The notes beneath the pieces were generated by a model that did not search any database, was not told the DNA's origin, and was given only the letters and a program-made list of their open reading frames with translations. The position numbers and the translations under genes were made by a program. This document shows, in pieces, positions 1-64,000 of a DNA stretch of 64,000 bases (position 1 is the first letter of the stretch; each line of letters opens with the position of its first letter). The stretch is taken from the NCBI GenBank assembly GCA_963790305.1, contig CAWBOC010000009.1:416001-480000 (forward strand), given 5' to 3'. This DNA comes from an uncultured Gemmatimonadaceae bacterium (GTDB lineage Bacteria > Gemmatimonadota > Gemmatimonadetes > Gemmatimonadales > Gemmatimonadaceae).

Positions 1-91
1 GAACCGCGAATCGCTTGCTCAACCCGACGATCGAGATCGCACTCGCCGTCCGCGTGGCGCAGAGAACCGTGGGCGCGGCCACCAGGGTCAT
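1..91 (-). CDS. 5' fragment of probable ABC transporter ATP-binding protein (runs off window start), part of lasso cluster
   Basis: ATG at 91-89 overlaps the kinase stop (ATGA). Translation MTLVAAPTVLCATRTASAISIVGLSKRFAV resembles the 'I.v.gLsKrF' start of ABC ATPases. Confidence 0.55.
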   Translation of the reverse strand, partial: MTLVAAPTVLCATRTASAISIVGLSKRFAV

Positions 92-1137
92 ACCGAGCCC
101 GCTCCTACGCCGTCGGCATGCCACGCGAGCACATCGGCGACGACCTCATCCAGTCGCGTGAAATCACGAGAGACCTCGAGCAGTCGCACCGGGACGCGCC
201 GCGCCAGCGCGACGACTCGGTCGAGCAGCGCCACCGCTTCGCAACCGGTGAGAAGAGGTGCGATCTTCGCGTGGCGAACGAGCGAGAGCGCCGAGGGCAC
301 CGGTGGCAAGGCGCTTACGCGAGCCGCTGCGCCGCCGGGAAGCGCGGTCACCGGTGACAGCAAGTACAGCGCGGCGATCGGCACCGCCTCAGCCTGGAGC
401 CGGTCGATCTCGAGCGCGTCAACGACCATCCGGTCGCCCGACGGGCGCGCCTCACGAGGGGCGGGCGGCAGCCGCGTCGCCGCATCGGAGCGAAGCCGAA
501 GCTCGTGGACGCCCGGGAATGCGAGAGGCCCGCCGTCGAGCTGAACGCGGAGCGTGTCGTCGGTGAGAAGTCGCGCGCCGGCTCGCACGAGGGCCCACGC
601 GAGCGTGGATTTTCCGAAGCCCTTCGAGCCGAGAAACGCGATCGCCTCGCGTTCGATCGCGACGGCACTGGCGTGAAAGCAGACGTCGCCAGCAGCGTGC
701 ATTGCCGTCGCGAGGACTCGGCCCATGATGTCGACGCGCGCGGCGTCTTCGGACACGGTCGCCGGGGCGCGCCAGATGATGGCGCCGCCCGAGGCATCGA
801 TGTCGAAGCGCCCCGTGTCGTCATACATGAGATGCCAACCGCGACTCGATCGATAGAGACGCGCACTGGCGCTCGCGTCGACCTGGTCGCTGCCGAGCGC
901 CTCGGCATCCCGGGGCATGGGCTCCGGTGCGTGGCGGTGCAGCGTCCAGGTGGGGCGTGCGGCCGTCAGCGCCCGCAGCGATGGACACTCGAGCGCGGTG
1001 CGGAGCACCCCTCCGAAAATCGCGTAGTCGGTCACTGCGGCTGGTGTGGCTGGGAGGTCGACCAGACCCTCCCGAGCCACGGGAGCATTACGAGCGTGAT
1101 CCGCAGGAACCACTGGAAGGGTACCAGTTGTTCCCAT
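88..1137 (-). CDS. HPr-kinase-related (lasso peptide) kinase; true start probably a GTG downstream of 1087 (e.g. 1035)
   Basis: FHASAV motif, Walker A GSKGFGKST and LLTDD motif typical of HprK-like kinases. Lies directly after lasso precursors. The given ATG overlaps precursor 2, so the start is uncertain. Confidence 0.8.
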   Translation of the reverse strand: MGTTGTLPVVPADHARNAPVAREGLVDLPATPAAVTDYAIFGGVLRTALECPSLRALTAARPTWTLHRHAPEPMPRDAEALGSDQVDASASARLYRSSRGWHLMYDDTGRFDIDASGGAIIWRAPATVSEDAARVDIMGRVLATAMHAAGDVCFHASAVAIEREAIAFLGSKGFGKSTLAWALVRAGARLLTDDTLRVQLDGGPLAFPGVHELRLRSDAATRLPPAPREARPSGDRMVVDALEIDRLQAEAVPIAALYLLSPVTALPGGAAARVSALPPVPSALSLVRHAKIAPLLTGCEAVALLDRVVALARRVPVRLLEVSRDFTRLDEVVADVLAWHADGVGAGSV

Positions 1138-1255
1138 CGGACGTTACGCCGGTATCCGTGCTCGTGACGGTGAAGCCATCACAAGACCCGGTCACCCCGG
1201 CCTGGGTCAGCTCCCGGAACGTCCCGAAGCGCTGAACCTTGGGTTTCTCGTACAC
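1088..1255 (-). CDS. Lasso peptide precursor A2 (18-aa leader + 37-aa core AGVTGSCDGFTVTSTDTGVTSDGNNWYPSSGSCGSRS)
   Basis: Leader (M)YEKPKVQRFGTFRELTQ has YxxP-x-V, a conserved Gly and Thr at -2; Asp at core position 8. GTG start preceded by GGGAG RBS (alternative ATG at 1270). Confidence 0.85.
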   Translation of the reverse strand: MYEKPKVQRFGTFRELTQAGVTGSCDGFTVTSTDTGVTSDGNNWYPSSGSCGSRS

Positions 1256-1366
1256 AGCATCTCCCTGCATAAAAGGTGAGCCTCCTTCCTACGGGAACGA
1301 CACACACACCTGCACGAGCCTAACGAACTGAGACAGCGAGCCCTGTCCTCACTGTCCCAGGGACCA

Positions 1367-1543
1367 CTACGAACGCCCGCTGTTGATGTCACCATCCCAC
1401 GGGCATTCAGGGCGATTCGGCGCCCCACAGATGTTGTCGCCGCCAATTCCGAAGACGACGAGACCATCGTTGTCGCGGTCCCAGCCCGCCCGGGTGAGCT
1501 CGCGGAACGTACCGAAGCGTTCCACCCTGGGCTTTTCGTACAT
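1367..1543 (-). CDS. Lasso peptide precursor A1 (18-aa leader + 40-aa core AGWDRDNDGLVVFGIGGDNICGAPNRPECPWDGDINSGRS)
   Basis: Leader MYEKPRVERFGTFRELTR nearly identical to A2; AAGGAGGG RBS at 1547-1554; Asp8. Hidden at the C-terminus of spurious ORF 1367..2542. Confidence 0.88.
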   Translation of the reverse strand: MYEKPRVERFGTFRELTRAGWDRDNDGLVVFGIGGDNICGAPNRPECPWDGDINSGRS

Positions 1544-1632
1544 GAGCCCTCCTTGATGCACGGTCGCCGGGTTCGCCCCCCGGCCGGGAGCGGGCCACAC
1601 CGGCCCGCGTGTCCGATCGTCGAAATCGACTG

Positions 1633-3586
1633 TCACGAAAGAGCACCGGCGAATGCCTGCGAGGCGCGCATCGGGCCGCCGTTCGGCGATCCCCGCGACG
1701 CGTCGTGCGCCCGCGTCCAGAACTCCGTCTGCAGCGTGAGAAAGAGCGTCACGCCAAGGTTGCCGTCGCCGCTCGCCTTCCACTCCTCCCAACCGCGACG
1801 CAGCGCCGCCGGGTCGATGATCCCAAGCTCCGCGAGCCGGCTGTCGCGCACCGCCCTGTCGACGAGACCGGCGCCCGCGTCGCGGAATGCCCGGCTGAAC
1901 AGCCGGCCGGTCGTTCCAGTCCGAGTGCGGCGGGGAGCGAGGACGTCGTCGGGTATGATGCCCCGCATCGCCGCTCGAAGGACCCGCTTCGTTTCCCGCT
2001 GTGACGCGCGCTCCTCCCGCGGACGCTCGGCCGCGAACGCGATCACGCGAGGATCCATCAGCGGTGATCGCACTTCGACCCCTTCCTCGCGCGCGAGGGC
2101 GCTCACGCACGCGTAGACGCGCGGGAAATACGGCGCGGTCATGTAATACCGGCTCTCGACGGCCGCGAAGCTCTCGCCCCGCCGCCGACGTGGCGTGGTC
2201 CGGGCACGCTCCGCAAAAGCATTCCGGCGCGCGAACTCGGGGTTGATCCAGGCGGGAACGTCGCGCTCGAGATATGCGCGGAGTGCGCGGCCGCGTCGAA
2301 GGGTCGCCGCCGCGTTGAGCGCGAACGCGGGCAGCAGCGGCTGAATCGCCCAGCGGAACAGTGTGCGCGCATCGCGAACACCACGCGCGCGGCATTCCTG
2401 TGCCGCCGCGAAGAGCCGACCGCTGCGCACCAGATCGGCGAGGTAGACCAGCGAGACCTGGAAGAGCTGATCGCCACCATTGCCATGCAGTGCGACGTGG
2501 GAATCCACGGCGCGACTTCCTCTGGCGAGAGCACGGTTCCAATGCTCGAACACATGGGCAAAGGGCTCATCCCGGCTGGCCGCGCCCTCGCAGAGTTGAT
2601 CGAGCAAGGAGATCTCTGCACTGTCGATCCAGTGCGGCGTCGCCCCCCAACGCCCCGCGACGGATGTGATGAGCTCATCTTCGCGCCCCGGATCACCCAC
2701 CGGGTACGTGATCGAGACTGCGCGAACCCGATCGACGTCGCCGCGCGTGGCCGACATGGCGGCGCCGAAGACCGCCGGTGAATCCCACCCGCCGCTGAGC
2801 CACACACTCGTTGCGCCGCGCGGCGTCGAGCCGTTCCTGAACGGCGCGCGCGAGGAGGTCGCGCAGCGCCACTGCGCCATCCTCGAGGGTCAGCCGGCGG
2901 CCGCTCTCGAACGTCGGCGCTTCCCAGTGCCGGGCCAGCACCGGGCGTGCGTCACCGATGCAGGAGAGCGTATGGGCGGCGGGAATTCGTTCGATCGATG
3001 CCAGGCAGGTGCTCGTCTCGTCGAGGGCGAGTCCCGCAGCCACTTCGCCAAGGTGAGGGAGATTGAGGGCAGGCTCCGCGCCAGCGGCGACGAGCCCGGA
3101 AACCCCCGAGGCCAACAACAGGCCATCGCGCGTCTCGGTGTAGAAAAGCGGCCGCGTGGCGCCGAGGTCGCGCGCCGCGACCATCCGCCGCGCAACGGAG
3201 TCCCAGATGATGAACGCGAAGTCGCCCTCGAGACGACGGCCGCACTGATCGCCCCACGCGCGATACGCCGCAAGAATCACGTGCGCGGTGGTCGGCCCCG
3301 ACGGACGCGCGTCCCTCTGTCGCAGCGCACGAAGGAGATCGGTTCGATAGTACAATGCGGCATCGGCGACGACGACGATCCCGGCTTCGCTCGCGATCGC
3401 CAGCGTGCTCTCACGGCCAGGCATCGCCTCCCACGTGTCGGATGCGATCGCAAGCGTGGCGTCGCCACACGACACGACCCGCGAGAGCTCGGCGCCGCGC
3501 CGCGCCATCGCGCTGAGTGCACGACTGGCGAGCTCCTCGCAATGCGTGCTGCGAGCGCGGGTGATGACGGCGACGATGGCGCTCAT
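1633..3586 (-). CDS. Lasso peptide cyclase (asparagine synthetase-like, C protein); +1 frameshift near 2820-2825, probably a sequencing error
   Basis: N-half MSAIVAV...LEGDFAFIIWD...ARDLGATRPLFY (Ntn-like domain without Cys1). C-half in another frame: WLSGGWDS, GNGGDQLF, EVRSPLMD, KRVLRAAM. ATG overlaps the B2 stop. Confidence 0.85.
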
Positions 3587-4035
3587 CGAGCTCCCACGAG
3601 GCGCACGTCGGCGAGAGGCTCGAATGAGGCAACATGCTCTGAGGAATCGGCGAGCACCTCCGCCCCGAGCTCGACCCATGCGTGCGCCTCGAATCGACCG
3701 GTTCGCTCCCGCACACCAATGCGAACGTGCCACCCGGGCACCTGCGCGCGCTCCAGCATCCGCGACAGCGCCAGCGAGCGAACGAGACAGTTGGGACGAA
3801 ACACGCCGCGGCGCGAGACGAGCGACACGGCGTTGGCCAGTTTTCGCGCCGTCACGCGTGCGAGCTCGTCAGGCGCGGCCGATGCCTCACGCTCCCGTCG
3901 CACGAGGCGACCCTGGGGACGGGTCCACACCGCGAGCTGCGCTCGCAGCAAGGCGAGCTGCGCGCGCAGGAGCTCGCGGCGCTCGGCCTCGCTAAGCGAG
4001 ACGAGTTTCGACAGTCGCGACGCGAGGCGGCGCAT
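3583..4035 (-). CDS. Lasso peptide leader peptidase B2 (transglutaminase-like)
   Basis: NCLVRSLAL (catalytic Cys), VRIGV and FEAHAWVE (His) motifs; lies between PqqD and cyclase. Confidence 0.9.
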   Translation of the reverse strand: MRRLASRLSKLVSLSEAERRELLRAQLALLRAQLAVWTRPQGRLVRREREASAAPDELARVTARKLANAVSLVSRRGVFRPNCLVRSLALSRMLERAQVPGWHVRIGVRERTGRFEAHAWVELGAEVLADSSEHVASFEPLADVRLVGAR

Positions 4036-4315
4036 GCCGGGCGGGCTCCGGAGCGGGGACGAGCAGACCGAACGATTGCAGCGAGCTCAGCAGCTCGATG
4101 ACATCGGCGCGGAGATCAGCCGGCGAAACCTCGGGGTGCCGTGCCGCGAGCGCGGCGCAGAGCGAGTCGAATGACATGTGCGCGGGAGGCAACATCTCCC
4201 AGACTTCCGCCGCAACGGCGTTGAGGCCGAAATACACCTCGTCCGTGAGCGAGAAGAGGACGGCGCCTTCCGACAACGTCCGATAGATGACTGCCTGGTT
4301 CCGAGTGGGCAGCAT
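3992..4315 (-). CDS. PqqD-family RiPP recognition element (lasso B1)
   Basis: GAVLFSLTDEVYFGLNAVAAEVWEML...DVIELLSSLQSFGLL matches the PqqD/RRE pattern. Confidence 0.88.
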   Translation of the reverse strand: MLPTRNQAVIYRTLSEGAVLFSLTDEVYFGLNAVAAEVWEMLPPAHMSFDSLCAALAARHPEVSPADLRADVIELLSSLQSFGLLVPAPEPARHAPPRVATVETRLA

Positions 4316-4640
4316 GCAGCAGCTCTCGTCGACACGATTGCTCGTGCCGTGGCCATTGGGCTCGCAGACGCGAGACAGGGATCGCGTTACGACATGTCCC
4401 GGTTAGCATCCGGGGCTGCAAGCAATGGCAGAGGCGATGCCATCCTCAAGGGATGGTCCCGGGACGTGCCCTCGTGGGCAACGTATTACGCCACAACGGC
4501 TTCCGATCTGAGGGCTCGAATGTGGATAACGTTCGCCGTGCGCGCGTTCCGCATCGTTTGTTGCGGTACTGCGACAGGTGGGCCGTTCCGCAAATGCGAA
4601 ATGATTTTTGCACGTCACCCTCATTAGCGTGCCCTAACGA

Positions 4641-4672
4641 AATAAAACGGCGCCTCAGAGAGGCGCCGTTTC
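4641..4672 (-). terminator. Rho-independent terminator after rpsG
   Basis: Stem AAACGGCGCCTC / GAGGCGCCGTTT followed on the minus strand by TTTTATTT. Confidence 0.85.
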
Positions 4673-4694
4673 ATAACGATTCGCTCGAAAGGGC

Positions 4695-5161
4695 TTACCA
4701 GCGATAGTGCGCGAACGCCTTGTTCGCTTCCGCCATGCGGTGCGTGTCTTCCTTCTTCTTCACCGCGTTGCCTTCACCCTTCGACGCCGCGATGATCTCG
4801 GCCGCGAGCTTCTCCGGCATCGACTTCTCACCGCGATCGCGCGAGTACGAGATGAGCCAGCGCATGGCGAGCGCCGTACGCCGCTCGGGCCGCACTTCGA
4901 CCGGAACCTGGTAGGTCGCGCCACCAACACGGCGGCTCTTCACTTCCACGACCGGCTTGAGGTTGGTCAGAGCCTGCTTGAAGACGTTGACGCCCGGTTG
5001 CCCAGTGCGGGATTCCACGAGGTCCATCGCGCCGTAGAAGATGCGCTCGCCGGTGGACTTCTTCCCCTGGTACATCAGGACGTTGATGAACTTCGAGACC
5101 GTCTGGCTGTCATAGCGCGCGTCGGCAAGGACGGGGCGCTTGATGGACTTTTGTCGGCGGC

Positions 5162-5165
<4 letters not shown>
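4695..5165 (-). CDS. rpsG: 30S ribosomal protein S7
   Basis: [29 protein letters not shown]. Confidence 0.98.
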
Positions 5166-5548
<383 letters not shown>

Positions 5549-5576
5549 AACCTCAGGTAAGCAGCACAGAACAATA

Positions 5577-5606
5577 AAGTTAACGGCTCCGGTCGAGCGG
5601 TGTCAA
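5577..5606 (-). promoter_or_regulatory. Sigma70-type promoter for rpsL-rpsG
   Basis: Minus strand TTGACA-18 nt-TAACTT, about 30 nt upstream of the rpsL ATG. Confidence 0.6.
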
Positions 5607-5610
5607 TTGA

Positions 5611-5700
5611 CGAGGATGGCGAAGTCGTCCAGGTCGTCGAGGTGATCGAGGCGACATCACCTCGAGCACCTCGACATCCTCGACAACCTCGATTACCTCG
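5611..5700. repeat. Inverted array of 9-mer tandem repeats (GAGGTCGTC-like / CCTCGACAT-like), hairpin downstream of rpoC
   Basis: Left arm gaagtcgtc caggtcgtc gaggtgatc gagg; right arm cctcgagca cctcgacat cctcgacaa cctcgatta cctcg. Confidence 0.75.
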
Positions 5701-5703
5701 CTT

Positions 5704-8700
5704 CTATAGCTCCTCGTCGATCACGTGCGTCGCCGTTCCGAAGCCAGCGTCCGATAAACCAGGGACTGGAAGCGGGGCGAAGGGCTCCAGCGGTGCTGCC
5801 GGCACGAAGCCCTCCGGCGGCTCCGGCGCCTGGAGATCGATGTCGATCTCCGAATACCGATACTGACCGGTACCCGCCGGGATGAGGTGGCCGATGATGA
5901 TGTTCTCCTTGAGCCCAAGGAGATCGTCCTTGGCCCCGCGGATCGCCGCATCGGTGAGCACGCGAGTGGTCTCCTGGAACGACGCCGCCGAAATGAACGA
6001 CTGCGTCGTGAGGCTCGCCTTGGTGATACCCAGGAGCAACGGCTCCGAGGTGCCGGGCTTGAGCCCCTTCTTCTGGGCGCGGTCGTTGATCTCGCGGAAC
6101 GAGCCCTTGTCCACATGCTCGGCCTCGAGGAACTCCGTCTCCCCGGGATCCATGATGCGCACCTTCTGAAGCATCTGCCTGACGATCACGCCAATGTGCT
6201 TGTCGTTGATCTTCACGCCCTGCAGGCGATACACCTCCTGCACCTCGTTCAGCAGATACTCCTGCACCGCACGGGGTCCCTTGATCCGCAAAATGTCGTG
6301 CGGATTCACGGGTCCCTCCGACAGGCGGTCACCGGCGCGCACGCGATCGCCCTCGTGCACGCGAAGGTGCTTGCCTGCCGGAACCTCGTACAGCTGCGCT
6401 TCCTGCGACTCGTCCGCGACCTGATAGCCATCTGGGCCGTCACGCGTCGGCTGGACGAAGACCTCGCGCTTGCCACGCTTGATCTCCCCGAACCGCACCG
6501 TGCCGTCGACTTCCGAGATCGTCGCCGGATCCTTCGGCCGGCGCGCCTCGAACAGTTCTGCGACGCGCGGCAGACCACCGGTGATGTCACGCGTCTTGTA
6601 CGCCTCGCGGCCGATCTTGGCGAGAATGGTTCCCGCCCCGATCTTCTCACCATCGTCCACCGTCAGCTGCGCGCCGACCGGGATGACGAAGTCACGCAGA
6701 CGCTTCTCCTTTCCACCCTTCTCCTGCACGATCTCGATGTGAGGGTGCAGCCGCTTCTCGCGATCTTCGATGATCACCCGCTGCCGCAGGCCGGTGAGCT
6801 CGTCGAGCTCCTCGGTCACCGACTCATCCTCGACGATATCGACGAAGCGGACCGTGCCTTCGACGTCGGCGATGATGGGATTCGTGTACGGATCCCAGGT
6901 GAAGATCACCGTGTCCTTCTTCACGTCCTCGCCATCGGCGACCATCAGGAGTGCACCCAGCGGTACCGCGAAGCGCGACGCCACCGGCGCGTTCTTCTCC
7001 GCTGAGCCACGGATGATGATCTCACCCTCGTACGACGTCACGATCCGCTGCCCGTCGGAATTCTCGACGTGCACCAGCCGCTCCCCGTACTCGACGACCC
7101 CTGCCACCTTCGACTTGCGCGCCGTTTGCTCGGCGATACGCGCCGCCGTTCCACCGATGTGGAAGGTTCGGAGCGTGAGCTGCGTCCCTGGCTCGCCGAT
7201 CGACTGCGCGGCGAGAATACCGACCGCCTCGCCGAGATCCACCATGAACATCGTGGCCAGGTTTCGCCCGTAGCACATTCTGGCAGAGCCCGCGCTTGGC
7301 CTCGCAGGTGAGCACCGAGCGGATCTTCACCGTCTCGAGCCCCGAGTCCTCGATCGCGCGCGCCGTTTCCTCATCGATGAGCAGTCCCGCCTCCACGAGC
7401 AGCTTGGGGCGACCCGACTCATCGCGCTCATGCGGATCCTCGACATCCTCGGCCGCCACGTTGCCGACGATACGCTCGGCGAGCGGCTCGATGATGTCTT
7501 CGCCTTCCTTCAGCGCGCCGACCTCCAGTCCGAGGATCGTGCCGCAATCCTCTTCGGTGATCGTCACGTCCTGCGCGACGTCGACGAGACGACGCGTGAG
7601 GTAGCCGGCATCCGCGGTCTTGAGTGCGGTGTCGGCCAGACCCTTACGAGCGCCGTGCGTCGAGATGAAGTACTCGAGCACCGAGAGTCCTTCCCGGAAA
7701 TTCGACTTGATCGGGCTCTCGATGATCTCGCCAATGCCGCCGGTGAGCTTCTTCTGCGGCTTCGCCATGAGACCGCGCATACCCGCCAGCTGACGGATCT
7801 GATCGCGGCTGCCGCGCGAGCCGGAATCGAACATCATGAACACCGGGTTGAGCCCGCTCTTCGACTTCGACATCGCCTTCACCATGGCGTCGGCAATGTC
7901 GTTGTTCGCGTGCGTCCAGGTGTCGATCACCTTGTTGTAGCGCTCGCCGTTCGTGATGTTGCCCGTCTGATACGCGCGCTGGAAGCGCTCGACGCGCGCC
8001 TCCGCCTCCTCGAGCAGCGTCTCCTTCTCGCCGGGAATCTCGAGGTCTTCAACGCCGATGGAGACACCACCCATCGTCGCGTAGCGGAACCCGAACTCCT
8101 TGAGGCGATCGAGGAACGCGACCGTTCCCGAGAGCCCCGAGCGCCGATAGGCCTCGAACACGAGCTCCGAGAGTGCCTTTTTCTTCATCTCGCGGTTCTG
8201 GAACGGCATGACGTCGGGGATGATGCTGTTGAACAGCACGCGTCCCGCCGTCGTACGCTCCCACCGCGCGGGGCCACCCGGTTCACGAACCAGAAACTGG
8301 ACTGGCGTGTGATAGGTGAGCCGGCCCACCGCGAGTGCCGCCTCGATCTCCGCGAGCTCCGTGTAGCGTGGCGCATCGGTGACCTTCGTCGGATCGACCG
8401 GAGCGCGCGTGAGGAAGTAGCAGCCGAGGACAATGTCCTGGCTGGGCTCCGCCACCGGACGTCCATCCGACGGCTTGAGGATGTTGTTCGACGACAGCAT
8501 CAGCAGGCGCGACTCGAGCTGCGCCTCGAACGACAGCGGCACGTGCACCGCCATCTGGTCGCCGTCGAAGTCCGCGTTGAACGCCGCGCAGACGAGCGGG
8601 TGGATGCGGATGGCCTTCCCCTCGACGAGCACAGGCTCGAACGCCTGGATGCCTAACCGGTGCAGCGTCGGCGCGCGATTCAACAGAACGGGATGATCCT

Positions 8701-10027
8701 TGATGATCTCTTCGAGGATCTCGTACACCTCCGGGCTCTCGCGCTCGACGATCTTCTTCGCGCGCTTGACCGTTTCGGCGATCCCCTTCTCCACCAGCTT
8801 GTGGATGATGAACGGCTTGAACAGCTCGAGCGCCATCGCCTTCGGAAGTCCGCACTGGTGCAGGCGGAGCTCCGGGCCCACGACGATGACCGAACGTCCC
8901 GAGTAGTCCACGCGCTTGCCGAGCAGGTTCTGACGGAACCGGCCCTGCTTGCCCTTGAGCATGTCGCTGAGCGACTTGAGCGGCCGCTTGCCGCGACCGC
9001 GAATCGCCTTGGAGCGACGGCCGTTGTCGAACAGCGCGTCGACGGCCTCCTGCAGCATGCGCTTCTCGTTCCGGAGAATGACTTCCGGCGCGCGATGCAT
9101 GATCAGCTTCTGCAGTCGGTTGTTGCGGTTGATGACACGGCGGTACAGGTCGTTCAGGTCCGACGTCGCGAAGCGGCCGCCATCGAGCGGCACGAGCGGA
9201 CGCAGGTCGGGCGGAATCACTGGAATGACGTCCAGGATCATCCACTCCGGCTTGTTGCGCGTGTCGCCCGACTCACCCGAGTTGCGGAACGCGTCGACGA
9301 TCTTGAGCCGCTTGAGCATCTGCTTCTTCCGATGCTGCGACGTCTCCGTCTGCACGTCCTCGCGGAGCTGGTCGGAGACCTTGTCCACGTCGAGGCGGCG
9401 AAGCAGCTCGCGCACCGCCGGCGCTCCAATGTCCGCCTTGAAGGCGTCGTCGTTCGCCTCACGCGCCTTGGCGCGGAGGTCGAGGTACTCGTCCTCGTCG
9501 AGCAGCTGCAGCGGACGCACTTCCTGCTCGCCCGGCTCGATGACGACGTAGTTCGAGTAGTAGATGACCTTCTCGAGATCACGGAGGGTGAGATCGAGGA
9601 GGTTGCCCATCGGGCTGGGCAGGGTCTTGAAGAACCAGATGTGCGCCACGGGCACCGCGAGCTCGATGTGACCCATGCGCTCGCGACGCACCTTGGACAG
9701 CGTCACCTCGACACCGCAGCGGTCGCAAATCACCCCGCGGTAGCGGATGCGCTTGTACTTCCCGCAATGGCACTCCCAGTCCTTGACCGGACCGAAGATG
9801 CGCTCGCAGAAGAGGCCGTCCTTTTCGGGCTTGAACGAGCGGTAGTTGATGGTCTCGGGCTTGGTGACCTCGCCCCACGACCACCAGTTCCGCCCGCCGC
9901 CCATTTCGATCCGCTCACGCTCCTTGGGATCCTTGGGACCACGGATCTCCTCGGGCGACGCAATGCGAATCTGGATGAAATCGAAGTTCGAGCTGCGCGG
10001 CTCGCGCGCGCTACGGAAGTCAATCAT
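5704..10027 (-). CDS. rpoC: RNA polymerase beta' subunit; +1 frameshift near 7282 (probable sequencing error)
   Basis: [11 protein letters not shown] active site and N-terminal zinc finger. ORFs 7022..10027 and 5704..7278 join as ...[14 protein letters not shown] if one C is removed. Confidence 0.97.
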
Positions 10028-13000
10028 TTACTCCTCCCCCCGACCGTTGCCATCGCCGAAGGCACCGCCATCACCATCGGTAGAGCCTAACGTCACCTTG
10101 ATGCCGAGCGCCTGAAGCTCCTTCACCAGCACGTTGAAGGACTCGGGAATGCCCGGATCCGGCAGATTCTGTCCCTTCACGATCGCTTCATACACGCGAC
10201 TGCGACCGTTCACGTCGTCGGACTTGACGGTGAGAATCTCCTGAAGCGTGTGCGCCGCGCCGTACGCCTCGAGCGCCCACACCTCCATTTCACCGAACCG
10301 CTGCCCGCCGAACTGCGCCTTCCCGGCGAGCGGCTGCTGCGTGACGAGCGAGTACGGTCCGATGCTCCGCGCGTGGATCTTGTCGTCCACCAGGTGCGAC
10401 AGCTTCAGCATGTAGATCTCCCCGACCGTCACCGGGCTCGCGAAGCGTTCCCCGCTCCGGCCGTCGCGCAGCCACACCTTCCCCCAGGGCGTGAGCCCCG
10501 CGAGACGCATGAGCTCGCTCACGGCGGCATCGACGTCGGCTTCCGACTTCGGGCCGAGCATCCGAGCCAGCGCCGGCAGCTCGTCCATCTTCAACGTCTC
10601 GGCCGGATCGCGCTCCTGCATTTTCTCCAGCTGCTTGAGCGCGGTCTTCACTTCCCCGCGCCGTGCCTTCGGGATCGAGTCATCATCCCCGACGGTGCCA
10701 TGGTATTGCACCTGGTACTCGATCTCCTGCCGCTCACGCTCGGCCATCTCGCGCGCCGCGGCGGCGACGAAATCGCGCAACCGGTGGAAGAGGTCGCGGG
10801 TCTCCTGGGAGACGACGCGCGCGCCCAGCTCGTTCAGCGACGCCTCTTCGAGCTTCTTGAAGTCTTCCTTCTCGCCCATCGCCGGCTTCACGTCGGTGAG
10901 CAGACGCCGCACCTCGGGGTCGCCGATTGCCGGCCGCGGAGCCGCGAGACGCAGCGCGTCGGCTGCCCAGTGCACTCCGGCAAGCTTGAGCAGCAGGCCG
11001 ATCTCACGCTCGTTGGCGCCCTGGAAGACAGGGGTCTTGGCATAGAAGCCGAGGATGCGCGCCGCCCAGCCCAGATGCGTCTCCAGGATCTGACCGACGT
11101 TCATACGGCTCGGCACACCTAACGGGTTGAGCACAATGTCCACGGGGCGGCCATCGGGAAGGAACGGCATGTCCTCCTCCGGCACGACGCGCGCGACGAT
11201 ACCCTTGTTCCCGTGACGACCGGCCATCTTGTCGCCGACGGAGACCTTGCGCTTCTCCGCCAGATAGACCTTCACCAGCTGAATGACGCCCGGCGGCAGC
11301 TCGTCCGGCTGGAGGATCTTGTCGATCCGCTCCTCCGCCTTCTCCTCGATGCGCGCCTTCTCGGTGTTCGCCGCGTCGATGATCTCGCGAACGCGGTCGT
11401 TCACCTTCTTGTTCTCGACTCGGAACGTCTTGAGGTCCAGTGTCGCGATCTTGAGCTCACGCAGATCGTCCGCGCTCAGCTTCGTGCCGGCGGAAATCGC
11501 TTCCTCGACCGTGCCGGCCTTGAGCGCCAGCGTGACGGTCTGCCCCTCGAGCATCTCACCCAGCTCGGAGTCGCGCACTTCGTTGACGCGGATCTTCTCT
11601 TCCGCCTCGAGACGCCGCACCTCACCAATGCGCTCGCCGCGATCCTTCTCGATCACCTGATCGTCGATCCGCGAGAAGATCTTGACGTCGATGACGACGC
11701 CTTCCATTCCCGGCGGCACCTTCAGCGACGAATCCTTCACGTCCTTCGCCTTCTCGCCGAAGATCGCCGTCAGCAGCTTTTCTTCCGGCGACAGCTCGGT
11801 CTCGCCCTTCGGCGTGATCTTGCCGACGAGGATGTCGCCCGGCTTCACGTGCGCGCCAATGCGCACGATGCCGCGCTCGTCGAGGTCCACGAGGGACTCC
11901 TCGGCGACGTTCGGAATCTCGCGCGTGATCTCTTCCTGACCACGCTTCGTATCGCGGACGTGCAGCTCGAGCTCCTGGATGTGGATCGACGAATAGACGT
12001 CATCCTTGACCAGTCGCTCGGACAGCACGATGGCATCTTCGAAGTTGTGCCCATACCACGGCATGAACGCCACCGTGACGTTCGCGCCCAGCGCCAGCTG
12101 CCCCTTCTCGGTGGCGGCGCCGTCGGCGAGCACGTCACCGGCCTTGATCCGCTGACCGAGCTTCACCAGCGGGCGCTGGTTGATCGCCGTGTCCTGGTTG
12201 GTGCGCCAGTACTTCTTCAGCCGGTACCGGTCGTGCTGCGTGAGTCGCGCGAGCGGACGATCCGACCCGCGACGCTCGTCGGTGCGGCCACGATCGGCTG
12301 GACCGGAGTCGACGATGATCTCGTCGGCCGTTACGCGCGTCACGACACCCGCTCGCTTCGCGATCACGACCGCGCCAGAATCGCGTGCCACCTTCTCCTC
12401 GAGGCCCGTGCCCACGACGGGCGTGCGCGGGTTGAGGAGCGGGACCGCCTGCCGCTGCATGTTCGAGCCCATGAGAGCGCGGTTCGCGTCGTCATGCTCG
12501 AGGAATGGAATGAGCGCCGCCGCGATCGAGACGAGCTGTTCGGGCGACACATCCATGTAGTCAATGCGATCGGGCGGCACGAGCGGCACGTCGCCACGCT
12601 GCCGGCAGAGCACCAGCTCGTCGGAGAACGTGCCGTCCTCACGGATCTGCGCGTTCGCCTGCGCGATGACGACTTCCTCTTCGCGGTTGGCGTCGAGCCA
12701 CTCGATCTCGCCGGTCACCTTGCCGTTCTTCACGACCCGATAAGGCGTCTCGACGAAGCCGAGATCGTTCACGCGGGCGTAGCAGGCGAGCGACGTGATG
12801 AGCCCAATGTTCGGACCTTCCGGCGTCTCGATCGGGCACATGCGCCCGTACTGCGAGTAGTGCACGTCGCGGACCTCGAAGCCCGCACGCTCGCGCGTCA
12901 AGCCACCGGGGCCTAACGCCGAGAGGCGGCGCTTGTGGGTCAGCTCCGCCAGCGGGTTCGTCTGGTCCATGAACTGGCTGAGCTGCGACGAGCCGAAGAA

Positions 13001-14626
13001 CGCCTGGATCACCGCCGAGACCGTTCGCGCGTTGACCAGATCGTCGAGCGTGATCTTCTCCGGATCGGTGTTGATCGACATGCGCTCCTTCACCAGGCGC
13101 GCCATGCGCGACAAGCCGACGGAGAACTGGTTCGCGATCAGCTCACCCACCGACCGAATGCGCCGGTTGCCGAGGTGATCGATGTCGTCCGTGTACCCGC
13201 GCCCTTCGTGGAGCTCCACGAGGTAGCGGATGATCGCAATGAAGTCTTCCTTGGTGAGCACGGTGTGGCTCGCGGGAAGGTTCAGCGCCAGACGCTGGTT
13301 GATCTTGTACCGGCCGACGCGCCCGAGGTCGTAGCGCTTGGGCGAGAAGAACAGGCGCTCCAGTGCGAGGCGCGCCGTCTCGATGTTCGGCGCGTCGCCC
13401 GGACGCAGCAGCGAGTAGATCTGCTGCAAGGCATCCTTTTCCGCCTTGGTGGGATCCTTCGCCAGCGTGTTCTTGATCAGCGTCGACTCGGCGCGGCCGG
13501 AGGCGACGAACACGTTGACCTTGTTGATCTCCGCCTTGCGCAGCTTCCGAATGAGCGTGTCGGTGAGCTGCTGCCCCGTCTCGGCGATCACCTCGCCGGT
13601 GTCGGCCTCGACGACGTCGGTTGCCAGGACGCGACGCTGGGGGCGCTCCCCGCGCTCGATCGCGTCGACCTCATCGCGCAGGTCGATCAGCGTATACGAG
13701 GCGAAGACCTTTACCGCATCGATATTCAGCCTCCGCAGGCGGTTATATACCTCGGGGGTGAGCTCGTCGCCTTCCTTGACGAGCATCTCCGCCTCGGCCC
13801 GCTCCCGCTCCGCGCGTGCCTTCTTCGTCTTGAGCTTGGGCGCCTCGGGATCGTGCGCCTCGCCGGCGAGCGTGATGTCCTCGGCGATGATCGCGCCGAG
13901 CACTTCGCGCTGGTCGCCACGACTCTCGAGCTTCTTGGTGAGATCGAGCTCACGCACCGCGAAGAAGAGTCGGAGGATGTCCGAGTTGGTCCCGTAGCCT
14001 AACGCGCGCAGCAGCGCCGTGGCCGGGAACTTCTTCTTCTTGTCGATGTGGACGAAGATCACGTCGTGAATGTCGACGGTGAACTCCACCCACGACCCGC
14101 GGAAGGGGATGATGCGCGCCGAGATCAGCCGCTGGCCGTTCGGGTGCGTGGACTCCTCGAACACCACGCCCGGCGACCGGTGCAGCTGGCTGACGATGAC
14201 CCGCTCCGCCCCGTTGATGACGAAGGTGCCCAGCCCGGTGAGCAAGGGCAGCTCGCCGAGGTAGACCTCCTTCTCGATGATGTTGCGCGGGCGCTTTGCG
14301 CCGTTGACCTCCTCGTTCACCACGAGCTGCAGCGTCGCCTTCAGCGGCGCCGAGTAGGTCATGTCGCGCTCGATGCACTCCTCGACGGAGTACTTCGGCT
14401 CGCCCAGCGAGTACCGCACGAACTCCAGCGAGTAGTTCTCGTGGACGTCCGTGATCGGGAAGAGGTCCTTGAACACGCGCTCGAGACCCACGTCCTCGCG
14501 ATCGTGCGAGGCGGCATCCAGCTGGAGCAGCGCCTCGAAGGCGCGCGTCTGGATATCGAGGAGATGTGGCATCTCCATTCCGTGCTCGAGCTTGGCGAAC
14601 GAAATCTGCTTCAGCATATCAGGCAT
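10028..14626 (-). CDS. rpoB: RNA polymerase beta subunit
   Basis: [58 protein letters not shown]. Confidence 0.99.
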
Positions 14627-14760
14627 GGCTCACCCGCGCAGACGAAAAGAAGCCCCGCCCCGTTTCCCATTGTGAAAAACGTGGCCAGAGCAAAAGCTGC
14701 TTCAGTTGTAAAGCGACGATGACAGTCAGCATCGCGTGGGTAGTGAAAGTGGCCGGGAGG

Positions 14761-14807
14761 AGGGCTCGAGGGACGCGAGAGTCGTGACCCTCGATCCGTC
14801 GAGCCCT
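14761..14807. repeat. Short inverted repeat/hairpin between rplL and rpoB (possible attenuator/terminator)
   Basis: agggctcga...tcgagccct arms. Confidence 0.45.
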
Positions 14808-14816
14808 GACACCCGA

Positions 14817-15215
14817 CTACTTCACTTCCACGCTCGCTCCCTGCTCCTCGAGCTTGGCCTTGATCTGGGCGGCTTCGTCCTTCGAGACGCCGGACTTCAC
14901 GACGTTCGGGGAACCGTCGACCAGATCCTTTGCTTCCTTGAGACCGAGGCCGGTGATCTCACGAACCACCTTGATGACCTGGATCTTCTTCGCACCCGCT
15001 TCCTTGAGGGTGACGTTGAACTCGGTCTGCTCTTCTACTGGAGCGGCGGCTGCGCCGCCTCCCCCGCCACCCGGGGCGCCACCACCAACCGGTGCCGCCG
15101 CGATCGTGACGTTGAACTTCGACTTGAAGGCTTCGATCAGCTCGGCGAGCTCGAAGACCGACATGTTGCCGATCGCATCGAGAATCTCGTCCTTGCTCAT
15201 GGTCGCGTTAGCCAT
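14817..15215 (-). CDS. rplL: 50S ribosomal protein L7/L12
   Basis: [31 protein letters not shown]. Confidence 0.98.
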
Positions 15216-15311
15216 TGTATCCTCTGCTTCGTGATGAATAGTACCCGTGGTCGTCGCTACCGGTCCGTGATCCGACCGGCCGTGGGCTGTCGTTGAGCGC
15301 GTCGCGGCCCG

Positions 15312-15833
15312 CTAGGCGCTCGCACCTTCTTTTTGCGTCCGGAGCGCCTCGAGCGCGCCCGCGAACATGTACAGCAAGCCGTTCAGCGCGCCCACGAAGG
15401 CGGCCATCGGCGACATCAACCCGGCGCCCAGATCGGCGAGCATCTGCTCGCGCGAGGGCAGCGCAGCCAACTGCTTCACCTGCGCCACGTTGATTTGCTT
15501 CCCTTCGAGCAGCCCGCCTTTCACCTCGGGCTTGGAGTCGAACTCCTTCGCGAAGTCGGTGAGGACCTTGGCGGCCGCGATCGGATCCTTCCCGATCACG
15601 ACACCGGTGGGCCCACGAAGGCGCTGCCCCGCGAGGCCGCTTTCGTTGACCGCGCGCAGCGCGAGGGTGTTCTTGATGACCACGTACTCCACCCCCGCCT
15701 TGCGCAGGCGGCGGCGCAGCTCGGTCATCCGCTTCACGTTGAGGCCCGTGAAGTCGGTGTAGTAGAGCGCCTTCGCGCCCTCCATCTTCTCACGCAGCTC
15801 GGTGACGAGCTGTTCCTTTTCGGATCGCTTCAT
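15312..15833 (-). CDS. rplJ: 50S ribosomal protein L10
   Basis: DFTGLNV, VIKNTL, LPSREQMLA; position between rplA and rplL. Confidence 0.96.
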   Translation of the reverse strand: MKRSEKEQLVTELREKMEGAKALYYTDFTGLNVKRMTELRRRLRKAGVEYVVIKNTLALRAVNESGLAGQRLRGPTGVVIGKDPIAAAKVLTDFAKEFDSKPEVKGGLLEGKQINVAQVKQLAALPSREQMLADLGAGLMSPMAAFVGALNGLLYMFAGALEALRTQKEGASA

Positions 15834-15839
15834 CGCTCG

Positions 15840-16529
15840 TTACCGGTACGGGGTGGTATCGATCGTAACGCCCGGTCCCATGGTGCTCGAGATCGCGACG
15901 TTTCTGATGTAGACGCCCTTCGACGCGGATGGCTTGGACCGAACGATCTGGTCCATGAACGCGCCAAAGTTCTGCTCCAGCTGGTCGTGCGTGAACGAAA
16001 CCTTGCCGATGGGCGCGTGGACGTTCCCAGCCTTGTCGACGCGGAACTCGATCTTGCCCGCTTTCACCTCACGCACGGCGCGGCCGACGTCGAAGGTGAC
16101 GGTGCCCGCCTTGGGGTTCGGCATGAGACCGCGGGGTCCGAGAATGCGGCCCAGCTGTCCGATCTGTCCCATCTGATCGGGCGTCGCGACCATGACGTCG
16201 AAATCGAGCCAGCCTTCCTTGATCTTCGCAATGTGCTCGACCCCGACGAAGTCGGCGCCCGCCGCCTCCGCCTCACGCGCTTTCTCGCCGACTGCGATGA
16301 CCAGCACGCGCACCGACTTTCCGCTGCCCGCGGGCAGCACGACCGTGCCGCGCACGACCTGATCCGCGTGGCGCGGATCGACGCCTAACCGGACAGCGAC
16401 CTCGACCGTCTCATCGAACTTCGCGAACGCGCCGTTCTTCACCAGCTCGATGGCCTGCTTGGCCGGATAGTGCGTTCCGATGTCGCGTCCCTTGGCGGCT
16501 TCCTTGTACTTCTTTCCGTGGCGCCGCAT
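15840..16529 (-). CDS. rplA: 50S ribosomal protein L1
   Basis: [29 protein letters not shown]. Confidence 0.98.
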
Positions 16530-16954
16530 CAGCTCTCGACCTCCACGCCCATCGAGCGAGCGGCGCCGGCGACCATTGCCATGGCGGAGTCGATCGTGTC
16601 GCAGTTGAGGTCAGGGAGCTTGAGCTCCGCGATCTTGCGAACTTGCGCCTTGGACAGCTTACCCACCTTGGTGCGATTCGGGACGCCCGACCCCTTGTCG
16701 AGGCCCAGCTCCTTCTTGATCAGAATCGCCGCGGGGGGTGTCTTGGTGATGAAGGTGAAGGACTTGTCCGAGAAGATCGTGATCTCCACGGGCGTGATGG
16801 TCCCGTCCTGCGCCTGCGTTCTGGCGTTGAACTCCTTGCAGAACGCCATGATGTTGATGCCGTGCGGCCCGAGCGCCGTGCCGACGGGCGGCGCGGGATT
16901 CGCGCGACCGGCCGGCACCTGCAGCTTCACAAAGCCAATTGCTTTCTTAGCCAT
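16529..16954 (-). CDS. rplK: 50S ribosomal protein L11
   Basis: [30 protein letters not shown]. Confidence 0.98.
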
Positions 16955-17026
16955 ACATTCCTCTAGCGCTTGACGCTCCCACTGGCGGTTTAACGTCGAA
17001 GTGGTGGTCGACGGACTTCAACTTCC

Positions 17027-17137
17027 GCAGACGTCAGGGATCAGACGTCAGGTGTCAGGTCTCAGGACCTTCCAACTTCACGATGTCGTGGCCGTTTTCT
17101 GACCACTGACAGCTGACGTCTGACACCCGACGTCTGC
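17027..17137. repeat. Inverted array of 7-mer tandem repeats (TCAGNNN / NNNCTGA) between nusG and rplK
   Basis: gcagacg tcaggga tcagacg tcaggtg tcaggtc tcagg ... ctgacca ctgacag ctgacgt ctgacac ccgacgt ctgc. Confidence 0.7.
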
Positions 17138-17154
17138 GGAAGTTGATCTCGAGC

Positions 17155-17697
17155 TCAGTGAGCTCGAAGCTGCAAATAATCCAGCTCTACACTCGTTGGC
17201 CGGCCGAAGAGAGAGACAGACACTCTCACTTTGCCCTTGTCGGGGTACACCTCTTCCACCGTCCCGTTGAAATCGCTGAACGGCCCCTCGGTGATCGCCA
17301 CCGCCTGACCGACGAGAAACGGGATCTCTTCTTTCGGCTCCTGCTCCTCGAGCTCATCGGCGATGCCGAGGAGTCGGTTCACTTCTTCCGGGCGCAGCGG
17401 CTGCGGCAGGCGGTCGTGCCCGACGAACTTGATCACACCCTGGATGCTGTTAATGACGTGGAGCGTCTCCTGGTTCATGATCATCTCCACGAGCACGTAG
17501 CCGGGATAGATCTTCCGCTCCACCGTCACCTTCTTGCCGTTCTTGATCTCGATCTGGTCCTGCGTCGGCACGAGCGCCTGACGAATCGGACGCTCCTCCG
17601 CCGCCTTGGGATCAGCGTCGATCTTTCGCTGAACCAGCGACCGAACCTTGTTCTCGTGCCCCGCGGTGGTCTGAATGGCGTACCAGCGATGGGTCAT
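17155..17697 (-). CDS. nusG: Transcription termination/antitermination factor NusG
   Basis: [24 protein letters not shown] motif [17 protein letters not shown]. Confidence 0.98.
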
Positions 17698-17700
17698 CGC

Positions 17701-17955
17701 TTACTGCACTCCGAAGAGCGACGGAATGCCGCGCACGAGGATCGCCTGGAGCGCGAGATCCATGAGCGCGATCACCGCTCCGATGAGCAGCACGAACACG
17801 ATGATGGCGATGGTCGCCTGCCGAAGCTGCGTACGATCCGGCCAGGTGACCTTCCGCATCTCCTGACGCACCTCGCCGAGGAACGTCGGGATCTCACGGA
17901 GGCCATCCATGAACCGGGCAAATCCACCGCGACGCGGGGCAACGCTCGTCGACAT
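17701..17955 (-). CDS. secE: Preprotein translocase subunit SecE
   Basis: EMRKVTWP followed by one TM helix; upstream of nusG. Confidence 0.95.
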   Translation of the reverse strand: MSTSVAPRRGGFARFMDGLREIPTFLGEVRQEMRKVTWPDRTQLRQATIAIIVFVLLIGAVIALMDLALQAILVRGIPSLFGVQ

Positions 17956-17956
17956 G

Positions 17957-18109
17957 CTACTTCGTTTCCTTGTGCAACGTGTGCTTGTTGCAGCGGGGGC
18001 AATACTTCTTCCACTCGACGCGCTCGGGATGCAGACGCTTGTTCTTGTCGGTGAAGTAGTTGCGGTTTTTGCAGTCGTTACAGGCGAGAATGATTTTCTC
18101 TCTAGGCAT
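17957..18109 (-). CDS. rpmG: 50S ribosomal protein L33 (zinc-binding type; below the ORF-track cutoff)
   Basis: Manual translation [50 protein letters not shown]. Confidence 0.96.
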
Positions 18110-18126
18110 AGCTTTCTATTTCAACT

Positions 18127-18179
18127 GGAATGCGGAAGGCGGAATGCGGATACTACTTCCGCATTCCGAATTCCGTATT
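18127..18179. repeat. GCGGAAT 7-mer inverted-repeat element (copy 1)
   Basis: ggaatgc ggaaggc ggaatgc gga-loop-tcc gcattcc gaattcc gtatt. Confidence 0.8.
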
Positions 18180-18182
18180 GGC

Positions 18183-19376
<1,194 letters not shown>

Positions 19377-19412
19377 GGTCGTCTGTTCCTAACTAATGAG
19401 AGTGCTTCTTCA

Positions 19413-19474
19413 GAAGGCGGAATGCGGAATGCGGATTCTTTTTTTCCGCATTCCGAATTCCGCATTCGCCTTCC
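19413..19474. repeat. GCGGAAT 7-mer inverted-repeat element (copy 2)
   Basis: gaaggcggaatgcggaatgcgga-loop-tccgcattccgaattccgcattcgccttc. Confidence 0.8.
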
Positions 19475-19476
19475 AG

Positions 19477-19549
19477 AGCTCGCGATCGGGATTGAACCAA
19501 TGACCTCACCCTTACCAAGGGTGTGCTCTACCAACTGAGCTACGCGAGC
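19477..19549 (-). tRNA. tRNA-Thr(GGT)
   Basis: Cloverleaf GCTCGCG...CGCGAGC; anticodon arm CCCTT-GGT-AAGGG; T-loop GGTTCAATCC. Confidence 0.95.
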
Positions 19550-19680
19550 GGCGCTACTGTCCGAGGCATTTGTTCACGCCGAAAGCCGCCGTGCCCGCGG
19601 CGGCCTCCGCGATCGATCATCGATCTCTTCCTGCGCGCGGCATCGACACCGCATCCCATCCTACCTAACGACGACACCCA

Positions 19681-19753
19681 AGCGGGAGACGGGGCTCGAA
19701 CCCGCGACATCAAGCTTGGAAGGCTTGCGCTCTACCAGCTGAGCTACTCCCGC
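19681..19753 (-). tRNA. tRNA-Gly(TCC)
   Basis: GCGGGAG acceptor; CAAGC-CT-TCC-AA-GCTTG; GGTTCGAGCC. Confidence 0.95.
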
Positions 19754-19768
19754 GACACTGTGCGACAG

Positions 19769-19851
19769 TGGTGGGGGAAGGATTCGAACCTTCGAAGGCC
19801 GGAGCCGACAGATTTACAGTCTGTTCCCTTTGACCGCTTGGGTACCCCACC
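19769..19851 (-). tRNA. tRNA-Tyr(GTA)
   Basis: GGTGGGG acceptor; ACAGA-CT-GTA-AA-TCTGT; long variable arm; GGTTCGAATCC. Confidence 0.95.
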
Positions 19852-19902
19852 GATCGGATCACGCCGACCGCCCCGCGTCGAGTACCCTGGCGACTCGCTC
19901 AG

Positions 19903-19975
19903 AGCTGACGGCGAGAATCGAACTCGCAACCTGCCGCTTACAAGGCGGCTGCTCTGCCATTTGAGCTACGTCAGC
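19903..19975 (-). tRNA. tRNA-Thr(TGT)
   Basis: GCTGACG acceptor; CCGC-CT-TGT-AA-GCGG; AGTTCGATTC. Confidence 0.93.
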
Positions 19976-20001
19976 GCACGGCAGTTTTTTGCGAGACTCT
20001 T

Positions 20002-20030
20002 AGGATAACCAGGGCGGAAAAGCGTGTCAA
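20002..20030 (-). promoter_or_regulatory. Sigma70 promoter of the tRNA-tuf operon
   Basis: Minus strand TTGACA-17 nt-TATCCT, about 26 nt upstream of tRNA-Thr(TGT). Confidence 0.8.
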
Positions 20031-20049
20031 TACACGGTCAGACAGCGAC

Positions 20050-21495
20050 TTAGCCGCCGCGCACCACCCGCCACTCGGTTCCACCGGGCCCATCCTTCAC
20101 TTCGATCCCTCGCTGCTCGATCTCGTGGCGGATCGCATCGGCGAGCACGAAGTTGCGCGCCGCGCGGGCTTCCCGACGCGCCGCGAGCCTCTCCTCCACC
20201 CATTGCGCCAGTTGCTCACGCTCCAGTCGGGCGTTGTCGTCGCCGTCTGCGTCCTGCGCGCGCGGGGTGAGGTCGAGCACACCGTCAATGGTCGCGAACG
20301 CGGCACGCGCGCGGTCCAGGCCGTCGCGGTCCGCACCGTTCTTGTTGAGCTCGGCGTTCGCGCTTCGAATGAACGTGAAGAGCGCGGCAAGCGCTTCCGG
20401 CGCGTTGAGATCGTCGAAGAGCGCCGCCCGCACCTCCCGCTCGGCGTCTTCCGCTGCCCGCGCGAGCTTCGGCGTCCCGCCTCGGGCCTTCGCCAGCCGG
20501 TCGGCAAACTCCCCAATGCGTCGCACCGCCTGGACCGAACCCTCGAGCGCATCGTCCTTGAGGTTCAGCTGTTGGCGATAATGGACGCCGAACATCAGGT
20601 GGCGCGCCGCGACCCCCGGGATGCGCTGCTCACGCAACGTTTCGACGGTCACGACGTTCCCCACCCGCTTCGCCATCTTCGAGCCCTCGACCAGAAGAAA
20701 CTCGCCGTGACACCAGAGGCGAGCGAACGGAACGCCCGTGGCCCCTTCGGACTGGGCGATCTCATCCTCGTGATGCGGGAAGATGAGATCGACCCCGCCG
20801 CAGTGAAGGTCCAGGGTCTGGCCGAGATACTTCATCGCCATCGCCGAGCACTCGAGATGCCAGCCGGGACGGCCGCGTCCCCATGGTGCGTCCCATGCGG
20901 CACCAGTGCGCTCGTCCTCCGGCTTCGCCGCTTTCCAGAGCGCGAAATCGCGCACGTCCTCCTTGTTGTAATCATCGGCGGCGACGCGCGCGCCCGGCTT
21001 GATGGTGCGCGTGTCGAGGCGAGAGAGCCGTCCGTATCCCTCGAACTTCGAGATCGCGTAATAGATCGACCCGTCCTCGGCACGGTAGGCGAGTCCGCGT
21101 TTCATGAGTCGACCAATCAGGTCGATCATCTCCGGAATGTGCTCGGTCGCCTTCGGGTACACCTCCGCATCCTCGATGCGCATGTACCGGCGATCGCGAT
21201 GAAAGAGCGCCGTGATCGGCTCGGTGATCTCGCGAATGGAGAGGCCGTCTTCGTGCGCCTTCGTGATGATCTTGTCGTCGACGTCGGTGAGGTTCATGAC
21301 CTGCACCACACCCCACCCATTCAGCCGAAGCGTCCGCCGAAGGAGGTCCTCGAAGAGGAACGTTCGATAGTTTCCAATGTGCGCAGGCTTGTACACGGTG
21401 GGCCCGCACGTGTACAACCGAACGGTCTTGCCGTCCGCCGGGGCGAACGGCTCGACACGCCGCGACATCGTGTTGTAGAGGGCGAACTCCGACAT
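20050..21495 (-). CDS. cysS: Cysteine--tRNA ligase
   Basis: YTCGPTVY, HIGN, GRPGWHLECSAM, DLIFPHHEDE, KMAKR (KMSKS-like); start taken at MSEFALYNT. Confidence 0.96.
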   Translation of the reverse strand: MSEFALYNTMSRRVEPFAPADGKTVRLYTCGPTVYKPAHIGNYRTFLFEDLLRRTLRLNGWGVVQVMNLTDVDDKIITKAHEDGLSIREITEPITALFHRDRRYMRIEDAEVYPKATEHIPEMIDLIGRLMKRGLAYRAEDGSIYYAISKFEGYGRLSRLDTRTIKPGARVAADDYNKEDVRDFALWKAAKPEDERTGAAWDAPWGRGRPGWHLECSAMAMKYLGQTLDLHCGGVDLIFPHHEDEIAQSEGATGVPFARLWCHGEFLLVEGSKMAKRVGNVVTVETLREQRIPGVAARHLMFGVHYRQQLNLKDDALEGSVQAVRRIGEFADRLAKARGGTPKLARAAEDAEREVRAALFDDLNAPEALAALFTFIRSANAELNKNGADRDGLDRARAAFATIDGVLDLTPRAQDADGDDNARLEREQLAQWVEERLAARREARAARNFVLADAIRHEIEQRGIEVKDGPGGTEWRVVRGG

Positions 21496-21527
21496 TTCGC
21501 GGAAGCTAGAGAGCGCCCGATGGACGG

Positions 21528-22436
21528 TCAACGGATGGGCGCGCGCTCCTCCGCGACGCGAGCGCGCGACAGGCTTCCGACCATTACGATCCGCGAGCCA
21601 TGGACGGCAATGCCAAGGCGGCGGCACTCGGCCAACACGTCCTCGGCGGATGCGCCGCCAAGCGCGACGCGCACGGTGCGTGGGCCGGCGGAGCGGGCGG
21701 GCCGAGTGCGGCCGAGCCGCGATGCGACGCGTGATGCGTGATCGACGGTGAGCTCGAGGGCGCGCGGGAGCGGCGCCGAGAGCGCGCGCAGGCGTCCCTC
21801 CTCGAGCGCCAACACGCGCAATGCGACCGCGGCCAGCGTGCGTGCGCTCACGGCGGAGGCGACCACGGTCACGCCTCGCGTCGCGAGCCAGGCGATAGTG
21901 TCGGGAATTTCCCGTCCGCCTTGCAGGTCCGGCTCGTCCGCAATGTCATCGAGCAGCGCGATGCGCGGAGGTGAAAGCACCAGCTCGGCCAGCGCGAGGC
22001 GGCGCAGCTCACCGGCGCTGAGCCGCGAAAGGCGCACCGATGCGCTCGCACCCATCGCAACACGCTCGAGAGCGATGCGGAGATCGCTCGCCTTGGGCGT
22101 GATGTCCCGCCGAAGCATCGCGTGCGTGAGCGACTCGGCGACCGTCATGCACCCGTAGTGCGACGGCACCGAGCGATAGATCACTCCCGCCGGCCGGCCA
22201 GCAGGGGATGTCGTTTCGCCGAACCACTGGACGCGGCCGCGGTCGGGGCGAAGCAGACCGGCCGCACACATGAGAAGTGTGCTCTTCCCTGACCCAGGCC
22301 GCCCGGTAATGATGACGACCTCGTGCGGACGCACGTGCAGCGTGACGCCACGAAGCGCCTGAACGGTGGCTCGGCAGGTGCCGAGGCCGACCCGATATCG
22401 TTTGTGAACGCCGAACAGGCGGAGTGCGTGTGACAT
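21528..22436 (-). CDS. ABC-type ATP-binding protein with degenerate motifs
   Basis: Walker A GRPGSGKS, signature LSAGE, Walker B LLDD; no evident H-loop His. Confidence 0.7.
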   Translation of the reverse strand: MSHALRLFGVHKRYRVGLGTCRATVQALRGVTLHVRPHEVVIITGRPGSGKSTLLMCAAGLLRPDRGRVQWFGETTSPAGRPAGVIYRSVPSHYGCMTVAESLTHAMLRRDITPKASDLRIALERVAMGASASVRLSRLSAGELRRLALAELVLSPPRIALLDDIADEPDLQGGREIPDTIAWLATRGVTVVASAVSARTLAAVALRVLALEEGRLRALSAPLPRALELTVDHASRVASRLGRTRPARSAGPRTVRVALGGASAEDVLAECRRLGIAVHGSRIVMVGSLSRARVAEERAPIR

Positions 22437-22487
22437 GGGGCGGACGAAGGGTGCCCCAATGTGATCAGCGCGCGCCGAACCTCCGCA

Positions 22488-23663
22488 TCACCGGCGCGCG
22501 GCGCGGCGCGAACTCGCGCGCTTCCGCTTGCGGTGGAATCGATCGATCGCCTCGACCACCGGCGCGGGGTCGAACCGAACCGGGTCCGTTGTCGGAAGCC
22601 CCGTCTCGCGCTCAATGGCCTTGATGGCGGCCTTTGCCTTGCGCTCGGAGAGGTCGTACGTGTTCAGCGATACGGCGATGACAGGGGCCGGCCGGAGATG
22701 CCTCACGAGTGCCTCGTGAAGCTCGATGAGATCGCTCAGCGGCGGAAGCTTGACCCACGGATTGTTGGTCACGTGCGCACGTGACGGTTGATGGCACATG
22801 ACCATCGCGTGCGGGAGAGAGCCGTGGATGAGGCCTAGCGTCACCCCCGAGTATCCCGGGTGTATGACCGACCCCTGGCCTTCGACGAGTACGATGTCGG
22901 CGTCCTTCGACGCCTCGAGCACGAGCCGCTCCGCCGCACCGGCGATGAAATCGGCGATGACCGCATCGACGGCGATGCCGCCGCCATCGATCAGAATGCC
23001 GGTCTGCCCGGTCCCCGCGAAAGCGACGCGGTTTCCGCGCTCGGTCAGCCCGTCACGCATCTGCAGGGCGGCCGTCATCTTCCCAATGTTGCAGTCCGCG
23101 CCCACCGTCAGCACGACGGTCGCGTCGACCGTTCGAACGCGTCCGCCCGCGACGGGAAGATCCTTGGGCGGACGGCGCAGGTCATGAATCGACACCCCGC
23201 GCTGCTCGGCGAGATCGCGGAGCTCCACATCGTCACCGACGAAGGTGTGCAAGCCGCTCCAGACATCCATGCCGTGCTCGATCGCACGGCGGATCGTCGT
23301 GCGCCATTCTTCGGGCAAGCGACCACCCTGTGGGGCGATGCCGATGAGCAGCGCTGTCGGTCCGAGCGAGAGCCCGTCCTCGATGCCAGCGAGAACCGGA
23401 ATGTCGCCACCGAATCCAAGGATGTCGTTGGCGGTTTTCCCGGCGCGACGGGAATCGATCACGCCTACGACGCGCTCCGGTGTGTACCGGATGCAGGAGT
23501 TCGCGGTTTTCGACGTCAGCGGTCCGAACTGACCCTCGGCCAGGATCAGAAAGACAGGGGCCGCGGGATCGCGCGGTCGCGCGATGGTGCGCGTCCCCGG
23601 CGATGGCACCGCAGTGGTCTTTGGTTCCCTGTCCCTGGACATCTCGACCCCCGACGCCCTCAT
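22488..23663 (-). CDS. DUF1611 family P-loop protein (DgcN-like)
   Basis: KTA, GIAPQGG, SGLH, GADCNIGKMT, TGQTG, VEGQGS..HPGYSGVT motifs. Confidence 0.85.
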   Translation of the reverse strand: MRASGVEMSRDREPKTTAVPSPGTRTIARPRDPAAPVFLILAEGQFGPLTSKTANSCIRYTPERVVGVIDSRRAGKTANDILGFGGDIPVLAGIEDGLSLGPTALLIGIAPQGGRLPEEWRTTIRRAIEHGMDVWSGLHTFVGDDVELRDLAEQRGVSIHDLRRPPKDLPVAGGRVRTVDATVVLTVGADCNIGKMTAALQMRDGLTERGNRVAFAGTGQTGILIDGGGIAVDAVIADFIAGAAERLVLEASKDADIVLVEGQGSVIHPGYSGVTLGLIHGSLPHAMVMCHQPSRAHVTNNPWVKLPPLSDLIELHEALVRHLRPAPVIAVSLNTYDLSERKAKAAIKAIERETGLPTTDPVRFDPAPVVEAIDRFHRKRKRASSRRAARR

Positions 23664-24849
23664 GCCACCCGCTCTCGCCTCACTTCCGCGAGCGTCAACG
23701 GGTCCACGCCCGGAGGTGGCGGAACGAGCACCCCGCCCTTCGCCGCGGGTACACGGATCACCAGCACGCTATCGCGAGTCGTGCGACGGAACCCCTGCCC
23801 CTCGTAGATACGGCTAATGAGAATGCGGCGCACGACCACCATGATCACCGCGAGGGTGGGAACCGCCACGACGAGTCCGATTGGGCCGAGCAGCTTGCCC
23901 ATGATCAACACCGCCATGATGGTGAGCACGGGCGGCAGATCGATTTGCTTTTGCATGATGCGCGGCAGGACGACGTTCGCCTCGATCACATGGATGACGA
24001 CGCCCAGCGCCGCGACGAACAAGGCGTGCGTGAAGCCGCTGAGACCCCAGATGCCGTTGCCGGCGATGACGAAGAGCGCGGGAAGCACGGTCGACACCAG
24101 CGACCCGAAGAACGGTACCACGGCGACGACGCCGGTGAACACGCCGAACGTCAGCCAGTACGGAACCTCGAGGAAATACAACCCGGCTGCGGTGAACACG
24201 CCGAGGATCGTCATCGCCAACAGCTGCCCGACGATCCAGGAGCGGAGGGTGTTCGCAAGATCGCCCAGGACGTCGCGCACGAGATCGCGATGGACCGGCG
24301 GGAACATCGCGATCATCCATTCGCGATACAGCCCGGGGTGAAGCGCGAGGTACAGCGACATGATCGCCACGGCGAACACGTTGATCGCGCCGTGAAGCAC
24401 CCCATACACCTTCGGCACGACATCGCCAAACGCTCCCGTAATGCGGTCGTACACGGCGCGCAGCAGCGTTCCTTCGCCGACGGCATCCTGAAGCGCGGGA
24501 AAGCGCGACGCGAGCCGCTCCAGTCCACGCTCCCAGTTCTGGATGTACTCCGGAAGGACGCGGATGAGCGCCTGGGTCTGGTCGATCACCGGCGGGACGA
24601 GCACCCAGAACAGGGCGACGATACCAGCCAGTGTCGAGACGACGGCGATCGCGAGCGCGACGCCGCGCGACACCCGGATGCGATCCCGAAGCCAGTCGGC
24701 CACGGCGCCGAGGTACAGCGAGATCAGGATCGCAATGAACAGCAGGATGAACAGTTCGGCCGCGTGGCCGAACAGCATGATCAGCAGAACCGTGATGACG
24801 ACTGCCGTGAGAATGGGCGCGAAACGAAAGCGCCCCACCGTCAGGGCGC

Positions 24850-24853
<4 letters not shown>
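23660..24853 (-). CDS. AI-2E family transporter
   Basis: Multi-TM; WIVGQLL, VVPFFGS, IEANVVLPRIM..IDLPP, LGPIGLVVAVP. Confidence 0.88.
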
Positions 24854-25659
<806 letters not shown>

Positions 25660-25661
25660 GC

Positions 25662-26069
25662 TCAGCGTGCCTCGCGGTAGGGCGCCAGCTCGCGAAGATG
25701 CGACGCGAGCGCCAACGTGATGCCTTCGTAGCTGGCGAGAAACTCCTCGTAGTCGAGGTGCGCCAGCTCGAGCGCCTCGGTCAGCACGATCGCGTCGTCG
25801 GATTGAATGCCGTACGAGCCGTGCACGAGATCGGACGCGTTGAGCTCCAACAGGCGTCGCGAAAGACCAGCGGCTTGGCGCTCGTCCTTTGGCAGATCCA
25901 TCACCTTCACCCGCAGCAACACCACCGGCGGCGAGTAATTGACCACGACATCGGCGTCGAGCATGCCACCGGGCTTCACGATCCAGAGCCCTGGCTCGAC
26001 TTCGGTGTAGCTCGCGCCTTCACTGGCGAGACGGTCCAGAAAGCTTTCGATATCTTCTCGGGTGACCAT
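25662..26069 (-). CDS. CesT/YbjN-like (type III secretion chaperone fold) protein
   Basis: Small acidic protein with LLELNASDLVHGSYG and L..LDYEEF pattern; directly upstream of pspA. Confidence 0.6.
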   Translation of the reverse strand: MVTREDIESFLDRLASEGASYTEVEPGLWIVKPGGMLDADVVVNYSPPVVLLRVKVMDLPKDERQAAGLSRRLLELNASDLVHGSYGIQSDDAIVLTEALELAHLDYEEFLASYEGITLALASHLRELAPYREAR

Positions 26070-26209
26070 GAAGCACCTGGGGTGTGCGGGCGGCATCGTC
26101 GCGGGGACGCGCTGACTTCACTACGGACGACGCGGTCCTGCTGTTTCCGCGATCCTCGCGCAGGTTGGCGGGAAGATAGTCCTGAAGGCTAGACCGGTCG
26201 AGGGATTCG

Positions 26210-27088
26210 CTAAGTCTTCTTCAGCTGGACCAGACGCTCCCGCGTCAACCGCCGACCAGTGGGGGTGGCAGCGAGCCCGCCGCCGGCGGTCTCTCGGTAA
26301 CGGACATCCATGCTCCGCCCAATCTCTCCCATCGTGTCGATGACCTCGTCGACGGGAATGCGGAATTCGATGCCGGCGATCGCCATCTCGACGGCCGCCA
26401 TCGCGATCGCCGCGCCGGTCGCGTTTCGAAAGACGCAGGGAATCTCGACCAGGCCGCCGAGTGGATCGCAGACGAGCCCTAGCGTGCCCTGCATAGCGAG
26501 AGCGATGGCGTGTCCGGCCTGCGTGGGCGTGCCGCCGCACATTTCGGTTGCCGCACCGGCTGCCATTGCTGCAGCGGCTCCCGTCTCGGCCTGGCAACCG
26601 CCTTCCGCACCCGATAGTGACGCTCGCTCGGCGATCACCGCCCCAATGAGCCCCGCGGTCGCGAGGGCGTCGACGAGCTGCTCATCGTCCACGCGGCCTG
26701 CCGCGGCAAGTCCCGTGAGCACGGCCGGCAGCACCCCCGCTCCGCCCGCTGTCGGCGCGGCGACGATGACTCCCATCGCGGCGTTGACCTCCTGCACGGC
26801 CAGCGCGCGCGCGAGGACATCCCGAAAGAGTGTCCCGGCCAGCGGACCCGGCGGGCCGTCGCGCAACTTTGCGGCATCACCACCGACGAGTCCGGAGGCA
26901 GACCGGAGATCTCCGCGCATCCCGCGCTCGACCGCCCCCCGCATGATGTCGAGCGCCCGACGAAGGGCCGAGCGAATGTCGTCGATGGACCGTCCCTGAT
27001 CGCGCGATTCCGCCTCCAGGGCAACACGCGCGAGCGAAACGCTCTGGGCTTCGGCGGCGGCGATGGCCGTGTGGAGCGAAGAAAACAC
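26210..27088 (-). CDS. sdaAA: L-serine dehydratase, Fe-S type, alpha subunit
   Basis: AAPTAGGAG, SGAEGGCQAE, GLVCDPLGGLVEIPC, RETAGGGLA; GTG start after the sdaAB stop. Confidence 0.93.
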   Translation of the reverse strand: MFSSLHTAIAAAEAQSVSLARVALEAESRDQGRSIDDIRSALRRALDIMRGAVERGMRGDLRSASGLVGGDAAKLRDGPPGPLAGTLFRDVLARALAVQEVNAAMGVIVAAPTAGGAGVLPAVLTGLAAAGRVDDEQLVDALATAGLIGAVIAERASLSGAEGGCQAETGAAAAMAAGAATEMCGGTPTQAGHAIALAMQGTLGLVCDPLGGLVEIPCVFRNATGAAIAMAAVEMAIAGIEFRIPVDEVIDTMGEIGRSMDVRYRETAGGGLAATPTGRRLTRERLVQLKKT

Positions 27089-27090
27089 GC

Positions 27091-27759
27091 TTACCCGGCG
27101 ACCTTGTCCAGCGCGCGCGTCATGCGCACCCATTCGAGCTTGCCGATCTGCGCGAGTGCTCGAGCGCTCGGCGGATCGTCGAGCTCGAGGACCATGAACG
27201 CGTCGCCGCCGCGCTCCTTTCGGGTCACGCGCATCGTGGCGAGGTTGACGCCTTCATCGGCGAGGATGCCGCAGATGCGCGCGATGGATCCGGGCTGATC
27301 GCGGGCGACCAGCACGATCGTCCACAGCGCCCCGGTCACCTCCACCGGAAAGCCGTCGATGCGTGTAAGCCGCACGCGGCCGGCGCCGAGGGATTCTCCG
27401 ACGACCTCGACGACGGCGCCATCGCGCTCCACCGTTAGGCGCACGGTGTTGGGGTGCGCGTCCTCCGCGATCGTCGTCTTCTCCACGCGATAGGCGAGAC
27501 CTTCGCGCTCGGCGATGTCGAGCGCCTCGCGCAGTCGCTCGTCGTCAGGCCGGAAGCCAAGCAGGCCGCCGACGAGCGCCTTGTCGGTGCCGTGCCCCTC
27601 GCCGGTCCGCGCGAACGATCCATGGAGCTCGAGCTTCGCGCGCTGCGGCGTTCCACCAACGAGTGACCGGGCCAGCAGCCCAATGCGGCACGCCCCCGCC
27701 GTGTGCGAGGAGGACGGCCCCACCATGACCGGGCCAATGATGTCGAGGAGCGAGACCAT
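27091..27759 (-). CDS. sdaAB: L-serine dehydratase, beta subunit (ACT domain)
   Basis: IGPVMVGPSSSHTAGA, GSFARTGEGHGTD, HPNT. Confidence 0.93.
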   Translation of the reverse strand: MVSLLDIIGPVMVGPSSSHTAGACRIGLLARSLVGGTPQRAKLELHGSFARTGEGHGTDKALVGGLLGFRPDDERLREALDIAEREGLAYRVEKTTIAEDAHPNTVRLTVERDGAVVEVVGESLGAGRVRLTRIDGFPVEVTGALWTIVLVARDQPGSIARICGILADEGVNLATMRVTRKERGGDAFMVLELDDPPSARALAQIGKLEWVRMTRALDKVAG

Positions 27760-27774
27760 GGCGCGACCGTCGCG

Positions 27775-30684
27775 CTAGGCGGCGGGGGTGCGCGCGTCGC
27801 GCAAACGCTGCCCGCGCGCGCGCGAGCGCTGTCCCACGACCGGCTTCAGATATCGACCCGTATGCGAGGCCTCGACGTCCGCCACATCCTCGGGCGAGCC
27901 GGCCGCGACGACGGTTCCGCCACGCGTTCCGCCCTCGGGGCCAAGATCGATCACCCAGTCCGCGGTCTTGATGACGTCGAGATTATGCTCGATCACGAGA
28001 ACGGTGTTGCCCTTGTCCACGAGGCGATGCAGGACCTGCAGCAAGAGCCGCACGTCCTCGAAGTGCAGACCGGTCGTCGGCTCATCCAGAATGTAAAGCG
28101 TGCGTCCCGTGTCGCGCTTCGAAAGCTCGGACGCGAGCTTCACCCGCTGGGCTTCGCCGCCGGACAGTGTCGTCGCGCTCTGGCCAAGGTGGATGTAGCC
28201 GAGGCCGACATCGACCAGCGTTTCCAGCTTCTGTCGAATGCGCGGCTGGTTCTCGAAAAACTCGAGCGCGTCCTCGACCGTCATCTCGAGCACATCGGAG
28301 ATGCTCTTTCCGCGGAAGCGTACCTCGAGCGTCTCCCGGTTGTACCGTTTGCCTTTGCACACCTCGCATGGCACGTACACGTCGGGGAGGAAGTGCATCT
28401 CGATCTTCACCAGGCCGTCGCCCTGACAGGCTTCGCACCGGCCGCCCTTCACGTTGAACGAGAAACGGCCGGGCCCGTATCCGCGAATCTTCGCTTCCGG
28501 CAGCTCGGCGAACAGCTCGCGAATGGGCGTGAAGAGCCCGGTGTAGGTCGCCGGATTCGAGCGCGGCGTCCGACCGATCGGGCTTTGGTCAATGTCGATG
28601 ACCTTGTCGATGTGCTCGAGTCCGCTGATGCGGCGATGCGCTCCCGGAATCACGCGTGCCCGATAAAAGTGCCGTGCGAGCGCGCGATGCAGAATGTCCT
28701 CGATGAGCGTCGATTTGCCGGATCCGGAAACGCCGGTGACGGCGACGAAAAGCCCGAGGGGGATGTCGACATCGAGGTTCTGAAGATTGTGCGCCGTTGC
28801 GCCCTCGATGCGGATGGACTGTCGCGGGCGCGGCGACCGCCGCTGCTCCGGAACGGCGATCTGCATCTCTCCGGTCAAATAGCGCGCGGTGATGGACTCG
28901 GTATGCGCCTCGACTTCGGCGACCGTCCCCGCGGCCACCACGCGACCACCATGTCGACCCGCTCCCGGACCGAGATCGATGAGATAGTCGGCCTCGCGCA
29001 TCGTCTCCTCGTCGTGCTCGACGACGATGACCGTGTTCCCGAGGTCCCGCAGCTGTTTGAGCGTCGCGAGGAGACGGGCGTTGTCCCGCTGATGCAACCC
29101 GATCGATGGCTCGTCGAGGATGTACAGTACGCCAACCAGTCGCGAGCCGATCTGCGTCGCGAGACGAATGCGCTGCGCCTCGCCACCGGACAGTGACTCC
29201 GCCGACCGGCTCAGGGTGAGGTAGTCCAAGCCAACGTCGACGAGAAAGCGAAGCCGCTCGCGAACCTCTTTAAGGATGGGGCCCGCGATATCGGGATCGA
29301 GACCGTTGCGACCCGGAGCGCGCAGCGGGACCGACTCGAAGAATTCGAGCGTCTCGGTAACGGGAAGCTCGGTCACCTCGCCGATGTTGCGTCCGGCGAT
29401 GGTCACGGCCAGGGACTCTCGTTTGAGACGTCGTCCCTGACAGTGGGTGCATGGCGCTTCGACCATGTACTCCTCGAGCTCCTCCCGCACCGAGTCGGAC
29501 GTCGTCTCCTCGTACCGGCGCTGGACGTTGGTGAGCACTCCCTCCCAGGCGGTGCTGTACTCTCCACGGAAGCTCGGCGACTCGTAGCGAATCGTCGACT
29601 GTCGCCCACTCGCGCCGTAGAGGATCATCTCGCGAACGCGCTGCGGAAGCTTGCCCCAGGGCGCGTTGAGCTCGAAGTCGAACTGTTTCGCCAACGCGGG
29701 GAGAATGCCCTTGCGGAGGTGACCGCTTGGCTCGCCCCACGGCAGAATGACGCCCTCGAGAATGGAGATACTTGGATCGCCGAGGATGAGCTGCTCGCTC
29801 ACCTCTCGGCGCGTGCCCAGTCCTCCGCAAGGAGTGCACGCTCCGTACGGCGAGTTGAACGAGAACTGCCGCGGCTCGAGCTCAGGCAGCGAGATGCCGC
29901 AGGTCGGGCATCCGTAGCGTTCGGAGAACAGGGAGGAGCGAGGAACGAGATCCGACGCATCCGTGACGTGGGCGATGACCTCGATCAGCCCATTGGCCAG
30001 CTTCAGGGCGGTTTCGATGGAGTCCGTGAGGCGGCCGCGGTCCTCGGGTCGCACGACGAGGCGATCGACGACGACCGAGATCGAGTGGTTCTGGCGACGA
30101 TTGAGCTTCGGCGGATTTGCAAGCTCCACCGTCGCGCCATTGACGATCGCGCGGATGAAGCCCTGCTTCCGCACCATCTCGAACAGATCGCGGAACTCAC
30201 CTTTGCGGCCGCGCACGAGCGGCGCCAGGACCTCGACGCGGGTGCCTTCCGGCCACGCCAGGATGCTTTGGGCGATCTGGACCGCGCTCTGCCGCTGGAC
30301 GGGACGCCCGCACTGCGGACAGTGCGGAGTTCCGGCGCGCGCGTAGAGCAGGCGGAGGTAGTCGTAGATCTCGGTGACGGTTCCAACGGTCGAGCGTGGG
30401 TTGTGACCCGCCGTCTTCTGCTCAATGGAGATCGCCGGCGACAGCCCTTCGATGGCGTCGACGTCCGGCTTTTCCATGAGGCCGAGGAACTGGCGTGCGT
30501 AGGCGGACAGCGACTCGACGTACCGGCGCTGTCCTTCGGCGTAGATGGTATCGAAAGCGAGCGAGGACTTGCCCGAGCCGGACAGGCCCGTGATGACGGT
30601 CAGGCGATCGCGCGGGATCGTGACGTCGACGTTCTGGAGGTTGTGCTCGCGGGCACCCCGAACGATGAGTGCTTCTTCGGCCAT
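27775..30684 (-). CDS. uvrA: Excinuclease ABC subunit A
   Basis: [21 protein letters not shown], two ABC domains, zinc fingers; start at MAEEALIV. Confidence 0.98.
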
Positions 30685-30728
30685 AGCCGGTGAAAGGTCA
30701 CAGGCGGGCGGGCGGGATTCAAGAGTCG

Positions 30729-30864
30729 AGGCGCTAGGAGCGCTAAGGGCGCTAAGGGCGCTAAGGGCGCTTGAACGGCTGGGCCATTGAGAGCTTCGAC
30801 ATGCGCGCGCATCTTGATGGCGAAATTCCAGCGCCCTTAGCGCCCTTAGCGCCCTCGAGCGCCT
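30729..30864. repeat. Inverted array of 9-mer repeats (GGCGCTAAG)n / (CTTAGCGCC)n between divergent uvrA and cutA
   Basis: ggcgctagg agcgctaag ggcgctaag ggcgctaag ggcgct ... agcgcc cttagcgcc cttagcgcc ctcgagcgcc. Confidence 0.8.
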
Positions 30865-30870
30865 CTCGCC

Positions 30871-31203
30871 ATGCCCCCCAACGCCATCGTCGTCCTCACC
30901 ACCGTCGCCTCGGCCGATGAGGCGGTGGCCCTTATTCGCGCGCTCCTCGACCGCCGGCTGATCGCATGCGGCAACATCCTCCCAGGGGTGCGGTCGCTCT
31001 ATCGCTGGGAAGGCAAGGTTGCCGATGAGCGGGAGGTAATCGTCCTGCTCAAGACGAGGCCGTCGCGCGTCGAAGCCCTCGAAATGGCGTTCGGGGAGCT
31101 GCACCCGTACAAGGTGCCGGAGCTGTTGGCACTTCCGGTATCGGCCGGGTTACACAAGTACCTGGAGTGGATCGACGACGAGACCTCGCTCGCATTGAGC
31201 TGA
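30871..31203 (+). CDS. cutA: Divalent-cation tolerance protein CutA
   Basis: [22 protein letters not shown]. Confidence 0.93.
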
Positions 31204-31282
31204 GAGCGCCGCCGGGTCCGCTCCATCGAGCGTGGAGCGGATTCGCAATGTCGATCGTGTCGTCACACCGTGAGCTCGCCAG

Positions 31283-32821
31283 GTGATCCGTCGCGGAAGT
31301 GTGGCGGCGGTGATCCTCATCGCCTGGCTGGCCGGCCTCGCGGTCCTGGTCCGTCGCGAGCTCTTTCGCACGGAGACCGACCGCATGCGCGACGCTGGCG
31401 CCCGCGTCGACCCGGGCACGGCGTACTATCGCGTGATGCAGGCGGGGACGCAGATCGGCTTCGCGTCCTCTCGCATCGATACGACGGCGACCGAGATCAC
31501 GATGAGCGATCAGCTGCTCTTCGATGTCGAGGCCGGGCGTCGCACGCATCGCGGCTCAGCGCGCCTCTCGTCACGGCTGACCCGCGCGCTGGAGCTTCGG
31601 TCGTTCTTGCTCGAGCTCAGTCCCGAAATCGGCCCCCTGCGGGCGAGCGGAGAAGTGAGCGGCGACAGTCTGCTGACGCTCTCGATTCGCATGGGCGATG
31701 AGCCGGCGGAGGTCCGCCGCATCCCGCTCACCAAGCCGCTGCTGCTGCCGACGCTGGTGCCCATGACCTTTGCGCTGATGGAGCGGCCGGCGTTAGGCGC
31801 GAGGCGCACGTTCTCGGTGTTCGACCCGTTGTCGATGGCACCGGGCGAAGTCACCGTCGCCGTGCGGGCCGAGTCGCTGTTCGTCGTGAACGACAGCGCA
31901 ACGTTCGACTGGGACCGCAAACGGTGGATGCCCGCGCGCAGCGACACCATCCGCGCCTGGCTGGTCGAGCAGGAAGGCGGGGTGATCTCCGGGTGGGTGG
32001 ATGCGAACGGCCGCATGGTCGAGGCGATGCATCCCGGCAACCTGTATCTCGAGCGCGAGGCCTACGAGGTGGCGTTCGAGAACTGGCAAAACTGGAACGC
32101 GCGCGCGGTGGAAGCCTCGGCCGATCGGGATATTCAGGAGGCGACGGCAATCGCTTCGTCGGCGCCAATTCGGAATCACCGCACGCTCTCGCAGCTCGCG
32201 GTGCGGCTCGAGGGCGCCTCACTCGAAGGGTGGGCCCTGACGGGCGGCAGACAGACGCTGAGCGGTGACACGCTGAGCATTCAGCGAGAGAAGGCGACGA
32301 GCCTGTTGCCGGCGTACCCACTGCCCATGGCGCGTGGCGGCCGGCTCGACGAGGCGCTTCGCCCCGAGCGGCTTCTGCAGTCGGAAGATTCCGTGATCGT
32401 GGCGCTTGCCGAGCGAATCCGCGGCGACACGCGCAATCCGCGGGTGGCGGCGGAGCGACTCGCGCGATGGGTTCACGATTCTCTTGAAAAGCGAATCAGC
32501 TTCTCGATTCCGAGCGCGACGCAGGTGCTTCGCGCCAGAGCGGGCGATTGTAACGAGCACACGCAGCTGTACGTCGCGCTGGCGCGCGCCATCGGCCTTC
32601 CGGCCCGTGCCGCCGCGGGTCTCGCCTACGTGGGAGGCAAGTTTTACTACCACGCCTGGCCGGAAGTCTTTCTGGGGGACTGGGTCGCGGTCGACCCGAC
32701 CTTCGGGCAGTTCCCCGCCGACGCGGCGCACCTGCGTTTTGTCATCGGTGGATTCTCGAAGCAAGCGGAGCTGCTCCGCCTCATCGGCCGACTGCGCATC
32801 GACGTCGTCTCCACCGACTGA
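31283..32821 (+). CDS. Membrane-anchored transglutaminase-like protein
   Basis: N-terminal TM; catalytic triad motifs GDCNEH, YHAWPE, VDPT. Confidence 0.85.
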   Translation: MIRRGSVAAVILIAWLAGLAVLVRRELFRTETDRMRDAGARVDPGTAYYRVMQAGTQIGFASSRIDTTATEITMSDQLLFDVEAGRRTHRGSARLSSRLTRALELRSFLLELSPEIGPLRASGEVSGDSLLTLSIRMGDEPAEVRRIPLTKPLLLPTLVPMTFALMERPALGARRTFSVFDPLSMAPGEVTVAVRAESLFVVNDSATFDWDRKRWMPARSDTIRAWLVEQEGGVISGWVDANGRMVEAMHPGNLYLEREAYEVAFENWQNWNARAVEASADRDIQEATAIASSAPIRNHRTLSQLAVRLEGASLEGWALTGGRQTLSGDTLSIQREKATSLLPAYPLPMARGGRLDEALRPERLLQSEDSVIVALAERIRGDTRNPRVAAERLARWVHDSLEKRISFSIPSATQVLRARAGDCNEHTQLYVALARAIGLPARAAAGLAYVGGKFYYHAWPEVFLGDWVAVDPTFGQFPADAAHLRFVIGGFSKQAELLRLIGRLRIDVVSTD

Positions 32822-32825
32822 CACC

Positions 32826-33584
32826 ATGATCGAGCTCAAGGCGCTGACCAAGCGCTACGGCGGATTCACCGCTGTGGACGCCATCGACCTCACTGTGCCA
32901 AAGGGAGAGCTGTTCGGCTTTCTGGGGCCTAACGGCGCCGGCAAGACGACGACGCTCCGCATGATCGCCGGCATCCTCCAGCCTTCCGGTGGCACTGTCC
33001 GAATCGCGGGGATCGACATCGCTGCCGATCCGATCGCCGCCAAGGCGAAGCTGGGGTTCATTCCCGATCGCCCTTTCATCTACGAGAAGCTTACCGGCGC
33101 CGAATTTCTGCGATTCGTGGCCGGCCTCTACGATCAGAGCGGGGAGCCGGTCGAGCGGCGCATGACGGAGCTGCTAGCGCTGTTCGATCTGCTGAACTGG
33201 AAAGACGAGCTGGTCGAGAGCTACAGCCATGGGATGCGGCAGAAGCTCATCATCTCGAGCGCCTTCTTGCACCGCCCCGAGGTCATCGTCGTCGATGAGC
33301 CAATGGTCGGCCTCGATCCGAAGGCGGCAAAAGTGCTGAAGGATCTCTTTCGCGAGTACACCCGGCGGGGCCACACGATCATGATGTCGACGCACACCCT
33401 CGAGGTGGCGCAGAGCTTGTGCGACCGCGTCGCGATCATTCAAGGCGGAAAGATTCGGGCATCCGGAACGATGGCCGAGCTGCGTGCGCACGCGGCGGCC
33501 GGAGAGGAAGGCCTGGAGGACATCTTCCTGCGTCTCACCGGCGACAACGCGGCGCGGGCGGTCGTCGAGGTGCTCAATGCCTGA
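32826..33584 (+). CDS. ABC transporter ATP-binding protein
   Basis: GPNGAGKTT, YSHGMRQK, VVDEP, STH. Confidence 0.95.
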   Translation: MIELKALTKRYGGFTAVDAIDLTVPKGELFGFLGPNGAGKTTTLRMIAGILQPSGGTVRIAGIDIAADPIAAKAKLGFIPDRPFIYEKLTGAEFLRFVAGLYDQSGEPVERRMTELLALFDLLNWKDELVESYSHGMRQKLIISSAFLHRPEVIVVDEPMVGLDPKAAKVLKDLFREYTRRGHTIMMSTHTLEVAQSLCDRVAIIQGGKIRASGTMAELRAHAAAGEEGLEDIFLRLTGDNAARAVVEVLNA

Positions 33585-35338
33585 GGCAGCTCGCCTCCAG
33601 AATGCAGCGAGCGATGACGATTCCTCGCGCGACCCACTCGCGCTGGTCACGGCACTCCCGCGCGTTCCACTGCTGCACCTCCTTCGCCCGAAATGGCTGA
33701 CCGCGCGCGTGCGCGCGCGCGGCAAGGAGCGTGGGCGCGGGGCGCGCATCGCCCTTCTCGGCATAACCGGCGCGCTCTTCTGGGCCTTCGTGCTGGTCGT
33801 CGTTTTCCGACTGCTGCTCTACTTCCGTCGCGTGCCGGACATCGGACCTCTGCTCGCGGGAAAGCTCCTCGGAATCATCTTCGTCAGCTTTTTCTCGATT
33901 CTCCTGCTATCCAACATCATCACCGCGCTGTCGAGCTTTTTCGTGGCGCGGGATCTCGATCTGCTCGTATCGGCTCCGGTAGACTGGCTGCGGCTGTATG
34001 GCGCGAAGCTGCTCGAAACGGCGGTGCATTCGAGCTGGATGGTCGTGTTGATGGCGGTGCCGATCTTCGTGGCGTACGGAGTGGCCTACGATGGCGGCAT
34101 TCTGGTTCCCTCTCGTCGCGCTGGCCACCTTCATTCCCTTCCTGCTGATTCCCGCCGTAGTCGGGAGCGCGATCACGCTTCTGCTGGTGCGCGTCTTCCC
34201 CGCCCGGCGTACGCGCGACATTCTGAGCGTGATCGCCGTCCTCGCGGCCGGCGGGCTCGTTCTGCTGTTCCGCATGGTCCGCCCCGAGCAGCTGGCGCGG
34301 CCGGAGGGGTTTCGCTCACTCGTCGATTTCATCGCCGTCCTCAAGACGCCGACCTCCCCGCTCCTCCCGAGCGAGTGGGTGCAGCGCGCGGTCATGTCAT
34401 CGCTGATGGGAATTCCCGATGTGCTGCCCTACTACCTGCTGTGGTCGACGGCGGCGGCATTCGTGGTGTTCGGGGCCTTGCTGCATCGCTCGCTGTATGC
34501 GAAGGGCTTCACCAAGGCGCAGGAGAGCAGCGAGCGATGGGTGCGAGGAACACGCCTCAAGCGCATTGGGGCGGCGATGCTCGCTCCATTCGGCACAGTG
34601 CGACGTGAGCTGCTGATGAAGGAGACCCGCGTGTTTTTCCGCGACACGACGCAGTGGTCGCAGCTGATCCTCCTCGGCGTCCTCGTCATCGTGTACGTGT
34701 TCAACATCAAGTTTCTCCCCTTGCGGGGCGAGGGGGTGACGTTCTTTCTCGTCAACGTGATTCCCTTCCTGAATCTCGTGCTCGCCGGATTCGTGCTCGC
34801 TTCGATTGCGGCGCGCTTCATCTTCCCTGGCGTAAGCCTGGAAGGCCGCACGATGTGGCTCCTCAAGTCGAGTCCACTGCGGATGCGCGAGCTCCTCTGG
34901 GCGAAGTTCTGGATCGGGACGCTGCCCCTGCTGCTCCTCGCCCTGGGCATCGTCTTCATCACGAACGTGCTGCTGCAAGTGACGCCTTTCATGATGTACG
35001 TGTCGCTGTTCACCATCACGCTGATGACCTTTGCGCTCGCCGGCCTCGCCCTGGCGCTCGGAACGCTGTTCCCGCAGTTCGAGACGGAGAATGCGGCGCA
35101 GATTCCCACATCGTTCGGCGGCCTGGTCTACATGATGGGAGCCGTCGCGCTCATCGGTGCGGTGGTGGTGCTGGAAGCACGACCGGTGTATGGGTACGTG
35201 AGCGCGCGGGCGTTCGGAGGCTCGGCGGACCCGCTGGAGATGATTGTCGGCTTCGGACTGGCCGCGGCGCTGTGCATTGCGACGCTCGTCGTGTCCGTCA
35301 CCATTGCGATTCGCCGACTTCACGCGGTCGAGCTCTGA
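33577..35338 (+). CDS. Putative ABC transporter permease (multi-TM); +1 frameshift near 34100
   Basis: Hydrophobic frames of ORFs 33484..34608 and 34091..35338 join at AYDGG-x-WFPLVAL; SLEG..WLLKSSP motif. Confidence 0.75.
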
Positions 35339-35339
35339 C

Positions 35340-36711
35340 ATGTGGCTGGCGCCCTTTCTCTCGTACGTCGCGAACGCTGCGCTGCGCGTGTACTACCGGT
35401 TGCAGCGCGCCGGCGGCACCGTGCCGCAAAATGGCCCGGTGCTGCTCGTGGCGAATCACCCCAATTCGCTGCTGGACCCGGCAATGGTCGCGCTGGCCGC
35501 GCGTCGCCCGGTGCGATTCCTGGCGAAGGCGCCACTCTTCAAGGATCCACTGGTTGGCTTCCTCGTTCGCGGCGCGGGATCGATTCCCGTGTACCGCAAG
35601 TCCGACGATCCCTCGCAGGTTGGACGTAACGAGGAGATGTTCCGCGCCGTACACGAGGCCCTGGCAGCTGGGGCGGCCGTCGGAATCTTTCCAGAAGGGT
35701 TGAGCCACAGCGATCCGTCACTGGCCCCGCTCAAGACCGGCGCCGCGCGCATCGCGCTCGGAACGCTCGCCTCGCACGGTCGTCGCGTGCCCATCGTCCC
35801 CATTGGCTCCGTCTTCCGAAGCAAGAACATCTTCCGATCGGAAGCGCTCGTGACGGTTGGCCGGCCGGTCGCCTGGGACGATCTCTCCCCGGATGCCGGG
35901 AGTGAGGGTGAGGCGGTTCGCGAGCTGACGCAGCGCATCGACAAGGCGCTCCGCGACGTGACGGTGAATCTCGAGCGCTGGGAAGACGCGGCCCTCGTGG
36001 AATTGGCCGAGGCGATCTATGCCGCACAGTTCGGCAAGGCGACCGATGCCGCCGACTGGGTTTCGCGTCTTCGCACCACGACGGAAACGCTGACGCACCT
36101 TCGACAGGCCGGAGACGGATCCGTCCCCCTCGCCAGAGACATTCTCAGGACATGGGCGAATGCTTCAACGCCTCGGCCTTCGTCCGCAGGACCTGGTCGA
36201 TGACCCCAAGCGCCCAGGCGCGTTCTGGTGGCTGCTCCGTCGCCTCCCGCTCGGTGGTGTCATCCCCCTGGTGGTCCTGGCGGTGGGAACCCTCGTGTTC
36301 TTCGTGCCCTATCGCCTAACGGGCATTGTAGAGAAGCGTGCACGCCCGCGCGATGATGTGCGCGCCACGCACAAGCTGCTCGCCGGGGCGATCGTCTTTC
36401 CGCTCTGGATCGTTACGGCGTCACTGGTGGTCGGGGCGGCGGCGGGACCGCTCGCTGGCCTTCTGACGCTCGCCGCGCTTCCCGCCCTTGGCCTGTTCAC
36501 TCTCGGGCTGCACGAGCAATGGCGAGAGGCGGGCGTGGAAGCGGCGCGATACCTCACCCTGAAGCGCCGGCGCGAGATGATCGAGCCGCTCCGGGAGCAG
36601 CAGCGGGAGCTCGCGGCACGACTCAAGGCGGTTCTGGAGCAGCAACCTGGGCGCACGTCAGGGACGCGCCCGATGGCTCACGCCAGCGGTCTCCCACAGC
36701 GCGAGCAGTAG
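35340..36711 (+). CDS. Phospholipid/glycerol acyltransferase (PlsC-like); +1 frameshift near 36150
   Basis: NHPNSLLD (HxxxxD), FLAK, IFPEG, LKTGAAR. The C-terminal TM part is in another frame and joins as DILR-HGRMLQRLG. Confidence 0.8.
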
Positions 36712-36977
36712 CGCGCGGCGGGCTCCGGCCGCGGACCGCACACCGGGCACACTCGCAGCTGTGTGCGCGCCCGGCGGATCTCCGCCTCTACAACATCATC
36801 GGCCATGGTCTCGTGTGGTGCGGCGACGCGCGGATTGGGCGCGACGTCGTGACTCACCGATCGATCCCGCGTGCGCGACGAGGGCGTAGCCCGCCCTTCC
36901 CCGGCGGTGATGAGCGGCCACAACACGTACGTGAGCGCCGCGAGCGCCAGCACCGTGCCCACGATGAGCGCCGCCAC
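36678..36977 (-). CDS. Small membrane protein with C-terminal zinc ribbon
   Basis: GTG overlapping the ccmF-like stop; TM AALIVGTVLALAALTYVLWPL; CPVCG...YCSRCG. Confidence 0.65.
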   Translation of the reverse strand: MAALIVGTVLALAALTYVLWPLITAGEGRATPSSRTRDRSVSHDVAPNPRVAAPHETMADDVVEAEIRRARTQLRVCPVCGPRPEPAARYCSRCGRPLA

Positions 36978-38272
36978 TACGGACGGCTCCCAAGGATCGA
37001 CGGTGCCGGCCACATGACCGTCGTGCCTCCAATCGCGATCGCGATACCTCCAATCCACGCCCACACCATGAGCGGATGGAACGCGATGCGCAGGCTTAGT
37101 CGATCAGCGGTGATGCTGGTGAGCATCACGTAGATGTCCTGCAGTGGTGAATGGTCGATCCCGGCGTCGATGAAAGGCGCGAACGTCGGGATGCCGCGGC
37201 TGTCAACGTACTGACGCCGTTCGGTCACGATGAGCCCTACCGGAGTGCCATTGCGCGTGACTCGGAGCGGCACAGCTTCGACGGCGCGGTTGAGCTCCGG
37301 AAAGTCGGATACGCCCTGACTCGTGAACGTCCACTCGCGCCGATAGGGATCGACGAGCGAGACGGCCTCGCCCGGACCGAGGGAGGCGTTGCGCTCTTTG
37401 GTGAACGCGAATCCGACGCTCGCGATGAGCGAGAGAGCGACGCCTGCGTACAAAGCGTAACGGCCCGCGCGCGTGGTGCCGCGCTTCGCCTGACGCGTCG
37501 CGCGGGAGAGGAACGCCGTCGCGACGAGCCACGTCGCAAGCGACAACCCGGTCAGGGGCCAATCCCAGGATCGGCGGGGTCCGACGTACGCCCACCACAT
37601 GCCGGAGATGATCCCGATCGTCATGAAAAACCACGATACCGCGCCCCAGCGCCGCACCGCCAATATCCAGCTCTCATCGATCTGTCGCGCGAGGAGAGCC
37701 GCGATCGCGAACGCAAAGGGAATTGTCGTCGCGGCGAGACCGAGGGTGAGAGTAGGTGGGTGGAGCGCCATCGCCGGATGCTGGAGTTCCGGATTCATGC
37801 CGCGCCCTTCGACTGGAATGGGGACCACTCGCTCGTACGGATTCGCCTCGAAGCACACGGCCAGAAGCAGGAACAGCAGAACAATCGATAGCGTCCCCGC
37901 AACGTAGGGCGTGACCTCGCGATGCCGCGCGTGGCTCGCGACAGCAGCGATGACGGCGTACATCGACACGATGAGCGACCAGGACAGGAGCGCACCGGCC
38001 TGACCCGCCCACAGTGCCGTGACCTTGTAGCCGATGGGCAGATTCGCGCTCGTCACCGCGGCGACGTACTGAAAGGAAAAGTCGGACGTGACGAGCGCGA
38101 CGAGAAGTCCCGCGGTCGCCATCACGAGGCACGCGAAGGTCGCATAGAGTGCCCGTTCTCCACTGGCGACGAGCTCGGGGCGTCCCGCACTTCCACCGGC
38201 GAATGAGACGATGGCGCCCCAGGCCGCCATGAGGAGTGCGACCCAGAGCGCCAGCTCGCCAACGAGGGTCAC
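36977..38272 (-). CDS. Shortened, degenerate CcmF/NrfE-like heme lyase homolog
   Basis: N-terminal CcmF pattern (DFSFQYVA, WAGQAG, NPY, GRGMNPELQ, HPP, GMWWAY); the WGG-W-WD motif and following His are lost; only 431 aa. Confidence 0.7.
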   Translation of the reverse strand: MTLVGELALWVALLMAAWGAIVSFAGGSAGRPELVASGERALYATFACLVMATAGLLVALVTSDFSFQYVAAVTSANLPIGYKVTALWAGQAGALLSWSLIVSMYAVIAAVASHARHREVTPYVAGTLSIVLLFLLLAVCFEANPYERVVPIPVEGRGMNPELQHPAMALHPPTLTLGLAATTIPFAFAIAALLARQIDESWILAVRRWGAVSWFFMTIGIISGMWWAYVGPRRSWDWPLTGLSLATWLVATAFLSRATRQAKRGTTRAGRYALYAGVALSLIASVGFAFTKERNASLGPGEAVSLVDPYRREWTFTSQGVSDFPELNRAVEAVPLRVTRNGTPVGLIVTERRQYVDSRGIPTFAPFIDAGIDHSPLQDIYVMLTSITADRLSLRIAFHPLMVWAWIGGIAIAIGGTTVMWPAPSILGSRP

Positions 38273-38300
38273 GGGTTCGCGCCCGCGAGCGCTCGCGCGA

Positions 38301-38517
38301 TTACTGCGGCTTGTGTCCCCGAGACGCTTCGTCCCGCACGCGGGCCATGATCATTCTCGAGCTGCTGTTCGGCCTTCGCGCGTTCGTCGGGATCCCACGA
38401 CGCTGCGTGGCGGTTCAGCTCGCGAACCTGTTGCAGCATTTCATTGATGAGCGCACGCAACCCGAGCTGCGAGCGGCGGTCGTCCACCGATTGCTGGGTC
38501 TTCTGGTCGTCGCTCAC
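38301..38517 (-). CDS. Small helical hypothetical protein; probable +1 frameshift near 38355
   Basis: MSDDQK...WDPDERAKAEQQLE continues as MIMARVRDEASRGHKPQ* if one A is removed; GAGG RBS-like upstream. Confidence 0.45.
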
Positions 38518-38607
38518 GCGCGGGCTCCGCAGAGGAAAGGCGGTCTCAGCATCACGGGAGGAATATAGGGGTGACTCAAACGGGCGTGTAGAGCAATGCG
38601 CATCGTC

Positions 38608-38913
38608 TCAGCGGTGAGACTGCTCGAGCACCGCCGCGGCCGCCGCCGCTCCGAGCAGATCCCAAACGAGATCACGACCGTCGAATCGGCCCCCCGAGCG
38701 CGCGTCATGGACCTCTTTGGCGACCCCGACCGCCACGGTGGCGGCGCCGGCGGTCACGAGGGCCCCATCATGCTCGACACCGCTGAGGCGCAGCGCCGAG
38801 TACGAGGCGCTCTGAATGAACGCCGAGAGGAAGAAATGCTTCACCTTGTCCGGGGCGACGCTCCACCGCGGCGGGGCATGCAATGACAGGGCGAACGCAA
38901 GCACCACTCCCAT
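38608..38913 (-). CDS. Small membrane protein, YfiM/DUF2279-like
   Basis: DKVKHF and GVAKEVHD...DLVWD motifs. Confidence 0.6.
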   Translation of the reverse strand: MGVVLAFALSLHAPPRWSVAPDKVKHFFLSAFIQSASYSALRLSGVEHDGALVTAGAATVAVGVAKEVHDARSGGRFDGRDLVWDLLGAAAAAAVLEQSHR

Positions 38914-38934
38914 AGTGCGCCTCCAGCCGTATCG

Positions 38935-39588
38935 TTAGGCGGTTTGCCGGGTCGCGGCGCCTGCTCGGCCGACGCCGAGCCTGGAAAACGCGACGCGAAG
39001 GTGCTCCAGCGAACGGTCGAGGAGCGCGCGGTTCGCGGGCAGGTTGACCCAGCTGCTCGCGCCTGAGGGGTGCGGCAGCGGAATCAGCTCGACCTGGCGT
39101 CCCCGCACGCGCGCCGTGTGCACGCGCCCTACCACCCGGTCCAGTGGCTCGTTTTCGAGAAACCGATCGATGGCGAGCCGGCCTACTGGAATGATCAGCG
39201 CCGGGCGGATGAGGTCGAGCTCCGCCTCGAGCCAGGGCGCGCAGTGGGCTTGCTCCTCGGGCGACGGAACGCGGTCCCCTCGGCCTGACGGGCTGGGACC
39301 GGGATAGCACCTCGTGATCGCCGCGATGTAGACGTCGCGCCGAAACGAAGGCTCATCGAGGCCCGCGCGCTCCAGCCACCGGAAGAGCGTTCGCCCTGCC
39401 CGACCGGCGAACGCGCGCCGATCCTCGATCTCGCTTTTTCCGGGGGCCTGCCCAACGAGCATCACACGCGGCCGCCGCGCCTCCGAAATGATCGGGAGCA
39501 CGCGATCATCGCTGTGCGCGCAACGCCGACAGGCTCCTAACGACTGTCGATGCGCGTCGAGCAGCGTCGGTAGCGTGCGGGCGGTCAT
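38935..39588 (-). CDS. Uracil-DNA glycosylase superfamily protein
   Basis: CRRC, LVGQAPG, RCYPG, LPHPSG; start MTARTL overlaps the glpK stop. Confidence 0.88.
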   Translation of the reverse strand: MTARTLPTLLDAHRQSLGACRRCAHSDDRVLPIISEARRPRVMLVGQAPGKSEIEDRRAFAGRAGRTLFRWLERAGLDEPSFRRDVYIAAITRCYPGPSPSGRGDRVPSPEEQAHCAPWLEAELDLIRPALIIPVGRLAIDRFLENEPLDRVVGRVHTARVRGRQVELIPLPHPSGASSWVNLPANRALLDRSLEHLRVAFSRLGVGRAGAATRQTA

Positions 39589-41084
39589 GATCCGTCGCGC
39601 GCCCAGGAGAGCGCCGCGCGAACCGCGCGCGCCCAGCCCGCGGCTCCCGCGCGTGCGGCCTCGCGCCCAGCGCCCGGCTCGAATCGCGTGAACTGCCTGG
39701 TCGCCTGGAACGCGTCCACGTTCGGCCAGATCCCGGCGGCGAGTCCGGCGAGTCCGGCGGCGCCAAGTGCCGTCGTTTCGATCTGCGCAGGACGCTCCAC
39801 CGGTACCCCCAACACGTCTGACTGAAATTGCATGAGCCAATCGTTCTCGGTCGCGCCGCCATCGACACGAAGCGGGGCATCCTGCCCAGCCGCGAATCCT
39901 CCGGCTCCACGTCCGGCGCGTGCACGCATGACCTCGAGGACTTCGGCAGTGGAGTAGGCCATGGCCTCGAGCGCTGCGCGAACGAGATGTGCGCTGGTGG
40001 ATCCACGCGTCAGACCGACAATCGTTCCACGCGCGCGCGGCTCCCAGTGGGGCGCTCCCATCCCCACCAGCGCCGGAACGAAGTACACGCCATCCGTGGA
40101 CGAGATCCCGCGCGCAAGGTCCTCACTCTCGGCCGCCGTGGTCAGAAGACCCAGGCCGTCCCGCAGCCATTGGATCGCGGCGCCGGCAATGAAAATGGCT
40201 GCCTCGAGCGCGTATGCGGGCCGTCCCATCGCATCGCACGCAATCGTCGTGAGCAGGCCGCCACCGCCCTCGGCGCGCTGTGCGCCTGTGTTGAGCAGGA
40301 GAAATGCGCCCGTTCCATAGGTGTTCTTGCTCGTTCCCGGAGAGTGACATCCCTGTCCGAAGAGCGCGGCCTGCTGATCGCCGGCGACACCCATGATCGG
40401 AATCGGCTTGCCGAGAAAGGCGGCGTCCGCGATGCCGAACTCTCCGCTGGAGGATCGGACTCCCGGAAGCAGCGCCCTTGGAACGTGCAGGAGCTCGCAG
40501 AGCTCATCGCTCCAGCCGCGGGTATTGATGTCATAGAGCATCGTGCGCGACGCGTTGGTCGGGTCCGTTGCATGCACCGCGCCGCGCGTGAGCGACCAGA
40601 TCAGCCAGCTGTCGACCGTCCCCGCAGCAAGCTCGCCACGCATGGCGCGACGACGCACCGACTCATCGCGCAGCATCCACTCGAGCTTGGTTCCGGAGAA
40701 ATAGGGATCGGTGACGAGTCCGGTGAGCCGCGCGATCCGATCGGCTTCTGGTGCGAGCTCGAGGCAGCGTTCCGCGGTGCGGCGGTCCTGCCAGACGATC
40801 GCGCGACCGACCGGCTCGCCGGTCTTTCGCTCCCAGAGCACGATGGTTTCGCGCTGATTCGTGATCCCGATGGCGTCCGGTGTCGTGCGCGCCTGCGCGA
40901 TCGCCTCACGAGCGGCCTCGATGGTGCGATCGAGCAGATCGCGCGGGTCATGTTCCACCCATCCCGGCTGCGGGTAATGCTGCGGGATCTCCCGGTAGCC
41001 GCGACCCATGATACGCCCATCCTCGGAGACGACGAGGCAGGTCGAGCCGGTGGTGCCCTGGTCGATGGCGAGGATGGACGACAT
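39585..41084 (-). CDS. glpK: Glycerol kinase
   Basis: IDQGTTG, ITNQRET, WQDRRT, GDQQAALFG, KNTYGTG, RVDGG. Confidence 0.96.
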   Translation of the reverse strand: MSSILAIDQGTTGSTCLVVSEDGRIMGRGYREIPQHYPQPGWVEHDPRDLLDRTIEAAREAIAQARTTPDAIGITNQRETIVLWERKTGEPVGRAIVWQDRRTAERCLELAPEADRIARLTGLVTDPYFSGTKLEWMLRDESVRRRAMRGELAAGTVDSWLIWSLTRGAVHATDPTNASRTMLYDINTRGWSDELCELLHVPRALLPGVRSSSGEFGIADAAFLGKPIPIMGVAGDQQAALFGQGCHSPGTSKNTYGTGAFLLLNTGAQRAEGGGGLLTTIACDAMGRPAYALEAAIFIAGAAIQWLRDGLGLLTTAAESEDLARGISSTDGVYFVPALVGMGAPHWEPRARGTIVGLTRGSTSAHLVRAALEAMAYSTAEVLEVMRARAGRGAGGFAAGQDAPLRVDGGATENDWLMQFQSDVLGVPVERPAQIETTALGAAGLAGLAAGIWPNVDAFQATRQFTRFEPGAGREAARAGAAGWARAVRAALSWARDGS

Positions 41085-41090
41085 CAGGCG

Positions 41091-42200
41091 CTAGGTTATC
41101 GAGGTCGTCGAGGTCGTCGAGGTAATCGAAGTGCCTTCACCTTGATCACCTCGATGACCTCGATGACCTCGACCACCTTTGAAATCGAAGGGCCGCCGAA
41201 AGACGCCCGCATCCGTGACAATTGCCGTCACCATCTCCGCTGGCGTCACATCGAACGCGGGGTTGTCGATGTCCGCGTCCGGCGGCGTCAGGCGCGCCTC
41301 CCCGAGATAGGCGAGCTCGTCGCGAGCACGACGCTCGATGGGAATGGCATCCCCATGCGGCAGCAGGGGGTCGAGCGTCGACGTCGGCGCGGCGACGTAA
41401 AAGGGGAGCCCGTGGTGCTGCGCCGCCAGCGCGGCGGCGTACGTGCCGATCTTGTTCGCGACATCACCGTTGGCGGCGATACGATCCGCACCGACAATGC
41501 AGAGGTCGATCGCGCCAGCCCGCATGAGGCTCGCCGCGGCGCCGTCGGCGATGACCGTGACCGGAATTCCTGCGCGCGAAAGCTCCCACGCGGTCAGACG
41601 GCTGCCCTGCAACAACGGGCGCGTCTCATCGACGAACACCCGGACCCGACGTCCGGCCTCGTGCGCGAGGTAGATGGGCGCGAGCGCGGTTCCAATGCCC
41701 CCAGTCGCGAGCGCGCCGGCATTGCAGTGCGTGAGAATGGCTGCTCCCTCGGTGATCAGTGGAAGGGCGTTCTCCCCGATTCGCCGGCACATCGCACGAT
41801 CTTCCTCGAGCAGATCGGTCGCTTCGGCACGCAGGGCGTCGAGCAAATCCGACGCGTCACCGAGCTCCTGCTCCGCGCGCGCGAGCATGCGATCGAGGGC
41901 GCTCGGAAGATTGACGGCCGTAGGGCGTGTCGCCCGAATCCGCGTGGCGTGCGCGAGCAGACGCGCGTCGAACGTCTCACGTGGCTCACGTACGAATGTG
42001 GTGAGCGATGCAGCAAGGCCCATCGCTCCCGCGATACCGATCGCCGGCGCGCCGCGGACCGCCAGCCGGGCGATGGCGTCGCACACCTCATCGATCGAGC
42101 GGAGATCGCGCTCGACGAGCCGTGCGGGAAGTTGTGTCTGGTCGATGATTCGCACTGCGTCGCCGTCGGGCGACCAGCGGACAGACTTGATAATGCTCAT
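41091..42200 (-). CDS. mtnA: S-methyl-5-thioribose-1-phosphate isomerase (C-terminal tail derived from a repeat)
   Basis: VRGAPAIG, RPTAVNL, THCNAGALA, ETRPLLQGSRLT, GDVANKIG, NPAFDVTP. Confidence 0.95.
   Translation of the reverse strand: MSIIKSVRWSPDGDAVRIIDQTQLPARLVERDLRSIDEVCDAIARLAVRGAPAIGIAGAMGLAASLTTFVREPRETFDARLLAHATRIRATRPTAVNLPSALDRMLARAEQELGDASDLLDALRAEATDLLEEDRAMCRRIGENALPLITEGAAILTHCNAGALATGGIGTALAPIYLAHEAGRRVRVFVDETRPLLQGSRLTAWELSRAGIPVTVIADGAAASLMRAGAIDLCIVGADRIAANGDVANKIGTYAAALAAQHHGLPFYVAAPTSTLDPLLPHGDAIPIERRARDELAYLGEARLTPPDADIDNPAFDVTPAEMVTAIVTDAGVFRRPFDFKGGRGHRGHRGDQGEGTSITSTTSTTSIT
41095..41178. repeat. Inverted array of 9-mer repeats (GAGGTCGTC)n/(CTCGATGAC)n overlapping the mtnA 3' end; same family as 5611-5700
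   Basis: gaggtcgtc gaggtcgtc gaggtaatc ... cttgatcac ctcgatgac ctcgatgac ctcgaccac. Confidence 0.78.
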
Positions 42201-42235
42201 GGCCAGGGAACGTAGCACGCTCCCTGCCGCAGAGG

Positions 42236-43279
42236 CTACGCCGCCACCGCGGTCTCCACCGGCTTCGGGCGCGTCTTGCGACGCCGCTCCGGGAAGTGCC
42301 GGTCGAGGAAGTGCAGCAATGCGCGCTCCTCCGGGTGATGCCGCGCAACGCCCTGCTGCGGGGCGACGCGCGCGAGTCCGCGCGCGATGGTATCCCCGGC
42401 ATCGAGGTAGCGCGCGATCACGATGGGGTGTACGTACGACTTGCGACACACGGCCGGTGTATTGCCAAGCTCGGCGGCCACCATCCGCACCGCCATGACG
42501 ACGTTGCGCTTCGCTTCGCGCTCGCTGTCCGCCGGGCCGAGCTCGGCCAATACCGTCGCGAGCCGCAGCGTACCACCCCAGGTGCGAAAATCCTTCGCCG
42601 TGTACCGAACGCCGAGGTTTTTTCGCAGGTAATGGTTGACGTCGCGGGCGTCGAGGTCGTACCACGTCTCCCGGTCACGGTATCGGAAGAGGCGGCGTCC
42701 CGGCGCTTCCAGCAGGCGGGCGACGAACGCGGCGAGCTCGGCGTCGACGACGACCTGCCTGTGCTCGATCCCACGCTTGCCACGGTACTCGAAGATCAGG
42801 CAGGGACCATCGACACGCACGTGGGACTTGTGGAGCGTCGAGATCCCGAACGTCCGGTTTTCCTTGAGATAGCGCTCACTCCCAACGCGAAAGAACCCAT
42901 CGCCGATGAGCCGCACGATTGCCGCGAGCACGTGCTCTCGGCAGAAGTCATCACGGCAGAAATCGCGATGGAGCGACTCCCGGATCCGCGGGAGATCGCG
43001 CGCGAGCGCGCGAACGCGGAAGAACTTGGCCGTCTCACTGCGCTTGATCGCGCGCTGATGGTAGCGGTATTGCTTGCGCCCTTTGGTGTCGATGCCCCAG
43101 GCCTGGATCGCCGCTCGCTCGCTGAGGGCGATGTGCACCGAGTTCCAGCCGGGCGGGATCCGGAGCGCGTCAATCCGCTCGAGCGCGCGTGCGTCCCGCA
43201 CGGCCCGCCCGTTCGGATCCCGGTACTGAAAGGTCGTGCGCTTCGAGCCGTGTCTTGTGATCCATCGCGGCATTGGCAC
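42236..43279 (-). CDS. DNA topoisomerase IB (bacterial/poxvirus-like)
   Basis: IPPGW, GRKQYRYH, FRVGSERY, FEYRGK, KDFRTW, LGNTPAVCRKSYVHP (catalytic Tyr). Confidence 0.92.
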   Translation of the reverse strand: MPMPRWITRHGSKRTTFQYRDPNGRAVRDARALERIDALRIPPGWNSVHIALSERAAIQAWGIDTKGRKQYRYHQRAIKRSETAKFFRVRALARDLPRIRESLHRDFCRDDFCREHVLAAIVRLIGDGFFRVGSERYLKENRTFGISTLHKSHVRVDGPCLIFEYRGKRGIEHRQVVVDAELAAFVARLLEAPGRRLFRYRDRETWYDLDARDVNHYLRKNLGVRYTAKDFRTWGGTLRLATVLAELGPADSEREAKRNVVMAVRMVAAELGNTPAVCRKSYVHPIVIARYLDAGDTIARGLARVAPQQGVARHHPEERALLHFLDRHFPERRRKTRPKPVETAVAA

Positions 43280-43354
43280 GTTCCGGCGGAAAGCAAAAAG
43301 GGGTCCGGCACATTAGATTCTGGACGACCCCACCGTCCCTACCCGAGACGACGA

Positions 43355-44137
43355 ATGCCCTTCCAGAACATAACGTTAGACGTCAGCGACCGGGTGGCGA
43401 CGCTGACCGTGAACCGGCCTGATAAACTCAACGCCCTCAACGATTTAACTGTCAGCGAGCTTGGGCAGGCAGTGGACGAGATCCGGTCCCGCGCCGACGT
43501 GGGCGGAGCCATCCTTACCGGGGCGGGAAACAAGGCCTTCGTCGCGGGCGCCGACATCGCGGAGCTGGCCAAACAGGGCCCCAGTGAGGGGCGGGAGCGG
43601 GCCCGTCGCGGCCAGGACGTTCTCCGGCGGTTCGAGACCTCACCCAAGCCCATCATCGCCGCGATCAACGGCTTCGCCCTGGGCGGGGGCTGTGAGCTCG
43701 CCATGGCGTGTCACGTTCGCATCGCCGCTGAGGGCGCCAGGTTTGGCCAGCCAGAGGTGAAGCTCGGCATAGGACCGGGCTACGGCGGCTCCCAACGGCT
43801 TCCCCGGCTCGTCGGACAGGGCCGCGCCCTGGAGCTCATCCTCACCGCCGAGATGATCAGCGCTCAGGAGGCGTACCGAATCGGCCTCGTAAACGCCGTC
43901 GTTCCCGCAGCGGACCTGATGGCGCACGCCCACGCCATGCTCAGGAAGATGCTCGCCAACGGCCCCGTCGCGATCGCCATGTCGATCGAAGCGGTGGTGC
44001 GCGGGATGGAGCTTCCACTCGACGACGCGTTGCGCCTCGAAGCCGATCAGTTCGGCCTGCTCGCCGCCACCGAGGACATGCGCGAAGGGATGCGCGCATT
44101 CCTCGAGAAACGTCCGCCCAACTTCATCGGACGGTGA
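43355..44137 (+). CDS. Enoyl-CoA hydratase/crotonase
   Basis: NRPDKLNAL, AFVAGADI, ALGGGCELA, FGQPEVKLG. Confidence 0.93.
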   Translation: MPFQNITLDVSDRVATLTVNRPDKLNALNDLTVSELGQAVDEIRSRADVGGAILTGAGNKAFVAGADIAELAKQGPSEGRERARRGQDVLRRFETSPKPIIAAINGFALGGGCELAMACHVRIAAEGARFGQPEVKLGIGPGYGGSQRLPRLVGQGRALELILTAEMISAQEAYRIGLVNAVVPAADLMAHAHAMLRKMLANGPVAIAMSIEAVVRGMELPLDDALRLEADQFGLLAATEDMREGMRAFLEKRPPNFIGR

Positions 44138-44517
44138 GGCCGCTCCGGTCGGTGTGGCTGGCGCCAGCGCTCCTCGCGTCGTTAGGCGCCTGTTACGCCG
44201 AGCGGGAGCGCCTCGACACGCCCGTCGTCGAGCTCCTGCTCGACGCCCGTGAGGTCGCCGCCGGCGATTCGATTCGCGGCACGCTCGAGGCACGGGACGC
44301 GAGTGGCATCGTGGACTGGGTGATCATTGCCCGGAGCGCGTTCGACACCGTTCGAGTATTCGGCGACGCGCCGGAGCTCGGCCACATCGCGGCGGAATTC
44401 GGCCTGCCTGTCGTCGACACGATTCCTCCCGGGACGCGAGTGGTGGTGGAAGCGATCGTCGAGGACGATCAGAATTTCGCCATCGCGCGCGCCGACACGG
44501 TCACGGTCGTCCCGTGA
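44134..44517 (+). CDS. Putative lipoprotein
   Basis: Lipobox-like LLASLGAC; overlaps both neighbours by 4 nt. Confidence 0.6.
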   Translation: MRPLRSVWLAPALLASLGACYAERERLDTPVVELLLDAREVAAGDSIRGTLEARDASGIVDWVIIARSAFDTVRVFGDAPELGHIAAEFGLPVVDTIPPGTRVVVEAIVEDDQNFAIARADTVTVVP

Positions 44518-45665
44518 GCGAATCGGCGACGGTCCTGACACCGCAGCGCACCTCGCGCGCACACCTGGACCGCATCACGCTGCGCGATTTTCGGAACCTG
44601 GCGCCGATGGACATCGCGCTTCCGGCGGATGGGCTCGCCCTCGTCGGGGAGAATGGCCACGGCAAGACGAACTTCCTCGAGGCGATCTATTATCTGCAGA
44701 TTCTCCGCTCCTTTCGCGGCACGCGTGACGTGGACCTCGTCCGCTTTGGCGCCCCGGGCTTTCATGTCGCCGCCACGCTAGGTGAGGTAACCGCTCGGCA
44801 GATCGCCGTGGGCTTTCAGCGGCAGACGCGACGCAAGAAGGCCATGGTCGATGGCGGGGAGCCATTGAAGCTCGCCGACGCCATCGGCGCCTTCCCGGCG
44901 GTGATCTTCTCACCGGCGGACGCCGAGCTCGTGGCGGGCGCGCCGAGCGAGCGACGCCGGTTCCTCGACGTCATGCTATCGCTGACCTCACGCCCCTACC
45001 TGTCGGCGCTGCAGCGATACCGTGCGGCATTGGCCCGGCGCAATGCGGCGCTCCGGGACGTCGCCGGTGGACGGACCGACAGCGCCATTGAGGTGTGGGA
45101 GCCGGCGCTCGCGGATGCCGGCGCCGTGCTGTGGCGGAGCCGTCGCAGCTGGGTGCGCACGCACGCCGAGGAGTTCGCCGCGTTGTGCGCCGCCATCGGC
45201 GAGCCGGGGCAGAGCGCGTTGCGGTACGTGACTCCCCTCGACTGCAGCGATGAGGAGGTGGAGCAGGTCCTGGTGGAGGCGTTCGCGCGCCGGCGCACTG
45301 TCGATGTTCAGCGCGGGATGACGCACGCGGGACCGCATCGCGACGACCTCGAGCTCACACTGGATGACCGTGATCTTCGTACCTTCGGCTCGGCGGGGCA
45401 GCAACGCACCGCGGCGATCGCGCTGCGACTGCTGGAGGCTGCGACGCTGCGCGCGGCGGCCGGAGCCGAGCCCATTGTCCTGCTCGATGATCCGTTCGCG
45501 GAGCTCGACCAGCGCCGGACGGCGAACATTCTGCAATTGCTGCAGGGTGACGGGCGCGGTCAGACGATCCTCGCCGTCCCGCGGGCGACGGACATTCCGG
45601 TCGACCTCACGCGCCTCGATCGCTGGCGCGTGCAGGATGGTCAGCTCACGCCGGGCGCACGATGA
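44514..45665 (+). CDS. recF: DNA replication/repair protein RecF
   Basis: FRNL, GENGHGKTN, RRRFLD, GPHRDDL, GSAGQQR, LLDDPFAELD. Confidence 0.95.
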   Translation: MSESATVLTPQRTSRAHLDRITLRDFRNLAPMDIALPADGLALVGENGHGKTNFLEAIYYLQILRSFRGTRDVDLVRFGAPGFHVAATLGEVTARQIAVGFQRQTRRKKAMVDGGEPLKLADAIGAFPAVIFSPADAELVAGAPSERRRFLDVMLSLTSRPYLSALQRYRAALARRNAALRDVAGGRTDSAIEVWEPALADAGAVLWRSRRSWVRTHAEEFAALCAAIGEPGQSALRYVTPLDCSDEEVEQVLVEAFARRRTVDVQRGMTHAGPHRDDLELTLDDRDLRTFGSAGQQRTAAIALRLLEAATLRAAAGAEPIVLLDDPFAELDQRRTANILQLLQGDGRGQTILAVPRATDIPVDLTRLDRWRVQDGQLTPGAR

Positions 45666-45985
45666 AGGAACGCAAGGGCGTTCGAAAGAAAGATCGGCCT
45701 CGCCCGATCGGTGAGGCGATCACGAGCTTTCTCGAGCGCAGCGGAATTTCGCGTCGTGTCGAGCAGGCGTCGGTGATCCCGGAATGGCCGGAGCTGGTCG
45801 GACCGCAGATCGCGCAGGTCACGGAGCCGCTGTCGATTGCGCGCGATGGGACGCTGTTCGTTGCGGTGAAAACCAGCGCGTGGATGAACGAGCTGTCGCT
45901 GCTCGAACCCCAGCTTCTCGCGTCCATCAATGCGAAAGCCGACCGCGCGCGCGTGGCGCGGATCCGCTGGCAAATGATGCGCTAA
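45662..45985 (+). CDS. DUF721/DciA family protein
   Basis: WPELVGPQIA...GTLFVAV..SAWMNEL; lies between recF and gyrB. Confidence 0.85.
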   Translation: MKERKGVRKKDRPRPIGEAITSFLERSGISRRVEQASVIPEWPELVGPQIAQVTEPLSIARDGTLFVAVKTSAWMNELSLLEPQLLASINAKADRARVARIRWQMMR

Positions 45986-46068
45986 CTCCTTGAATGTTGG
46001 TACTTTAAGGTTTACATTTCCCTGTTCCCTCCTGCCCGCCGATTCGGTATATTTTCGGTATCCCATAG

Positions 46069-48024
<1,956 letters not shown>

Positions 48025-48027
48025 GCC

Positions 48028-48078
48028 GAACGCGGAATTCGGAATGCGGATCCTGATGATTCCGTATTCCGAATTTCG
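48028..48078. repeat. GCGGAAT 7-mer inverted-repeat element (copy 3), between convergent genes
   Basis: gcggaattcggaatgcgga-loop-tccgtattccgaatttcg. Confidence 0.75.
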
Positions 48079-48080
48079 GG

Positions 48081-49412
48081 TCAGGTTTCGTAGGGCTCGA
48101 CTCCCGCCATGGTGACGCGGTGAGAGACGAGCGGCAGCGGCGGCTCGGCCTCCTCGGCGATCGTGATCGCCTCACGCAGCGCCGCACGGCCCGTCTCGAT
48201 CCCTGAGGGATCGCGCGCGAAGATCGTCGCGAGGGGCTCTCCTTGCTCCACCCAATCGCCGGGCTTGGCCGTTATCACGAAGCCGACCGCCGGATCGACC
48301 ACATCGTCAATGCGTTGGCGTCCGCCGCCGAGCGCCACGATGCCGCGGCCGATCGCCCGTGGCTCGACGCGCGCCACGAAGCCGCGGCGGGGCGCGTCAA
48401 ACAGCTCGCAGGCGCTCGCCTGCGGGAGTACCGAGGGATCATCGACGACGCTGCCGTTCCCCCCCTGCGCGTCGATGACCTCCCGCATCTTCTCGGCTGC
48501 GCGTCCGCTCGAGATGGCGACTTCCATGTCACGCCATGCGGCGTCGCGCGAGGCGGCGACGCCGGCGACTTGCAGCATTTCGGCGCCGAGCGCGTATGTC
48601 ACCCGCATGAGATCCGGCGGCCCTTCTCCCCGCAGCGCGTGAATGGCCTCCTCGACCTCGAGGGCGTTTCCCGACGCGCGTCCCAACGGACGGTCCATGG
48701 CGGTGACGAGCGCGACCACTGGACAGCCGTGATCGGCCCCAAGCTCGATCATGGTGCGCGCGAGGTCGAGGGCCCGCTCGAGATCGGGCATGAATGAGCC
48801 TGAACCGCGCTTCACGTCGATCACGAGACCGGTGAGGTCTTCCGCGAGCTTCTTGCTCATGATGCTCGACGCGATGAGCGGGATCGATTCCACCGTCGAC
48901 GTTGCGCTCCGCAACGCATAGAGCCTCTTGTCGGCGGGCGCGATCTCTTCCGTTTGCCCGATGAGGACGCATCCGATTCGCTCGAGCTGAACGACGGACT
49001 GGCGAATCGTGAGATCGGTGCGCATCCCCGGGATCGATTCGAGCTTGTCGAGCGTTCCCCCGGTATGACCGAGCCCGCGTCCGCTCATCATCGGCACCGC
49101 GACACCGAGCGAGGCGACCAGCGGCGCAAGCACGAGCGACACCTTGTCGCCCACGCCGCCGGTGGAGTGCTTGTCGACGCGCGGCGTCCGGAGATGCGAA
49201 AGGTCGAGGCGAAGGCCGCTCGCCATCATCGCCTCGGTGAGCGCGCCCGTCTCCGCCCGGTCGAGCCCGCGCAGGAACGCCGCCATCAGAAGGGCGGCCA
49301 TCTGGTAGTCGGGCACGTGTCCCGCCGCATAGGCAAGCACGAGCGCGCGCCACTCGCCCGGCTCGAGGCGACCCCCGTCTCGCTTACGCTCGATCAGGCG
49401 CTGCGCGAGCAT
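48081..49412 (-). CDS. Thymidine/pyrimidine-nucleoside phosphorylase
   Basis: DKHSTGGVGDK, SGRGLGHTGGTLDKLESIPG, SIMSKK. Confidence 0.94.
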   Translation of the reverse strand: MLAQRLIERKRDGGRLEPGEWRALVLAYAAGHVPDYQMAALLMAAFLRGLDRAETGALTEAMMASGLRLDLSHLRTPRVDKHSTGGVGDKVSLVLAPLVASLGVAVPMMSGRGLGHTGGTLDKLESIPGMRTDLTIRQSVVQLERIGCVLIGQTEEIAPADKRLYALRSATSTVESIPLIASSIMSKKLAEDLTGLVIDVKRGSGSFMPDLERALDLARTMIELGADHGCPVVALVTAMDRPLGRASGNALEVEEAIHALRGEGPPDLMRVTYALGAEMLQVAGVAASRDAAWRDMEVAISSGRAAEKMREVIDAQGGNGSVVDDPSVLPQASACELFDAPRRGFVARVEPRAIGRGIVALGGGRQRIDDVVDPAVGFVITAKPGDWVEQGEPLATIFARDPSGIETGRAALREAITIAEEAEPPLPLVSHRVTMAGVEPYET

Positions 49413-49536
49413 CCGGAAGCCTGTGGGGTATGACATTCAGCATTGTTCGCTCGTCGCATTGAGTGCTCCACCGCCGGTCGTCGTCGAATCGCCGCACCAT
49501 CGTGGCGCGCCGATACGGCCTCCGCTAGTCTCCGCC

Positions 49537-50295
49537 ATGCGCCAATTCATTCTCGTTGCATCGCTCCTTCTGCCGTGCGCGCCGCTCTCGGCGCAGTCCA
49601 GTGATCACCTCATCCGGGGCGACGAAGCGTACGCCGCGCTGCGGGCCGTAGAAGCTCTGGCGCATTACGAGGCTGCGGTGTCTCAGGACTCCGCCAGCTA
49701 CGACGCGCTCTGGAAAGCTTCCCGCTCACTCGCCGATCTGGCCGAGTACGAGCCGGACAAGACGAAACGTGCCGACATGTACGTGCGAGCCGAGCGCCTC
49801 GCTCGCCTCGCCGTCACGGTGGATCCCGACGACGCCGAGGCGCACTTTCACCTCGCGCGCGCCGTCGGCCGAGTCGCGCTATCAAAAGGGCCGAAGGATC
49901 GCGTGAAATACGGGAAGATCGTGAGAGACGAGGCGCTCGAAACACTGCGCCTCGATCCAGATCATCCTGGGGGACTTCACGTCATGGGTATGTGGCACGC
50001 CGAGGTGCGCCGGCTCCCCGGTATCGCGCGTTTTTTCGCGAAGAGCTTTCTCGGGGGGCAGATTCTGGGATCGGCGAAGTGGGATGAGGCTGTCCGGCTG
50101 CTGTCGCGTGCGGTCGAGGTCGATCCGAACCGCCTGGCTCATCACCTCGATCTCGCGCGCATCTACCGCGACATCGATCAGCTCGAGCAGGCGCGAGCGC
50201 ACTATCAGCACGTCATCGACGGGACGGCTACGGACTACAACGACGAGCACTACAAGGCCGAGGCGGAGGACGAGTTAACGAGGCTGAAGCGGTGA
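49537..50295 (+). CDS. Secreted TPR-repeat protein
   Basis: Signal peptide MRQFILVASLLLPCAPLSA; repeated helical A..DP motifs. Confidence 0.75.
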   Translation: MRQFILVASLLLPCAPLSAQSSDHLIRGDEAYAALRAVEALAHYEAAVSQDSASYDALWKASRSLADLAEYEPDKTKRADMYVRAERLARLAVTVDPDDAEAHFHLARAVGRVALSKGPKDRVKYGKIVRDEALETLRLDPDHPGGLHVMGMWHAEVRRLPGIARFFAKSFLGGQILGSAKWDEAVRLLSRAVEVDPNRLAHHLDLARIYRDIDQLEQARAHYQHVIDGTATDYNDEHYKAEAEDELTRLKR

Positions 50296-50386
50296 TTGCG
50301 GATGCTGATTGCGGGTTGCGGGAGCCCCGGGGACCCGGAGGATAAACTCGAGCCACGGTCTTACCCGCAATCCGCAATCCGCAATC
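50296..50386. repeat. ATTGCGG/CCGCAAT 7-mer inverted-repeat element between convergent genes
   Basis: ttgcggatgctgattgcgggttgcgg ... ccgcaatccgcaatccgcaat. Confidence 0.72.
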
Positions 50387-50776
50387 TCAGTCGAGAATAT
50401 CCTCCACTTTCCAGCGTCCTCGGGTCGCGGCCCGGCGGGAGCGGCGCCGCAACCGACGCAACTCGTCGCGCAGATCATCCCAGCTGGCGTCGGCTTGGCT
50501 GCCCAGGCGACGCGCCCGATTGGCGATCCGCTCGCGCGTCTCCTCCCCGCTTTGCGGCGCGAGCAAGAGCGCCACTCCCGCTCCAACGAGGGCGCCGGCG
50601 ATGACACCGAGGCTCAGGATGCCCGCCCCGCGCCAATCCCGTTTCTCCTCCCAGCTCCGCCCCACCGGCTCGGCCGCCAAGGCCACCTCGTAGCCATCCT
50701 CCTCTTCGGTCGCGTACTCGGTTCGCGATCGACCTTCGGTCGTGCTGGTACGAAGAAAATCAGCAGATCGTCCCAT
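50387..50776 (-). CDS. YtxH domain protein
   Basis: GVIAGALVGAGVALLLAPQSGEETRERI; GGAGGAG RBS. Confidence 0.75.
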   Translation of the reverse strand: MGRSADFLRTSTTEGRSRTEYATEEEDGYEVALAAEPVGRSWEEKRDWRGAGILSLGVIAGALVGAGVALLLAPQSGEETRERIANRARRLGSQADASWDDLRDELRRLRRRSRRAATRGRWKVEDILD

Positions 50777-50996
50777 TTCGCGCACTCCTCCCTCTGGTAA
50801 GAATCTTGCTGGTTCTCGCGCCGATGCGCAGCGCGGGTCAGGACTTGGACACCCGAGCGATGCGGCAGCCGGTTTCCAGGCACGCCGTAGCGTATCGTGC
50901 TGGAGAACACGAGCTACCCCCAATCAACCTCGTCGTCGCCTCCCCCGCGGCTGGATCGAGGTCGCCACTACGGTCGATCTCGGTTTGAGGATTCGC

Positions 50997-51386
50997 ATGA
51001 CCGACAACTCCAAGACGGTGCTGCTGGTTGAAGACAACGAAGACAACCGCATCGTTTATTCCACCATCCTGCAACACTTCGGATATCGGGTCATGGAGGC
51101 GCTGAACGGTGAAGAGGGCATTGCGAAGGCACGCGCCGAGAAGCCCGATCTGATCCTGATGGACATTTCCATCCCGATCATCGATGGCTGGGAAGCGACC
51201 CAGGTCCTCAAGCGGGATCCGGACACCAAGCACATCCCGATCATCGCGCTTACCGCGCACGCGCTCGCGTCGGATCGCGAGAAGGCCATGGAGGTAGGGT
51301 GCGATAGCTACCTCGCCAAGCCGTGCGAGCCGAAGGCCGTGGTGAGCGAGGTGCAGAAGTTCCTCGGCAAACGCGATGGCCGCTGA
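50997..51386 (+). CDS. Single-domain response regulator (DivK-like)
   Basis: LVEDNEDN, LMDISIP..DGWE, ALTAHA, KP. Confidence 0.92.
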   Translation: MTDNSKTVLLVEDNEDNRIVYSTILQHFGYRVMEALNGEEGIAKARAEKPDLILMDISIPIIDGWEATQVLKRDPDTKHIPIIALTAHALASDREKAMEVGCDSYLAKPCEPKAVVSEVQKFLGKRDGR

Positions 51387-52386
51387 GAAGGCTCCCGTCG
51401 CACGGATTCTCATCGTTGACGATCACGAAGACAACGTAGAGGTCATCCGGGCCCGGCTCGAGGCGAGCGGCTATCAGATCGAGAGTGCTGCGGACGGCGA
51501 GGAGGCCCTGGAGCGAGTTCGCAGCTCACCCCCGGATCTGATCCTGCTCGACGTCATGATGCCCCGCATCGACGGGATGGAGGTCGCGCGCCAGATCAAG
51601 GCCGATCCGGCGCTTCCGTTCATCCCGATCATCATGCAGACCGCCCTCGACACGGTGCAGCACAAGGTCGAGGGGTTGGGCGCGGGCGCGGATGACTACG
51701 TCACCAAGCCGATCAACTTCGCCGAGCTCGAGGCGCGCGTGAAGTCCATGCTGCGCATCAAGCTGCTTCAGGACGAGCTCACGAGCGCCAACGAGCGTCT
51801 GGCGCGGGTCAACGAGGAGCTCCAACGCGTGGCGGTGACCGACGGCCTCACCGGCCTGCACAACCGCCGCAGCGTCGAGACCCTGCTGCACGAGATGTTC
51901 GAGCATTCCGTGCGCCTGCACGAGCCGCTCGCGTGCGCGATGTTCGACCTCGATCACTTCAAGTCGGTCAACGACACGTACGGGCACCAGGCCGGCGACG
52001 TGGTACTCCAGCAGCTGGCGGAGATCCTCAAGACGTCGGCGCGCGAGATCGACAAGGTCGGCCGCTACGGCGGGGAGGAGTTCATCATCCTGCTCCCGGG
52101 AACGGTGCTCGATGCCGCGGTGACGTTCGCGGAACGGACTCGTCAGCAAGTGGAGTCACATACCTTCACCTTCGAGGGCGGTTCGCTCCGACGGACGATG
52201 AGCTGTGGCGTCGCAGCCTTCCCGCATCCCCGCATCGGCCATCGCGAGGCGCTGGTGAAGGCCGCCGACGATGCGCTCTACGTCGCGAAGGGGCTCGGGC
52301 GCAACCGTGTGGTGCGCTTCGACAGCCCTGAGTTCAATCAGCATAGCGACGTCGTCGATGACCAGTACGCCAACCAGCTCCCCTGA
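51376..52386 (+). CDS. REC-GGDEF diguanylate cyclase (PleD/WspR-like)
   Basis: REC domain LLDVMMP; DGLTGL; I-site REID; GGEEF. Confidence 0.94.
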   Translation: MAAEKAPVARILIVDDHEDNVEVIRARLEASGYQIESAADGEEALERVRSSPPDLILLDVMMPRIDGMEVARQIKADPALPFIPIIMQTALDTVQHKVEGLGAGADDYVTKPINFAELEARVKSMLRIKLLQDELTSANERLARVNEELQRVAVTDGLTGLHNRRSVETLLHEMFEHSVRLHEPLACAMFDLDHFKSVNDTYGHQAGDVVLQQLAEILKTSAREIDKVGRYGGEEFIILLPGTVLDAAVTFAERTRQQVESHTFTFEGGSLRRTMSCGVAAFPHPRIGHREALVKAADDALYVAKGLGRNRVVRFDSPEFNQHSDVVDDQYANQLP

Positions 52387-53170
52387 CCTCAAGCTCGAGT
52401 CGCCAACCGAGCGCATCCGCCGCCTGGAGCAGCGGATCAAGGAGCTGGAGCACGAGCGGGATCATCTCGTCGCCGTCGTGCAAATTCTGCAGGAGATTTC
52501 GGCGTCCCTGCACTTCACCGACGTTCTGCAGGCGATCGCGCGGAAGCTGGGTGAGACGTTCGGGCTCGACCGCTGCTCGATCTATCTCACCGGCGACTCG
52601 CAGGACGTGCGCCTCGTGGCCAGCTACGAGGATCCGACGATCCGCAATCTCATCGTCGACCTCAACCGGTACCCGGAGCTCAAGCGCGCCTTCGAGTCCG
52701 GTGAAACGGTCTTCATCCCGGACGCCACGAACGATCCCATGATGCGCAGCGCCCGCGCGGCGCTGGAGCATCGCAACGTCCGCTCGATCATCGTGGTGCC
52801 AATCCAGTGGAGAAAGACCGTCATCGGGGCGATTTTCCTGCGCACCGAGCGCGAGGCGGCGCCCTTCTCCGACCGCGACGTCCGATTCTGCCAGGTGGTG
52901 GCATCGCTGACCGCCAAGGCGCTGCGCAACGCGCACCGCTTCGAGACGCTGCTCCGGTCCGAGCAGGAGAGCGCGGTCGAGGTCGAGCGCCGGCGGTCGG
53001 AGCTCCAGCGCATCGCGCTGGTGGCTTTCCTGCGCCGCCTTCTCGATCGGTACACGAACAGCGAGGATCACATGTGGGCGGAGACGCTCCTGCCGAAGGT
53101 GGCCGACGAGGAGCTGGAGCGGCTCGTCTCGGTGGCGATGGCTGTGATCAACGAGGAGTCCAAGGGGTAG
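52358..53170 (+). CDS. Coiled-coil + GAF domain protein
   Basis: LDRCSIYL, VRSIIVVPI..IGAIFL, FSDRDVRF GAF pattern; no output domain. Confidence 0.8.
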   Translation: MTSTPTSSPDLKLESPTERIRRLEQRIKELEHERDHLVAVVQILQEISASLHFTDVLQAIARKLGETFGLDRCSIYLTGDSQDVRLVASYEDPTIRNLIVDLNRYPELKRAFESGETVFIPDATNDPMMRSARAALEHRNVRSIIVVPIQWRKTVIGAIFLRTEREAAPFSDRDVRFCQVVASLTAKALRNAHRFETLLRSEQESAVEVERRRSELQRIALVAFLRRLLDRYTNSEDHMWAETLLPKVADEELERLVSVAMAVINEESKG

Positions 53171-53193
53171 AACGACGCGACTGGCGTATTTCG

Positions 53194-53226
53194 GGCGGCG
53201 CACCTAACGGGCGCCGCCTTTTGTTT
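53194..53226 (+). terminator. Rho-independent terminator
   Basis: GGCGGCGC-loop-GCGCCGCC followed by TTTTGTTT. Confidence 0.8.
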
Positions 53227-53349
53227 GCCTGACGACGCCATCCGTTTGCGCTCGAGCGCCTGCCTGACGACTTGCCCTCCCGGACTCGCGGCGTCATGAT
53301 GGGCTCGCACGGGCGACGGCGCCCGCCCTCCTTTCGTCAGGAGTGATCC

Positions 53350-55115
53350 ATGACCTCCCTTCCCACTCGGCGCGCATCCCCGCTCCTCGCGTTGGGGCTC
53401 GCCACCCTTGTCGCCGGCTGCGCCGACGGCGGGACCACCATCACCGCTCCCGTCTCCGCGACCGCGGTGGAGAACCTCGCGGCGGCCGATGTCCGACTGG
53501 CGGTGAAGGCGCAGGATCGCCACGCCGCGGCGCTCATGCGCACACCGGGCGTCGTGGGCACCGCCGTGGGGCGACTGCCTAACGGCCGCGTCGGCATTCG
53601 CGTCTTCGTGGCATTGGCGGCGACGCGCGACATCCCCCCACGGTCGACGGCATACCCGTCGCCACCGAAGTGACGGGACTCTTCGTTGCCCTCAGCGATC
53701 CCACGACGAAGCAGCGCCCGGCGCCTCTGGGATTCTCGGTCGGTCATCCCTCGATCACCGCGGGAACGCTGGGAGCGCGCGTCATCAGCGGGACAGGAAT
53801 CGTCCACATCCTCAGCAACAATCACGTCCTGGCGAACGGGAACAACGCGGCGGTAGGGGATGCCATCCTGCAGCCAGGGACGTTCGACGGTGGCACGACT
53901 GCCGACCAGATCGGCGCGCTCGCCGCGTTCAGGCCGATCGTGTTTTCGGGTACGGCGTCGAACACGATGGACGCCGCCATTGCCCAGGTAGATGGAAACG
54001 ACGTCGGCTTCGGGACTCCGACGGACGATGGGTACGGAGCACCGGGAACGGCACTGTTCGGCGACGCCGACGCCGACGGTGTCTTCGATGACAAGAACGC
54101 TCTGCTCGGCCTGCCGGTGCAGAAGTACGGCCGGACGACGAAGCTGACAAAGGGACAGATAACGGGCATCAACGCGACGCTGTCCATCTGTTACGAGGTC
54201 GTGTTCATCTTCTGCACGAAGTCGGCGCGGTTCGTCGACCAGATCATCATTGAGCCGGCGGGATTCAGCGGCGGCGGGGACTCTGGCTCGCTGATCGTCA
54301 CCGACGATGCGAACAAAAGTCCCGTCGCGCTGCTCTTCGCGGGAAGCTCGACGCAGACGATCGCGAACCGGCTCGACCTCGTGCTGGACTACTTCGACGT
54401 ATCGATCGACGGAGGCAACGCTCCCCCGCCAACGCCGCTGACCGACGTCGCCGTCACGAGCGTCAGCGCACCCGCCTCGGTGACCATAGGGGCAACCGCC
54501 GCGATCGCGGTGTCAGTTCGAAATGTCGGCAACCAGCCGGTTGCCTCGAGCTTCGATGTCACGCTGGTGGACGCGACGGATGCAGCAACGATCGGAACAC
54601 AGACCGTCGGCGGTCTCGGTGCTGGGGCGAGCGTGACACTCCAGTTCACGTGGAACACCACCGGTGCATCACTGGGATCGCACACGCTCACCGCGACGCA
54701 AGGCTTCTCGGATGAGAACGCCGCGAACGATCAGGCGTCGCGCACGGTGATCGTGAATTCTCCCAGCGTCGGCATGCACGTGGGCGATCTCGATGCCTTT
54801 CCCATGCGCGGCGCGACGAGCTGGTCGGCCACGGTCGAGATCGCCGTCCACGATGCGAGTCACAATCCGCTGAACGGCGCCACCGTCGTGGGGAATTGGA
54901 GCCGTACGGGACTGAACGCCAACACCTGCACCACTGGGAGCGGTGGCGGCAACGGGACGTGCATCGTGCTCTTCCCATCGATTCCGCTCAGCGCACCGCA
55001 GATCCGCTTTACCGTAACGCGAGTGACAAAATCGGGCTCGACCTACCAGTCCGGCGCGAACCACGACGCCGATGGCAACAGCAACGGAACCTTCATCATC
55101 GTGGCGCGGCCCTAG
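53350..55115 (+). CDS. Lipoprotein trypsin-like serine protease with pro-domain and CARDB/Ig-like C-terminal domains; -1 frameshift in the C-run near 53640
   Basis: Lipobox LVAGC; triad LSNNHVL, MDAAIA, GGDSGS; CARDB-like DVAVTSV..VRNVGN. Frames join as DIP-x-TVDGIPVATEVTG. Confidence 0.8.
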
Positions 55116-55131
55116 AGGCCGCGTACGGGTG

Positions 55132-55464
55132 ATGCGAACGCCGATTCAGCTTGCTGCCGGTGTACTCGCCTGCGCAATCGCGGCGTGCACCGGCAGCGGG
55201 ACGCGGCAGGAGACCAGAGTGCCATCGCGCAGTATCGAGCAGGTGCTGGCAACGCATACCGATTCCCTGATGTCGCTCCCGAGCGTCGTCGGAACGGCGA
55301 TCGGCGTTTGTGATGGTGAGCCGTGTATACGGGTCTTCGTCACCAATTCGACGGTCGCGAGCCGGCGGATGATCCCGACTCGCCTGGATGGGTATCTCGT
55401 TCGCGTCGACGTCACCGGCCCTTTTCGACCGTTGGAGGACCCGTCACCGAGCCGCGCACCCTGA
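55132..55464 (+). CDS. Small lipoprotein homologous to the pro-domain of the upstream protease
   Basis: LMSLPSVVGTAIG..IRVFV..IPTRLDGYLVRVDVTG vs LMRTPGVVGTAVG..IRVFV..IP.TVDGIPVATEVTG; lipobox IAAC. Confidence 0.7.
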   Translation: MRTPIQLAAGVLACAIAACTGSGTRQETRVPSRSIEQVLATHTDSLMSLPSVVGTAIGVCDGEPCIRVFVTNSTVASRRMIPTRLDGYLVRVDVTGPFRPLEDPSPSRAP

Positions 55465-55468
55465 ACGG

Positions 55469-57031
55469 TCACCGCCGGCGCCGGCGCGTGCCGCCGAGCA
55501 GGGCGCCCATGAGCCCACGGGTAACCACGCCGGCGACCGTTCGGGCAAGCGGCGAATTCAGAGCTTGCTCCAACGCGCTTCGCGGCTCCCGCGTTGAGCG
55601 CGAGCGCTCGGTTCTCGTCGTCGATGCGGGCTCTCGGCCCGGTACGTCGTGCGTCGAAGACTGAGCGGCGTCGGCTGCTCGCGCAGCCAGCATTTCTCGC
55701 GCGCTCTGGCGGTCGACGGAGGCGGCGTACTCTCTCACTTGCGCCGATGCGCCCAGGCGCTGGCTCATCTCCGGTTCGGTCAGCGGGCTCATGCGCGACC
55801 TCGGCGGAATCATTCGCACGGCAAAGGGTGGCGTGGGGACGCCCTTCGTGTTCAAAACCGTCACCAGCGCTTCACCAATGCCGAGCGTGGTCAATGTCTC
55901 CTCGATGTCGTAGAACGCCGTCTTCGGGAACGTGCGCGCCGCGGCCCGCAGGGCCTTTTCGTCATCGGGGGTGTAGGCACGCAGCGCGTGCTGCACCCGG
56001 TTGCCCAACTGTGCGAGGATGTCGGCCGGAACATCCTTGGGGCTCTGCGTGACAAAAAAAACACCGACGCCCTTCGAGCGAATGAGACGGGCCACCTGCT
56101 CGACCTGCTCCTTGAACGCGGTGCTCGCGCCTTCGAACAGCAGGTGGGCCTCATCGAAGAAGAAGACCAGCTTCGGCTTGTCGAGGTCGCCCGCTTCGGG
56201 GAGCGTGTGGTAGAGGCGGGCGAGCATCCACATCATGAACGTCGATGACAGCGCTGGCTTCTCCTGGACGTCCTGCAGCTCGAGCACGCTCATCACTCCG
56301 CGACCGTCCGGCGCGACCTGGAGGAGGTCATTGAGATCGAACTCGGGCTCTCCGAAAAACGCGCCCGCGCCCTGCTGCTCGAGCTCGACCATCTCGCGAA
56401 GCAGCACGCCGACCGTCTGCTTGGACATGCCGCCGTACTCGGCGAGCTCCCCGGCGCCGGCGCCAGTCAGATGCTGGAGGACCGCGCGCAGGTCGCTGAA
56501 GTCGAGGAGCAGCAGTCCGCGGTCGTCGGCGTACTTGAAGACCATTGCCAGAACCGACGCCTGCGTCTCGTTCAGACCCAGGACCTTGGCGAGGAGAAGC
56601 GGCCCAAATGAGGACACGGTCGCGCGCAGCTGGGCACCGCGGGCCCCGGTAAGGCTGAGGAATTCCACCGGGTAGCCGTTCGGCGTCCACGCGAACCCTG
56701 TCTCGGCCGCACGCTGCGTGACGCGCGGAGATGCCTCGCCCGGCGCCGCGACTCCGGACACATCGCCCTTCACATCGGCGAGAAAGACCGGAACCCCAGC
56801 GGCCGACAGCTGCTCCGCGATGAGCTGGAGGGTCTTGGTCTTTCCCGTTCCGGTAGCTCCGGCGATCAGCCCATGTCGATTCATCATGGGAAGCGGGAGT
56901 CGTACCGTCGGCTCGGGATGTGCGGCGCCACCGTGCACAATGGCTCCAAGCGTGAGGGCGGTCTGTTCCGCTGGGAACGCACCGCGCGCCGCATCAAGTA
57001 CGTTCTGGTCCACGCTACTACTCCTGTTCAC
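55469..57031 (-). CDS. DUF853/YjgR HerA-like ATPase
   Basis: NRHGLIAGATGTGKT, DVKGD, FFDEAH, IRSKGVG, LGNRVQHALRA. Confidence 0.92.
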   Translation of the reverse strand: MNRSSSVDQNVLDAARGAFPAEQTALTLGAIVHGGAAHPEPTVRLPLPMMNRHGLIAGATGTGKTKTLQLIAEQLSAAGVPVFLADVKGDVSGVAAPGEASPRVTQRAAETGFAWTPNGYPVEFLSLTGARGAQLRATVSSFGPLLLAKVLGLNETQASVLAMVFKYADDRGLLLLDFSDLRAVLQHLTGAGAGELAEYGGMSKQTVGVLLREMVELEQQGAGAFFGEPEFDLNDLLQVAPDGRGVMSVLELQDVQEKPALSSTFMMWMLARLYHTLPEAGDLDKPKLVFFFDEAHLLFEGASTAFKEQVEQVARLIRSKGVGVFFVTQSPKDVPADILAQLGNRVQHALRAYTPDDEKALRAAARTFPKTAFYDIEETLTTLGIGEALVTVLNTKGVPTPPFAVRMIPPRSRMSPLTEPEMSQRLGASAQVREYAASVDRQSAREMLAARAADAAQSSTHDVPGREPASTTRTERSRSTREPRSALEQALNSPLARTVAGVVTRGLMGALLGGTRRRRR

Positions 57032-57141
57032 GCAACATTGGACCGGGAAATTATCGACGGCGACCCCGCTTGGCGAACCGGGCCTTGGCCGCTGACCCTG
57101 CTTCGCACCAGATTCCCCTCTCTCCCCTCGCCCTTGCCCTT

Positions 57142-57666
57142 ATGCTGATCTCTGACGACGTCAACACCGCGCTCAACGAACAGATCGGTCACGAATTCGC
57201 CGCCTCCGTTCAGTATGTGGCAATCGCCGCTCACTTCGACTGCGAGGGGCTGCCGCAACTCGCCCGCCACTTCTACCGACAGGCCGTCGAAGAGCGCGAC
57301 CATGCAATGCGCTTCGTAAAGTACATCGTCGACGCCGACGGTCGCGTCGAGATACCGGCGATCCCGGCGCCTCGCGCGCGCTTCGCCTCGGCGGAGGACG
57401 CGGTACAGCTCTCGCTCGAAAACGAGATGACGGTCACGAAGCAGATCAATGCGCTGATGGATCTTGCGATCAAGCGAAACGATCACATCACGCGCAATTT
57501 CCTCGAATGGTTCATCAACGAGCAGCTGGAGGAGGTGTCGAGCATGGACACGCTGCTCCGCATGATTCGCCGGGCCGGTGAGAAAGGATTGCTGTTCGTG
57601 GAGAGCTACCTCGCCCAGCATCGCAAGGTACACGACGACGCGCCACCGGTTGAGCAGGAGTCCTGA
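57142..57666 (+). CDS. Ferritin (non-heme)
   Basis: LNEQIGHE, Y, EERDHAM, ENE, WFINEQLEE ferroxidase pattern. Confidence 0.9.
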   Translation: MLISDDVNTALNEQIGHEFAASVQYVAIAAHFDCEGLPQLARHFYRQAVEERDHAMRFVKYIVDADGRVEIPAIPAPRARFASAEDAVQLSLENEMTVTKQINALMDLAIKRNDHITRNFLEWFINEQLEEVSSMDTLLRMIRRAGEKGLLFVESYLAQHRKVHDDAPPVEQES

Positions 57667-59706
<2,040 letters not shown>

Positions 59707-59715
59707 GAATTTGCC

Positions 59716-60270
59716 ATGCCTTCGTTCGATCTCACCGGACATCAGATGGTGGCGCTCAGCCGCCCCTCGCTCGCGGCGCTCCGCACGGCGCTCATTCGCG
59801 ACGCCGGCCCCGCGGCCGCGGCGTATCTCCAGGAAGCCGGCTATGCGGGGGGCGAGACGCTATTCGCGTCGTTCCGCCACTGGCTCGGCACGCGCGGACT
59901 CCCGGAGCCCGAGGATCTCGGACTCGAAGAGTTCGAGCAGCAAGCGTCGGCGTACTTCCGCGACGCCGGATGGGGCTCGCTGCACATCGGCTCCTTGCGC
60001 GATGCGGTCGCGACGCTCGATTCCGCCGATTGGGGGGAGGCCGATCCGGACGCGGGGCTCGACCACCCGGGATGCCACCTCTCCACGGGCATGTTCGCCG
60101 ATTTCTTCGGCCGCATCGCCGACGCGCAGATCGCGGTGCTGGAAGTGGAATGCCGCTCGATGGGCGATCGGCGCTGCCGCTTCCTCCTCGGCAATCACGC
60201 CGTGATGTCGCACGTCTACGAGCAGATGGGGAGCGGCGCGGGGTATGAGGAGGCGGTAGAGAATGTCTAG
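59716..60270 (+). CDS. Stand-alone V4R (4-vinyl reductase-like) domain protein
   Basis: GWG, GCHLSTG, EVECRSMGDRRCRF motifs. Confidence 0.8.
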   Translation: MPSFDLTGHQMVALSRPSLAALRTALIRDAGPAAAAYLQEAGYAGGETLFASFRHWLGTRGLPEPEDLGLEEFEQQASAYFRDAGWGSLHIGSLRDAVATLDSADWGEADPDAGLDHPGCHLSTGMFADFFGRIADAQIAVLEVECRSMGDRRCRFLLGNHAVMSHVYEQMGSGAGYEEAVENV

Positions 60271-60276
60271 AAGAGC

Positions 60277-60391
60277 GAATGCGGAATGCGGAATGCGGAA
60301 GGTCGTAAGACCCTGGGCGAGTAAGGGCTCCGATTAGCTAGTCGGAGCCCTCCGTATTTCCAGGTCTTACAATCTTCCGCATTCCGCATTC
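60277..60391. repeat. Long hairpin with GCGGAAT 7-mer arms between convergent genes (probable bidirectional terminator)
   Basis: gaatgcggaatgcggaatgcggaag..gtaagacc..agggctccga-loop-tcggagccct..ggtcttac..cttccgcattccgcattc. Confidence 0.8.
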
Positions 60392-60922
60392 TCATTTGTC
60401 CTTCAACGCGTCCGCATATTCGGGTCTGATGACCAACTCTCCATCCACGAGCACCTCCCGATCCCAGGGCAGGATGATGAGTGACTCCGTCTCCAGGGCG
60501 GCGAAATCGGGCGAGTAGCTCCCGGTGCGAAAACCCACGGCGGTTCGGACGTCCGCGGCGCCCGCATTCACGATCGCCGCCACCGCGAGGCGCAGCGTAT
60601 CGCCTGAGTCACAGGTTTCGTCGACGACGAGCACATGCTGCCCGATCACGGCGGCGGGGGCGGCGCCGAGAATGGCCGGCGTGTCCCGTGGCTCGTCGGC
60701 GCCGAAGCGCCGGCTCACGATCATCGAGTGAAAGTCCACGTCGAGGATCGCTGCGATCACCGCGCCGGGAATGACCCCGGCATTGGCGATGCCCACAACC
60801 AGGTCAGGGTTGTAGGAGCGAGCGACCTTCAACGCGAGTGCGCGCGAGAGCTCGCCGAATAGAGGCCACTCGACCTCGAGGATGCCGCGAGCGGGGTCGG
60901 TGGTGGCGCGTCGAGGGGTCAT
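60392..60922 (-). CDS. Type I phosphoribosyltransferase family protein
   Basis: PRPP-binding VLVVDETCDSGDTL; C-terminal LPWD. Confidence 0.85.
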   Translation of the reverse strand: MTPRRATTDPARGILEVEWPLFGELSRALALKVARSYNPDLVVGIANAGVIPGAVIAAILDVDFHSMIVSRRFGADEPRDTPAILGAAPAAVIGQHVLVVDETCDSGDTLRLAVAAIVNAGAADVRTAVGFRTGSYSPDFAALETESLIILPWDREVLVDGELVIRPEYADALKDK

Positions 60923-61167
60923 GCGCTGGCCAGCTCCATGTGACGGTTAGGCAGCGGCGACGCGCGCCGGCGTGATGCCGGACACCATCGTGGCAGCTTG
61001 CGAACCGTAAGCTACGCAAGCGCTTCACGGGACGGGAGCGCGGTTGCCGGGCGCCACTCCCATCGGTACCTTTGCGGGGCAGCGGAGCGGGTCTGGGCGT
61101 CATACTTTTGCAAGTCCACTCGCGCGCCTGGGTATCCGCCGCGCACGTTCTCATCGCCCCGTATCAC

Positions 61168-61623
61168 ATGTCCTGGTGGCGCCGTGTCTTCGGCGGGAAC
61201 TCCGAGCGTGTCAGGCCGAAGCGCATCGACTACCTCACCGAGGCGCTCGCGCTCGAGCGTCAGGGTGACTTCGATGCGGCGCTGACCTCGTACCGGCTCG
61301 CCCTGCGCGATCAACCAAACGATCCGCGCATTTTGCAGAACATGGCGATCGCCTTCTCCAAGACGGGCCAGCTGGATGACGCGGTGCGGTCGTATCGCCG
61401 CGCACTGGAGCTCGACCCGCAGCTCTCCGGTGCGCACTACGGCCTCGCCTACCTGCTGCTCAAGCGCGGAGATCTCGCGGGAGCGCAGCGCCACCTGCAC
61501 GCCTTTCTCTCGAACCCACCGAAGAGCGCCGAGGCGGATCGATGGGTGCGGCATGCGCAGCAGACGCTCGATCAGTTGGCATCGAGTGAGGGCTCCGCCG
61601 ACCCCGCGCGGGAGCTCGAGTAG
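61168..61623 (+). CDS. TPR-repeat protein
   Basis: Three TPR-like repeats (GDFDAAL.SYRLAL..P; GQLDDAVRSYRRALELDP; AHYGLA). Confidence 0.8.
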   Translation: MSWWRRVFGGNSERVRPKRIDYLTEALALERQGDFDAALTSYRLALRDQPNDPRILQNMAIAFSKTGQLDDAVRSYRRALELDPQLSGAHYGLAYLLLKRGDLAGAQRHLHAFLSNPPKSAEADRWVRHAQQTLDQLASSEGSADPARELE

Positions 61624-61626
61624 GGC

Positions 61627-62394
61627 GTGGGTGAAGTTCTCGCGGTCGTCAGCCAGAAAGGCGGCGTCGGAAAAACGACCACGGCGGTGAATCTCGCCGC
61701 CGCATTCGCGCGCCGCGGACTGAAGACGCTGATCGTCGATGCCGACCCACAAGGCGCGGTGCGGTACGGCGTGGGGTTGCGACGCGGCCATGCCATTTAT
61801 GGTCTCTCGGACTATCTCAACGGCGCCAAGTCGCTCCGCGAGATCGTGCTGCCCACCGCCCTCCCGTGGATGCGGGTGGTGCTCGCGGGAAGTGTGAGCC
61901 ACGAGGTGGATCAGCGCATGTATCACGAGCTCCTCACCGAAACGGCCCTCCTGCCTCAGCTCTTCGAGGAAGCGCGCAAACGGTGCCATGTCGTCCTCGT
62001 CGACACACCGCCCGGCCTGGGCGACATTGTCCGCAAAGTGCTCGAGGGGAGCCAGCATGTGATCGTTCCGCTGCAGTGCGAGCCCCTTGCCCTGCAGACA
62101 ACGCCACAGATTCTCCGCGGCATCCAGGACGTCATCGACCTCAACGAGGATCTCACGCTCGACGGTCTCGTTCTCACCATGTACGACGCGACCAACGCGG
62201 CGTGCGTGCGTGTCGCAGAGTACGTCAGGCAACACCTGCCGCGGAACATGGTGTTCGATGTCATGGTCCCACGCAGCGCCGCGGCAGCTGACGCGTTCGC
62301 CGCGGGACAGCCGGTGGTCCTTCGCGATCCGGCGGACGCCGCCTCGCAAGCCTACGTGAATCTGGCGACCATCATGGCGGAGCGTTTCTCGTGA
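61627..62394 (+). CDS. ParA/Soj family ATPase (no adjacent parB)
   Basis: QKGGVGKTTT, DADPQG, DTPPG, VPLQCE, LTMYD. Confidence 0.92.
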   Translation: MGEVLAVVSQKGGVGKTTTAVNLAAAFARRGLKTLIVDADPQGAVRYGVGLRRGHAIYGLSDYLNGAKSLREIVLPTALPWMRVVLAGSVSHEVDQRMYHELLTETALLPQLFEEARKRCHVVLVDTPPGLGDIVRKVLEGSQHVIVPLQCEPLALQTTPQILRGIQDVIDLNEDLTLDGLVLTMYDATNAACVRVAEYVRQHLPRNMVFDVMVPRSAAAADAFAAGQPVVLRDPADAASQAYVNLATIMAERFS

Positions 62395-63185
62395 GGCCGG
62401 CGCACCGTCTCCTCGGCGTCCTCGTCGGCATGGGCGCTGTGCACGCGTGCTCCGAGGTCGGCACGGATCCCAACGTGCCCGTCGCGATCGAGATCGATGC
62501 GCCCCTGCTTCCCGCGATCGCGGTCGGCGACAGCTTGCGTGACACGCTGGGCGCGATTGCGACGATCACGGCGCGCGCGCTCAACTCGCGGAACGAGGTC
62601 ATCGCCGGCGCACCGATCAGGTTTTACGCTCTTCGGAACGACTCCGCCATCATCGCGGTCGATAGCGCGACCGGGCGCGTCGCCGGGCTTCGCGCGGGCG
62701 ATGCCGACGTCGTCGCCCAGATAGCCGGACTGCAATCGGTGCGATTGCTGGTACGGGTGACGCCTAGTCCCGACACCGTGTACCCGGTGTCGCCCCTCGT
62801 CGACAGTGTTCTCTACGCTCTGGCCGATGACACCGCCCGGACGATGAGGGTCGAGGTCGCCCGCCGGGATACGACGCTGGACGGGGGAGACACGCTCCGC
62901 CTGGTGCCGCTCTGGCTGGTGCGCTACACCATCGTCGATCCCCCCGATCTCGCGACGAACACCGACACGACGCGGGTGTATATCGCGAATGAATCGAATC
63001 GCTTGTCACGCGTCGACACGACCGATGCCGCGAATGGCGCGAGCCGGCGAATCCGATTTCCCATCGGCGCTGTGAGTGACACGGCGCGTCGGACGTTCGT
63101 CACCGAGGTTGTGGTGATGCGCCCGGATGGAACACCCCTTCCCGGCTCACCGCTCCTGTTCATCACCGTGATCCGTCCCCGCTGA
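62391..63185 (+). CDS. Putative lipoprotein with Ig-like domain
   Basis: Lipobox-like AVHAC; beta-rich IAVDSATGRVAGLRAGDADV pattern. Confidence 0.6.
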   Translation: MRPAHRLLGVLVGMGAVHACSEVGTDPNVPVAIEIDAPLLPAIAVGDSLRDTLGAIATITARALNSRNEVIAGAPIRFYALRNDSAIIAVDSATGRVAGLRAGDADVVAQIAGLQSVRLLVRVTPSPDTVYPVSPLVDSVLYALADDTARTMRVEVARRDTTLDGGDTLRLVPLWLVRYTIVDPPDLATNTDTTRVYIANESNRLSRVDTTDAANGASRRIRFPIGAVSDTARRTFVTEVVVMRPDGTPLPGSPLLFITVIRPR

Positions 63186-63188
63186 CCC

Positions 63189-64000
63189 ATGGCTACCGCC
63201 GTCGACTCCCGCCGCATCGTCAGCGGCGGCCCTCCCCCCACGCCGGGGACACTGGCCCAACTCTTCTTCGACGCCGTCGAGCGCTACGACAAGCCTGACG
63301 CGCTCCAGTCGAAGGTGAATGGCGTCTACCAGCCCCTCTCGCACCGGACTGTGGCCACGCGGGTGCAGCACATCGGGCTGGGGCTTCGCGCGCTGGGGGT
63401 GGAGCGCGGCGCCCGCGTCGGGATTCTTTCGGAGAACCGGCCCGAATGGGCAATCGCCGATTACGCGTGCCTGACGACGGGGCTGGTCGACGTGCCGGTC
63501 TATCCGACGCTGCCAGCCGAGCAAATCGCCTACATCCTCAAGGATGCGGGGGTGGTTGCGCTGTTCGTCTCGACCGACGTCCAGGCGGCGAAGGTGGCGG
63601 AGATCAGGCCGGGCCTTCCGGCGTTGCGCCAGGTCATCGGATTAGGCGAGAAGCTGTGGCCGGGCGTCGACATCACGTTCGCTGACCTCGAAGCAAGAGG
63701 AAAGAACGCGGCGGCGTCGGTGTCGGCGGAGCGTTACCGCCAGGACGCCCTTACCGCGAGGCCCGACGACCTCGCGACGCTCATCTACACGTCGGGAACG
63801 ACGGGCGAGCCAAAGGGCGTCATGCTGACCCACGACAACTTCTACTCGAACGTCGCGGTGTGCGCCGATGTGCTGCCTTTCAGAAACGATGTCGCGCTGA
63901 GCTTTCTGCCGCTGTCGCACGTCTTCGAGCGGATGGGGGACTATCTCATGATGGCGTGCGGCGTCTCGATCGCCTATGCGGAATCGATCGATACCGTGCC
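63189..64000 (+). CDS. Long-chain fatty acid--CoA ligase (AMP-binding), truncated by window end
   Basis: MATAVDSRR...; SENRPEW, LIYTSGTTGEPKGVMLTH, SFLPLSHVFER. Confidence 0.92.
   Translation, partial: MATAVDSRRIVSGGPPPTPGTLAQLFFDAVERYDKPDALQSKVNGVYQPLSHRTVATRVQHIGLGLRALGVERGARVGILSENRPEWAIADYACLTTGLVDVPVYPTLPAEQIAYILKDAGVVALFVSTDVQAAKVAEIRPGLPALRQVIGLGEKLWPGVDITFADLEARGKNAAASVSAERYRQDALTARPDDLATLIYTSGTTGEPKGVMLTHDNFYSNVAVCADVLPFRNDVALSFLPLSHVFERMGDYLMMACGVSIAYAESIDTV

Follow-up and report, generated by a model that had tools for sequence, protein, structure and literature searches.

Gene content of the locus

The window, i.e., the whole 64 kb stretch of DNA that was analyzed, starts within a 7.2 kb cassette wedged between rpsG and fusA, the S7 and EF-G genes of the ribosomal str operon. 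On the minus strand, the gene order is B1-B2-C-A1-A2-K-ABC ATPase-ABC-2 permease-nucleotidyltransferase (NTase), followed by fusA. The features found in the window are the following:

1..124, minus strand: 5' end of a DrrA-like ABC ATPase gene, whose ATG (89-91) overlaps the kinase stop and which runs off the window on the left
88..1137, minus strand: K, P-loop kinase of the HPr-kinase/PEPCK fold (PF07475, Hpr_kinase_C, E 1.4e-4; TIGR04352, E 3e-8; both below cut-off)
1088..1270, minus strand: A2 precursor, 60 aa from an ATG, or 55 aa from a GTG just before Tyr (NF033521, 27.5 bits, cut-off 19)
1328..1360, minus strand: 13-bp hairpin directly 3' of the A1 stop, without a U tract (folding)
1367..1543, minus strand: A1 precursor, 58 aa (NF033521 lasso_leader_L3, 28.3 bits, cut-off 19)
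1633..3586, minus strand: C, Asn-synthetase-like lasso cyclase, split over two frames (PF13537 and PF00733 on the two halves)
3583..4035, minus strand: B2, transglutaminase-like cysteine protease for leader removal, 150 aa (PF13471, E 3.8e-19, 69.2 bits)
3992..4315, minus strand: B1, PqqD-like leader-recognition protein (RRE), 107 aa (PF05402, E 1.6e-13, 51.2 bits, cut-off 23.4)
4428..4442, minus strand: promoter-like motif of the sigma-54 (-24/-12) type, TGGCAT-N5-CTGC, located some 113-127 nt 5' of the B1 ATG
4636..4674, minus strand: terminator-like hairpin directly after the rpsG stop, whose G+C-rich stem of 15 bp is followed by a U-rich run (folding)

To the left of the window, the cluster goes on with the rest of the ATPase gene, the permease, and the NTase. 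This flank was read in locus L002 (G000:C9:400001-418000), whose own coordinates are used here:

15033-16124: ABC ATPase (PF00005, 106 bits; TIGR01188 drrA, 232 bits, below cut-off)
14240-15127: ABC-2 permease (PF01061, 64 bits)
13075-14286: NTase (PF14907, 123 bits, cut-off 31.2)
end at about 10560: fusA

The initial annotation had named seven genes on this strand, from B1 (PqqD) to the ABC ATPase, and every one of these calls was confirmed by open reading frames, Pfam, and NCBIfam. The domains anticipated for B1, B2, and the C-terminal part of the cyclase (PF05402, PF13471, and PF00733) scored 51.2, 69.2, and 109 bits, and, together with PF13537, PF00005, PF01061, and PF14907, they all exceed the Pfam cut-offs. 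NF033537 (lasso_biosyn_B2) on B2, with 74.1 bits for a cut-off of 33, and NF033521 on both leaders exceed those of NCBIfam, while B1 matches the lasso PqqD models of that collection at E 1e-7, under their clade-specific cut-offs. The adjoining DNA, checked for more tailoring genes, provided the PF14907 NTase, plus the ABC-2 permease. The genes had also been described as mostly coupled by overlapping starts and stops. This holds for B1/B2 (44 nt), B2/C (ATGA), and kinase/ATPase (ATGA), but not for C-A1 and A1-A2, which are separated by spacers of about 90 nt each.

The two precursors

A1 consists of an 18-aa leader, MYEKPRVERFGTFRELTR, and a 40-aa core, AGWDRDND...GRS, containing Cys21 and Cys29, with AGGAGG 5 nt 5' of its ATG. 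A2 combines a leader (...YEKPKVQRFGTFRELTQ) with a 37-aa core, AGVTGSCDG...CGSRS, containing Cys7 and Cys33. The leaders, initially judged almost identical, share 14 of 17 positions counting from Tyr, and both pass the NF033521 cut-off. Sequence reading also bore out the core features proposed as common to both: each core opens with Ala1-Gly2, closes with Arg-Ser, and has Asp8-Gly9 and two Cys in between (positions 21 and 29 in A1, 7 and 33 in A2). The paeninodin core likewise begins with Ala-Gly. In 13 metagenomic homologs of A1, G2, D8, G9, and the terminal RS are kept, as are the Cys in nearly all.

It is very unlikely that only one precursor is a true substrate, the other being a duplicate in decay (A2, whose start is uncertain and which has a Cys beside the ring Asp). 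Most related cassettes do have a single precursor, and the leader pattern found only one in the close relative L079. Nevertheless, A2 retains 14/17 positions of the leader as well as Thr(-2), and its core has kept Gly2, Asp8-Gly9, the two Cys, and a Ser at the end; an A2 with such features is also conserved in G171, a genome of the same genus, and L078, L080, and L082 keep the layout with two precursors. Clusters with several precursors are also known, such as caulosegnin (from a title cited in PMC8498205), and 'one or several A genes' per operon are mentioned in PMC6993621.

The segment 1268-1372 of the minus strand, around the hairpin after A1, folds at -42.5 kcal/mol (z -2.9; 0/200 shuffles as good). 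This hairpin may act as an mRNA stabilizer or as a partial attenuator, setting the precursor to enzyme ratio.

The cyclase and its frameshift

The N-terminal part of the cyclase, from the ATG at 3586 that overlaps the B2 stop, matches GATase_7 (PF13537, 66 bits), and the C-terminal part, ending at 1633, matches Asn_synthase (PF00733). The protein begins with MSAIV, without Cys after Met, and carries the ATP-pyrophosphatase motif SGGWDS; the intact same-genus cyclase likewise lacks the Cys nucleophile. The assignment of this Cys1-less asparagine synthetase homolog to the lasso type was borne out by NCBIfam, as both halves and the intact ortholog match a lasso cyclase model best; the ortholog scores 194 bits with NF033535 versus 133 bits for asparagine synthase.

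Within a GCCGCGCGGCGC run, a single additional base near 2818 breaks the frame. That this base is real, and the cluster of this strain recently inactivated, so that no lasso peptide is formed although relatives make one, appears unlikely. The frameshift is present in the assembly as given, and, in run X1, contigs with the one-base deletion account for just 3.33 of the summed depth of 6.33 at 2818, about one half; a second metagenome contig may agree with the extra base. Nevertheless, a soil-metagenome contig, identical over 283 nt with 0 mismatches, has one base fewer at this position, the rest of the cassette is intact, with its overlapping starts retained, and the cyclase is a single open frame in the five closest relatives (L078-L082). 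Since the essential rpoC gene is also frameshifted by a single base (near 7280) and a third gene of the same 64 kb (PF16949, 33484-35338) is also split, a pattern that points to assembly indels, the cyclase frameshift is likely an assembly error.

The kinase

The true start of the kinase is probably the GTG at 1080, 7 nt past the A2 stop, because similarity to the relatives begins only at residue ~28-38, the earlier part lying in another frame in G171. In 48 homologs, H136, S138, G156, K157, D174, and D175 are invariant. The AlphaFold2 model (pLDDT 94, pTM 0.90) retrieved PEP carboxykinase (1oen, E 4e-8) and HprK/P (1kkm_A, E 7e-7) with Foldseek. All named HprK models of NCBIfam scored the sequence far under their cut-offs. 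His, Lys, and Asp-Asp are described as the four residue types essential in lasso kinases (PMC9266682), with a PsmK D158/D159 mutant in support of Asp-Asp (PMC6993621); going by this description, none of these types varies among the 48 aligned kinases. The enzyme is predicted to act on A1 and A2 by phosphorylating their C-terminal Ser.

Signals upstream of B1

The hairpin at 4636..4674, missing from the listing of a simple terminator scan, lies in a segment (4632-4690, minus strand) that folds at -29.3 kcal/mol (z -4.8; 0/200 shuffles as good). Its stem is kept in L078, L079, and L082, and it separates rpsG from the cassette. Further downstream, TGGCAYN5YTGC has a single match on both strands of the 64 kb window, at least one match being also found in 40/100 shuffles. 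The motif is kept in three close relatives, with variable flanks, and a looser form was found 69-150 nt upstream of B1 in 14/70 unique upstream regions, versus 0.0124 expected per 350 nt. The genome encodes rpoN (PF04552, 215 bits). Based on a consensus match and four closely related sequences, the motif is a putative promoter of the cassette. The stretch was found in no RNA run.

Conservation and genomic position

Taxa of the Gemmatimonadota, the phylum initially guessed, are named in all 80 best related records. The search for the leader across this phylum found it in 51/401 sampled genomes, and the same cassette order recurs across genera at 40-60% protein identity. Because the same cassette is found again in many related genomes, the cluster is not a chance arrangement: on sequence grounds, it is a genuine two-peptide lasso gene cluster of a soil Gemmatimonadaceae bacterium.

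Among 69 unique kinase-adjacent precursors, Asp or Glu occupies core position 8 in 64, Gly2 is present in 66, and 63 have two or three Cys. The prediction of two Ala1-Asp8, disulfide-containing, phosphorylated lasso peptides is consistent with these comparative data (nearly invariant Gly2 and Asp8, Cys pair, terminal Ser, kinase residues), but the products themselves remain predicted. A terminal Ser is present in 46/69 cores (Arg-Ser in 25/69); as the other 23 end differently, the clade does not follow a general 'C-terminal Ser' rule, and the three Cys of 30/69 members do not suit a simple one-disulfide picture. With their 37-40 residues, the cores of A1 and A2 greatly exceed those of most characterized lasso peptides in length, and further trimming is thus possible.

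The rpsG-fusA position was found again in 33/80 related Gemmatimonadota loci, and the distances of the cyclase, kinase, and ATPase follow those of fusA (r 0.74, 0.69, and 0.70; 13 loci; 0/2000 permutations each). The cassette, therefore, appears to be an old resident of this junction in Gemmatimonadaceae. It is quite probable, nevertheless, that the position has no functional meaning, the junction simply tolerating insertions, so that the cassette could hitch-hike there. In 30 Gemmatimonadaceae rpsG loci, the gene following rpsG within 1.5 kb is B1 in 10 cases and fusA in 8, the other 12 having neither; in some relatives, different genes occupy the junction, such as an S9 peptidase in L039. 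Moreover, 13/70 cyclases belong to cassettes sited elsewhere, the str label changing 2-4 times on the cyclase tree, and the strong terminator parts rpsG from the cassette. None of the measurements favors a functional link; the single argument for one is that the position has persisted from genus to genus.

Comparison with known systems

Lasso clusters with a kinase and an NTase have already been characterized in Firmicutes (PMC9266682, PMC8498205, PMC6993621). The pseudomycoidin cluster psm of Bacillus pseudomycoides resembles the present one in its split B1/B2, cyclase, HprK-family kinase, and ABC exporter, in a precursor with a C-terminal Ser, whose Ala1 and an inner Asp form the ring, and in an 'uncharacterised nucleotidyltransferase' gene, likened by description to the PF14907 NTase (PMC6993621). 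It differs by its order (C-A-K-B1-B2-N-D), its single precursor, and its 'ABC-type transporter gene psmD', instead of a separate DrrA-like ATPase and ABC-2 permease (PMC6993621); the cores described here, from another phylum, have 37-40 aa and two Cys. In paeninodin (pade, Paenibacillus dendritiformis), whose core also begins with Ala, and for ThcoK and SyanK, the kinase acts on the linear precursor, at its C-terminal Ser, as predicted here (PMC9266682, PMC8498205). The pade cluster is without NTase, unlike the Gemmatimonadaceae one, and the available text of these sources reports no Cys for paeninodin-type products, paeninodin being class II, whereas the present cores hold two.

The curated model NF033521 describes the leader only, is silent on core, tailoring, and host range, and is passed by both leaders. 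Literature searches found no characterized member of this leader family. Class III lasso peptides have a ring-to-tail disulfide, and class IV a within-tail one. With the predicted pairings, A2 (Cys7-Cys33) would be class III-like and A1 (Cys21-Cys29) class IV-like; contrary to what is predicted here, no member of either class is described as phosphorylated or kinase-associated in the available text of PMC9266682. In the same phylum, genome mining detected lasso BGCs in 29 marine Gemmatimonadota MAGs; these are given as counts, with no precursor, kinase, synteny, or product described in the available text (PMC11316326).

Proposed biosynthesis

From the gene families, motifs, conservation, and synteny observed, a pathway can be proposed, in which the promoter, every chemical reaction, and the sequence of events are predicted. 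Transcription would probably start past the rpsG terminator, from a sigma-54-type promoter belonging to the cassette itself. B1 would bind the shared YxKP...RELT leader of both precursors, the kinase would act on these precursors while they are still linear, phosphorylating their C-terminal Ser, and B2 would cleave after Thr(-2)-x. The cyclase would then adenylate Asp8 and join it to the Ala1 amine, yielding an 8-residue ring around the tail. The phosphate may be decorated by the NTase homolog, and the two-part ABC-2 transporter would export the product, hence protecting the producer. Outside the cytoplasm, the Cys pairs would be oxidized, within the tail in A1 and from ring to tail in A2.

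Lasso peptides could also be made with a different tailoring, a possible but less likely scheme: the Cys would be reduced, metal-bound, or otherwise linked, while the kinase and NTase would build a phospho-hexose, nucleotide, or polyphosphate on the terminal Ser, or act elsewhere. PsmK and PsmN yield mono- to polyphosphate with one or two hexoses in pseudomycoidin (PMC6993621, PMC9266682), and the present cluster also includes a PF14907 gene; the variable Cys number and C-terminus of the kinase-adjacent family point the same way. Nevertheless, both window cores have exactly two Cys, conserved in close homologs, and end with the Arg-Ser shared with part of the family, and lasso-peptide disulfides may form spontaneously, according to a review (PMC9266682).

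Overall, the locus is probably a functional lasso-peptide cassette on the chromosome, of the type that combines a kinase and a nucleotidyltransferase, the cyclase frameshift being most likely an assembly error. Its products are predicted to have an Ala1-Asp8 ring and a disulfide, and are probably phosphorylated at their last serine. The cluster would constitute an uncharacterized addition to the phosphorylated lasso kind, already known and common in Gemmatimonadota, and its unexpected features are its location in the str operon and its putative sigma-54-type promoter.

Organization of the cassette and its genomic position

The lasso peptide cluster at the left edge of the window belongs to a 7.2-kb cassette that interrupts the str operon at the rpsG-fusA junction and is co-oriented with it. 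All the genes named in the initial annotation were recovered on the minus strand (as ORFs and through Pfam and NCBIfam models), with B1 and B2 matching PF05402 and PF13471 and an Asn_synthase domain in the cyclase. The window corresponds to G000:C9:416001-480000, and the adjoining DNA to its left (L002) extends the cluster by three further genes.

Genes of the cassette
3992-4315, minus: B1, PqqD-like RRE (PF05402 PqqD, 51.2 bits, cut-off 23.4)
3583-4035, minus: B2, transglutaminase-like protease (PF13471, 69.2 bits, cut-off 26; NF033537, 74.1 bits, cut-off 33)
start ATG at 3586, minus: cyclase, overlapping the B2 stop (ATGA); GATase_7 and Asn_synthase domains, in two frames
1367-1543, minus: precursor A1 (NF033521 "lasso_leader_L3", 28.3 bits, cut-off 19)
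1088-1270, minus: precursor A2 (NF033521 "lasso_leader_L3", 27.5 bits, cut-off 19)
88-1137, minus: kinase ORF (weak matches: Hpr_kinase_C, E 1.4e-4; HprK-related models, E 3e-8)
L002: DrrA-like ABC ATPase, remainder (PF00005, 106 bits)
L002: ABC-2 permease (PF01061, 64 bits)
L002: "uncharacterised nucleotidyltransferase", 403 aa (PF14907, 123 bits, cut-off 31.2)

Directly beyond the nucleotidyltransferase gene lie fusA, tuf, rpsJ, rplC, and rplD, and the opposite flank of the cluster carries rpsG, rpsL, rpoC, and rpoB; it is therefore the neighbours on both sides that define the insertion in the str operon. A foreign origin of this island was considered and set aside, the G+C difference being small (68.4% for the cassette vs 65.9% for the genome). 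No second lasso cluster was found in the whole 4.3-Mb assembly, of which the str cassette is the only one. PsmN, the nucleotidyltransferase of the pseudomycoidin system, is presumably a member of PF14907, the Pfam family of the enzyme encoded here.

Precursor peptides

The leaders are as first described: both precursors contain the YxxP motif and Thr(-2), and both exceed the NF033521 cut-off. Counted from Tyr, the A1 and A2 leaders have the same residue at 14 of 17 positions. Across 32 aligned family precursors, the leader residues Y, P, G, R, L, and T never vary, and conservation of core Gly2 and Asp8 reaches at least 90%; these 32 sequences yielded the pattern [EQV]R[FY]G[TS][FL]R[ED]LT. The elements said to be shared by the two dissimilar cores (Ala1-Gly2, Asp8-Gly9, two Cys, and a terminal Arg-Ser) are present in both, with Asp8 as the acceptor residue and ends reading ...GRS in A1 and ...SRS in A2. 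Among 13 metagenomic homologs of A1, five of them named "hypothetical protein" in the source and the others unnamed, Gly2, Asp8-Gly9, and the terminal Arg-Ser occur in all, and Cys in nearly all.

Core features of the 69 unique kinase-adjacent precursors (109 unique precursors in total)
Asp/Glu at core position 8: 64/69
Gly2: 66/69
Two Cys: 33/69
Three Cys: 30/69
No Cys: 6/69
Terminal Ser: 46/69, of which 25 Arg-Ser
Median core length: 36 residues

In 59 of the 69, the core begins with Val, Ala, or Ile. These patterns fit a predicted ring between residue 1 and Asp8, combined with a disulfide and a putatively modified terminal Ser. Such a simple picture does not hold family-wide, because 23 of the 69 kinase-adjacent cores end without Ser and 30 have an odd number of Cys.

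The cyclase and its broken frame

The cyclase had been described as an asparagine synthetase homolog lacking Cys1, which proved correct: its N-terminus reads MSAIV and so has no Cys nucleophile, unlike true asparagine synthetases, and the protein carries the SGGWDS motif. The residue after Met is Ser in the window and Thr in the ortholog of a same-genus genome (G171). The best NCBIfam match of the cyclase is a lasso cyclase model, which gives 194 bits for the intact ortholog vs 133 bits for TIGR01536 (cut-off 267). Grouping with AsnB, i.e., identification as a true asparagine synthetase B, was rejected on these grounds.

The switch between the two cyclase frames falls in a GCCGCGCGGCGC run near 2818. 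In G171, a single 650-aa frame crosses the site, reading ...QERLDARGPSSVWLSGGWDS..., and tblastn returned one full-length cyclase segment in each of five close relatives (L078-L082). Placing the contigs of four soil-metagenome runs on the stretch revealed a 283-nt contig from run X1 which covers 2723-3005 with 0 mismatches and exactly one base absent, at 2818. Two other genes of the window are split as well:

about 7276-7290, minus: rpoC, as ORFs 7022-10027 and 5704-7278 (...RGLCQ / MCYGRNLA..., break near 7280)
33484-35338, plus: PF16949 (ABC_tran_2) gene, as overlapping ORFs 33484-34608 and 34091-35338 in different frames

In rpoC, an essential gene, the break looks like an indel of one base. 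Profile positions 9-122 of PF16949 fall in one ORF and 129-542 in the other, which is likely a third frameshift. With three frame breaks of one base each within 64 kb, in an assembly of 13 contigs, the evidence points to an assembly indel in the cyclase. It is improbable that the extra base at 2818 represents a real mutation in the organism: the deletion is present in only 3.33 of the 6.33 of summed contig depth at this position, as such a mutation would allow, but the relatives are unbroken, the perfectly matching X1 contig is without the base, and rpoC and the PF16949 gene are frameshifted too. Apart from the assembly indel thus preferred at 2818, an indel at 3162 (second "left out 1" in X1, loose ends at 3145 and 3177) was examined and ascribed to partial alignment of foreign sequence rather than to a window error; there, the window is in frame throughout and shares 80% of its residues with the G171 ortholog.

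The kinase

The kinase probably starts at the GTG at 1080, since alignments with relatives begin only at about residues 28-38. All 48 aligned homologs keep H136, S138, G156, K157, D174, and D175 (numbered from this GTG). Lasso kinases are described, in the accessible text, as possessing a conserved and essential His-Lys-Asp-Asp set (PMC9266682), and the family of the window kinase, compared with that description, shares the His/Lys/Asp-Asp residue types. According to the available part of another report, the D158A/D159A mutant of PsmK, the pseudomycoidin kinase, was without activity (PMC6993621).

An AlphaFold2 model of the kinase (pLDDT 94.0, pTM 0.90) matches PEP carboxykinase 1oen (E 4e-8) and HprK/P 1kkm_A (E 7e-7, TM 0.60 on the target). 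The HprK models of NCBIfam stay below cut-off (33 bits vs 200), and the ESM Atlas look-up returned unnamed clusters only, without usable taxonomy, in some of which a minority of members carries Hpr_kinase_C.

Putative regulatory elements

just after rpsG: strong hairpin, followed by U residues (fold -29.3 kcal/mol, z -4.8)
4442-4428: sigma-54 -24/-12 pattern TGGCAT-N5-CTGC, downstream of the rpsG hairpin, the sole match in the window
4316-4427, minus: presumed 5' untranslated region of B1
after A1: 13-bp hairpin

The rpsG hairpin, missed by a simple terminator scan of 1-5800, was shown by direct folding. The TGGCAT-N5-CTGC pattern is kept in three close relatives amid variable surrounding sequence, 14 of 70 unique upstream regions contain a looser sigma-54 motif 69-150 nt before B1 (fewer than one being expected), and the genome carries rpoN. 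The cassette is probably under the control of a sigma-54 promoter, judging from these motifs; scanning 1-5800 for sigma-70 promoters gave none. Of the listed sequencing runs containing the stretch, none is recorded as RNA. Conservation among four close relatives is high in the presumed 5' untranslated region of B1, with blocks such as CCCGGATG-CTAACCGGGACATGTCG and GATCCCTGTCTCGCG, and the region folds into several hairpins (z -2.4). It matched no Rfam family, and the Rfam scan of window 1-5800 returned a chance miRNA match only (E 0.33).

Distribution in Gemmatimonadota

Searching 401 sampled genomes of the phylum with A1 (E <= 0.01) gave a match in 51, corresponding to 32 of 147 genera and, in the window's own family, to 28 of 93. 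The leader pattern, applied to one genome per species across 185,579 species, retrieved 228 stretches, of which 213 were confirmed. The best 80 of these 213 loci were kept, and all are titled Gemmatimonadaceae, Gemmatimonadales, Gemmatimonadota/-etes, Gemmatimonas, or Longimicrobiaceae/-ales, so that the phylum proposed from sequence alone, Gemmatimonadota, was right. The order B1-B2-C-A-K-ATPase-permease-NTase (C, cyclase; A, precursor; K, kinase; NTase, nucleotidyltransferase) was found again in most of the 80.

Genomic context of the best 80 of 213 leader-pattern loci
Cassette, rpsG and fusA both seen: 10/80
Cassette, rpsG side alone seen: 12/80
Cassette, fusA side alone seen: 11/80
Cassette, neither seen (mostly flank too short): 23/80
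Precursor with no cassette gene within flanks of up to 8 kb: 24/80

The orphan precursors of the last class (L084, L103, L108, L116-L118, L124, L126-L128, L133, L138, and others) combine the cassette leader with a "VGFNGTTDGFTICG..." core, and only 7 of 25 unique ones end in Ser. Their processing may occur in trans; G111, and perhaps other genomes, carries an orphan precursor besides a str-embedded cassette. A 337-aa protein encoded downstream of the orphan precursor in L108 was tried as a diverged kinase and rejected (hhalign probability 0.1); it has no Pfam match.

Among the best-scoring 30 rpsG loci of a search in Gemmatimonadaceae, rpsG is followed next, within 1.5 kb, by B1 at 10 loci and by fusA at 8; the other 12 show neither gene there, although two of these 12 have less than 600 nt of room. 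A B1 homolog directly follows rpsG in genome G094 (L169) and at other rpsG loci, and the A1 search of G094 gave no leader match. The leader search therefore probably underestimates how widespread the str-embedded cassette is, leaders in such genomes being more diverged.

Of the short soil-metagenome contigs aligned to window 1-4700, 5 of 15 in run X1, 3 of 11 in X3, and 3 of 3 in X4 match parts of the cluster at 99% identity or more; the runs come from several studies. Close strains thus seem to inhabit soils.

Age and meaning of the str-operon position

Distances between fusA sequences correlate with those of the cyclase, kinase, and ATPase (r 0.74, 0.69, and 0.70; 0/2000 permutations), in 13 loci whose close kin inflates the values. 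A quick maximum-likelihood tree was built from 70 cyclases, of which 33 are labelled "str", 13 "elsewhere", and 24 undetermined. On it, the str label requires 4 changes, at least 2 of them forced by well-supported branches; shuffled labels require 11.5 on average, and 0 of 500 shuffles were as low as 4. One well-supported clade of 32 cyclases includes 23 "str" and 0 "elsewhere". Together, the distance correlation and the few label changes indicate that the position is old and inherited mostly vertically, with few moves.

Neutral hitch-hiking is much the likelier reading of this position. It is highly unlikely that the cassette has both resided there since before the genera diverged and been placed there by more than accident, its long, disulfide-locked, phosphate-decorated peptides acting on the translation apparatus. 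If this were true, the peptides would inhibit the ribosomes or EF-G of competitors, or would serve, under sigma-54 control, as a brake on translation in the producer itself; this would be a ribosome-linked lasso family, housed in the operon of its target, in which one machinery yields both ring-to-tail and tail-to-tail disulfide topologies, on cores that may exceed all known lasso cores in length.

The S9 prolyl-oligopeptidase family includes the lasso isopeptidases. In the related locus L039, a 778-aa DPPIV_N + Peptidase_S9 protein is encoded between rpsG and B1 (13193-15529, plus, the strand opposite the cassette), and could be a lasso-opening enzyme; the gene occurs in some relatives and is absent from the window.

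Comparison with known systems and proposed biosynthesis

In the accessible parts of the literature, kinase-bearing lasso clusters are characterised in Firmicutes, namely paeninodin and pseudomycoidin (PMC9266682, PMC8498205, PMC6993621), and related kinases were studied from Thermobacillus (ThcoK) and the proteobacterium Sphingobium (SyanK) (PMC9266682, PMC8498205). The pairing of a kinase with a nucleotidyltransferase is also a feature of pseudomycoidin (PMC6993621, as far as accessible), and the same partial sources already report multi-precursor lasso clusters (PMC8498205, PMC6993621). Lasso clusters were counted in 29 marine Gemmatimonadota MAGs (PMC11316326, in part). An acidobacterial metagenomic cluster with two A genes and a kinase of the aminoglycoside-phosphotransferase type (PMC9064862, in part) was considered and assigned to a different family. 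Full-text searches, with most subscription papers outside their reach, returned no characterised lasso peptide from Gemmatimonadota, in agreement with the initial annotation, nor any publication printing the leader strings of the cassette or mentioning a lasso cluster in the str operon.

The cluster is, thus, an uncharacterised member of the already known kinase-type lasso systems. Its notable traits are the Cys-containing cores of 37-40 residues, two dissimilar cores behind one leader, the ABC-2 exporter, and the conserved ribosomal-operon site.

A biosynthetic route can be proposed from homology and conservation, its steps being modelled on characterised systems as described in the accessible text (PMC9266682, PMC8498205, PMC6993621). 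B1 would bind the leader common to A1 and A2, and the kinase would phosphorylate the C-terminal Ser while the precursor is still linear; PadeK, the paeninodin kinase, is inactive on the threaded peptide (same sources). B2 would then cleave after Thr(-2)-x, and the cyclase would form the Ala1-Asp8 isopeptide round the tail. The PF14907 protein may put a hexose or another group on the phosphate, as PsmN does in pseudomycoidin (same sources). The products would be exported by the ABC-2 pair, and the Cys would oxidise last, linking Cys21-Cys29 in A1 (tail-to-tail) and Cys7-Cys33 in A2 (ring-to-tail).

A stable secondary-metabolite cassette in the str operon, probably driven by sigma-54, is without mention in the literature searched. 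The family is widespread in Gemmatimonadota and associates one conserved leader with many different, long, Cys-containing cores; this combination of a single recognition system and a natural core library has appeal for both discovery and engineering. The cluster could serve to test whether one cyclase threads two very different cores of 37-40 residues, whether phosphorylation (and perhaps glycosylation by the nucleotidyltransferase homolog) combines with disulfide locking, and what biological role terminal phosphorylation plays.
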